Part shown: positions 1 to 64,000 of the stretch, in pieces
Layout: every line of letters starts with the position of its first letter
How positions within the stretch are numbered: position 1 is the first letter of the stretch
NCBI GenBank assembly: GCA_026770705.1
Contig: JANJGN010000021.1
Location: forward strand, 12,276,001-12,340,000
Source: Isurus oxyrinchus
Lineage: Eukaryota
Direction: 5' to 3'
Length of the DNA: 64,000 bases
Notes under the pieces: model-generated
Database searches by the model: none
The model's input: the letters and a program-made list of their open reading frames with translations, nothing else
Told to the model about the DNA's origin: nothing
Position numbers and translations under genes: made by a program

Positions 1-60
1 CTAGGTGGTAGTGGTCATAGATTTGAAAGGTGTTGCCTAACAAGTTATGGTGAGGTTGAT
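1..60 (-). mobile_element. Fragment of the 3' region of a CR1-like LINE (same family as 42055-45840), cut by the window edge
   Basis: ctaggtggtagtggtcatagatttgaaagg resembles 42305-42360 (ctggatggtaggggtcatgggtttggaagg). Confidence 0.5.
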
Positions 61-439
61 GTGGTTAGCTGTGTTCGATGTAACTCCATTTATACTGAGG
101 AAGAGACTCTGAGAGATTGGTAACATTGGAATAACCGGCTGTTGCTTAATAATCACAAATAGAACTTTACCATTGACCCTTTAACAATGGCATGAGTAGC
201 TGCACAGGCCAGCAATGTGAAAATCACGTCCTCACCTGCAAAATGCCAGCCTTAAAATAGCATCCCCAATGGAACTTTCCTTATGAGGTAGTATTTCCAC
301 CCTATGGAGGGGTGTTTGCTGTCTTGTTTCTGATATAATACTGCCAGGATCGCTGCCAGAGGTAGCTCTATAACGTAAGTGGATCATATCTATTTTGGTA
401 CTCACAGCACAAAAAAAACATAAAACAATTCAACAGATA

Positions 440-560
440 AATAAAAGAAAGAACTTGCATTTATGTAGCATCTTTCACAATCTCAAAAGATATCCCAAAA
501 TGCTGAACAGCCAATTAAATATTTGAAGTGTAGGCACCATTATAATGTAGGAACAATAAT
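440..560 (-). mobile_element. 3' tail fragment of a Deu-type SINE / L2
   Basis: aaagaaagaacttgcatttatgtagcatctttcac is the reverse complement of the tail on the SINEs at 15393 and 41363. Confidence 0.55.
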
Positions 561-1654
561 GTTGATAGTTAGCACTTTACAAAGCAGAGATCCAGCAAAT
601 GGGTTAAAATAAATAATAATATTGCACTTTATCTTTTACAGCATCTAAAAAGGCTTCATACAATGAAATACTTCTTGAAGTAGAGTGTTTATTGTTTTAT
701 GGGCAATGATATGTTAAACTACAAGAGTGAAGCTTGCACATTTTTGTTGCTTAGCTTGTCCTCTGAAATGTGATTACCGACTGTGAATCAGCTAGCTATT
801 TACATTAATTAGGGTCAGTGGATTTTTCCTTCTACTCTAAAGGAAAATATCATGTCTTAACAATGGCTTTATATTGCATTGATTGAACCAGACATGCTTG
901 ATGTGCCAATGTGATGTTTATGATCACAGGTCCTACATGATAACACAAGACCTCAAAGGATTTTGAAAGTCTTGTGGATACGCTCATACAAAAGCTCACT
1001 GACACTTTCACATATTATATCAGCTACAATATTTATAATATCCACTCTGAGTTATGTCAAATGGACTCAATGATTACAATAATGAAGACAAGGCTATGAT
1101 GCAATAAAACAATCGTAGTGAGCTACATTGAATGCAAAAGTTGTAACGGTGGCTGTTTAATTAAGGGTTGACTTCATTAAGAAAATCACTTAAACTTGGT
1201 AAAATGAACAGACTCATAAGCATTATTGCAGGTTTTAATGCAAAAGGAATTGACTAATTGAAACAATATAAAGATGGATGCAACAGGTTTGCAGGTACAT
1301 ATTATTTTGCCGCTATTAACATTAATACCTCCTGGCTACATAAGCCTTGAGATTGGTTATTTATTAGCTACTGTTATCAATGGCATGAATTATCCAAGAT
1401 GTTAAACAAGCTACATTACTGTGCAGTGATTTCAGCATCAATGGTTAATGATAGCAATACATCCATCTGTCTACCAGCAGGACAATCTTCACTACATATT
1501 TTTAGAGCCAATTTCTGATTTCAATTTATTTTTTCATTGATTCTCCCACCTTTTCACAACCATTCCTACCAGACCATTTTTCAGGTGTAAGTGCACATAA
1601 TATTGTTAATCTATCCCAGCATTGTGGATAATCTTGTCACCATTTGACATTCAC

Positions 1655-1870
1655 ATGTGCACTCCCTGGTAGAGGTCAGTGGTTAGCAATCAGGAATCCT
1701 CACCGATTTCTTTCCCACTTCCAGCTCAGGGGCCCTGAAGCCAATTACATTATCCCAACTATTATTTTAGCAAGATCTCAGCACAAGTCAAGAATTGAAC
1801 CTGAGACTTCGAGATCCATGTGGCTTAGTGCTATGCTCGGGAGTGTCTGTAGCCATTGAGACATTAAGGA
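1655..1870 (-). mobile_element. Old, diverged tRNA-derived SINE fragment
   Basis: Minus strand has a B-box-like ggttcaattc; similar relics near 4022, 11200-11500, 26800-27100, 30800-31080. Confidence 0.35.
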
Positions 1871-2925
1871 AGCTCGTTCTGAATTTTTAATTCTGTATAT
1901 TTTAAGCTTTGCAGCATTTGTTCCTTTTAGAGTTCATGGTTTTGATATCTCTTGACAATCTGTCACAAGTATGCTTCAGAGATTATTGGTATTCTTAGAG
2001 ACTAATTCACTACCTGCAGTCAAGAGGAATATAACAGGCAGTTATCTGATAGGGTTGCACATCACAGTTACTGAATGGATACAGAACACAGTCCTTGTTA
2101 ATAATCCTCACTTTCTGTATTCTGTTACTAATTCATGTAACTTCAGATCAAAAACTGTCCAATGGATCTTAAAATAACATGTTCTCATTTTGCACTGTCA
2201 TTATAGTGACAGAATAATGCATTGCATTCTCACTGGAGAAGTTAATGTAGTACTTTCGTGGCACATTGCAACTGTCTTTCTACTCACTCGCCCTTTCTGT
2301 GATACTGTCACTAACTCGATGATATATGGATCTTGAAAACCAGACTTGCGTATAAAATCCAAGGCCAGGAACCATAACAAAGAAATGTGAAGCCACATCC
2401 TTTAGTATTTTTTTTCCCACTCTCTCACAGCCGTCTTTCTATCACAATCCAGTCAAGAGCGTCTGACTTTCAAAGCTGCAGATGCTTTATTGCTACCTGT
2501 GACATTATTCCATGATGGCTTGACAGGAGACACAAGAGGGTTTTGTATTCAAAATGTCAGTGGAATTCATCAACAGTAACATGTTGACTGTAGCCTCGGG
2601 CAAGCACCTTCTTCCTACTACCTTTAGATTGGTGTTTGAGATATGAGTGGAGCATGGACTAAAAATAGCACAGCTGTCTAGCAATAATCAGGCAGCATAA
2701 GCAAAATGATCTTGTTTTTCCTCCATCCAAGCTGATGAAATGTTTAGTTGTTGCCTGACAATCTATCAAGGGCCTAGGTTGAGAAATTACATGCTGCACT
2801 CAACCGTGGCAAGCAAGTTCTAAATAGTGGGCTATCAAGGCACACAAACTTGCAAATTTCTGAATGGGAGTTAAAAATTCAGTTGTTAAGAAGAGCCATC
2901 CAAAACTGAAGAAGTCTTCGTTTTG

Positions 2926-3152
2926 TCCTTTCACTGTGCCTTTCTCTGGAATTAATTCTATTACCATCTCATTTTTGAGGTGTTGTTTGGTCAAGTGGTT
3001 AGATTCACTTCACACACCTTCACTCCGCTCAGTGTTAGGTTGGGAATTATACTGGGTCAAATATGTGGTCTCCTGAGGGTTAAAACCAGCATGAGAGATT
3101 TTGACCCTGACGCAGTGTGAATGCTATCAGCCAAAGACAGTTCATCATCAGT
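2926..3152. repeat. Left arm of a 227-bp inverted duplication (partner 5639-5865)
   Basis: Reverse complement of 5639-5865 with about 3 substitutions by eye; both ORF translations share TDDELSLADSIHTASGSK. Confidence 0.95.
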
Positions 3153-3731
3153 CATGATTGAGGCTGATGAGTATTTGTTTGAGTAAAGTGAGAGAATCGC
3201 CAAGATAATTGAAAATATGATATTGGAAGATTGTAAGCCATCTGCTTGATTACTTTGTTGGAGTTCTATCATGACTCAGTGATTACTATATTATTCCATA
3301 GTTGCACTGATCAGATTGAAACACTGAACCTTTCAGTTGAACAACATGGCTGGCTGTGCATTGACATCTGATCATCACATGGCAAACCTATTTTGCTTTG
3401 TAGGGTAACTCACTGTTAATTGAATCTAAACTAAGGCTACTGGGGGCAAGTGGGGGTTGGGGGTGGGAAAAATTTGGATGGTTTTTACAATCCACACCAA
3501 ACATTGAGATTATATTGAAAGGAAAGCTACTCTTACATTAGAAACTGGCAGCATTTTACTCTGTATGGTACCAGGACATAAAGCAATCACTGCAGCTCAT
3601 TGACTTAAAAATTGTTGGTGCTCAGATAATGGACAGTGTGGTATAAAGGGTTAACCAATGAGATATGTTAATGTTTAATGTAGATGATGATGTGCCATTG
3701 ACATCAGTCAGTCATGTGTTTGACACAAGAT

Positions 3732-3755
3732 AGAGAGAGAGAGAGAGAGAGAGAG
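3732..3755. repeat. (AG)12 microsatellite
   Basis: Direct reading. Confidence 0.9.
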
Positions 3756-4329
3756 GTTGGAATCATGCCTAGGAACCACATGCCTACTCTGTAATCTGTT
3801 TAGATGCAGCCCTAATAAACAAATGTTAAACAGATACCAATGTCCACAGTCTGCCCAAGAACCAAGTCCCACACCTAGAGCCCGAGGTTAAAGGACCACC
3901 TCAGAGCAGAGAGGGCTTGATTTGAGCTGCAATGCCAGTACAGTTGGGCATAAGGTGATCAATAAGAGAATAATTAAAATTACACTGCTGTACATTCAGT
4001 TGTCCTATCAAGCTCATCCCTATGGCTCAGTTTAGCTAATGGACTGCCTAGCATAGAGAGCTGAGCCGTGTAGGCCAGAAAAACTCAGCAAGTTGCTACA
4101 ATTGGTCTCAGGACACTGGGGAGAGGGGAGATCAGCTAAGATTTCCCAATCAACTAAGCTCCATGCAATGACTCCCCCTAGAAATGTATACACTTGTGTA
4201 TGTTGGAGAAGATTTGACTGTGTTGGCAACTCCATGTCCAAGGTTATAAACTAATGATTGATACTTGGAATTGGTACTAAAGGGCGAGGAATGGCCAGAC
4301 CAGGAATTGTACCCCATTAAGAGGCAGCA

Positions 4330-4473
4330 GGGGTCATTTTGATTGAAAAATGGACAATAATCAGGTCAGTCTCAGGTTATACATTTTGCTTCACTGGTGA
4401 TGAAAATCGGGACAAGTGTATAATGGGTGACAGATCAAATTTTGCCCATTTTACATAAAACCAAAATTACCCC
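4330..4473. mobile_element. Short Harbinger-type MITE, diverged
   Basis: Terminal inverted repeats ggggtcatttt / aaaattacccc. Confidence 0.5.
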
Positions 4474-4523
4474 TAGCATCCTTAAAGTCAAAGGAGAAAA
4501 TAATATAAAAGAGGGGAAAAGTA

Positions 4524-4897
4524 GGGATGTGGTAGTATAATGGTAATGTTAATAGACCAGTGACCTGGACTAATGATCTAGAGACATGAGATCAACTCCC
4601 ACCATGGTAACTGGGAAACTTAAATACAGTTAATTAAATAAAAAGACACTAGCAGGTTTGCTGATGGTGAAATTCCCAGATTGTCATAAATACACAGTGC
4701 TTTACTAATTAAATCCACTGTCCTTACCTGGTCTGTCCTGTATGTGATTCCAGACCCGCAACAATGTGGTTGACTCTTAACCATCTCCAAAATGGCGGAG
4801 AAGATGACAAAAGAAGATGGTTCACAAGGGCCATGGGGGAATGGCAATAGCTGGCCTTATACATGACACCCACATCCTGTGAATGAATTTTTAAAAA
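4524..4897 (+). mobile_element. tRNA-derived SINE sharing head and tail with the LINE at 42055-45840
   Basis: Head gtggtagtataatggtaatg, body gtccttacctggtctg...gtggttgactcttaac, tail cccacatcctgtgaatgaat. Confidence 0.75.
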
Positions 4898-5638
4898 TTC
4901 AACTCACCCAGGCTCCTCCATCACCCAGTTGCTGTATTTAGAATTTTCCTGGACAATTTATAAGAGCACCACCCTATGGTTTTTTCCAAAACTGATAAGC
5001 AGATTTCAGTAATGGGTTGTCTTGGGATGAAATGCTTTTATACCGAGCTTGTTTTAATTAAGATTCAGGATAACTAAAGTTGTGGATCTATGAACGTGCC
5101 GCTGGGTGACCGACTAAATTAATGGTATCACTATTGGGAGACAGCCTATTGATGCCAGACTGTCAGAATCTAATTTAGAGCAGATTATACCTGATTAGAA
5201 AATAGGCGCTATTATACTTGTTTTGCTGTATTGCCTAAGCACAGCCAAAATTGCATGGCAGATATGGATTAAAAAATACCTAAGTGAGATCATGAAAGCA
5301 GGCTGATAATTTAAGACCTATGGGCATTTCCAGATCACAAAGTGAGTTTGGAACATCCCCAGGTCATTTCCAACAGTGATTGCATTTATATCCTTCAGAT
5401 AGATTCTGAAAACTCTATAAAGTTGGTTATGACTGCCAGTCACAGTGTACATTGCCATCTTGTGAGGGGGAAGCTTTGGAAAGATGTTAGAGTTTGCCCA
5501 AAACTACTCCAATCACTGCAGTTGGAAAATCTCTTAAAAGTGGCTGTTTCTAAAGTACGAAACAATGGTTCAGGTGAGAATCAGTTAAAAAAAAATGTTC
5601 CAAGTACTAGCCGTGGCATTAAAGCTGTTCTCCACCAC

Positions 5639-5865
5639 ACTGATGATGAACTGTCTTTGGCTGATAGCATTCACACTGCGTCAGGGTCAAAACCTCTCAT
5701 GCTGGTTTTATCCCTCAGGAGACCACATATTTGACCCAGTATAATTCCCAACCTAACACTGAGCGGAGTGAAGGTGTGTGAAGTGAATCTAACCACTTGA
5801 CCAAATAACACCTCAAAAATGAGATGGTAATAGAATTAATTCCAGAGAAAGGCACAGTGAAAGGA
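5639..5865. repeat. Right arm of the 227-bp inverted duplication, abutting the 5' end of the Tx1 element
   Basis: Reverse complement of 2926-3152. Confidence 0.95.
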
Positions 5866-5867
5866 TT

Positions 5868-8800
5868 AAAGTTCCCTGATGGAAATGGTTAAGATGCCAA
5901 ACTGCACGACGTCTTCAGCAACCCTGCAGACGGAGCGCAGCATAGATACACCTGGTCGCGGCCAGACGGGTCCATCCGTTCCAGGATAGACTTCCTGTTT
6001 GTGTCCCGTGCAGTCAGATCCACCAATGTCAAGCCGGTGTTCTTCTCTGACCACTGCCTCCCACTGGCTGACTGTCACTTAGAAGACCAGAGGGTGGGCA
6101 GGGGGGCATGGAAGCTAAACATGCAACAGCTGACCCCAGGGAACATTGAGGAGCTCAAGAGGGATTACAAAGGTTGGAGAACCATGAAACCCCTCTTTGA
6201 GTCCCTGACACACTGGTGGGAAGCGATCAAGGGAAACAGCAAGAGGTTTTTCATTCTCAAAGGCACCCAGAAAGCTAGAAAGGAACAGAGGGAAATGTCC
6301 CGACTCCAGAAAAACATGTAGGATCTGCTCTGGCAGCAGTCGATGGGAGTCGATGTCAAGGAGGAACTCCAAGAGGTGAAGAGCCAGCAAGCCTCGCACT
6401 TTGCCTCGGAGACCTCCAAGATCATCTTCCATTCCAGAGTCCGCTCCGTGGAGTACGACGAGACATGCTCACGTTTCTTCTTCCAAAAGGTACACAGAGA
6501 GAGCTCTGTGATCAGCAGCCTGAAGGAAGAAGACGGCTCAGTAAAGACATCACAGTCCGACCTTTTGAGGATCAGCAAATCCTTTTATGCCAGATTGTAT
6601 GACGTGAAGCCCACAGACAGCACAGCATCCCAGTCCCTCCTGTCCTCTATCATGGACGTCTTAGCCAGTACACGGGAGAGCCTGGACAAACTGCTAACTC
6701 CTGACAAACTGACTAAGACCCTTGAGTCCTTCGAGAAGAGTAAAACTCCTGGAAGCGACGGCTTGCCGGCGGAGTTGTATTTGGCTCTGTGGGACTGGAT
6801 GGGCCCAGACCTGCTAGGAGTGTACGAGAGTATGTCAGAATCCATGAGGAAAGGCTTCATCACCCTCATCTACAAGCACAAGGGGGAAAGGGAGGAAATT
6901 AGAAATTGGCGACCCATTTCACTGTTGAATGTGGACTATAAGATTCTGTCCAAGGTCATCACCAATCGGGTCAAATCCGCTCTGGAATTGGTGATCCACC
7001 CTGACCAGACCTGCACTGTGCCGGGCAGGAAGATCTCTGACAGCCTCGCGCTGCTCAGGGATACGATTGCCTATGTACAGGACATGGGTGTGGATACCTG
7101 CCTCATCAGCCTGGATCAGGAGAAGGCCTTTGACAGAATATCACACACCTACATTGTGGATGTGCTCTCCAAAATGGGGTTTGGGGAGGGAATTCACAAT
7201 TGGATCCAACTGCTCTAAACTAACATCGATAGCACAGTCTCAATCAATGGGTGGGAATCAGATAGCTTTCTAATTAAACCTGGAGTCAGGCAGGGCTGCC
7301 CTCTCTCCCCTGTCCTGTTTGTGTGTTGCATAGAACCCTTTGCTGAGTCCATCAGGAAGGATCCGGGCATAAGAGGAGTGACGATCCCAGGCAGTGGAGG
7401 CACTCAGGTCAAAGCATCTCTGTACATGGACGAGTCTCCGTCTTCTGCTTGGATCTCCTGTCGGTGCGCAGACTTATCCACATCTGCGACCAGTTCGAAC
7501 TGGCCTCGGGAGCCAAGGTAAATCGTGGGAAGAGCGAGGCCATGTTCTTTGCGAACTGGGCTGACCGATCCCTTGTCCCCTTCACTGTCAGGGCTGACAG
7601 TCTGACGGTGCTGGGGATATGGTTCGGAGGGACTGGGGCATGCATTAGAAACTGGAAGGAGCGATTGTCTATGGTGCAAAGAAAACTGGGCATGTGGGAG
7701 TGACGCTCCCTCTCCATTGTGGGTAAGAACCTGGTCATCAGGTGTGAGGCACTCTCGATGTTGCTGTATGTGGCACAGGTCTGGCCCATTCCAGACTCCT
7801 GCGCGATGGCGATCACCCGAGCCATCTTCCGCTTTATCTGGAGGTCGAAAATGGATCGTGTCTGCAGGGACGCGATGTACAAGCCTCGAGATAAAGGGGG
7901 AAAAAACGTGCTCAACATCACCTCATACTGATGGCCACCTTTGCATCAAGTTGTGCGTAGACCCTTGGTACGCAAACACCAAGTGTCACTATGTTCTACC
8001 TGTCCCCAGTGTTGTGAAGGATGGGTCTGGCCACGCTGCCGCGGAACGCTCCAAGTAGTTGGACTGTGCCATACCACCTGTCCCTGGTGGAAAAACTTAT
8101 GCAGAGAAACACCTTTGACCACAAGTCCATCAGGCAGTGGTCGGCACGTAACGTCCCAGAGGCCCTGAGGGAAAAGGAGAGGGTGGATCCTGTGGGATGG
8201 TTCCCCGAGCATACTGTCAAAGTCATTTGGCAGAATGCCTCATCGCCAGAACTTTCCAACAAGCACTAAGATGTAGCTTGGCTGCTAGTGAGGAAGGTCC
8301 TCCCCGTCAGATCCTTCCTACACACCAGGAGTCTCACCCCCTCTGCGCGTTGCCCTCGAGGTGGCTGTGGTGGGGAAGAGACTGTTGTTCACTTCCTTGT
8401 GGATTGTGCATTTGCAAAGAAGGTCTGGAGAGAGATGCAATGGTTTCTGTCGAGGTTCATCCCGAGCAGTTCTGGGACACAGGACTCTGTGCTCTACGGT
8501 CTGTTCCCAGGGACACACACCGAGACAAACATCAGTTGCAGCTGGAGGATCATCAGCTTGGTGAAAGACGCTCTTTGGTCTGCCCGAAACTTGTTGGTCT
8601 CCCAGTGCAAAGAGTTGTCCCCGACCGAGTGTTGCAGACTGGCACATTCCAAGGTCCAGGACTACGTGCTGAGGGACGCACTAAAGCTTGGGGCAGCCGC
8701 CACAAAGGCCCAATGGGGAAAGGTCGCTGTCTAAGACCTTTCTGCCACAGTGCACCGAGGGGCTGGGAACTGTTGAGAGCCCCTCGGGCTGTGCAGCTCA

Positions 8801-9060
8801 AAATGAATGTCTGCAGTGAATACTAATTGTATTGAAGCACCTCAGAGTGCAACATGATGTATGTTGATAACTCCAATACCATTGTCTGATTGTCTGCATT
8901 GACCAGATTGAAATGATTGTAATATTCATTGAGTGTATTGATGGACCTTGTGATACATGTGTAAAAGTTGAACCTGATTGTACTTTTGCGATGGTGATTT
9001 TGAAATGGTTTGGAATGTTCTTCCAGATATTTTATGATTAAAGTATATTTTTCAAAAAAT
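5868..9060 (+). mobile_element. 5'-truncated Tx1/L1-clade non-LTR retrotransposon; ORF2 pseudogene (endonuclease C-terminus, RT, C-terminal Zn finger) plus 3' UTR
   Basis: SRIDFLFV...FFSDH (endonuclease); KTPGSDGLPAELY, NWRPISLLNVDYKILSK, LDQEKAFDRISH, GVRQGCPLSP, broken YMD(D) near 7423; CPRGGCGGEETVVHFLVDC; stops at 6319 and 7216, frameshifts; ORF ends 8734; A-rich end near 9060. Confidence 0.93.
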
Positions 9061-9942
9061 AAACACTTGTAAATCTGGAAGTGTAAGCATGTACATTTGG
9101 TAGCATTGATGTATCTCAACTGGGCCATTTGCCAAATATAGATGTGGTCTACAAGGCATAATGTTTAAAACCTCAACATTCCTAAATCTGGGAATGTCAT
9201 AGCAACTGTTCTTGAGTAGACGACAGCTATGAAAATCTTCAAAATTCCTATTCTGCACAGAAAAGATTGAATGTGTGCAACTTATACCAGCAAAATCAGC
9301 CCTCCGCATTAATCTAAGCTGACGTTCCGGTATAGCACAAAGGGATTGCTGCATGTTAATTCATTCTGAAGCCAGATGGTGAAATAGGAAACCAGACACC
9401 AATCTTTTACTTAATACTAGATTTATCTGCAGAATGCAACATTACAAATGTCTCACTCCTCCTTAACCAACATAGGGTCCCAGAGGTCTCTCCTTATAGT
9501 CACTTTTAAATAAACAAATGATCAATAAATCAAACTAACAAAACAAGTGCGGGGGAAGGGGAGAAGGGGGGAAAGGGGGAGCGGGGAGGGGGTAAAGTCT
9601 CTCCTTCTTTGTGTTCAGGTACTTAATCAATGCCTTTCACCTGTGTATCCTTAACCTTAATTACATACCATCAACTCTGCACATAGTGTCCTTTAGCTGA
9701 TATGTTAAACAAAGGCCCTATCAATTTAACCCAATGATTTCAAAGTGCATGTTAAAGATCCCAATCAGCTAAGATTTACCCAGTGACTCCCCCTAGAAAT
9801 GCAAATACTTGTGTGTGTCAGAGAAGGTCTGACTGTGATGGTAAATCCATGTCCAAGGTCTTAAATGAAGAATTGATACTTGGAGGAGAGCAGAGAGTTT
9901 TCAACCAACATTCTTCCCAAAGGCAAAACTATTAATCTGTGG

Positions 9943-10084
9943 TAAAAACAAAAAACTGCGGATGCTGGAAATCCAAAACAAAACCAGAAATACCTGGAAA
10001 AACTCAGCAGGTCTGGCAGCATCGGCGGAGAAGAAAAGAGTTGACGTTTCGAGTCCTCATGACCCTTCGACAGAACGTCAACTT
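9943..10084 (-). mobile_element. Short Penelope-like (pLTR-type) element with a minimal hammerhead-like motif at 10040-10076
   Basis: Minus strand GTT-CTGTCGA-A-GGGTC-atgag-GACTC-GAAAC-GTC-AAC, followed by the body shared with 16771, 27490 and 63446. Confidence 0.7.
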
Positions 10085-10824
10085 TATTAATTTGTGGTAT
10101 TGTGCTGTATGTGAAAAATGTCATGCTATTTTCTCAGGACCTGAATGACACTGACACAGCCACATTTATTGTTTATCCCTCGTTGCTCTGGGAAGGTGTG
10201 GTTAGAACTTCATTTGTACAACTGTCATCTAGCAACCAATTTATACTAATGCACAAATCAAGATCTACCCCAATGCATGTTCAAAGGCTATCCTATCATA
10301 GAGGGCAACACAATACAGCCCAATCTTGTCATCTGACATAAACAGGTTAATATGTTTTGTCAGCAATTATCGGGTGTCAGTCAGAAATGGAACCCTGGCT
10401 GATTGTTTCCTGTTTGCTAGTGCAGGATTGCTGTGGCCGATTGTGATGGACCAACTCCTGACCTTCTTGAAAGAAGCATCAATGGGAGTTGAACCTCTGA
10501 CCCCCCTGGTCTATGAGATTTAGTGCTACATGAGTTCTGCTTTTACCAAACGAAGTTATCAGGGAACTAATTCTAAGTAATCAATGTAAATTTATCAAAT
10601 TATAATCAAAAATTGATTATCAGAAAATGTCAAGCTAACTAATCAATCACTGTTTTTTAATATTGTAACATAACTTGAATAATTAATGAGTGACATTTCA
10701 GTAAATATAAAATTGTAAACATTAGTGTGACATTATCAATGAATAGTTATGAAAAATCTACAAATGCAATTTATTGCCAGAAGTGTGCCACAAATAGATT
10801 TCAATTCCATCTAAGACTCCACCA

Positions 10825-10920
10825 CAACAATAACTAGCATTTATATAGCGTCTGTAGCTTGGAAAACGCCTCAAGGTGCTCCACAGAAGTGTAATCAAAC
10901 AGAAATTGACATTGAACCAA
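10825..10920 (-). mobile_element. L2-type 3' tail fragment
   Basis: caacaataactagcatttatatagcg is the reverse complement of the tail at 29570-29616. Confidence 0.5.
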
Positions 10921-12274
10921 CAAGATGATGGATTTGTTATAAATATTTTAACATTTAATAGATTTTCTTTCAAGGATCGTGACACTGTATCAGATACTAA
11001 AAGCAAAATGTTGTCATTTGTGATTTGAGTTCTTGGTAATTTAATATTGCACTGTGACAATTATTGGATGTTTATCTTGCTTGTAATAAACCTAAATGAG
11101 AACCGTATGTGGAATTGGGACAGCAAGAACATTCTTAAACACAGGTCCAAGTGTAACAGTAGAACATTTTTTAAGCCTCCTCTTCCCCCAGTTTGTCTCC
11201 TGCAGGTGTTAAGTTATGATTGACTAAGGTCCCACAGCTGCCAACTGCTCATTGATACCATCTTCAAGTATGAGCCCCTGACAGTAAGTGTCAGCTGGCC
11301 ATCTGATTGTGGGAGGCATCTGGCTTCATCTTAAGTCAACACATGTGCCCCTTCCAGTCGGCTTAGCTCTCACGAACAGGGCCCTGGCTGATTACTCTTG
11401 TCCCTAACCTAGGGGTGCTGAGATAAATAGTGGTTATCCATCCTGACAGAGATCGACAACTTGAGCTCACACACTCAGCATGGAATCTGAAACCTTACTA
11501 GTTTGTTTGACTGGATTTCTGATCGAGAGGCACCGCAACAACTGTAGGATATAGAGCAGCGGTTCCCAAATTGAGGGTCTTGACCCCAATTGGCATTGCA
11601 GAAACAGCAAATGGGGTCACAAGAATTAAAATCACATCATTCTCCTGCCCCCTTGTATTGTCCTGACAGTGGCAAGTAACCAATCACAAGACCAAGTTCC
11701 AACATCGGACATTTTGATTGGCTGTGGTGGCTCTGATCAGGTATGCTCTGACGTAACTATGCATCCAACATAAACACATCAGAGATTTCCTGAAGTGGCG
11801 GCGATGGAGGCAGATGCAGATTTAGCAACTGGTGGCAGCCCAGCCACCGAAGACCCGGGATTTTCATTAGATTTCCATACGTACATCATATAGTATGTGT
11901 TGACGCCAAGGACAGAATATACGTGTTTTTTTAACTACCCATGATGAAAGTGATTTTTGTATTTGTGTATTTTCTTATCCTCAGGTTGATTGTCTAAATT
12001 TAAATAATTCCAGCAGCAAGCTTTTTTGTGAGTTTTAAAATAAAGGAGTTTATTTATTATCCCACACTTGCCCTCAAGGTTTAAAAACATGATGTCTCAC
12101 TCACTCAACTCACCCACACTATCACTCAGGCAAAGACTGAATACAGGTGAAGATAAATTACGATTACAATACATATTCCTCTTTCATGGCAGGCCCCTAA
12201 TTTCTTAGACGAGTTGATGCTTTTAGTTGAAGTGAAGTTCTTGTAAGCAGCTGATTCTGAGTAAGCTGTCCGAT

Positions 12275-12680
12275 TTCTTGTAGTTGAATTTCCAAGATGT
12301 TCGTTCTCAGGTGAACTTGAAATTGGAACAGGTTGGAGAGAGTCCTCTCTCACTTCTAGGTATTGCTGTTTATTACCTTGATTGCTTGGTTGATTGCAAC
12401 TGGTTCAATGGCTTTTTGATGGTCTCGCTGCTGAGCTGATTCCTGCTGTTTAATAAGCAGGCAACAAACGTGGCTGACTCCCCCTGGCTGACCTGTCCAA
12501 AGTCCTTTTCCAAATAAGGTAGGTGGTCGGTTCGATACACATCCTGTGTTTGTCATTTGACACTTGAAATTTATCAGGGTAATAAACAGCAATACCTAGA
12601 AGTGAGAGAGGACTCTCTCCAACCTGTTCCGATTTCAAGTTCACCTGAGAACGAACATCTTGGAAATTCAACTACAAGAA
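12275..12680. repeat. 108-bp inverted repeat (12275-12382 / 12573-12680) with a 190-bp spacer
   Basis: ttcttgtagttgaatttccaag...tattaccttgat vs atcagggtaata...cttggaaattcaactacaagaa; about 2 mismatches. Confidence 0.93.
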
Positions 12681-12994
12681 GTTGATGAGGGACCGTCACA
12701 AAGCAATGGAAGGTCGATGGGGACTATTTCACATTTGTCTAACACACAGTGAGTTTTGATATGTCTTTTGTGCATGATAAACCAGAGAGGCAGAATCGGC
12801 TGGAATGCTGTAGACTTTTTGTTGACCTTTCGTCCTTAAACAAAGAAAATGTGAATTTCCTGGATAGCTGTGAATGTCCACAGTTAATTAAGTATTGGCT
12901 TGAGCCTCAGGACTGTCCGGAGCTGATACCGGCAAAAGTCACAACGTTTGCAGTGGCCATTTTAACAATCTATTTTGTTCAAAATGTTAAAGTT

Positions 12995-13195
12995 TTTCTT
13001 TTATTCGTTCATGTGGGCGTCGCTGGCTAGCACAGCTTTTATTGTCCATCCCTAACTGCCCTTGTTCAGAGGGCAGACCAGGTAAGGACAGCAAATTCCT
13101 TCCCTAAAGGACATTAGTGAACCAGATGGGTTTTTTTTTTACAATCGGCAATAGTTCCAAGGCGTCATCAGATTTTTAATTCCAGATGTTTTTGT
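12995..13195 (-). mobile_element. tRNA-SINE fragment (family of 4524)
   Basis: ttcgttcatgtgggcgtcgctggctag...ccaggtaaggacagcaaattccttccctaaaggacattagtgaaccagatggg. Confidence 0.8.
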
Positions 13196-13384
13196 CCATG
13201 GTTCAAAGTTCGTAATATACTGGAGCATAACAGTTGGTCTATAACAAGCAAACTTTAATAATTATGTACAGAATACTATACTGCTTAATTGCTATTTTGC
13301 TTTTGTTGGCGTCTGGGTTCGTGTTAATTTTCAAGGCTAAAATGGGGTCATATTGAAAACTAGTTTGTAGAATTATTAGAGAAG

Positions 13385-13860
13385 GTGCAGGAAAGATTCA
13401 CAAGAAAGCTACCAGAATGAGAGGTAATCTCTATCATGGAGCATTGAACAGGCCGAAGACATTTTCTCTAGACAAGAGAAGGCTTGAAGGGGTGAATGGA
13501 TAGAGGTCTTCAAGATTATGAAAGGGTTTGATAGGGTTGAAGTAGAGAAGCTGTTTCTACTTGCGGGGGAGACCAAGATTAGAGGAAATAAATATGAAAT
13601 AGTCACTAAGAAATCCAATGGGGAATTCGGGAGAAAAGTCTTTATCCAAAGAATGGTATGAATGTGGAACTCACTACCACAGGGAGTAGTTGAAGTGAAT
13701 ACCAGAGATGCATTTAAGGGTAAACTAGATATGCACATGAGGGAGAAAGAAATAGAAGGTTATGCTGATAGAGTTAGGTGAAGAGAGGTGAGAGGAGGCT
13801 CCTGTGGAGCATGAATGCATGGATCCATTGTGCTGAATGGTCTGTTTCTGTGCTGTAGTC
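13385..13860 (+). mobile_element. CR1 LINE 3' fragment
   Basis: Encodes EVFKIMKGFDRVEVEKLF...RMWNSLPQGVVEVNTRDAFKGKLD, the CR1 ORF2 C-terminus. Confidence 0.85.
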
Positions 13861-15392
13861 TCAATGTAACTTGCATTTATAAAGTATCTTTAAAGTAGAA
13901 AAATATTCCAAGCTGTTTCACAGATACATAAGGAAAAAAAAATGGGCATCAAACCAAAGAAAGAAATACTAGTAGAAGCAATAAAAGCTTGGCGAAAGAG
14001 ATGAGTCTTACAGACTTACTGCAGGAAAGAAAAGTGGAAAAATATATGGGTTTAAAGAAGAAACTCCAGAGCATGGGGTGTAAGCAGATGAATGCACAGT
14101 TGTCAATGGTGTGGTAAAAGGATGGAAGATGAGCAAGACGCTTGTATCCCCTAACAAGACCTCTGGAGCATTAACAGAAATGGAGCCCACCAGTGATGGA
14201 ACCTGTGAGGGCAACATGTACCCCATCTCTCCACCCACCCTTCCTGCAACCACTTGGAGGCCAGGGCTTGGCCAAAACTAACCGTACATAATTTACTTAC
14301 TTAACTTGCAAATTCTTGATGATGATTATGTTGTCATTTTAAGTGTGAGCTCACCACAACATGGCACAGGAGGTCGCCAGCACGAGTGTACGGTGCATGC
14401 AGCTACCAAGTATTAGCTCACTGGTCTCCCTCCAAGTTCTTAAGAATGGAAGCGGAAATAAGTTGGGATGAGGATCCAGGAGGGGCAGCATTTCAAACAG
14501 GCCCCCAGTTGTCATGTGTAAATTTTTGCCTTTGGGGCCAAATCTGGACAATGACCCATCCATTCCTTTGACCTTGGCTCCACCCTGGAGTCTGTATGTC
14601 CAAAATTATGTCTGTGCTGAAATGAATAGCATATGTCGTTCTGACTTTCCTATATTCTACCACAATGAGTGATCCATATATTGGTTGATGTTTTTGGTGG
14701 TCTGGTTTCAAGTAAAGCAAAATAATGTACAGTATTTGCACATGTTGAATGGGAAGCTTATATATGCACCAGCCTTACTATAAATATTTTAATATTAATT
14801 TTTCTGAAACAAATCTGTCTGTTAAAGATTATGGCAAACAGAGTTATTAACTCAGCAAGGAACAGCTGAATGCTGTCATATGTCATGAATAAGATGCTGC
14901 TGCTTAGCCATGTTATCAGATTGTTTGACAGTGATATGTTACCAGAGCTATGTTCGGAAAGGAAGTTCCTACTAATATTTTGAGAAATACCTGCACAAAA
15001 CTCATTTGTTAGAGAAGAATTTTGTGGGCTGGGTTGGAAGGCATTTGCACATTTCAAAGGGAGAAAATGTACAATGTAGAGAGAAAATAATTGGTTACAG
15101 CCCGCATGTTTATGTAATCATAAGATGAACATCTTATCGTATTTGTCTCAATGAATTAAGAGAACGTGAATGCTGTACGCCTTTTAGTGCGATCACTTAC
15201 ATTATTCTGCTGCACAAAAGGTCAGCTGGCACTTAACTATCTGCACAAGGAAGTCCTTACTAACCGGTCCAGCAGGATGTTTAACTCAGAAATTCTGTGA
15301 AGAATTTTCCCAATGGGTTTTTTTGTTAAGGTGCTGGTTGGGGCAGAGGTCACAGGTTATAAAAGGTATGTGAACTTGCAGGTAATGTGTAA

Positions 15393-15820
15393 GCTGTGGC
15401 TCAGTTGGTAACAGACTTGCCTCTGAGTGAGAAGTTTGTGTGTCCAAGTCCTGAACGCAAGGGAAATAAATCAAAGTTGGCAGTGTAATACCGAAGGAGT
15501 ACCGCACTGTTAGAGGTGCTGTGTCTCAGATGAGAAGTTAAACTGAAGCCCTGTCAGCTGAATGTAAAAGGTCCCACGGCAATACTTTGAAGAAGACCAG
15601 GGGAATTATCCCTGGTGTCCTGGCCAATATTTATCCCTTAGTCAACATCACCAAAAAAACAGATTATCTGGTCACTATCAAGATTGCTGTTTGTGAGAGT
15701 TTGCTGTGTGCAAATTGGCTGCTACTTTTCCTACATAAGTGACTACACAAGTAAAGCATTTTGAGACACTCTAGTGATTCCGAAAGATGCTATATAAATA
15801 TAAATCTTTCTTCTTCTTCC
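15393..15820 (+). mobile_element. Deu-type (SacSINE1-like) tRNA-derived SINE
   Basis: tRNA head gtggctcagttggtaac; body cctggtgtcctggccaatatttatccc...cagattatctggtc; L2-like tail gctatataaat plus TTC repeats. Confidence 0.8.
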
Positions 15821-15977
15821 TTCCTTAATGTCAGTACCATCAGTTAGCTCTCCTGGATTAGCTTTTAACAGACTAAGGGGGTAGCAGAGAATAAATTTAC
15901 AGATTTCCTGTCCTTAATTGATCTTGGGTTTTCATCTATGTTTCTGCCTTTCCCAAAAGGCTGATGGTGGACAGGGA

Positions 15978-16650
15978 GTGTCTATTACACAGTGTTGCTA
16001 TTCCTGGTTATAAGGCAGTGTCTATTATGCAGTGTTGCTATTCCAGCGGATAAGGCAGTGGCAATTATGCAGTGTTGCTGTTCCAGCGGATAAGGCAGTG
16101 GCAATTATGCAGTGTTGATATTCCAGTGGATAGGGTGGTATCTATTAGGCAGTGTTGCTGTTCCAGTGGATAGGGCTGTGTCTATTATGCAGTGTTGCTA
16201 TTCCAGTGGATAAGGCAGTGTCAATTATGCAGTGTTGATATTCCAGTGGATAGGCCGGTGTCTATTATGCAGTGTTGCTGTTCCAGTGGATAGGGCAGTG
16301 TCTATTATGCAGTGTTGCTATTCCAGTGGATAGGGCAGTGTCTATTATGCAGTGTTGCTGTTCCAGTGGATAGGCCGGTGTCTATTATGCAGTGTTGTTA
16401 TTCCAGTGGATAAGGCAGTGTCTATAATGCAGTGTTGCTATTCCAGTGGATAGGGCAGTGTCTATTATGCAGTGTTGCTGTTCCAGTGGATAGGCCAGTG
16501 TCTATTATGCAGTGTTGCTATTCCAGTGGATAGGGCAGTGTCTATTATGCAGTGTTGCTGTTCCAGTGGATAGGCTGGTGTCTATTATGCAGTGTTGCTA
16601 TTCCAGTGGATAGGGCAGTGTCTAATATGCAATATTGCTACTCCTGGTTG
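15978..16650. repeat. 40-bp minisatellite, 16 full units plus a partial unit
   Basis: Consensus tctattatgcagtgttgctattccagtggatagggcagtg, no indels. Confidence 0.97.
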
Positions 16651-16770
16651 CTGTCCAGCATGGTGTAGTAACTCCTGTAGGAAAGTGATGCGAGTTAAAA
16701 TCAGGTGAGAAGAATAACTCACTTCTCCCTATCAGCCATCCACCACCCCTGGCTGGTAAGTAACGTGAGA

Positions 16771-16993
16771 TAAAAGCAAAATACCGCGGATGCTGAAAAT
16801 CTGAAACAAAACAGAAAATGCTGGAAAAATCCAACATGTCTGGCAGCATCTGTGGAGAGAAAACAAACAGAGTTAACTTTTCGAGTCTGCTCTGAAGAAG
16901 AGTCATACGGACTCGAAACGTTAACTCTTTTTTTTCTCCGCACAGATGCTGTTAGACCTGCTGAGCTTTTCCGCCATTATCTGTGTTTGTTTG
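16771..16993. mobile_element. Fold-back pair of Penelope-like short elements; hammerhead motif on + strand at 16889-16925
   Basis: Left arm ...catctgtggagagaaaacaaacagagttaacttttcgagtc and right arm gactcgaaacgttaactctttt...cacagatgctg are reverse complements; core CTGAAGA-A-GAGTC-atacg-GACTC-GAAAC-GTT-AAC. Confidence 0.75.
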
Positions 16994-19900
16994 AGTAACA
17001 TGTGAGCCCTCCCGCCAGTTATCGCTGCATGGGACAGGTACCAGAGCTGTTCCAGCACCTAAACTGCACCCCAACTTCATCGAAAGGGGGGAAGATTGAA
17101 GCAAGAAGCCCCAATGGGGTCACTCACTGAACAGCTTCAGGCTTTCTTTCAATCCAATCCCAAAATGCTAAGTGTAAATTCGATAGGAATCTGATTTTTT
17201 TTATCACTAATTTCACATTGTTCCCAAATCCTCTCCTCTTTTCTCCAAGCAGCCTCTCACTTCCCCCCTTGACAGGATCTTCATTTCAAATACACATATT
17301 AATTTCCGTGTCTCACCATCAGTCAGAATTTTATTCATCATTGTTGAGGATACACTGGCTTAGGCATCCACCCCCACTCTCTCCACCCCCCCCCCACCCC
17401 CCACCCCCAGTACAACAAGGCCATCTATTGAAAATGTTGAATGACCCTCGTGTTTATAATGACAGATCTGGTGAACACCAGACATTAAAGGCTCATTGTC
17501 ATCCTGTCAGCCATCTGGACTGCTTGTGTGCTTTTTGCAACAGGCCAGACTGTTTCCACTGGCGATAGCATCAAAACAACGTCACAGACAGCACAAGCAC
17601 ACTGCTGTGCACATGTAGAAGCTGATGGGATTGTGGACCCACCAGGACTGTGCCAGCTTACATCATTTTCTCAAATAACATTCTTTTTACGAAAGGTAAC
17701 CAGACTGGGGGATTTAAAATGGTCCAAAAACATGTCAAGTCTATAAATCACGCCGCAGTAACATTTCCTCTCTGTGTCTCATTCTCCAGACTGGGTGTAT
17801 TGTTTGTAAACAGAATCGCCAGAAACTCTAAATCGCACATAGGTCTTAAAAATGAGAGGAACTGTGTAAGACGTTCGCCATGTCTGGGTTAATTAACAGG
17901 CAGGCAGTTCGCTAAAGTGTTTGTGTGACACTTGGGACTAGCCATCATGATATCCATTAATACCCCTTGTGAATTCTAATCCTGATTCTTCCAGCCCTGC
18001 TGCTAATGTTGGTCAGAAACGCTAAAGGTGTGGGGAGCGAAAGGGAGAAGACACACAAAGCGTTTTCTCGAGGAAACAACCGGAACGGCTTCTCACCGCC
18101 GTTCCTGGTTAAACACTGCAGATGGAAGCAGCAGCAGTGAGACAAACTGACAAACCTCGCGCACAGAACAGCAGTGATGTCATTTTCCTGAGTGCTCACT
18201 CCTGCTGGGAGGAAAATGAGGAGCAGATGCGTTTTTATTGGTGTTTTCTACCCAACTCCTCAGCCCTTACGGGAATGTGGTTTCTCGTCGTGTGGAATGC
18301 TCACTTAACAAAACCGAACGGAAGCTAAATTCCAACCCTGCTCCTCCCAACTCGATTAGTCCGATTGAGTTTGTGTAATATTATAGCTGACTTTCGTAAT
18401 ACGACTTTAAGAGACATCGGGATGTCATCCCTGGAAGGGAAATGTGTCGTGCGATCCAGTCTTAGTTTCACTTTTGCTTTGAGCAGAGCGCACACACACA
18501 GCTCTGATGTCTTCAAGCTGTAAGCCCATGTATATCTATTCTCGTGTGCCCAGTCTGAATAAATGGGCCCACAACATGTTTACCAAATCCCTTATGAGCG
18601 ATTATAATATCATTATAATAACACAGCGTGATGATCTGCAGTGGTCAAACAGCCTGGCAGCAAGATTATTTACAGGTATGGCATGGTGAACAACATTAGA
18701 TCATGCTACATGGCATGCAAAAACCCTCAATGTTTTGGTCAGACCATATTGAAGTCACAGAATTGGGGGAATGTTAAAAATGCAGCAGGTGACTACAAAG
18801 AAAAGCTTTGGAGCAAGGGGGAGTCAAACAAAATAAAAACAGAACAACAATAAAATCATAACAGACATAAAAATTAGGCCGGCAAAGGCCTATAACAGCA
18901 GCTTCGGGAGTCGCTGAACAACCAATTGAATAAAAAGAAAAGATGCCATTACTCCATGGTGCGTTCCCACCACAATTCGTCTTCATGGGCGGATCTTCAG
19001 AAAAGCACATGAAAGCAACCACAAAAGCATGTGGCAGAAAGGGCCATTGGTAGCGGCAGTGCACTATAGTAAAGGCTGATGTAGCTAGAAAGAGCCATGC
19101 ACTGATCCAAAAAGACCTTACACAATGGGTATCTTCAAGTGATAGGAATGACCATCTGGTGCCCCATCAGAAACATACACATGAAATGACTGACGAACCA
19201 GAAAATGACGATGATGTGCACGATAAGACAAAGAGCGGTGAACACTTTTCACTCCATCAATCTCGTGGAAAACACAGACGCCATCACACTGTCCAAAGTG
19301 TTTGCCAACCAAATTATCTGTCCTAAGAAAGTTGGTAACTACTCGTTATTGGCCACGAAAGACACAGGGGCAAGTGCCAACATACTACCTCTGCATGGAA
19401 GGCCATGGCAAAACCTACTGCTGGGAAACTCTCAGCATATAGCAGTTCACTAATTCTACATACAGCATCCATAGTCCTGGATTGCAAGTGCAATCAGTCC
19501 TCCTGGGTTTCACACATGTTCTACATCGTGGAAGCTAAAGGCCCATGATTGCAGGTCTATCAGCATGCTGTGATCTCCCACTAGTTACAATCCATGGAAT
19601 TAGTCAGACACACAAGGCAGGTTAACCTTAGAAACTACACCTATCATGCCTCTTCATGACCTAACATTGAAACATTCTGGACATTTCGACAAAATTGGCA
19701 GTTTCAAGGAAGCTGCAACATTACCCTTGCAGGAGAATGTAATTTGGTCACTTGATCCACCACACAAGTGCAGTATCCACATACAAGACAAATTGAAAGT
19801 CAAACTAGACAAAATGGAGAAAGATAGAATCATTAGAACAGTACAAGAGCACATGGATTGGTGTAGTTCAATTACATGTCATAAAGGACAGGTCATTGAG

Positions 19901-20195
19901 AGTACGCCTCCATCCACAATGTTTAAGCACAGTTTGTAAATGTTATCCTTACAAAATACCCACATTAGAAGAGTTAAATCTGAGAGTTACAGGTGCAACA
20001 CTTTTCGCAAAGCTTGATGCCAAACATAACTGCTCGTCAGTCTATCTCGCAGAGAAGTTCCAAGATCTTACTATGCTTTGTATCCCATTCAGGTGATACT
20101 GTTTTCAATGACTTCCTTTCGGGCTGTTGGTTAGCCAGGATCTCTTTCAAGCTTACATGGACTGCATTACATGCATTGTACCAGGATGCATGTGT

Positions 20196-23100
20196 ATCAC
20201 AGAATCACAGAATCCTAATGGCACAGAAGTAGGCCATTCGGCCCATCATGTCTGCACCAGCTCTCCACATGAGCATTATGACCTAGTGCCATTGCCCTGC
20301 CGTTCCCTTGTACCCCTGCACACTGTTTCTATTCAATTAATCATCCAATGCCCTCTTGAATGCTTCAGTTGAACCTGCCTCCACCACACTGCCAGGCAGT
20401 GCATTCCAGACCTGAACCACTCATGTGAAAAAGTTTTTTTCTGACAATACATTTGCTTCTTTTCCAAATCACTTAAAATCTGTGCAGTCTCATTCTTGAT
20501 CCTTTTATGAGCGGGAACAGCATCTCCCTAACTACTCTGTCCAGCTCCTCATGATTTTGAACATCTCTATCAAATCTCCTTTTAGCCGCCTTCTCTCCAA
20601 GGAGAACAGTCCCAACCTCTCCAATCTACCTTTGTAACTGAAGTTTCTCATTCCTGGAACCATTCTTGTAAACCTCTTCTACACTCTCTCCAATGTGTTC
20701 ATATCTTTCCTATAGTGCAGCACACAGAACTGTGCACAATACTCCAGCTGAGGTCTAATGAGTGTCTTATATAAATTCAGCATAACGTCCCTGCTCTTGT
20801 ACTCTATGCCCCTATTAATGCATCCCAGGATACTATATGCTTTATTAACTGCTCGTTCCACCTGACCTGCCATCTTCAACGATTTATACACATATACGCC
20901 CAAGTCTTTCTGATCCCGCACCCCCTTCAAAATTTCACCCCTTATTTTGTATTGTCTGTCCATGTTCTTCCTACTAAAATGCATCATCTCACACTTCTCT
21001 GCATTGAACTTCATCTGCCACCTATCTACCCACTCCACCAACTTGTCTATCTCCCCTTGAAGTTCTACAACATCCTCCTCACAGTTCACAGCACTCCCAA
21101 GCTTTATATCATCCACAAACTTTAAAATGATCCCCTGCACACCAAGATCTAGATCATTGATATATATCAAGAAAAGCAGGAATCCCAATACCGACCCCTG
21201 GGGAACTCTACTACAAACCTTCCTCCAGCCTGAAAAATATCCATTGACCATTACTCTCTGCTTCCTATTTTTCAGCCAATTTTGTATCCACATTGCTACT
21301 GTCCCTTTTATTCCATGAACAATGACTTTTCTCACACATTTGTTGTTGGCACTGTGTCAAATGCCTTTTGAAAGTCCATGTACACCACATCAACAGCATT
21401 ACCCTCATCAACTTTTTCTGTTACCTCTTCAAAAAACTCCAGCAAGTTAGTTAAACAGGATTTCCCCTTTAGAAATCAATGCTGGCTCTCCCTTATCAAT
21501 CCATATTTTTCTATGTGAGTACTAATTCTATCCTGAATAATTGTTTCTAGAATCTTGCCCACCGCTGAAGTTAAACTGACCGGTCTGTATCTGCTGGGCT
21601 TATCCTTACAACCTTTTTTGAACAAGGATGTAATGTTTGCAATCCCCCAGTCCTCTGGCACCACCCCTGAGTCTAGGGGAGACTGAAAGATTATGACCAA
21701 TGGCCCTGCAATTTCTACTCTCACTTTATTTAATATCCTTGGATCCATCTCGTCCTATCCCGGTGCCTTGTCAAATTTAAGTACCGACAGTCTAGTCAAC
21801 ATTTTCTCCTTATCTATTTTAAACCCTGCTAGTGACAGAGTTTCCTCGTCTGTTACCATGGCATGGGTAGCATCTACCTCCATGATAAAGACAGATGCAA
21901 AGTACTCACTTAACACCTCAGCCATGGCCCCTTCATCCATGTGGAAATTCCTTTTTAGGCTCCTGATCGGCCCTACTCCTTTTACTATTTATATGCCTAG
22001 AGAAGACTTTGGGATTCCCCTTTATGTTGGCTGCCAGTCTTTTCTCATAATCTCTCTTTGCTTCTCTAAAATGCTTTTTCACCTTCCCTCTGACTTTTGT
22101 GTTCCTCTTGGTTCTCAATTGTATGTTCTACATGACATTTGTCATAAGCACAGTTTGGCTTCTTTATCTTAAATTCTATCTCATTTTTCATCCAGGGAGC
22201 TCTGGATGTGTTTGCCCTACCATTCCCTTTCAATGGAATATACCTTGACTGTGCCCGAACCAATTCTTTTTTGAAGGTTCAGCTACAGTTTTTCCGGCTA
22301 ATCTTTTGTTCCAGTCTATATGGCCCAGGACCTTTCTTGCCCCATTGAAGTTGGCTCTCGTCCAGTTAATTATTCTTACTCTGGATTGCCTATCGTCCTT
22401 TTCTATCACCATCCTAAAATGTACAATACAATGATCACTGTCTCCTAAATGTTCCCCAATTGACACTTGATCTACTTGGCCCACCTCATTTCCAAGAACC
22501 AGGTCCAACAGTGCATCTTTTCTTGTTGAATTGGACACATATTGCTGTAGAAAATTCTGCTGAACACAATCTAGGAAATTTTGTCCCACTCCACCCTTTA
22601 CACTACCTCTGTCTCAGTCACATTTGGATAATTTAAGTCACCCATTATAACTACTCCACAATGCTTGCATCGCTCTGTAATTTTCCTAGAGATTTGTTCT
22701 TCTACAACCTTCTCACTATTTGACGGTCTGTAGACTACACCGAGCAATGTAATTGCACCCTTTTTGTTCCTTAGTCCTAACCAAACTGATTCTGTCCTTG
22801 AACCTGCTGGGACATCCTCTTTCTCCAACACTGAAATGTTCTTCTTAACCAATACTGCCACCCCTCTTCTTTCCCTTCCTTTCCTATCTTTTCTGAACAC
22901 CTTGTACCCGGGAATATTTGGTACCTTGGAATATTTAATACCCAATTCTGCCCTTCCTTGAGCCAGGTCTCTGTTATTGTCACAGCATCATATTCCCACA
23001 TGGCAATTTGTGTCTGTAACTCCCCAGTCTTATTTACTATACTCCGTGCATTCACATACATGAATAATAACCCTGATTTACATTTTGTTACTTTCTCCCT

Positions 23101-23265
23101 TACCCCAACTTCATCTATTAATTTAATATTCTCTATACTAGTGCTATCTGTCCCTCCCAGTATTTTGTGCACCCTGGTATTCATCTGTAATATTTTCTCT
23201 TGGTTCCCACACCCCTGCTGAGTTAGTTTAAAGCTCTCCCATTAGCACTAGCAAAATGCCTGACA
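20196..23265 (-). mobile_element. CR1 LINE, nearly complete ORF2 pseudogene (endonuclease + RT), inserted in the Gypsy pol
   Basis: YVNARSI, ITETWL, IMGDLNYP, GDSDH, YRPVSLTS, VPQGSVLG, KFVDD, IRPQLEYCAQF; (ATTCTGTG)n tail at 20196. Confidence 0.93.
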
Positions 23266-25132
23266 ATAGATGGAGTATGCATACTATGAAAAGGCAAACT
23301 GGTTGCATTTGTTTCAAAATCTCTGTCCCATAACTCAGTCGCTCTACTCCAACATCAAGTGGGGAACATTAGCCTTAGTGTTTGGAATCATGAGTTTTCA
23401 CACTTATCTATTTTGGCAAAAGATTTGAGGTGGAGACTGACCATAAACCACTGGAGTTCATTTTGTGAAAACCATTGACCAGTGCACCACCAAGATTGCA
23501 ATACCTCTTGATAAAGATTCAAGGTTACAACTGTGAGGTTAAGTACAAACCAGATAACTTGATGGTCACATCAGGTATACTTAGCAGATTTCCTAACTCA
23601 GTGAAAACAGAAGATATATCCTTGGATCTACAAGTTGACTTGAAGATGTTCTCCAAGTTGATCTGATATATTTTGTGCAACACAAATGCCAGCAGCTACA
23701 AGACGAAATGGTGAAAGATTCTATACTAGGGAAGCTCTGGAAAACCATCATCAAAGGACAGCCCCATTCAATTTAGCACGCCCATAGTCACATTAGAGCA
23801 TTTTGGCCTCATCGGAATGAGCTGGGCATCTCCCGGGGAGCCATTTTTAAACTCAAGCGGGTCATCATACCGGAATCTTTGTGACCTGAAATTCTTCAAC
23901 AGCTTCAACACTCACACATGGGCATAGATCAGATGGGAAGACTCACAAGAGAGATGGTCTATGGAACAGGTATGAACAATGACATTGAAGGCGTCATCAA
24001 GAAGTAGGAGGCATGTCAAGAGCATATGCCAAGTCATCACAAAGAACCATTGATTCCACATGAAGTTCCTATCCATCCTTGGTCCAAATTTGCCTCTGAC
24101 CTCTTTCATGTCCATGGCACTGACTCCATCATCATTGTTGTCTACATTATTCGACAATTGAACAATATGTCAGGCATAACTGTTGCACATACTCTAAGTG
24201 CTATTTTCAGTTTAGTTGGCATGCCTAGAGAGATCATAACAGATAATGGTCACAATTTATTGATAAGCCATTTCAGGATATGTGTGAGAAGCGAAATAGC
24301 GACCACACTACTTCTTCTCCTCATTACCTTAGATATAATGGCCTAGCTGAACAGATCATTTGCATGATGAAATCCCTAATTCTCAAATGTAGACAAACTG
24401 AGCAAGATCTACACTTTGCAATGTTATATTTGAGAGCAACACCTATAAGTGCAACTATTCCATCACATGCAGAGCTCACGTTTGCTAGACCAGTACATAC
24501 CAATTTACCTATTCTTATTTATTGTACTGTCTCAGAAATTAGAGAGCAACTTTTAAAACTACAAGAGAGAGATGACCAACATGCACAATAAAAATGCAGG
24601 TACAGAATTGGCAAGTTTACAGTTAGGATAATAAATTCACATCCAGGGTCCCACAGAAGGTACGTGGCAACCAGCTGAAGTGATAAGAATTTGTTCAGAA
24701 CCAAGATTATATAATTACACACAAAGGTGCAATGTAATGCGTAACTAAGGACAAATCAGATCCATTCCAGACCCTCAACAACTGCCCAGTCCTATTGCAT
24801 CCAGGACAAGATCCCAAATACAACCAGGAACAACATCCAAGAATGATGACCCCACAGATCACTGCAAGCAACTAAAGAAACCCCCCAGACAAGGTTACCA
24901 TTACAAGATCTGGGTGTACCAGCAGATTAACTCTATGCTTTAGGGAATTATAAGTTCATCGGTTCCATGCAATTATGTAATGGTAACTAAACATGAACAC
25001 GTATTGTAAATATCATGCTTCACTGAAATGAGGGAAGTACCTTTAAAAAGAAAAGGGGATGTTGTAATATGTTTTTAAGGGATATCAGCATGACATCACT
25101 GGAAGGGAAATGTGTCATATGATCCAGTCTCA

Positions 25133-26469
25133 GGGTGGAATTTTTCGTGCCCGCTGGCATTGGGCATCATGGCAGGTGTGAGCAAACAAGATGGTGGGGA
25201 GGCCAAAAATCAGTTTCATGATGTCGTGAAACTAGTTTTCAATCGTCCGCTCCGCTTGTCAATGGTGGGTCACGTTTCCTGCCGCCCCATGGCAGGAACT
25301 TCGTTGTAATACATCTGCATATCATTGGAAGTCCAGCTCCCCTAAATCATCCCCTCCCCGCACCCCAACCCACCCTCCACGCCACCCCCCCCACACCACC
25401 CCACCCCCACCCCCCCAACGCTGGATTTCCTGAGCACATCAGCGTGATTGCATGCGACCTGTTTCACAATTGAACATAGGTGATGTTAACCTGGTGAGCT
25501 GCACTTCGCTCAATACTTTGAGATTTGTTTACCTACCTTGCTTCGGGGAGCACTCGCGGTGGTTAGCGCCAAGCCTTGCAGGCAGCACCACCACTTTTAG
25601 GGGGGGGCTCATGCGCAGGTCTCTGCTTACCAGACCAGCCGTAAGGATTAGGTCTTGCTTGGGGAAAGAGGAGAAGTGGCTTTAGGCAAGGGAAGAGGCT
25701 GCAGGAGAAGGGCATTAATGGGGAAGGGGGGGGCAGTATCCCAAGGTGTGAGTGGGGACACATGTTGATCTGTGCAAGTGCCCTCAAGAGGGTGAAGGCA
25801 GTGGAGGCAGTCTCCAGAGGAGATGAGTCCAGATGGACATGTGAGGGTATGTGTGAGAGAGTGAGTGATGATGCCCCTTGAGCTGGCAGTGAGTGAGATG
25901 CCAGTGAATGTGTGATGGGCTTGAGTGTGTGAGTTTAGAGTGATGAGATGGTGGCATTACCCTGGTGGCATGGGTAAGATCATTCATCCTCTTTCTGCAC
26001 TGGATGGCTGACCTCTTAAGTGCAGTGTTGGCACTGACCACCACTGCCACCGCCTCCCAGTGAGACTGATGGGCCTCCTGCAGCCAGAGCGGGGCAGGAG
26101 GACGTTGCGGCGGGCTACAACGGTGTCCAGAAGGTTTCCCAGGAACGAGACACTGAATTGGAGGGCTGCAGTCTTGCTGCCATTCGGGCCTTGTCTTCTG
26201 TGCAGCAGTCCTGGGCTGGAAGCACTGAGAGGTGTGTGCACGGCTGCACTTTAAATATGGTGCCTGGCATGAGCAAGTGGCGAGGTGATGGCGTGGCAGG
26301 TGTCTCAGAGGCTGCCCAGCAGTAAAATGGTGTGTTTCCTGGAAAAGCATGCTTAATGAGGCGGGATTGGGGGCGATACGGTGCGAGAACCCACCATTGC
26401 GGCCAGTAGGTAAAATGACCTTTTTCCTGCCACCATAGCACTTATCTCAATTCTGGGACGATTCCACCC
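25133..26469 (-). mobile_element. Non-autonomous PIF/Harbinger element with a Myb/SANT gene remnant, inserted in the Gypsy 3' LTR
   Basis: TIR gggtggaat / attccaccc; TSD TCA (25130-25132, 26470-26472); WEAVAVVVSANTALKRSAIQCRKRMNDL on - strand. Confidence 0.88.
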
Positions 26470-27489
26470 TCAGTTTCACTTTTGCTTTGAGCAGAGCACA
26501 CACTCAGCTCTGATGTCTTCAAGTTTCATATCTATGTTTAAAATTGGTTCTCCTGTGCCTAGTTTGAATAAATGAACCCACATGTTTACCCAATCCCTTA
26601 GGAGCGATTAGGTATTATATCATTAGAATCACACGACAGACAACAAATTTTGTCTGGAATTGTATCGTTTACAGATAAGGAATGAAGTACACAGTATTTT
26701 ATGGATCACTGATGTACCACATTAGCATCAATGTTTGTTTAGGAGAATACATGTCATAAATACAGAACAGTTCCTCATGTGACTTAGATGGAAAAGGCAC
26801 TGTGTAGCATAGTGTTAGTCTTACAGACCAGAAGGTCACAAATTTAATCTCTATGAAGTGGAGTCGGATGATCTGCTGTGTGAAATCCTAATATTGGCTT
26901 CAGTGGATCTGGCAACACGATCAAATAATCAACTGGTAAATTGGCTTCTGATTACTATCCTTGTTGGAAAGTGTGCATGTATAGACTTAGTATGAAAAAG
27001 AATTGGGCAGGCTTGACCTCCATGTTTGAAGAGCTCATCAGCTCATTGGATATAGCCACACAGGGTATGGTCCATGTGGCAGTCTGTCCCTTACCATTGC
27101 TAACTTGTATACGTTTGAAACTAACAGATGCGACGTAAAAGTGCCCTTGCCAATGGCGGTTTGGTTATATGCTGCAGGCAAATTGCCCTAGCCAGTAATA
27201 GGGCAAATCAATAGACACTGATCCAGAAAGTGAACTTCACTTCCAAACATCCCAATGCCACAGCAGCAATTAATTGTGGGACAATTGCCTATATTTCCCT
27301 CAACCCTCTTGTTATCCAGGTACAGAATGGAAGATGCACAGTGATAAGTGAGATGTAAAGGGAAGAACAAATGGAATGAGATAAATATCTTTTTATACAT
27401 ATCCAGAAGCACTATTTAATAGTGGCTTAAAATTTCAGAATAATTTTTAGTAAGTAAAAACAGAACGTGGGGTAAAAAATTTGAAACTT

Positions 27490-27567
27490 CTGCCAGACCT
27501 GCAGAGTATTTCCACCCTTTTCTATTTTTCTTTCAGATTTCCAGCATCTGCAGTATTTTGTTTTTGA
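27490..27567 (+). mobile_element. Truncated Penelope-like short repeat, no ribozyme part
   Basis: ctgccagacctgcagagtatttcc...cagatttccagcatctgcag matches the body of 9943 and 16771. Confidence 0.7.
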
Positions 27568-28261
27568 ATTTGAAACTGCCCTTTGCTTGCATAATTTGTT
27601 CTCTGAAAATATATTTAATTTCCTCCCTTCTTCAATATTCCACTTGAGTTCTTCTCAGAACTGAAGTCCTTCCCATTGCCCGCAGCAACATTCTCTGAGA
27701 CTGCATACTTTCAAACCCTCATCTACTCATGGTGCTCAGTAAACCCCTAACTCACCCTTTCCACTTAACTGTCAGCGAAAGCCCCTGGTGCAGTCAATCC
27801 TGAAAGTGTTACCAAAATAAACAAGAACTCTCAATGTTTCTACGAGTACTATGCACTGTAACCTGTGAGGTAACAGGACCTAAGAAAGCCTGTAAATATT
27901 GCTGGATTCTAATAATAAAGACTTCAAAATGGAAGAAAAAATCTAGTAAATGCTGGATTTATTTTTGAGGGTATGGATATGTGGAATTGTTCTGTGTCGT
28001 GGTAGGTTTGCTTTGTTAATAGAAAAACTGGGTACACCATGAAATGCATGGAGGTCGTACAGGAATCCAGTTCAAATGGTAAATAGCTGAAAGTGGCAAA
28101 GGAGATTTGATCCTACAAGATAAGTTATCTCGGTGGGGTGAGAAAGTGTCATATGATGACCACTTCACTGCAGAACGGGGCAACAAATCAGAGCATAAGT
28201 TACCTAGATGAACTGGTGGGCCAAGAAACAAACACAGATCATGTGAGGTGCCTTGGGGTGT

Positions 28262-29190
28262 TTAATTTATTCTTTCATGGAAAGTGGGCATTGCTAGCAA
28301 GGCCAGCATTTGTTGCCCATCCTTAATTGCCCTTGAACTGAGTGACTTGCTCAGCCACTTTAGAGGGCAGTGCAGAGTCAACCATATTGCTGGGGGTCTG
28401 GAGTCACACGTAGGCTAGACCAGGCGAGGATGATAGATTTCCTTCTCTAAAGGACATTGGTGAACCAGCAAGGTTTTAATGACAATCAATGATAGTCCTC
28501 CCCCTGATATAAGAAGAACGGTAGCCAGCAAGAAAGAGCGACTCCATCAAATATCAGATGAGAGGCACCCTCTGCATGGTCATACACCTACACCCAGCTG
28601 CCTAAAGTCAAGGAAGAGTTTCATGAACAGGGTTGTTCCATTACAATCAACCCCATCTGAAGCCCGCATCGTCTTGTGGAAAGACCGGCTTGCCAGTCTC
28701 GAACAACCCCCAGTGATGGAAATTCTACCGGATGAAAGCCTTCCCCCAGGAGCTAATTGCAACTGGGCAACCTGGAAGTGCCTTAACAGACTTAGGACTG
28801 GTGTAGGCAGGTGTCACTAAGAAAATGGAGATATACAAACAGCCCGACAACTTGTGAATGTGGAACCGAGCCACAGACTATGCAACATCTCCTGCAACGC
28901 CTATCGCTAGAGGAACCCTGCACTGTTGCTGATCTTGCCGAATTCAACAGCAAGGCGCAAAAATGTGTCCAGTTCTGACTGGGCCATGTATAGACTGTCC
29001 GTGGACATGATAAGGAGAAGAATGATAGTCCTTATGTTCATCGTTACTGAGACTAGCTTTTAATTCCAGATTTATTAATTGAATTTATATTCCACCATCC
29101 TCTGTGGTGGGATTTGAACCCATACCCCTAGAGGATTAGCTGGGAGCCTGCAGGATTACTAGTCCAGTGACATTACCGCTACGCCACTAC
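28262..29190 (-). mobile_element. Full-length tRNA-SINE (family of 4524) split by a LINE fragment
   Basis: Minus-strand head gtggcgtagcggtaatgtcactggactag...ggttcaaatcccacc at 29105-29190; tail at 28262-28340. Confidence 0.85.
28500..29020 (+). mobile_element. 3' fragment of a Vingi/Ingi-like non-LTR retrotransposon
   Basis: PPPDIRR...LKSRKSF...WKCLNRLRTGVGRC...CECGTEPQTMQHLL; flanked by direct repeat aatgatagtcct (28488-28499, 29021-29032). Confidence 0.75.
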
Positions 29191-29347
29191 ATTAAAAGCA
29201 CTCTATAAGTGCAAGTTGGTGTTGTTATCTGGGAGTACTGTATGGCCGGAGAAAAGAAGGTAAGATATAATTACAAAAGTAGAATAAAAAGAAACTTGTA
29301 CCTGTGATCTGACATGTGTTACATCTGATATTTGTGTTAATCTAATT

Positions 29348-29616
29348 TTGGCCTCTTGACCATCCCTGATTTTAACTGTTCCAGCAATGGTGGCCATGCC
29401 TTCAGCTGCATAGGGTCTAAACTCTCAAATTCCCTTCCTAAACCTCTCCGTCTCTCTGCATCTCTTTGTTCCTGTAAGATGCTCCTTAAAACCTACCTCT
29501 TCGGTCAAGCATTTGGCCATCTGCCCTGGTGTCTAATTTTGTTTTATAACGCTCCTGTAAACGGGATTGGGATATTCTATTACATTGAGGCATTATACAA
29601 ATATAAATTGTTGTTC
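29348..29616 (+). mobile_element. L2-type 3' fragment
   Basis: ggccatgccttcagctg...ctccttaaaacctacctcttcggtcaagc...ttgttgtt; similar copy at 31115-31440. Confidence 0.75.
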
Positions 29617-30354
29617 TTGTACGGCTTGTGGCAAAGTTCAGAATTAAAACGAAATGGCTGCCATGCATAAAGTTCTATTTGCATATGATTGATTAATTGA
29701 TTTTTATGATCTGTGCGCATGAAATAACTGGTCCGTCACTTATTCCTTGAAGAGCGCTTTTTTTGTGAATAGATGGAACTTTTGGGACCATATGCCCAGA
29801 CCTGACCTGGATCTTTTAAACCAGTCGAACTTGGATCTCTGGAGCCTAATACCTTGTTTACATGACAGCTGTTAATTTGGTTTTGTATAAAATTAGCAGC
29901 TGTTCTGAATTAGCAGGGACCATCTAAACAATACAGCATAACCTGCTGTGACCTTGATTCAGAGCAAGAAGGTCCTACCCCCAGGGCATCGTTCTAAATT
30001 TACTCTCAGCGTGGTAGTTCCATTCAGAGCTTTGTAAACAGTATTGTGATATTGAGTGGAGTTGCCCTTCTACAATGCATAGAACAGGCTCTCTGGATCA
30101 GGATCTAAATTTGACATCCTTCATTTACAGAATCACAGAATTGTTACGCCACAGAAGGAGGCCAGTCCTTAACGGACCCATATTTGCCCAAGTGAGCATT
30201 AATTTTTCCCCGTATCATTGTTTCTAGAAGCTTCCCCACCACCAAAATTAAACTGACTGGCTTGTAGTCGCTGGCTTGTCTTTACACACTTCTTTGAACA
30301 AGGGTTTAACATCTGTTTACATTTAGGTACTGAATAGATATTACATAATTAATT

Positions 30355-30690
30355 CCTGTACAAAAATGCACTGCAGGATTCACCAAGGCTCCTTAGTCAA
30401 CACCTTCCAAACTCACGACCACTACCATCTAGAAGGACAAGGGCAGCAGATACATGGAAACACCACCACCTGGACATTCCCCTCCAAGCCACTCACCATC
30501 CTGACTTGGAAATATATCACCGTTCCTTCACTGTCACTAGGTCAAAATTCTGGAACCTCTTCCCTAACAGCACTGTGGGTGTACCTACACCACATGGACT
30601 GCAGCGGTTCAAGAAGATGGCTCACCACCACATTCTCAAGGGCAACTAGGGATGGGCTATAGATGCTGGCCCACATCCCATCAAGGATTA
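30355..30690 (+). mobile_element. 3' fragment of the CR1-like LINE family of 42055-45840
   Basis: atgcactgcag...ccctccaagccactcaccatcctgacttgg...ctcaagggcaactagggatggg. Confidence 0.85.
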
Positions 30691-31114
30691 AAACAAGTAT
30701 TTGTTTTATTTCATTTGAATGCCTCAGTGCCTCATACTGATACTTAACAAACATTCATAACATTCATTAACTACAGCTCACCCAAGTAAGTATTCATCAT
30801 GTCGGGATTTGGACAGTTTATTTGGGCAGATCAGTCTGCTATAATTAGTATCATGACTTCACCTGATGTCCACAAGTATGCACTTTCCAGTAGGGGCTCA
30901 ATGGAGAGTGATCAAAAAACAGGAACGTAACTGAATTTGAACTCATCTGGTCAATTGTAACTCAGTCCTAGTGTCATCCTCCCACTGATACCCTGGATGA
31001 GATCAGACAGAAATCAATCCTGGGATCTTCCTGGTCTATACATTTCTGAACTACACCACATGATAGTTACCCATTGAACATGGTGTGCTTACTGAGCTAC
31101 ATTAGCTCCCAGTT

Positions 31115-31440
31115 AACCAATGTCCCCATTCTAAAATTCTCATCCTTGTTTACAATCCTTTTATGGCCTCCCTAACTCTGTCATATCCTCCAGCCTCACA
31201 GCCCTCTGAAGTATCTGCCCATATCTCATTATGGCCTCTTGTCCATCCCCAATTTTAATTTTCCACCTTTGGTGGCTGTACCTTCAGCTGCCCAGGCCCT
31301 AAACATGAAAATTCCCTTCCCAAATCTCCCCGCTTGCCTCTTTAAAACTCACCTCTTTAGCTAACCTCTTGGTCATCTGTCCATGTATCTCCTTATGTAG
31401 CTCAGTGTCCTATTCTGTTTTGTAAGGGCCCTGTGAAGTT
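31115..31440 (+). mobile_element. L2-type 3' fragment
   Basis: aaaattctcatccttgttt...ccttcagctgcccaggccct...tgtgaag. Confidence 0.65.
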
Positions 31441-31681
31441 GTTAGATGGGCTCAGTTAGCTCTCTGTGAATCATGTATGGTTGTGGTGTAAGCCTACTTC
31501 AAGATTTGACATAATCTGGGTTTATACACAAAACAGTAATGAATATACTGAAAAATAAATTAATTAGTTGTGAAGTGCTTTGGAATATCTTGAGGGCATG
31601 ACAACAATAATGCAAAACATTTCTTTCGCCAGCTGGTTAATTCAAAATGGATTTTATTCTGTGTTATTTGCAGGGTCAAAA

Positions 31682-32075
31682 ATAAAGAAAAACCTTACAT
31701 TTACTTAGTGTCTTTCATGACCTCAGGACATCCCCAAACAGTTTACAACCATTGGAGCACTTATGAAACGTAGTCACTATTGTAATGTAGGAAACATGGG
31801 AGCCAATTTGTGCACTGCAAGATCCCACTAACAGGAAGGCAATTATCACCAGATAATCTGTTATTGTGATGTTGATTGAGGGATAAATATTGATCAGGAC
31901 ACTGGGGATATCGCCCCTGCTCTTCTTCAAAATAGTGCCATGGGATCTTTTTCGTCCACCAGAGTGAGCAGACAAGGCATCGGTTTCACCTCTCATCTGA
32001 AAGACTGTACCTCCAACAATGCAGCACTCTCTCAGCACTGCACTGCAGTGCCAGTCTTGATTTTTGTGCTGAAGT
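31682..32075 (-). mobile_element. Deu-type SINE, 5'-truncated
   Basis: Reverse complement of the 15393/41363 family. Confidence 0.8.
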
Positions 32076-32156
32076 CTTGATCAAAATAGGTGTTTGCCAT
32101 ACTTTGCATGGCAAAGGGGAGAGCAGGAAAGAAAAATAAGTTTGCACTTGTAAAAT

Positions 32157-32582
32157 TATGGAATCATAAAATGGATATAACACGGTAGGAGTCCATTCAG
32201 TCCATTGTGTCCCTGCCTGTTCTCTGCAAGAGCAGCTCATTTAGCCCCACTCCTTGTTTCTTTCTCATAACTCTGCATTTTTTCCCCTTTCAGGTAATTA
32301 TCCAATTCTCTTTTGAAAGCCAAGATTGAATCTGCCTCCACCACACTCTCAGGCATTGCATTCCAGATTCCAACCAGTAGCTGTATGAAAAGGTTTTTCC
32401 TTATATCGCTTTTGGTTCTTTGGTCAATCACCTTAAATTGGTGTCCTCTAATTCTCTATCCTGCGGCCAATGAAAGCAATTTCTCCATATCTGCTCTGTC
32501 CAGACATCTCATGATTTCGAACACCTCAATCAAATCTCCTCTCAACCTCTCTAAGGAGAACTGCCCCAGCCTCTCCAATACA
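32157..32582 (-). mobile_element. CR1 LINE 3' fragment
   Basis: RKNLFIQLLVGIWNAMPESVVEADSILAFKRELD. Confidence 0.85.
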
Positions 32583-33560
32583 TAAAGCTCATCATCACAT
32601 TAATAACATGATTCCTAGACAATGTTGATTGAGGAAGAACTATCAGGGAGGTCATGAGTGAACTTCCTGCTTTTGTTCAACTAATACCAGGGAAGATTCA
32701 GTGTCCACTAGAACAGACAAATAGGCCGCAGTTTAGCACATTATCCAAAGGAACATAACCCAAAGGTCTCTTGTTGTGAAACCATGCTTTATATCAAAAA
32801 AAGATTTTTGAATTTATTGGCTGGAAACTCCTAACTGATTAAAAAAAATACTAATGCCACATTCCAGTGACTTGGGCTCACAGTCAAAGATGGCTGCACA
32901 CTTGCATCACTGTACCTTCTATATTCCAATATCATTGAAATGGGGACAACCTGCCTGCAAAGCCACACTAGGAACAATGGCTTTTGGAGAGTATAAATGG
33001 AGGCCATCTCCTGTTCCATGAGCAAAACACCTCAGACAATCACCTGGGTACTCACCTGGGTGGAGTCAAACCATTAGACATAATCATTTAGCCAATGCTA
33101 TCCTGGATTGGAGAGGAATTCCCAGCCATGATCTAATCAAGTTACAACTGGAATACACTAGCCATGACCATATTTGGGTCATTAGGCAGTTGGCGAGAGA
33201 GGGTCATGTGACAAGCCAACCCTTTGTGTGTTTAAGCAACTATTTCTTTTTGCAGAACAGGACAAGCAACTGAGGTGCTGAAGGAACAAATCCTTCTCTC
33301 TCACTCCATCCAACGTGCAAGCTTCGAACCCTAACTCCTGTTTTTTGAATTTCTATGTGCCACAGACAGAGATGCCAAAAAAAGAACTCAACCCTACAGC
33401 TCGTAACTTCAGAGGAACGGAAATATCATCCTCGTTTAATCCACCTCTATACAAAAACCAGCAGGACCATCATGTTTGGCCTGAAGCCAGTCAAGTCATC
33501 ATCCTTCACGAACTGTACACCCCTTTAATTTTACTGGACTTTAAATTCCTCAGTCTATCC

Positions 33561-33697
33561 NNNNNNNNNNNNNNNNNNNNNNNNNNNNNNNNNNNNNNNN
33601 NNNNNNNNNNNNNNNNNNNNNNNNNNNNNNNNNNNNNNNNNNNNNNNNNNNNNNNNNNNNNNNNNNNNNNNNNNNNNNNNNNNNNNNNNNNNNNNNN
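33561..33697. other. Assembly gap (137 N)
   Basis: Run of N. Confidence 1.
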
Positions 33698-33974
33698 TGG
33701 CCAGGATTTTATGTTGATCGGGCAGGCACGGCGGGAGCAGGTGGGGGTGGTCAGAAACCCAACCGCTGCCCGTGATTGGCTCCGCTCCGCTGTTTTACAC
33801 ACCTGGGCCAATTGAGGCCCGTCTAGCATAATAAGCAACTCCGGCATCAGGGAGGAGGGGTGGGCAGGGGGCGAGAGCTCAATGCCCGCTGGGTCCAATG
33901 GCGACACGGCAGTCTATTTAAAAGTGGCCGCGGGAGCCATGCGAAGGCTGCCGGTGACTCGGAGGAGCCTCGTT

Positions 33975-35900
33975 ATGGAGAACGTCAGTGCTGAACACGG
34001 CAGGCAGGAGGGCAGGTCGGTGGGACAGGCAGTTTTCTGACGAGAGTCTCGCTGCCCTCCTGGAGGAGGTGGCAGGACGCGGAGATACACTGGTCCCCAG
34101 GGACAGGAGGAGGAGGCCCCCCCCAACCCCAACCTCACCAAAAATGCCTGGGAGGAGGTGGCATCCAGGGTGAGCTCCCATGATGTGGTGAGGTGCACAT
34201 GGGTGCAGCGCCGTAAGCGCTTCAATGATCTCCTGTGATCGGGAAGGGTGAGTAACGTGTTGGCATGAGGGTCACTTAGCACAGCAGTTAGGAGCCCACC
34301 CACCCCTCCGGACCTCAGAGTTCTTAGAGTGTGAGGGGCAAATGTCAAAGATGCAGCATCTGGGCGAGGGGGGTGAGCCCTGGCTGCTTGGAATGAGTGT
34401 CTTGTGGCTCCAGGGTCACGAATGAACTGAGTCCTGTGAGGTGTTCCTCAGGTGGGGTTGGCCAGGCTGTAATGGGGCTGCAGGTACAGGGTGGACTCAT
34501 CAATGCTCCTCTGTCCGTTCAGGAGGAGACATCCCATAACAATGCCGAGAGGTTGCAGACTAGCGGAGGACCATCCCACCTTCTAATCTTGACCAGACAT
34601 GAGCAGGAGGTGCTGGAGCTGGAGAGGTGCCATGCTTTGAAACCAACCGGCTGCGGTGAGGTTGGGGTGCCACAGGGAGGTAAGAGTGCAGTGCACTGAG
34701 GTCAGAATGTCTGTCATAGCAACCATTCCACTGTAGTCTCTATATTGATGTGAGGCTTGAACATGGAATCCCCAGTGATAATGGAAAGACAAGGATACCC
34801 TGATCTGGGTGCCAGGCAATGCACAGTAACAGTGTAATGGCTTCAACTAATCACATGTCCTTGTCCTTCCTTTCAGGTTCACCAGAAGCCCATCGGGGTC
34901 AGGAGTCTGAAGACCCACCACTGACCCCAGAGGGCAACACCATCAGAATGCACCAGCGTCACACCCTCTCAGCCAGGCAGGCACCAGCGCAGATACCAGC
35001 ACCTCGGTGAGCATTAGATCGGCAGCTAGTACCTCGGTGCACAGGGGTGAGGGCATTTCACACTCGCTTGAGGGGCAGGAGGAGGCAGAGAGTGCCCAGG
35101 GCACTGGCAGTCAGAGGACAGCTGGAGACCAGGAACATGCTCAGTCGGTGGCTGATGATGGGCCTCTGGAGATGTCCCTGAGGCAGCAGATGCTGGATGT
35201 CCAGCAGGGAGTGCGGGAGGATCTGGCAGAGATACATGAGGGAATGCCTGCCATGGTCTCCGTGATGGAGGAGTCTCTGTGGAGCATGAGCAATGCAATG
35301 ACCCTCATGGCCGAGCGCACTGCCTCCTCCATGGAGAGAGTGGTGACTCTCATGGAGAGGCTGCTCCAGGAGCTGAATCAGGGCTTCCTGGGGATGCGCT
35401 CGGATCTGCAGCCCTCACACCAGCAATGACCTCAGGTGGTCAGTGTCAGTGTGGGAGATGGATTGGGCACCCAGTATCCCAGCTCGGTGCCCGTCCATCA
35501 ATGGTGAGCAGGGAGGTCCAATGTGACCTCACGTTGGCACACGAGCTGCCTGTCCTCTCTGCTGACTCCTCTCAGGGCGCTCTGGATGAGGGCAGCAGCT
35601 CCTCCACCCCTCTGCCAGTGACCATGGCATCTGATGAGGGTGTGGTGACTGGGGAGATACTAGCCATGCCACTGGCTGCTCCCTGTCAGGCGGGGCCAGC
35701 ACAGGCTCCACTGACCAGAAGATGCCCACCAGGGTCATCAAGGCCAACAGGACAGCAGAGTGAGCAGCTGCCTCCAATGCCGGTGCCAGCGAGGGGGGAG
35801 CATCTAGACATAGCACCCACAGGAACAAACTTAAAGCACCTTAAACACAACCCGGGCTTATCACGGGTGATATTTTTTTGCCACACTTTTAAACTAATTA
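33975..35900 (+). pseudogene. Harbinger Myb/SANT (trihelix-like) DNA-binding gene; predicted exons 33975-34247, 34523-34679, 34877-about 35900
   Basis: FSDESLAALLEEV...AWEEVASRVS...VQRRKRFNDLL, GT-AG intron, then EETSHNNAERLQTSGGP; frameshifts and a TGA in exon 1. Confidence 0.8.
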
Positions 35901-36173
35901 TTAGTAGGTGTGATGGAGAACAACTTCCCATTTAATTTGTTTTATGTATGCCAGGCACCACACCATTAAACGTGTTTGTATTCAACAAGCCTCTGGGTGC
36001 TTCATTAGTTTTGTAGCTGAAGGGTAATCCATGGTGTTGTGAGTGACTTGTCTGTCATTGAGCTTTATTGAAATGACACATAGTACATGTTGTTCACCAG
36101 GCAAATGTTGCTGTCAGGTATCGAGTATGGAGCCTGCAGCCCTGGAGTATGTTGGTGGTTTATCTTTAGTAAG

Positions 36174-37379
36174 CTAGCTGAAGGAGTGTTGGATCAAAGC
36201 TTCCCGGGTGTCCCTGCCTCCCTGGAGGTTGCCCAGGTCAGCGTCCATCCCCTCAGCATTCTCCGGACCGAGCTCATCCTCGGACTCACTACTGGATTCA
36301 TCGTCTGCAGCCAGAGCAGCTGTGTCAACATCTTCTTCCTCCACTGCATCCCCTCTTTCCAGCGCCAGATTGTGGAGAATGCAGCATGCAACCACTGGCA
36401 CTGAGACACGATCTGGGGGGTACTGGAGTGCGCCCCCTGAGCGGTCCAGGCATCTGAAGCACATCTTGAGAAGACCGATGGCTCTCTCCACCACAGCCCT
36501 TGTGGAGCCCTGGCTCCTATTGTACCGCTGCTCAGCTTCTGTTCTTGGATGGCGGAGAGGCGTCATGAGCCACCTTCTGAGGGGATAGCCCTTGTCACCC
36601 AGCAGCCATCCATCCAGCCGGGCTGGAGCACTGAAGAGCCCCGGCACCTGGGAGTGTCTGAGGATGTAGGCGTCGTGGGAGCTGCCTGGGTACCTTGCAC
36701 AGACTTGTAGAATCAGCATCCTGTGGTCACACACTATCTGCACGTTCATGGAGTGGAAGCCCTTCCTGTTGACGAAGGCACCGGGCTCACCTGCTGGTAC
36801 CTTGATGGCCACATGTGTACAGTCTATAGCACCCTGGACACGGGGGATCCAGCAATCACTGCAATGCCTCTGGCTCGCTCTGCCTGGCTGGCCTTGTCCA
36901 TGTGGTATGAATGAAAGTCAATGCACACCTGAACAGAGCGTCTGTCACCAGCTTGACACAACTGTGGACAGCTGATTTGGAGACTCCACAAAGATCACCC
37001 ACTGACACCAGTGGGCCAGAGACATAGAAGTTGAGGCCACTGTGACCTTCAGAGCCACTAGCATGGGGTGTCCACCCTCCCAGTTGGAGCTGATCTCAGT
37101 GCCGATCATTTGACAGATGGAAGTCACTGTCTCCCTTGAGAGGCAGAGCCTCCTTCAGGATTGCACCGCAGACACATTGAGGTAGCTGCTTCACCGCCTG
37201 TAAACCCTGGCAGCAAGACAGTGGCATCTTCTGCGGCCCCTTCCACCTTGGACTTCCTGTTGGCCCTGCGCCCCTTGTGCCTGCGCCTGTGCCTGTCCTC
37301 CCACAGGTCACTCCCCTGGAGGCTGAATAGGGACACCTGGCCTCCTCCCCCTTCTCAAAGTGGAGACCACAATCCCCAT
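36174..37379 (-). pseudogene. Harbinger (HARBI1-like) DDE transposase; C-terminal 212 aa open, N-terminus frameshifted
   Basis: [66 protein letters not shown]. Confidence 0.92.
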
Positions 37380-38842
37380 TGCCAGGGTAAGGGAAAGCTG
37401 TCTGATACCTGGAAGGCCCCAAGTGTTATGACTCCTCCAGAGTCCCGAACTGAAGCCTGTTATTTCTGTCAAAGCAGCTCTGAAGTGAAGTGAAGTTGTC
37501 CTTTTCACACAAGCAAGCAGCAGCAACTTATAACCTAAAGTACTAACAGCTCACACATTAGCGAGTCCGCTCACCCCTCTTATCCTGCCCGTGGATGAGG
37601 TTTTTGAAAATGTGGCCTACCCGCCTGCCTGTTGCGCTTGTGCGACCCCCTGAAAATCTCACGGGCTGCGCAAAATCAAAGACAACTGGTGCCTCAAGGG
37701 CCTTAACTGACCCGGTAATTAGTGGCGGGCGCGCCTCTGTCCTCATCGTTCGCCCGCCTAGCGAAACATCGCGACAGTGCGCAGTGACATCAGGATGCAC
37801 GCCCGACATCATCGTGGATCATTTCACATTCTGATGTGTCAGACCCACCCCCCACACACCAAATATAAAATTCTGCCCATTATTTTACTTAGACCAGGTT
37901 AAGTACAGGTTCAGTAAACTATCCTCTTTTCGTTTTTAAAAACTCAGAAACCTGTCTGTGTGTGTCGTTTATAGCTGCAGCACACAAACAGTTAAACTCT
38001 CACTGAACAGTATCCTTTTAAAGAGAAGCAATAGCAGCCAAATGAGGAGTGGGGTAAAAAGTGGGGGGGGGGGAGGGGGGGTGGGTGCTGGGGGCATCTC
38101 ACCCCTTCTCACCTGATTGCAACAACTCCATGAATTATGTACTCAAGCATCAGTCTACATGATGTGCTCGAATAGGCTGCAACCCTTTCTACATCATAAC
38201 CATAACAACACTGCAAACATATTCAATTGAGTGTAAAGTGCTTTGGGAGGTCCTGAGGTCATGAAAGGCATTAAATAAATGGAAACCCTTCTTGGAATGG
38301 GCTTAAACCTTCTGATTCATTAAGGTGTTATCAACTGACACATGCGTAACTGTTACTTGTGAGCCTTATTCCTCAGCACAATAACAAATATTTAACGGCA
38401 GGATTTTTCCATCAAAACAACTCCTAAGCCTCTGTGGTAATTTTTTGGACCTAGTTGCTCCGGCCTTTTTAATCTCCCTGTTAAATGGACAGAGATGTAC
38501 TGAGTTCTGCACCCTGACTACTCTGGAGGCCTTGCACCATCCCTAGCGATGTAAATGTCAGCCGGCTTATCTCGGCTTTCACCACTAATTTTATCAACAA
38601 CGAACCAAAAGTTCTCAAGCTATAGTTTTAACTCTGTTTACCAAAATGTTCTGTGGTTCTTAAATAAGGCACATGATGAGAAGATTTATCTTGATAAACA
38701 AACGTGAAGACAGAATTGCAATGGTTGTTCTGCAATGTGACACCATAAACATGTTCCACTTGAGTGCACTTACAATCTTGCCGCATGCAGTAACCGGGAT
38801 AATGTTTCCACCTTACGATTCAGGCTTATAGCGGAATCTTGT

Positions 38843-38970
38843 GGAGGAATTTTACGGGGGGGTTTGCTGGTCCCGCCGAAGTCAATGGACTTTTGAACAG
38901 CTCACTGGATTTACAGCCCCACACCCACCCTCCCCCCCACAACGCCATGATGGGACCATTAAATTCCACC
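38843..38970. mobile_element. Short Harbinger-type MITE
   Basis: ggaggaattta ... taaattccacc termini. Confidence 0.45.
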
Positions 38971-39086
38971 TTTAGACTTGGAGCCGTCTGCTCCTCTAAA
39001 CCTCCTAATTTTAGACAATTTAGTTGTGGTGTGGCAGGGAGAAATGGGCTGTCCCACGTTGTGAACAGAATATGGGTGGTAACACG

Positions 39087-39653
39087 GGCCAGGATTTTTC
39101 AATCGGCGTGCGGGAGGGGGGGTGGAGTCAGCTACGCGGCCCGCCAATATTAAAAGGCCTATTAAGGCCGTTAACGAAGTAATTAAGTTCAACTTTACGC
39201 TTTATGCCAAGTGGTCTTCTACATTTTTTTAGGAAGCCTCATCCATGATCAGGATAAGATTTCCGAAAGATTTTACAACTTAAATAAAATGTTTCTATGA
39301 AAAATAAAAACATGTCCCATCTCGTGTGACACAGTCGCGTGAGGTGGGACACGTTTCACTAAATTTTCATTGTTTTTATTTATTTTTTTAACATTTGCTT
39401 CAATCTCCCTGAGGCAGCTCCGTGCCTCAGGGAGATTGAAGCTCTTCTTTCGCATGCATGCGCAATAGGGCCCTGGACCTGCCTCTCCCTCCTCCATCCA
39501 TCCCCCTCCCCCACCCGCCCCGGTCCCACTCAGTGGTAACGCTCACGTATTACACTGGGTGGGCGTAAAATGGCGGGGCGGAGCCAATCACGGGCGGTAG
39601 TCTCCCCCGCCCACTCCTATCGAGCCTGTCCCAATGTGGGAAAGATTCTGCCC
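39087..39653. mobile_element. Harbinger MITE (family of 50671, 57192, 62608)
   Basis: TIR ggccaggattt / aagattctgccc; shared internal palindromes. Confidence 0.85.
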
Positions 39654-39934
39654 ATCGACTGCAATGGGGAAGAGATTACCAAAGACAATGAATGAGGAAA
39701 AGGACCTCTGGTTCCCCCCCTCTCTCCTCGGTCCTAATGACGGGCTGAGCTGAGGCATTTGAACAAAGCTGTGTTTTGATCTTCAGGGGGCATTGTTCCC
39801 GTTAACCGTAGCTTCTCCTTGCTCAGGTCCTGTGCTGTGTCCAGGTGTGGAAGCATCACAGAATTACTTGGTTGTGTAGGGATCGGGGGGTCCCATTGGA
39901 AAGCAGACATTATTGACCCTGATCCCAGAAAATA

Positions 39935-40400
39935 GGGTACATAGGATATACGGCACAGAAACAGGCCATTCAGCCCAATCAGTCCATTCTGGCATTTATG
40001 CTTCACTCAAGCTTCCTCCCATCTTTCCTTATTTCAATCTATCATCGTAACCCTCTACTCCCTTCTGCCTCATACGCTTTCTCTCTAATGCATCTATACT
40101 ATTCACTTCAACCACTCCCTGTGGTAACGCGCCCCATGTTCTCACCACTCTCTGGGTAAAGAAGTTTCTTCTGCGTTCCCTATTGGATTTCTTGGGGACT
40201 ATCTTATAATGATGGCCTCTAGTTCTGCTCTTCCCCAAGAGGAAACATTCCCTCTGTATCCACTCTATCAAAACCTTTCAGAATTTTAAACACCTCTATG
40301 AGGTCACCCCTTGGCCTTTCTTTCTCAAGAGAAAAGAGTCACAGGCTTTCAATCCTTTCCTGATGTTTATACCCACATGTTTCTGGCATTGTTCTTGTAA
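39935..40400 (-). mobile_element. CR1 LINE 3' fragment
   Basis: SRTRGHHYKI...RRNFFTQRVVRTWGALPQGVVEVNSIDA. Confidence 0.88.
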
Positions 40401-41362
40401 TTTGATTGGGAGTCATGATGGGATTAAAGCAATGGGCTGAGGCACCAATCTGACTGGACCATCAGTGTATTACTTCAGAGGAAAACCTAGATTTATACGT
40501 CAGTCAATAATCCCAGGAAATAAGTGTGTAGTCGTCATTATCTTACCTCTTTGAGGACCGCAGTGTTGCAACTTTTATTGAATCACTCATTTCCCTTTAT
40601 CTGTGATTCTTATTAAAATCTCTCAACTGTTTCATTTTCTTCCAGTAAAAACATAGTTTATTTGTGACGCACTGAATTCCTTACTAAATATTGTGAATAG
40701 ATGGAAAAATAGAATCATAGAATAATTAGTTACTTAGCCCATTGTAGCTGTGTCTGCTCTTTGGCAGAAATTTGGTAGAGCTATCCAATTAATGCCACTC
40801 AATTTGGACTCAATAAGGTGTATAAATGGACAATAGAGTTCTTAGAAAGAAAGAATTTGTAGTGATCAATGATGAACTAAGTAGTGGCACAAAGCATTCC
40901 AGAGACCAGAATGAGAAATGGAGAAATAATCATAGATCTCAAAATATTACACTTAATAATCTGGTGAAGTAGGGAATAAGATGTGAACAGTTAGCGAACT
41001 TGTCTGAAATTCCTCTCTCAGCTATATTAGTCCAGGTATTGCTGTAGATGTTTTAAACAAGGTAATATCTGTATTAGAATAGCAGAGAGAGAAGTTTCAG
41101 ATGAACATATTAGGTATCCATACTTATTATCTCACCGTGCAGTTCTAAGGATGCAGTTATTAAACACAGGAGGGCGAGTAACATAATGACTAGCTTTCAG
41201 TTCTTCTTTAGTATAGAATTTGTGCAGTATTGATAGGGCAGGAATAATGGGAAAATTCTGTAAATTCAAAAAAGTGATGTTTTTAACTTATCGGAACCTG
41301 CAGAATTGTAGAAGACAGCTGAGAACAGCAATGAGCCAGCCAGTAGCACTTGATGGTGATCC

Positions 41363-41787
41363 ACTGGCCCAGTGGGTAGTGCTCTCAACTTGGATTGTGG
41401 ATTTAAGTCCAACTCCAGAGACTTGGACGCAAAATCCTGAGGCTGACACTCCAATGCAGTGCTGAGGGAATGCTCCACTGTTGGAGGGGCTGTCTTCTGG
41501 ATGAGGTGTTAAGCTGAGTCCCTGACTGTGCTCTCAGGTGCATGTAAAAGGTTCCAGGGCACTACTCTGAAGAACTTGACAGTTACTCCTGGTGTTGTGC
41601 CAATATTTAGCCCTTAATTACAATCACTAAAACAGACTATCAGGTCATTATCGTATTGCTGGTCTGTGGGAACCTGCTGTGCACACATTGTCTGCTGTGG
41701 TTTCTGCATTACAACAGTGGCTCGAAAGTGCTTTGCGACATCCTAAGGTTGTGAAAGGTGCCATATAAATGCAAGCCTTTTTTTTTA
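41363..41787 (+). mobile_element. Deu-type SINE, full length
   Basis: tggcccagtgggtag...ggatttaagtcc head; same body as 15393; tail gtgccatataaatgcaag. Confidence 0.8.
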
Positions 41788-42054
41788 TCGGAACGTTTAG
41801 CGTGTTCCATCAGCATTTGCTGACATAAATCTGTCTTTTCTACTCAATCCACATCTTGTCTTAAGTTCGTCTTTAGCTGTGTCCACATGACTATGTGATC
41901 CAAATTGCCTTCTGATCACCTAACTTCTGACAGCAGACTGTTAAGGAGGTCAAAATTGTTGCCATGCAGTGTTATTTTGAAGTATCTGAATGTACAAAAA
42001 GGATACGAGTACTCTTTGTTCTCAGTGAAGGGCTACATCCAATTTAACTTTTAT

Positions 42055-45000
42055 TTAAATTCGTTCATGTGGGCATTTATTGCCCATTCCTATTTGCCCT
42101 TGAGGTGGTGGTGGTGAGCTGCCTTCTTGAACTGCTGCAGTCCATGTGGTGTAGGTACACCCACAGTGCTGTTAGGGAGGGAGTTCTAGGATTTTGACCC
42201 AATGATAGTGAAGGAACTGCGACCTATTTCCAAGTCAGGATGGTGGGTGACTTGGAGGGGAACTTGCAGGTGGTGGTGTTCCCATTAATCTGTTGCTCTG
42301 TCCTTCTGGATGGTAGGGGTCATGGGTTTGGAAGGGGTTGTCGAAGGAGCCTTGGTGAATTCCTGCCATGTATCTTATAGATGATGCACACTGTTGCCAC
42401 TGTGCATTGGTGGCGGAGGGAGTGAATGCTTATGGTGGTAGATGGAGTGCCAGTCAAGCAGGCTGCTTTGTCCTGCACAGTGTTGAGCTTTTTGAGTGTT
42501 TTTGGAGCTGCATTCATCCAGGCAAGTGGTATTTCATTACACTCCTGACTTGTGCCTTGTAGATGTTGGACAGGCTTTGGAAAGTCAGGAGGTGAGTTAC
42601 TCTCCGCAGAATTCCCAGCCTCTGACCTGCTCTTGTAGCCACAGTATTTATATGGCTAGTCCAGTTCAGTTTCTGGTCAATGGTCAATGTTGATAGTGGG
42701 GAATTCAGTGATAGTAATGCCATTGAATTTCAAGGGGAAATGGTTAGATTCTCTCTTGTTGGAGATAATCATGGCTTGGCACTTGTGTGGCACGAATGTT
42801 ACTTGCCACCTGTCAGCCCCTGCGTGAATATTGTCCAGGTCTTGCTGCATACGGACACAGACTGCTTCAGTATTTGAGGATTAGCATATTGTGCTGAATG
42901 CTGTGCAATCATCAGCGAACATCCCATTTCTGACCTTATGATAGAGGGAAGTAATTGATGAAGCAGCTGAAGATGGTTGGGTCTAGGACACTACCCTGAG
43001 GAACTCCTGCAGCGATGTCCTGGAGCTGAGGTGACTGACCTCCAACAACCACAACCATCTTCCTTTGTGCTAGGAATGACTCCAACCAGCAGAGAGCTTT
43101 CACCTCCTGATTCCCATCGACTCCAGTTTTGCTAGGGCTCCTTGATGTCACACTCAGTTAAATACCGCCTTGATGTCAAGGGCAGTCACTCTCACCTCAC
43201 CTTGGGAGTTCAGCACTTTTGTCCATGTTTGAACTAAGGCTGCCAAGAGGTCAGGAGCTGAGTGAGCCTGGTGGAACCCAACTTGAGCATCAGTGAGCAG
43301 GTTATTGCTAAGCAAGTACACTTGATAACACTATTGATGACCCCTTCCATCACTTTACTGATGATCAAGAGTACACTGATGGGATGGTAATTGGCCGGGT
43401 TGGATATGTCCTGCCTTTTGTGTACAGGATATACCTGGGCAATTTTCCACATTGCTGGGTAGATGCCAGTGTTGTAGCTGCACTGGAACAGCTTGGCTAG
43501 GGATGCGGCAAGTTCTGGAACACAAGGCTTCAGTACTATTGCCGGAATATTGTCAGGGATGCCTTTGCGGTATCCAGTGCCTTCAGCCATTTCTTGAAAT
43601 CATATGGAGTGAATCAAATCAGCTGAAGACTGGCATCTGTGATGCTGGGGACCTCCAGAAGAGGCTGAGATGGGTCATCCACTCAGTACTCCTGGCTGAA
43701 GATTATTGTGAATGCTTCAGCCTTTTCTTTTGCACTGATATGCTCAGCTCCTCCATCTTTGAGGATGGTGATATTTGTGGACCTTCTGTCTCCAATTAGT
43801 TGTTTGATTATCCATCACTGTCATGAAGCTATTAATGTATATAATATTATTGGAAAATATTTTTCTTTTAAAAAGGTTTTGTCTGTGGGTGTGTCTTAAT
43901 TGGATTAAAGCCAGTTTGACTGGGTGCTTTGATGTGTACTAGTTTTGAGATGGAAGAGGGATAGAGTGCATTTGCATTTTTTTGAATGGAGCATTCAAGA
44001 AGTGGGGTGAATTCTGGCACATAGCAAGCAGAGACCAAGCAAAATGTGTTTATATTGCTAATAAAATTGGTACTATGAAAAGGGTTTTATTGTTAGAAGA
44101 GACTGGTGATACAATGAGAATTTACATTCAATGGGCTGTGCTAGGTATGACAGGACAACCGTTTTGTGTGTGTAGGGCAGAGGCAATGTGAGATCAAAAG
44201 CAGCTGTAAGCCTCCAGCTGTCTCCATGGAAAGCAAAGTGAAAAGAACCACATTTTGAATTCGTCAGGTGAAAATGCTTTGCCTGGTGCCTGGTTAAGTC
44301 TATGAGTTGCTATTGCCTTAATGGAGATTAGTTTGGGAATTTGTTCAAAGTTATGATCGTAGTACTTTGTAGCCATGTGTATATATTTAACTTGTGTAAA
44401 TTAATAAAACGTTTCATTTAGTTCAATATAAAACCTCTAGAGAACTGGTGGTATGATTCCTGAATTTAGAGTTGTATCTCAAACATAACATTTAAATTGT
44501 AAGTTTTGACAATTGTTTAAAGTTTCCCTCTGGGATTTTTAAAAAAATAACTCAGTTTTACCAACTGCTCAGTCATAACCACCATTCATGAATGGATGCG
44601 GCAGGACTGCAGAGCTTAGAACCATTAGCTGTGGGATTGTTTAGCTCTGTCTATCACTTGCTGCTAATGCTGTTTGGCACGCATGTAGTCCTGTGTTATA
44701 GCTTCACAATGTTGACACCTCATTTTTAGGTATGCCTGGTGCTGCTCCTGACATAACCTCCTGCACTCTTCAGCTTGGTGGTAATGGTAGGCCAGGCCTG
44801 AGGTTACAGAATATGTTTGAGTGCAATTCTGCTGCTGCTGATGGCCCACAGTGCCTCATGGTTGTCCAGTCTTGCGTTACTAGATCTGTTCGAAATCTAT
44901 CCCATTTAGCACGGTGGTAGTGCCACATAACATGATGGAGGGTATCCTCAATGTGAAGATGGGACTTTGTTCCACAATGACTGTGCAGTGGTCACTCCCA

Positions 45001-45840
45001 CCGATACGGTCACGGATCTCCAGCAGGCAGGTTGGTGAGGATGAGGTCAAGTATGTTTTTCCCTCTTGTTGGTTCCCTCACCCAGTCTAGCAGCTATGTC
45101 ATTTAGGACTCGGCCAGCTCGGTCTGAGATGGTACTACTGAGCTACCCTCAGTGCATCCTCCAAGTGCTGTTCAACATGGAGGAGTATTGATTCATCAGC
45201 TGAGTGGGGGGACAGTATGGGGTAATCAGCAGGTTTCCTTGCTCATGTTTGACCTGATGCCATGAGACCTCATGGGGTTCAGTGTCAATGTTGAGGACTC
45301 CCAGGGCAACTTCCTCCCAACTATATACCATAGTGCAACACCTCTGCTGGGTCTGTCCTGCTGGTGGGACAGGACTTATGTCAGGCTATTGCTCAACTAG
45401 TCTGTGATACAGTTCTCCCAATTTTGGCACAAGACCCCAGATGTTAATAAGTTGGACTTTGCAGAATAGACAGGGCTGAGTTTGCTGTTGTCATTTCCAG
45501 TGTCAATATCAGGGCCAGGTGGTCTGTCCAGTTACATTCCTTATTGTTTTTTAAGCAGTTTAATCCAACTGAGTGGCTTGCTAGGCCAGAGGGCATTTAA
45601 GATTCAACCACATTGCTGTGGAACTGGAGTCACTGGTAGGCCAGACCAGGTAAGGACTATAGATTTCCTTCCCTGAAGGACATTAGTGAACCAGATGGGT
45701 TTTTAATAACAATCAGCAATGGTTTCATTATCATCATTAGATATTTGCCATGGTGGGATTTGAACCCAGGTCCCAGAGAGTTACCCTGGGTCTCTAGATT
45801 ACTAGTCCAGTGACAATACCACTACACTACCACCTCCCCA
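42055..45840 (-). mobile_element. CR1-like LINE, decayed and internally deleted, with a tRNA-like 5' head, endonuclease and RT; interrupted by a solo LTR
   Basis: A box 45819-45829, B box 45756-45766; NIWGLVPKLGEL endonuclease start near 45440; ANYHPIS, AGVPQGSVLDP, FADD, YKAQVRSVM; 3' tail near 42060. Confidence 0.85.
43819..44579 (+). mobile_element. Solo LTR inserted in the LINE
   Basis: Termini tgtcatga / tcataac; aataaa at 44403; host LINE rejoins across it (tccatcac | caccattc). Confidence 0.75.
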
Positions 45841-46475
45841 TAGTAAGTGCCACTTGATAGCACTGTCAACAGCACCTTCCATCATTTTGCTAATAATCAA
45901 GGGTAGGCTGATGGGGCGGTAATTTTTCGGGTTGGGTTTGTCCTGCTTTTTGTGGACAGAACATAACTGGACAATTTCCCACATAGCTGGGCAGATGCCA
46001 GTGTTGTAGCTGTACTGGAACAGCTTGGCTGGGGGCATGGCTAGCTTTCAAGCACAAACTTTCAATACAATTGCCAGAATGTTGTTAAGACCCAAAACCT
46101 TTGCAGTATCTTGTTTCTTGTTATCCCATGAGTGAATCTGTGATGCTGGGGACCTCAGGAGGAGGCCGAGATGCATTATCAACTCGGCACTTCTGACTGA
46201 AGATGGTCGCAAACGCTCCAGGCTAGTCTTTAGCACTGAAATGCTGGGCTCCCTCACCATTGAGGATGGGGGTGTTTGTGGAGCCTTCTCCTCCTGTTAG
46301 TTGCTTAATTATTCACCACCATTCAAAACTGCATGTGACAGGACAGCAGAGCTTGGATCTGATCCGTTGCTTGTGCGATTGCTTGGCTCTATCTGTCTAT
46401 CGCAAGCTGCTTCCGCTGTCTGACATACATGCAGTCCTGTGTTGTAGCTTCACCAGGTGACACCTCATTTTTGAG
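45841..46475 (-). mobile_element. Internal fragment of a second copy of the same CR1-like LINE
   Basis: AKLFQYSYNTGICPAMWEI...NYRPISL parallels 43300-43800 and 44580-44730. Confidence 0.85.
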
Positions 46476-47830
46476 CTGCAAATTCAACATTGTTCTAAAG
46501 ATACATCACCAGATCCTTTATCAATGCATTCCAGCTCCATGGTCTGTCTATGAGACGGAAGACTGTGAAAAGAGGAATGAAATAAGCTTTTTACTGTTCC
46601 CCATCCTGTTTGACATATTCATTATGATGTGTTGGATATATCGGCAAGAGATGGCTTCAGGGTATCTATTCTGAGCTTGTATAGAAAAATGTTGTGCTCA
46701 TTTTGATCCATGATATTATGGTTGTTGGAAAAAAACTCTCCTGGACATCATTGCGCTCCACGAGCTATCATTTTTACTTCAAAGGCAGAACTACAGTAGA
46801 TCCAAGGTGCTGAAAATGGAATGGGGATTGGCAAGAATCGAGATTGTCTGGAGAAGCATTCCCCTGGTATACAAATGCCTTCTGCATTCAGTTCCCTCTC
46901 CAAAAACATCTGAACCTGCCACTGGAAAAATTTCTTGGAGGAGAAATTGATTTACATAGCACCACCGTTACATCATTCAGCTCCACGTGGGCCACACAGG
47001 TAGCGTATCTGAGACTGCTGCCTTCGGGTTTTGCGGCTAGTCTTCATGGTACCATTAGAAGTACAAGAAGGAAATCCCCCCTTTCAGTTTTGGACGCTCA
47101 TAATTTTCCTTTCTGTAGAACTGATTGAACATTGGATACTCAAGTTCCAGCAAGTTCATGTCCCACTGCACTCTCATTGTAGCTACTCGTTTTTGACAAA
47201 TTACAGGTGAGGCTGTTGGGTTTTGGTTTTCAAAGAAAACCAAAACAATTTGAGGAATGTGATCCTCAAAACATTGGTGGAAACCATGAAACCTCTTGAA
47301 ATATTAAAGGAATTTGACTTATTCCATCATTGTAAAACAATGAAAGGCTTTAGCCTCATTTTTAAGTTGGTGGCCGAGAGCTGCTCACATAAGTGTTTCC
47401 TGTGAATGTGTACAATCTCGAGGCTCAGATGGTATTTCCAAACCACTTATAATCTATGGTCTGTGATATCTGAAACTGTAAACAAAGTTATTGCTGCGTA
47501 ATGCATCTTCTTCCTGTTTTCTGTAACTGAAAAATCTTTCTCACACAACGAGCGGTTCAGGTCTGGAATGCGCTGCCTGGAAGTGTGGTGCAGGCAGGTT
47601 CAATCGAGGCATTCAAGAGGGCATTGGATGATTATTTGAATGGAAACAACGTGCAGGGTCACGGAGAAAAGGCAGGGCAATGGCACTAGATCATAATGCT
47701 CGTTCAGAGAGCTGGTGCAGACACGATGGGCTGAAAAGCCTGCTGTGCTGTTAAAATTCTCTGATTCTGTGAAGGAAGCATTCTACTCATTTTCAGTGTG
47801 ATGGAAGTGTAAATTATGAAGCTAATGAAT
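46476..47830 (+). pseudogene. Highly decayed non-LTR reverse transcriptase, clade uncertain
   Basis: With frameshifts: VKRGMK*(G)FLLFPILFDIFI (46562-46623), HDIMVVG in place of ADD (46709), NYSRSKVLK, and a CFLC knuckle split by a CR1 piece. Confidence 0.55.
47525..47770 (+). mobile_element. CR1 LINE 3' fragment
   Basis: FLTQRAVQVWNALPGSVVQAGSIEAFKRALDDYL; tail attctctgattctgtg. Confidence 0.85.
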
Positions 47831-49437
47831 GTCCACTCCATCAACAAATTCTCAAGCTTGTGAGGAACACAATCGGCATTCGTTACAATCCATTACTTCC
47901 CAGTGTGTATTTGTTGTATTGATTCTCAAAAGTATTTGCATTCACAAATAGTTTTCAGTTAAAACTATGGGTATCTTCACAGGCACCAGAGTGATGGAGT
48001 TCAATAAATGTACTTTGCTGCTGATACTGGCAGTGGAGGACTTACATGCTCATGGAAGATCATAAAACCAAGTTAAACAGCGATGGGTGTGAGGCCTAAA
48101 ACAGGGCGTAGTCTTGCATCTGGCACTGTGAAACTTCTGAGGACAGAATGAGATGGTACCACAAGTATGCATGATGTTTTATGTTAATAGCTGTCTCTTT
48201 GGTTAAGTTCCACCAATAACAGGCCCATATAAAATAGATGCATTGGAAGTACTGGGATTGTTCAAGTTGGTTCTTAAAGGCAGTTAACAGCTGAAGCTGT
48301 TATTAAAACTGTTTGAGTCTTTTCAGTTATATTTTGCTGCATTTGTTCCCTTTGTTGACTAATTTGTATTTTTGCATTTCTCCCCCCCCAATATTTCCTG
48401 CAGTATCCTTGGCTGCTGTTGTCTGGTGCAAATTGCAAATGACTGTGGGTGGCAATTTCTTTGGAGTTTCCATAGTGTAGCACGTTATGAATGAAAAAGA
48501 CATGTTGATCAAGAGACGAAAATTGTCAATGCAATGACACATTAAACTTCCGTCACTACCCTGGGAGCTTCATTCATAGATATGTATCAGGGCTTGTTCG
48601 AGGAGACCAGTTCTTGCTGCATCCACTTCACTAAATATATTTGATCATCTGCAAACAACAGCTGGAAGAGGGATCGTTCTTTCAGTGGAAGCAAAGGTTA
48701 CCACAATGTGAAGTTTGCATGGAGCTGAGTGTGTCCAAGCCATGGCAGGTTACATTTACCTTCTCAGGCAAATCGTGTTGCACATCTATAATCAAAGAAG
48801 TTTCAGATACTTTGCTTACAATGACAACACCTTTATACGGACATATATGCATACGAACGCACGAATTAGGAGCAGGAGTAAACCATTTGTCACCTCAAGT
48901 CTGCTTCTCCATTCAATAAGAACATGGTTGTTCTGATTATGGCCTCAACTCTACATTCCGCTTACCGTCCATACCCTTTAACTCCCTTGTTAGTCAAGAA
49001 TCTATCTATCACTGCCTTAAAAATGTTAATTGACCCCGCCTCCACCGCTTTCTGGAGCAGAGAGTTCCAAAGGTTCACGAACCTCAGAGAAAAAAAACTC
49101 TCAACTCCATGGGAGACCCATTATTTTTAAACCGTATCCTCTAGTTCTACACTCTCCCATAAGGGGAAACGTCCTCTCAGCATTCACCCTGTCAAGCTTT
49201 CTCAGGATTTTATATGTTTCAATAAGATCACTTCTCAATCTTCTAAACTCCAGTGAATACAGGCCCAGCCTGTCCACATGAGATAAGCAGCCCTCCCCCA
49301 CCATCCCAAGTATCTGTCTTCTCAGAACTGCCTCTAGCGCATTTATATCCATTCTTAAATAAGGAGATCAAAACTGTACACAGTACTCTAGATAATGTCT
49401 GTACAATTGTAGCAAAACATCCCTGCTTTTATATTCC

Positions 49438-52400
49438 TGTTGTAGGATGGAGAGCTGTACTATTAAAGATGGAGTTAATCAGCAGACGCTTCTTGGGCGG
49501 AAACATTGAAGTTTATTTACAATATACTCAGCAGCAACTACACGTTCAATTCCAAATTCATCTCTACACTGACTGCTGAGGTAGCCCACGTGACTCTCTT
49601 ATTGGTTACTACAAATCATGTGATCTTTCCTAACAAGTATTATTCTTAAAGGTACATTACTAAATAAAACCATAATTACTACATTCCTCCCCTTTAACTC
49701 ACCTTTACATATTATATTTACAAGTACATATTTTTCAAGACAACATGATATTTACACTGGGTAAGGAACTTACAAGTTCAGTCTTTCAGGTGGTTTCCTG
49801 GTACCTGTGGACCGCCGCAGCTCCACCACTTCAGATTCTTTGTTACGATCCTCCTTTTCCAGAGTTGCCTAAACATCAGGGGCTTCGGTGGGCACTTGCA
49901 GTTCTGTATCCTCAACTCTTACAGGAACATCAGACATGTCAGTCTTGGGTTGAGTGTCCTCAACAGAAAATATAGACCCAGTCAGCATCACCGGTGGAAC
50001 CAAATCTTGGTGATTTGTCTCTCTCTTCCTTAAATGGCCCACATGTTTCCGGGTGATCTGGCCTTCCATCTCCACATGGTAAGATAGAGGTCCAGTCACC
50101 GCATTTATTTCACCCAGTAACCACTTTGGTCCTTTCCTGAAGTTTTTCACACACATTGGCTCTCCCACAATAAATTTCCTCTTGCAACTATGCCAGTCGT
50201 GTCTAGTTTTCTGGCTTCCCTAACTCCTTTCCACCTTCCCCACTAAATTCGGCATTATTAATTTCAATCTCATCCTGAGAAGGCGTTTCAACAGTAACTC
50301 CGCAGGTGTGACACCTGTTGTTGTGTGAGGGGTAGTCCTATAATGAAAAAGAAAGCGTGCTAGCTTAGTTGCCAAGGAATCGCCAGTTAGCTTTTTCACG
50401 CCTGCCTTGAACGTTTGAACCACTCTTTCAGCCAGTCCGTTTGAGGGATTTTACCCTGCAGTTTTCACATGGGTGATACCGTTGAGCCTGATAAACCGTT
50501 GAAACTCAACGCTTGTAAATGCCGTGCCATTATCGGAAACGAATATTTCTGGTAGTCTGTGAATGGCAAAACTCTGACGTAGTTTCTCAATTGTAGCAGC
50601 TGATGTTGGTGACTTCACCTCATATACGCGCAACCATTTTGAATGGGCATCGACAATGAGCAGAAACATTGGCCTGAATTTTCCCGTTGGCGATTTGGGG
50701 GCGGGGCCTGCTCGCCGACGGGAAAATGATGTGGGATGACGTGGGGAGGAACCCCCGACGTCATCCTGGTCCCTTTAAATGTTTAGGAAGGCGGGCAGAC
50801 AGCGAAATCAGCTGTCCGCCCGCCGACCTGTCAATGGCCAATTGAGGCCATTGACAGAGTAATTAACATAATTAAAGACCTGCCCATCCAACCTTAAGGC
50901 TGGTGGACAGGCCAGGAGGCCCAGTGGGCTTCTGAAAAAACATGAAACCTCATCCACTGGCGGGATGAGGCTTCATGTCCGTTTTTAAAAACTTTAATAT
51001 ATTTTATGTGATATTTATTAACATGTCCCATCTTGTGTGACATTGTCACATGAGGGGGACATGTTAATAATTTTTTAATGTTTCTATTTTTAAAGTTTTT
51101 TGGACTGTCAGTAATCTCCCTGAGGCAGCACTTAGCCTCAGGGAGTAGTGCGCTCTTTCGTGCGCATGTGTGAAAGAATGCACTTTGGAAGCTGGGGAAT
51201 CCCTCCCCCCCCACCCCCACCGCCACACAGGAAGTGCATAGCGCTACCCATCGGGCAGGCCGCTGGGCAGGTTTTAATTGGCCCGCCCACTCAAAATGCC
51301 GGTGGGCCCTGTTTCGGTGGCGGGGGTTGGCTGTCCGAGCCGGTGGGGCCTGCATGCCCACCAAGGGCTAAATTCTGCCCATTGTTCCCAGGAATGGTCC
51401 AATGTAGTCAATATGTAACTGCAACCAGGCTCTACCTGGCCACTCCCATGGGTGTAATGGAGCTGTCACTGGGTGTAACTTTTACAGTTGCTGACATTGC
51501 ACACAGTACTTTACTAAACTCTCTATTTCACCATCCATCCCAGACCGCCATAGATAGCTGCGTACCATGGTTTTCATTTAGGAAATTCCAGGATGGCCAC
51601 TGTGTAGTTCAATTAAAAGCGGTCTCCTTCCCTTTGGAGGAACTATCACTCATGCTCCCCACAATAACTTGCCATCTTGGCTGGTTATTTCATGTCTTCG
51701 GTTGAAGTACGGTTTCATGTCATCAGATACAAGCTCCTGTGACCAAACATGTAGCACTTGTTCTTGTACTTAAAATAGGACCATGTTCCAACTTGTCCAG
51801 TTTCTGATCTATTGAGCACATACCCAGCAAGGAATCTAAGAAATTTAACAGTAAAACAAGTTCCTATGGAACTGGGACATACTCATCATTTTCTTGTCAA
51901 GGCAATCGACTAAGGGCATCGGCATTTACGATACGATTGCCAGGCCAATGTATGAAAGTGTATTCGTATGCTGCCAGAATTAAAGCCCATCATTGTATTC
52001 TTGCTGAGGCTATGGGTGGTGTAGTCTTGTCCTCACTAAACAACCCTAGCAATAGTTTGTGGCCTGAAATGATTGTAAAATGGTGGCCATGTACGTACTA
52101 GTGAAATTTCTTGACACCAAAGATGACGGACAGGCCTTCTTTTTCTATCTGTGAGTATCCCTTTTCCACTGTGGTGAGCGTTCTTGATACGTAACTCATT
52201 GGCTGTTCTGTGCTGTCGTCCGTCCAATGAGAGAGCACTGCTCCCACTCCGTAGGGAGATGCATCACATGTCAGCACCAATTCTTTTATCTGGACATAAT
52301 ACACTAATAGATTGGACAAGTGCAACAATTCTTTCACCTTTATGAAAGCTTCTTTCTGAGGCACCTCCCAAGACCAACATTGGTTCTTTTGAGTAGAGAA

Positions 52401-54814
52401 TGCAAGGGGGCCAGCACTGTAGACAAATTGGGTAAGAACTGCCCACAATAGTTGATCGTTCCTAGGAATGATTTGAGCTCGGAGGCATTCCTTGGTGCAG
52501 GTGCCTCTCTTATGGCTCTCACTTTCTCCTCAACCGGGTGGGGGCCCTGTGAATCTACCCGGTGACCCAAATAGATTACCTCCCTCGCTTGTAATGTGCA
52601 CTTTTCTTTTAAATGCACTCCAGCTTGCGAGAAACGTTTTAAGACTTCTTCTAAGTTTACCAAATGCTCTTTTTCAGTGAATCCTGTCACCAATACATCG
52701 CCTAAATAGACTACAACCTGGGACAGTCCGTGCAGTAAGCTCTCCATTGTTCTCTGAAAGATGGCGCAAGCGGAGGAGACATCGAAAGGCAATTGTGCGT
52801 ATTGGAACAACCCTTTGTGGTATTGATTATGACAAATTCCCTGGAGGCGTTATCCAATTCTGGTTCAGCATGACTCATGTCAAGCTTTGTGTACATCGTC
52901 CCTCCTGCCAGATTGGCATACAGGTCATTGATTTTTGGAATGGGGTGCCTGTCTAGCTTGGCCACTTTATTAATTGTCAGTTTGTAGTCTCCACAAATTC
53001 GGACGCTTTGGTCCGGTTTAAGGGTGGGGACTATGGGGTGCTGCCCATTCTGAGAACTGAACATTTGTATAACGCCCAGTTTCTCTAGTCTGTTCAGTTC
53101 AATGTCGATTTTTTTTCTCACAGGGCTTTTGGCACCGGTCTCACCTTCATGAAGCGAGGGGCTGTTTCCGGATCCACATGAATCTTGGCCTGCAGGCCCT
53201 GGATTTTCCCAAGTTCGTCCTTAAAGATAGTGGCGTACTTTCTAAATAGCTCTGGTAGCCCACTTGTTCTCAATTGGAAAATTTCAGCCCATTTTTAACT
53301 TAAACTCCTTTAATCAATTTCGCCCCAGGAGGCTTGGCCCTTCACCCGCTCCACCTTCAAGGGTCGCTTTGCCGATTGGCTTCCATAATGGACAGTTACT
53401 CTGCTTATAACTTTTACTTAAATGTCTTCACCCGCATATGTTTTTAGCTTGGCCGCTGTTTCTTCTAAACTTAATTTATGTTCACCAGCATTCAAATATT
53501 TGAAGGTATGTTCCCCAATCGCTATAGTGGAAGTTCCCATCTCCCACTCTAACAGGTCTGCCATTTACTTTCACTGTGACAAATATTGGTTCTGTCTTTT
53601 CAGCTTTCACATTAAACAATGAGTAAATGTCAGAATTTGTTGTTTCAGGCCCTTCTACACTGTAGATTTCATTGGGCTTCTTCTTTTGTTTACAAGCCTG
53701 CTTGAATCTTTCCTTGCTCTGCCTCATTATATGTCCATTTCTATGACAATATTAGCATTAGATTTTTTTAAAGTGCCAACCATTAAAAGACTGATTGTTT
53801 CCATCTCTATTAAAGTTATTCTTCAATTTCACTGCTAAGTTATTTTTCTTTATTCTTTGGCTAGTGAGGGCTGTTTGCTGCTCAATGTGGAGCTCGGTGT
53901 CATTTTGCGCTCCCTGTATTGCTTTTGAATCTCTTACTGCACTTTCCACGGTCAACGCTATCTCCAGCACCTTCTTGAAATCCAGATTCACTTCGGGCAA
54001 TAATTTTTTCTGTGTCCGCTTTCACACCACACACTTAATCTCTGAGCATGTCATTCAGAGTCATACCGAACGCACAATGCTCCGTTAGCTGCTTCAAATT
54101 TGCCATGCAGCATGCAATTGTCTCACCCGGGACTCTATTTCACAAATTAAAGCTGAACCTCTGCATCATGTCTGAGGTCTTGGGTTGAAAATGACTCTTC
54201 ATGAGGTCCACCAATTTATTGAAATTTGTCAAACCTAGGGCACTGGGTGCTGTCAAACTTCGAATCAGACTGTAGGTTTTGCTCCCACAAGTACTCAAGA
54301 GGATTGCTTGCCTCTTCTCTTCCCCTGTAATCTCATTCACTTGTAAAAGGAGCATGAGGCACTCTATATATTAAGACCAATCACCTGTAGCAGGTTCAAA
54401 AGGATCAATTTTCCCAAATTGTTGCCTTCTGAGAGAGGATAACTTCTTCAACTCTAATGAAGCCTGCTGCTACTTACAATCACTGCGCAAGGTACAGTGC
54501 TGATATCTTTTTAACTTGATTTCCTCTGTTCAATCCTGTTTTATCCCCGTCGCCAGTTTGTTGTTGGGTGACCGAGTTATAGTATTAATGATAGAGTTGA
54601 TCAGCAGACAATTCTTGTGTGGAAACCTAAAGTTTATTTACAATATACTCAGCAGTAACTACAAATGTGCTTTCAACTCCAATTTTATCTCTACACTGAC
54701 TGCTGAGGTAGCCCGCGCTACTTTCCTATTGGTTATTACAGACCATGTAATCTTGCCTACGAAGTATTATTCTTAAAGGTACATTACACACTAAATAAAA
54801 CCATAATTGCCATA
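49438..54814 (-). mobile_element. Full-length decayed Gypsy LTR retrotransposon (5' LTR 54559-54814, 3' LTR 49438-49683)
   Basis: Two similar LTRs; PBS tggcgacgggg; PPT aaaggggaggaa; TSD attcc; gag EEKRQAILLSTCGSKTY, RT VRICGDYK/KLDMSHA/YLGD, RNase H CDASPYGVGAVL, integrase IVDAHSKW...SDNGTAF...YRTTPH. Confidence 0.95.
50671..51380. mobile_element. Harbinger MITE inserted in the Gypsy integrase
   Basis: TIR ggcctgaattt / aaattctgccc; TSD ATT; removal restores GPFLGTMFLLIVDAHSKW. Confidence 0.92.
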
Positions 54815-56592
54815 ATTCCATTCCCCTTGCAATGAATATATGGTCAAAAGGCATCAGCTGGACCGTATACCAGAAAGTTCACTGGGTGACAGTTTTGTCT
54901 GAGTAAAAGGTATGGAAAATTGCGTTCATGTGGACATCCTCTACCTATCAACCGCATGCTTACATGTACAGCAAGAGTTTTCACTCAGTTAATGTTCAGG
55001 TGGTAAATGAGTGCAGAAATTTCAATGTGCATATCATAAGTTGTTAACCAGAAAGCAGCCATGATACTTTCGTTATGCAACATTAGTGCCTGCATTGTTA
55101 GAAGAAGAAATACTGGTGGGATGGCGATTAGGAGACCAGGGCTAACTATGACCCTATGGATAAGCCCCTTCCTAGCAGAGTAGCATCTTGGGATGGAAGC
55201 CTAAATATCTGCTTAGAGTTCTTTGACCATCTCTTCCACCTGCAAGAATAATGCACCCTATAGCCTGGGAAGAATCTGTGCACAATGCTTTAATTCTACT
55301 TCCAAGAGGATACTTGAGTTTCTAGGTTAAGATTTTGCCTTAAAGTTGGTGGGCCCTACACAAAATATGTACAAGAGTGAGTAGAAACTGTACCTCCCCC
55401 TGATGTCAGCAAGCTTCTTTCTCATATTTGTCATGTAGGAGGGAGCTGAATGATTGAGTTAATGAGTCATCTCCTTTCATATTGTTTGCATTTGTACTTT
55501 TCACTGGAGGGCAATCTTCACCCCAGATGGGACCACCCTTCTTGGGAAGTTTCTCCGACACCACGATTTCCAACCCTACATCATCAAACAGCAGCAGCAT
55601 CGCCCACATATCTCAGCACAGTCACTGTAAACAATTAGTCCACTTTTCTGTCACCACCACAACCTCCCCTTTCATGCCTCTGCAGATTTTATGTAGCTCA
55701 GCCAAGTGTGTTAAAGGCCAGTCTCTCCAAAGAGCAGGATATTCCCACAACATTACGCCATCCATTAACACCACCTAAATACAGTACCTGGTCATTCATC
55801 ACCTTTGTGAAAACCTGCTGACTACAAATTGGCTGCTGTAACAGAGTCTACACATTCGTGAGTACGTCATTGACTGTAAAGTGCCTTAGGATGTCCTGAG
55901 GACAGGAAAGGTGCAATATCAATTTATCTTTTTCATTAATCAGCGTCATTTCACTTCCATTATGTTCTTATGTCTTCATCCAGTTTTCGCTGTGATGCCT
56001 CACACTGCTGAAACTGCCAGAATGAGATGACTGTTTATCTTTTCACCTGTTTGAAGCTTACCTAGATCAGTTCCTCAAGATGAATGAGACTTTGAATCAA
56101 TTTGGTTCAAGGCATGTGTAATGCACAGCAGAAAAGAATCTGTTTCTGAATGAGATGTTATTATGAAGTCTTCACATTTACAAAGTACTTACAGCACAGA
56201 AACAGACTGTTTGACTCAACTGGTCCATGCCTGTGTTTATGGTCTATAGGAGCCTCCTCCCACCCCTCTTCATCTCACCCATCAATGTAACCTTCTATTC
56301 CTTCCTTCCTCACGTGTCTATCTAGCTTCCCTGTAATTGCATCTATGCTATTCACCCCAACTACTCCATATGGGTAACCAATTCCACATTCTATCTACTC
56401 TCTGAGTAAAGAAGTTTCTCCTGAACTGTTGATTGGATTTATCAGTGACTGTCTGATATTTACGGCTCCTAGTTCTGGTCAAACCTGCAAGTGGAAACAT
56501 CTTCTCTACATCAACCTTATCAAACCCTTTTGGTAAGTTTTCAAGATCTCCATCAGGTCACCATCAGACTTATCTTTTCTGGAGAAAGGATC

Positions 56593-59568
56593 TGTGGTAA
56601 AGTGATGTACCCTGTCCCTTTAAGAGAGTGCAAGTGTACTGATCATGTGACAGTGCTGAAGAAGCATAGTATAGCACAGGCAACTGGGAACTGTAAGTCT
56701 AGTTCTGGAGGTTTCTGAGTGACCAGGTATGATCTGGTGCTCTGCCCCCTGTCTCAATAAACCATCAGTGTTTATTCATTTATTCTTACATCAGTCTCTC
56801 CCCATTATTGACTGCAAGCAGCAATTGATAAGAACATAGGGAGGTGTGCAGTTAGAGCTTGGTTGGCCAACGTACACGTTTACCCAAGACATAAAAGTGG
56901 CAACGAGGATAAAGAAGAGAACATATGTTTCAAGACGGGCGAGTAAAGCATAGGAAAGAGCACCAGTACTTATCTTGTAAAATAGGCAGCAGCCGGCAAT
57001 CGGAGCCAAAAGCAGTGCTGCAGTTTAAAAATTTTTTTAAAAACTTGCAGAATCGCGATTGTGGGGATCCCGCCAAAACCCAAAAAGCGCACGAAATCCA
57101 GCGGAGAAAGACTGACCGTTGCAGAGACAGAGATCAAAAGAAAAGGTGGCTGCTCTTAAAGGGGCAAAACATTTAAAAGGGTAAAAACATGCGGCAGGAT
57201 TTCCCCCCCCCCATTGGGGGCGATGTTGAAGTGCGGGCGCGCGGAGGCAAGACTCCAATCGGCGCCCCTAATTGGGGCCGCACTGCCATTTTACATGGGC
57301 GGGCCAATCAAGGCCCACCCAGCATGACGTCCGCACAGGAGCACTATGCACTCCCAGTACGGGTGGTTGGGGGGGAATACCTAAACCTGACAGCGCGCTC
57401 TTTCAAGAATGAGCACACTGATCTCCCTGCGGCTAAGTGCTGCCTCAGGGAGATCGTCTCCACTGTAAAAAATATTAAAACTAGAGAAAAAAAAAATTCC
57501 CTGACACGTCCCCTCATGTGACACTGTCACATGAGTTGGGACAGGCCCATAACTTTTTAAAAACTTTAATTAAATTTTTTTAAAGCCTACAAGAAATCTC
57601 ATCCCGCCCGTGGACGAGGTTTGATTGCTTTTTCCAATTCCCGCCTGGGGTCCCGGCCTGCCTTAAGGTTGGACGGGCAGGCCCATTAATTGTTTCAATG
57701 ACTCTTTCAAAGGCCTCAGTTGGCCATTGGCAGGTCGGCGGGCACACGGCTGATTCTGTTGCGCCCCCCCCCCCCACCCCCGCCTACCTGAAAATTCAAA
57801 TGGGGCGCGGTGACATCAGGAGATCCGCCCGATGTCACCGCGCGTCATTTTATGCACCCCCCCCGCCCCTTCCCAAGCTCGCCGACGGGAAAATGCTGCT
57901 CATGAAAAATGGCTATGGACAGAAAGTTATAAGCGACCCCAGAGGGAGTGTAACTCCACGGTAAGCCAAAGACCTAAATTCATCATTACCTGGAAAGCCT
58001 ATCGCAAGTGCAGTCCCCTTGTGGACGTTCAAGCTGCCGCTATTCGGGCACGTCAATCCATTCCACCCCATTGCAGCTGACTGGTCCCAGTGTGTCAAAC
58101 GTCTAACATTCTTTTTTACCGCTAATGACCATCGCGGGAGAGGAGAAGAAGAGGGCGACTCTTTTGTCCCTCATGCGGGAGCAAATCATACCAGCTGATC
58201 CACAGCCCCCCCATCACCCTGTGCCCCAGAATCAAAGACTTTCGACGAGTTAATAAAAATTGTGCAGAGCCAACTGAGACCAAAGCTCTCAGTTACTTTG
58301 CAGCGCTTCAAGTTCACTTCAGGGAACAGGATTCCAAAGGAGACAATAGCTATGTGACCGTTTTAAAGGCAGTAACTGAGCATTGCCCGCTATAAGTTCC
58401 CACTTCGAAACCAGAAATGTTGCTGCAAGGAAAAATGAGTATGCAAAGACCCAACGGGAGAAGCCCGTAGAAGTGTTACACCGGGACAGAGTGCAAGCTG
58501 AAGCCAGCATCCATCGAAAGGAAATGGAACATCTGTTAAAAAAGACTCTTGTGCACTACAAAATTTACTCATCTCCCAATTTGTGCCATGAGAAAGAACG
58601 AAGAAGAAAATGAAGAGTTAAGGGACGAATTCGCTGAGAAGGGGCAACGATGTGTGATTCGCCAGGAAACTATTAATGAGAATAGGAAAGAATCGCAAGA
58701 GCTGAAGCAGCAGCTGCGTAAAAGCCCTGAAGTTGTAAAGCTAGACAGCCCTGAATTCTCAGAAGAGCTGTCGGGAAAACCAACTACTGAGCTCATTCAC
58801 GCTCAGCTTGCGCCTGAGTCTAGTCCAGCCAACAGCGAAATTAAAGAGAAGACAGAGATATGGGTCAGTGCTACCAAGTAAAGGATACGCAAGAAGGAAA
58901 AGAGAAACTATTGACAGTCCTTGGAAAGAAAAATAAAAAGAGTTTTTTTCCCTTTTCCTCTTTCTCCTCACACAACATTTGGCTCACCGCTGTACTGCTT
59001 TGTGTTTGTTGCCCGTTACCTGTTTCAGCTTGGAGGAGAGGGGCAGCAGGAGCGAATGTGACTCCACCTGGAAGATGATGAAATCATCCACTGAGGGACA
59101 CTGTGGGTAGCTGCCCCCCGAAAAGGAGGTCTCAGAAACACCAGCCGAGGTTGTTGGGCTATGACACTCAGCCTGTCAGAGAAGGCCGCCTGAGAGTTTT
59201 GATTGTAAATAGTTATTTTGTAAGTGGCTAATGTGTTTTATGCTTGTTCGCTGTACTTTTAAGTAAAGGAGAAGGAATATGGTAAAGTGAGGTGTCCCTT
59301 TAAGAGAATGCAAGTGTACTGATCATGTGACAGCACTGACAAGTCACTGTTCAGTACGGACAACTGGGAACTGTAAGTCCAGTTCTGGAGGTTTCTGAGT
59401 GAGCACGTATGATCCAGTGCTCTGCTCCATGTCTCAATAAAAATCATTGTTTATTCTTACATCAGCCCCTCCCCGTTATTGATTGCAAACAACAATTGAT
59501 GAGACCATAGGATGGCATGCAGTTAGAGTTCAGTTGGCCAATGAACTTATTTACCCAAGACATGAAAT
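56593..59568 (+). mobile_element. Non-autonomous LTR retrotransposon (LTRs about 56593-56897 and 59278-59568) with a gag remnant and no pol
   Basis: Two similar ~300-bp LTRs; PBS tggcaacgagg; PPT aaggagaaggaa; flanking gatc duplication; DWSQCVKRLTFFFTAND...EEKKRATLLS gag N-terminus. Confidence 0.88.
57192..57901. mobile_element. Harbinger MITE
   Basis: TIR cggcaggattt / aaatgctgctc; TSD ATG; shared internal palindromes. Confidence 0.88.
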
Positions 59569-60500
59569 GATCCCAGGCTGTTCAATCTTTCCTGATTTAA
59601 TGCCTGCTGGTGCACATTCATTCAGGGGTATAACCGGACACACATGAATATAATTACTTTACTTAAGCACACTAGACCATGAAAAAGAGGTTACATTTCA
59701 GGTCAGTCATGGATATGGTAAAATCAAATTCTTTATTATTAAGCAGCACTGACAGCCCCTTGCTGCTAGATCCTGACTATCATCCATTTTATTAGATCCG
59801 GTCTGATCTGTATCTCATCTCCTATTACCCTCTTTTGCTTCATATCCCTCACTACCCTTATCTAACAAAAATCTATTGATTTCATTCTTAAAAACTTCAA
59901 TTGACCCAGCCTCGACAGCTATTTGGGGAAGGGAGTTACAGATTTCAGTCCAATCATGTCTTTAGCTGACGTCCGCACGCATGCCCTTTCCAGCAAGGGT
60001 CGCTGGAGAATTTAAAACTTAGAAATGTGGAATCTGGCCGGCCCTAATTAGCCCACCAGGCATTTTAATTTTACTGCAAAAGTTCTAACAGCTGGTTGGA
60101 AATTAATGAGCTGCTTAATTGTATTTTTTTTTGTTGCAATAACTGTCAGTACAGCACAAACGTATATATGAAGAAAGCATTTTATATATGATGGGACATA
60201 GCCCAGTAAAATAAAGCATTATTCTTTTAATAAACCCCTATATTCCTGTTATAGGAGATGACCACACAGTTTATTTTCCAGTAAAAGCCTTGGTTGAACG
60301 TTAACAACTAATTCTCCTTTAACTGTTTGATACATGAGGCAAGCGGTAGTGGTTAATGACAGAAAGCAGCAGTAACCAGCTAAACTGGAAGGAGTAAATT
60401 TGGATAAAAAAAAGTTGAAGAGCAATTATAGATTGTTGCATTCTTGCAGCATTGGGGAGCATTTGCAAGACTGCAAAAGGTTCGTGTTCGCGAAAACATA

Positions 60501-61126
60501 GGGGCTGAATTTTGTTGAGTCGGCAGAAGTCCCACCACCAGGGCTGTAAGTGAGAGATCATCACACTGTTGCAGGAGGCAGGACCCAGGGCTGCTGTCCA
60601 ATCAAGGAGGGCAGCCTGCAATCTCCAGGGCTGACGGCCTAACCTGAGGGCCTAGCAGTGGTCAATGCTGAGACTGCAGCTCCAGGGAGAGAGCGCCTCA
60701 ATGGTCAAACGCCCTCAAAGAGAGTTGAGGTCAGCTGTTGGGGGTTGGGGGGTGTGGGGGGGGAGTGGGGAGGGGGGGGGGGGGGGGGGTGGGTGGTGAA
60801 GATGGGGCCTGGCAGCCAGACCCTGGCTATTGGAGGTTGGGGTAGGTTGTAGAGCACTGGTGCCCCATTGCCATGAGAGTTGTCACTGCTGCCAGGGGCC
60901 CCTCCATGGGCATTGGAGTCATTAAAAGAGGTGGTCTCCCCAAGTGGCAGAGAGCCCGCTGCAAGATGCTCATGGAGGTGGGAAGTGGTTGACCTGCCAC
61001 CTTTCCCACTGCTGGCAATATGACATGGCAGCAAGATGTTGGCATACCTCCGGATGTTTTTGCATGCCACTTTGCCAGCCTTCCCACCTCCCAGCCTATT
61101 GCCAAAGGGCATGGAAAATTCTGGCC
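60501..61126. mobile_element. Harbinger-type MITE with a different internal sequence
   Basis: TIR gggctgaatttt / aaaattctggcc; TSD ATA. Confidence 0.75.
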
Positions 61127-61721
61127 ATAGTCTGTAGCTTTTCCTTCATCCATTATGACATTGCCTGGTCTATAACATTTATAATCGAGATGTACAATCC
61201 AGATAAAGTACATAAGTTTCGAAACTGCTGTTTGTAATATTATTATACGGATCTATAATGTATTACTATGACGTTTCTCTGTTTGCTATTTTAGCAGGAG
61301 GCTAATGATTCAATCAGTCAGAGTGCCAGAGACTGGGAGTGAGTGCTCAGCTGCGTCGGTCCTTAAACCGGGACATTGAGTGACATTGACTACACTGACT
61401 GATCTCTGAGGGTGAAGGAATCTCCTATTGGGCATCTTCTCACTTGTTGGTAGACTTTGGTGAAAGAAATGAACCTGTCAATGTGTTCTATTGAACAGTT
61501 TTAGTCATTAGCTTTGGGATAAGCTTGCCATGAGCATAGACTTTCTGCATTGGGATATATGGATTTGACCCATATAATCATTATTAAATTCTGGAACTGG
61601 GAAGGAGCAGGGATCAGTAATTCAGCTTTGATATCATTGAGGTCAGCTCCTCTTGTATGATCATTCAGTTTTGAGCTTACCAGTGCTTAAAGAATTTTAA
61701 ATTATGTAGTCAGGCAAGTTC

Positions 61722-62245
61722 ATTTGTCTTCCCTTGAGTTTAGAAGGTTGAAGGGTAACCTTAACAATGTATTGGAAGTGAGAGGATTTGACAGGGTGGG
61801 CGCAGAGGGAAGGATTTTCTGGTTCCGACACTGGCGGGCATCATCACAGGCAGGATGGGAAAATTTGGAGAGCCGTTGGCTTTTAATGGCTCTCCCAATT
61901 TTTCCGTCCTGCCTGTGAAGATACCCGTCAGTGTCAAGGCCAGAAAATCCTACCCAGAGAATCTATCGCCTCTGATGAGGGAACTCGAGAACGAAGGGTC
62001 AGGATCTTAAAAGTAGAGAAAGGTCATTTGGGGGCGGAATCAGTATCAGGTTATGGAAATCGGGAATTCTCTCCCCCCTCCCAAAACCAGCGTCCACTGG
62101 GTCACTTGGTGTTCTTAATAAATTTTAAAAGATGGAGGGATATGGAGCTACGGCAAATAAATTGGGTTGAGGCACAAATCAGCCATGATCTAATGGGCTT
62201 GCATAATAGGCTAAAGGGGCTGAATGGCCTGCTCCTGTTCTTGTA
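61722..62245 (+). mobile_element. CR1 3' fragment split by a palindromic MITE
   Basis: SLEFRRLKGNL...RGFDRV; tail ggctgaatggcctgctcctgttc. Confidence 0.75.
61807..61955. mobile_element. 149-bp fully palindromic Harbinger-type MITE
   Basis: gggaaggattttctgg ... ccagaaaatcctaccc; arms pair to the centre; TSD AGA. Confidence 0.9.
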
Positions 62246-62607
62246 TTCTTGGTACACATCAGCTTGGTTTATGTATGAGAAACAATTGCTTGGACTAGAT
62301 ACCGGGAGAGGGACTGACACCTAAAACAGCATGGCCCAATATGAATCAGCGTCTCTCTCTCTCTCTCTCTCTCCCTCCCTCTCTCCTAAATTTCCCCTTT
62401 ACTTTGCTCTCACATTCAATGGGCACCAGGGCATCATCCACAAGTATCTCGCCCAAGTGGTGATAATTCATTGGACCTTTTTTTCCAGTAGCTTGGGCCA
62501 CTTGCAATATGAAATCTGGCATCTAGGAGCCAGCACCAGTAGTATGCACCCCGTTTATAGAGATGAACAGTTTAACCAGCACAGCCGATGATCACTGCCA
62601 ACCCCTG

Positions 62608-63267
62608 GGGCAGGATCTTCCGGTTGGCGTGTGGGGGCGGGGCCTGCTCACCGACGTGTAAAATCACACGAGATGACGTCAGGCGGAACTTCCAACGCCA
62701 CCCCCGCGTCATTTCCATTTTCAGGTCGGCGGGGACACAGCTGAGTCAGCTGTGCGCCCGCCGATCGATCAAAGGCCTATTGAGGGCATTGAGAAACTAA
62801 TTGAAATCATTAATGGACCTGCCCGTCCAGCCTTAAGGTTGGTGGGACAGGCTGGGAGCCCCGGGCTTCAGAAAAAGCATCAAACCTCATCCACGGGAGG
62901 GGTGAGGTTTCATGAGGGTTTTTAAATATTTAATAAAGGTTTCAATAAAAGTTATGGGCACTTTCCGATTCACGTGGCAGTGTCACATGAGGGGACACGA
63001 CAGGGAAATTTTTTCTATCATTTGTGTTACCATTTTTAATTCGGAGCTGATCTCCCTGAGGCAGCACTTGGCGCACATGCAGGAAAGAGCGCACCCCCCG
63101 GTTGAGGCAATCCCCCTCCATAGTGCTTCCTGGCGAGCGTCACGCCGGGCAGGCCTTAATTGACCCGCCCACGTAAAATGGTGGCGTCCAATCGGAGGTG
63201 TGCCCACGTCCGCTCCCGCAATTCCACCCCCTCACCCCCCGCACCCCGATGGGGGAAAATTTTACCC
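62608..63267. mobile_element. Harbinger MITE
   Basis: TIR gggcaggatcttcc / ggaaaattttaccc; TSD CTG. Confidence 0.9.
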
Positions 63268-63445
63268 CTGGTTAAGAGCAAAACGAACTTATGTTATGTT
63301 AGTTCAATTGTTTCACACTGCCAGGCTCACTCCTGTCAGTTTTCCTAACTCACTATCCACATTTGCATTGTATAATGATCTTAAACAGAAAAAAATAATC
63401 AGAAGTCTTTTTAGTTTTGTAATATTTAAAAGAGATTTTAAACGT

Positions 63446-63544
63446 GAAATAAAAACCGAGATCATTGGAAACACTCAGCAGGTCTGGCAGCATCTGTGGA
63501 GAGGGACTTAGAGTTAATGTTTCAGGTTGGTAATCTTTCACCAG
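63446..63544 (-). mobile_element. Penelope-like short element with a decayed hammerhead motif
   Basis: Body ctcagcaggtctggcagcatctgtggag; minus strand CTGGTGA-aagattaccaacct-GAAAC-ATT-AAC at 63513-63544. Confidence 0.65.
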
Positions 63545-64000
63545 TCTTTAAACTTGACATTCCCTCATCATAGGTTCTGAATTGTATGCCGTATTTATTC
63601 GACTATAATAATGGAACAACAATTCTATTTGTTATATTCATATTCCGTCCACAGAATTTGATTACACCCTCAATGTGCAAACCATGTATTTAGTTTTCCA
63701 TTAGAGATAAAGTTTCTTTTTCTAAAAGACTTTGGGATAACTGAGGATGAAGCTGTATGGTACAATACTTGGTTGGGTTTCCATCTAAAGGAGCAGCATT
63801 TAAACAACCGTTCATTTCTTAAAAAGATTGTAGTGTTCTGCCAGACTGAGTGCATTATCCTGGTTTGTATTCGTGAGACAGAGCCCATCTGCGGGATATG
63901 CAAAGCACTTGTTTAGTAAATGAAATCCTGATGACTGGGCTAATCAGCTGGATCAATATATCCTTTGGGAGACCATTTGGTCTACACCTCACAGAACAAT

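Follow-up and report, generated by a model that had tools for sequence, protein, structure and literature searches.

Head-to-head Penelope-like pLTR ends with a hammerhead motif in Isurus oxyrinchus

Described Penelope-like insertions and the fold-back unit

Inverted, 5'-truncated copies with one-sided tails of 30-40 bp, target-site duplications (TSDs) and TATA/Inr motifs in the pLTR have been published for Penelope-like elements (PLEs) (PMC8557442, PMC3846280). According to the same sources, insertions of EN+ PLEs such as Adineta Pen2a show a head-to-head inverted pLTR with the tail on one arm, and a single RT+GIY-YIG ORF has a start region that overlaps the pLTR. The hammerheads of the metazoan PLEs Xena, Poseidon and Neptune are type I motifs that have no helix III, a palindromic 15.2-16.2 segment, an extra nucleotide before stem II and a G10.1-C11.1 pair. 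They occur mostly as dispersed single motifs and sometimes as close pairs on opposite strands, with Neptune present in fishes (PMC4209133). The purified protein of Poseidon from Anolis carolinensis (PAc) cleaves and extends both target strands, its cDNA starts internally at two sites bounding the tail just downstream of the hammerhead, and RNA with a dead hammerhead is still inserted (PMC11167929). Non-LTR retrozymes are non-coding, related to pLTRs and carry a type I hammerhead; by definition their units are arranged head-to-tail in tandem, every unit bears a hammerhead, and circular RNAs are formed (10.64898/2026.07.22.740005). Our search of the literature outside subscription journals, Repbase and supplements found no paper on this shark family or on twin priming by PLEs.

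We analysed 64,000 nucleotides of Isurus oxyrinchus DNA (contig JANJGN010000021.1, forward strand; hereafter the window), which hold a fold-back unit at 16770-16993. Self-BLAST of the window gave an inverted match over 16801-16995 (150/199 identities, E 1e-31). The predicted RNA fold of the unit is a single long hairpin of -97.2 kcal/mol (z -11.2), and 0/200 shuffles were equally stable. Both results bear out the two inverted repeat copies that an earlier, sequence-only reading had described.

Signed positions below are counted from C3 of the core, with window 16892 as 0. The left arm (16770-16887, minus strand) is a 5'-truncated pLTR end running from about +18 to the end of the tail (+16 to +132 in the nhmmer model). 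It begins at the 3' strand of stem II, ends at the far 3' end of the family, and is without the CUGA box, having GAAAAGUU in place of GAAACGUU. The right arm (16889-16993, plus strand) is a sense, tail-less pLTR end from -3 to +101. Its start, 3 nt before C3, coincides with the pile-up of 5' ends in the family. One extra T at 16888 separates the arms at the head-to-head junction. The arms are unequal: the Penelope 'tail' of about 31-33 nt (16770-16802, minus strand) is confined to the left arm, and the CUGA half of the motif to the right arm. Their identity is only 84%, not closer than that of unrelated arms, a value compatible with an old insertion or with separate templates for the two arms. 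A probable but imperfect TSD flanks the unit, with AGTAACGTGAG at 16759-16769 and AGTAACATGTGAG at 16994-17006 (both plus strand); the copies, of 11 and 13 nt, differ by a 2-nt indel, and the ungapped TSD score is 6 against a cut-off of 8.

We regard it as near certain that 16770-16993 is a head-to-head pair of Penelope-like pLTR ends. Its layout and motif have already been published, and the copy belongs to a known class of PLE pLTR insertions. As in Adineta Pen2a, we found the head-to-head inverted pLTR, a truncated inverted copy with a single tail, TATA/Inr-like motifs in the pLTR and, at the level of the family, TSDs; an ORF with RT and C-terminal GIY-YIG, preceded by a repeated pLTR with which its start region overlaps, is also present. 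Unlike in Pen2a, only the final 105-118 nt remain of each arm here, and short arms of this kind predominate in our genome sample (80/116 arms). This copy is ordinary, and it is likely that it was left by one insertion event rather than representing a member of a new non-coding family.

The relatives previously placed at 9943, 27490 and 63446 of the window were found at 9943-10076, 27490-27565 and 63441-63543. The first (minus strand) is a solo tailed copy with a complete motif, a CUGUCGA (U6) core and a GUC site, flanked by a ~14-bp duplication, TATTAAT(C/T)TGTGGT. The second (plus strand) is a tailed fragment that starts at about +56, without the hammerhead, and has TTTGAAACT on either side. 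The third (minus strand) is a decayed tail-less relative.

The hammerhead motif in this copy and across the family

The right arm carries a minimal type I hammerhead motif at 16889-16926 (plus strand; motif type after PMC4209133). It consists of CTGAAGA (16892-16898), an extra A, GAGTC (16900-16904), ATACG and GACTC (16910-16914), followed by GAAAC (16915-16919), GTT (16920-16922) and AAC. Stem II has 5 bp (GAGUC/GACUC), a palindromic ACGU replaces stem III, and the predicted cut falls after 16922. Stem I of this copy (GCU/AAC) has only two pairs, U-A and G-C, around a C/A mismatch, short of the usual 4-5 bp; the family at large has 4 bp with 93% of cells paired. The core, the 5-bp stem II, the palindrome in place of stem III and the short, imperfect stem I thus read as they had been described. 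With its CUGANGA-N core, G10.1-C11.1 stem II and GAAAC-GUH palindrome, the motif matches the metazoan PLE type, as had been proposed. The C/A mismatch in stem I and the GUU site of this subfamily set it apart from the metazoan PLE hammerheads.

The right-arm motif is the single match to the expression CTGA.GA...GAAAC in the whole window. A database search for hammerheads, suggested with the earlier reading, came back empty: the Rfam scan of the window gave no hammerhead family at E<=1. Rfam matches to miRNA hairpins were taken as chance. A catalytic dimer was not obtained among predicted dimer folds, a result that is neutral as evidence. The monomer fold is weak (-2 to -8 kcal/mol), and the long predicted hairpin pairs the 3' half of the motif with the left arm. 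The hammerhead of this copy probably cannot cut, given that almost no stem I is left and that the motif would be tied up in the long hairpin.

Stem pairing was compared in 32 copies, namely the fold-back copy and 31 picked by a pattern that required CTG..GA, GAAA and an upstream TATA-like word (3/34 pattern matches were excluded). We found that 95% of the stem cells pair across these copies. Covariation of stem II had been named beforehand as a test, and it failed: 0/9 pairs were altered on both sides in the 32 copies, which are one family with low power, and the sole variation was A-U/G-U at one pair. Genome-wide counts for one stem-II pair were A-U 4,863, G-U 1,616, A-C 50 and G-C 16. T>C at that site amounts to 1.0% with either partner (A, 50/4863; G, 16/1616). 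Therefore, the 3'-side change at this pair is neutral.

Exact pattern matches throughout the genome have U at core position 6 in 96,596 cases and A6 in 6,479. The U6 lineage, with its non-canonical CUGUCGA/CUGUUGA core, is dominant and youngest and still has many intact ORFs; the intact coding copies belong to it. Such a core is not described in the available text of PMC4209133. In another hammerhead, A6C lowers Mg2+ activity by orders of magnitude (PMC7151607). The 5' ends of 7 of the 116 sampled arms lie at +29..+33, close to the predicted cut (+31), against about 4 expected from the flanking density, and the main peak of 5' ends sits ~35 nt upstream of this cut. Since compensatory stem changes are lacking, 5' ends show no clear peak at the cut and the dominant lineage is U6, cleavage looks dispensable for mobility on these genomic comparisons. 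The vast expansion of the U6 lineage suggests mobility without the need for cleavage. Insertion of PAc is likewise apparently independent of cleavage (PMC11167929).

The coding Penelope-like element

The earlier observation that no Penelope ORF is present held for the window, where tblastn with the intact family ORF as query gave no match, but not for the 4.98-Gb genome, which has intact 926-codon frames. Thirty loci were fetched with the right arm, and four of them (L019, L022, L024, L027) have common upstream sequence, which in L019 leads to a GIY-YIG-type frame. A first-look search for this frame gave 133,344 candidates genome-wide, a figure that is not a copy number. In 29 of the 30 best loci, the ~135-nt unit lies downstream of EN, mostly ~320-550 nt past the stop; only L052 is without it. 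The intact 926-codon frame was found in 18/20 loci, chosen for long frames, mostly as pLTR-ORF-pLTR. Another candidate for a full-length element (L063) was rejected, its 5' copy being an unrelated stub.

The 926-aa frame comprises an RT with YIDD and an RVT_1 match, a CX4CX2C linker and a YIG endonuclease. The Pfam GIY-YIG model gave no match to the isolated 109-aa EN piece, in which YIG and CCHH-type residues are visible. The closest named homologues are bamboo-shark proteins with 63-67% identity; homologues of the ORF carry PF00078, and some carry PF01541 as well. The linker sequences CNHRRCNTC and CPRKRCNTC agree with the CX2-5CxxC that defines the Neptune/Nematis clades (PMC8557442), and the RT+GIY-YIG element fits the Neptune/Nematis type by this linker. 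It would thus belong to another clade than PAc.

The fold-back copy's exact 34-mer occurs 463 times in the genome, compared with 0 for the reversed control. Among the first 30 of these loci, ORF/EN sequence lies immediately upstream in five (L154, L163, L165, L172, L175). One exact-34-mer copy, L181, runs past the tail into ORF aa 1-465 with 76-81% identity, and L222 begins at model position -10, directly ahead of the ORF. Judged from its neighbours at these loci, the ~135-nt segment is shown to form the element's 3' end and also to lead into the 926-codon RT+GIY-YIG frame. This confirms the proposed link to RT+GIY-YIG elements and agrees with the proposed insertion by the protein of the Penelope element. 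Fold-backs range in size from ~160 bp to structures with 2.2-kb arms that contain ORF sequence.

Several further arrangements were observed among the coding copies. At L217 and L219, full-length pLTR-ORF-pLTR units stand head-to-head, a large-scale counterpart of the fold-back layout. Contig C317 of G000 has near-identical element copies ~10 kb apart in a tandem array (L231, L232). A frame of ~30 codons opens with an ATG inside the pLTR, at about +52, in L181 (1553-1650), L214 and further intact copies; it is in phase with the main ORF, with one TAA between them. The young lineage has an early stop of this frame at a CCAG|GTAATT donor-like site and, ahead of the main ATG, an acceptor-like tract. 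A leader intron or read-through is possible.

Sampled arms, insertion mechanism and alternatives

To describe the family genome-wide, we sampled 1.2 Mb in evenly spaced 10-kb stretches, 120 in number and taken from large contigs at round coordinates, and searched them with a profile of natural copies. The profile gave 133 matches in the sample and 0 on the reversed sequence. Twelve matches were dropped (ending before +40, score under 50, or duplicates), leaving 121 arms, 116 of them away from stretch edges. The sample scales to roughly 5 x 10^5 arms in the genome, a rough figure. The sequence is very abundant, as had been claimed.

The 3' ends of the 116 arms are bimodal, ~33 nt apart, at about +99 in 64 tail-less arms and about +132 in 52 tailed arms. 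PAc likewise has two preferred 3' ends bounding its tail, and its hammerhead heads the ORF region, as here (PMC11167929). Exactly one tail is present in 21/22 head-to-head pairs (p 5e-6); the remaining pair is borderline, and L107 contributes two pairs. There are 0 tail-to-tail pairs in the 1.2 Mb. A TSD score of at least 8 was obtained for 11/21 fold-backs and 10/41 short solos, together 21/62 vs 0.2% of shuffled flank pairs, and 41/62 short or paired insertions have no TSD at this cut-off. Pair junctions vary from overlaps of 1-14 nt to inserts of ~60 nt, with no single joining rule shown, and both arms of a pair usually match references of the same age class.

The 5' ends of the same arms comprise 36 long ones, 8 at -53..-11, 29 at -10..+1 and 43 further downstream. 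The pile-up at -10..+1 relative to -53..-11 is significant (p 4e-13), with alignment-based ends uncertain by a few nt and subfamily divergence upstream a possible source of inflation. Among the 30 exact-motif loci, 15 start at -9..-1. Intact-pLTR copies have TATAAA, TATATA or TATATT ~30 nt before a YYAGYY-like element with its A at -4. From the spacing of these motifs only, we infer that the RNA starts at the A (-4) of a YYAGYY initiator.

We consider it probable that the fold-back consists of two short pLTR-end copies made in one insertion, with both cut target strands priming reverse transcription. The RNA would start at the initiator A, ~30 nt after the TATA-like box, with the hammerhead as a passenger at its head. 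The element protein, a predicted dimer in the Anolis element, would nick both target strands, and each strand would prime internal cDNA synthesis from one of the two sites. Use of the pLTR copy at the 5' end of the RNA would give a cDNA that runs off after 100-135 nt in a strong-stop-like manner, and use of the 3' copy would give longer arms truncated at their 5' ends; arms of 0.6-2.2 kb were observed. End-joining of the two cDNAs would then give a head-to-head unit with one tail. The one-tail-per-pair rule and the 5'-end wall fit such two-site priming, and they suggest that the arms are likely run-off cDNAs primed from both cut target strands.

These family-level counts are relevant to how Penelope elements form inverted structures and to what their hammerheads do. 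They would carry what was established in vitro for a single Poseidon element, PAc, over to a family of Neptune/Nematis type in vivo, where the mechanism is read from genomic footprints. Since the genome has many intact ORFs, these points are testable.

Head-to-head palindromes of Adineta Penelopes have been read as products of self-priming, either by snap-back of the first cDNA or by priming on an antisense template (PMC3846280). We judge this improbable for the present family, although some junctions lie on short palindromes (L073, L085), and 7/22 pairs conform to snap-back, their tail-less arm beginning downstream of the tailed one by >3 nt. Simple snap-back predicts a tail-less arm contained in the tailed arm, and this fails in 9/22 pairs and in the fold-back copy, where the tail-less arm extends further 5' and has sequence that is missing from the tailed arm. 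Later deletion could account for some of these nine failures. In addition, we found tail-less solo copies with their own TSDs (L080, L100, L108, L266), and therefore the proximal site can start an insertion alone.

Run-off at an RNA 5' end is also not the only source of a 5' pile-up: the hammerhead fold could stall the reverse transcriptase, or the tract before stem I could act as a splice acceptor as in D. virilis, where the end of an intron maps to helix I (PMC4209133). The monomer fold does lie at the position of the pile-up, and the upstream tract ends in TTAG/TCAG, a pyrimidine tract followed by AG. However, the AG is retained by 9 of the 15 copies whose 5' ends lie at -9..-1, an upstream exon shared by the copies was not seen, and long copies extend across the fold, which is weak. 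We thus find stalling or splicing unlikely. A TCT that recurs before the motif in the top BLAST loci was considered as a shared exon; it is absent as a pattern in the 30 exact-motif loci and was taken as query selection.

The promoter of D. virilis Penelope is internal and TATA-less (PMC2377424), so short copies might be transcribed independently. The ~135-nt head module could then be a self-sufficient RNA with an internal promoter and both RT start sites, and the Neptune-type protein could re-mobilise some short copies once transcribed, making up a SINE-like family with several hundred thousand members, a scenario to which we give little credence. In that scenario the hammerhead fold would serve as a 5' boundary or a protein-binding element and not as a nuclease, because the most successful lineage lost the core A6; this too we regard as very doubtful.

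Most improbable is the reading proposed from the sequence alone, an independent, non-coding, hammerhead-headed family of retrozyme or SINE type that is transcribed, cleaved and mobilised in trans: animal retrozymes have been derived from pLTRs in a preprint (10.64898/2026.07.22.740005), an internal promoter has been reported for D. virilis Penelope, most arms are short and many of them share one start and have their own TSDs, but the short sequence is, subfamily by subfamily, the end of coding copies, lengths form a continuum up to 2.2-kb arms, short copies lack the upstream TATA-like box, and neither compensatory stem changes nor a clear placement of ends at the cut were seen. The fold-back unit resembles non-LTR retrozymes in being non-coding and pLTR-related and in carrying a type I hammerhead. 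In contrast to their head-to-tail tandems, it is head-to-head, has one complete motif, and has ends that do not appear to be fixed by cleavage. A ribozyme-driven family of its own is unlikely, and the unit is the shared end of an autonomous element.

The window holds several other features. Its open frames at 6322-8823, 20682-21356 and 36177-36917 are, by resemblance, presumably a LINE (L1/Tx1-like), a CR1-like RT and a Harbinger-like transposase, respectively. A 40-bp minisatellite at 15854-16650 ends ~130 bp ahead of the fold-back unit. Two inverted repeats with 98% complementarity, 2921-3152/5639-5870 (232 nt around 2.5 kb) and 12275-12382/12573-12680 (108 nt around 190 nt), are possibly young inversions or terminal repeats. 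At 61807-61955, 71-nt inverted arms with a 7-nt loop gave a sub-threshold match to a miRNA family, and this is probably a palindromic repeat.
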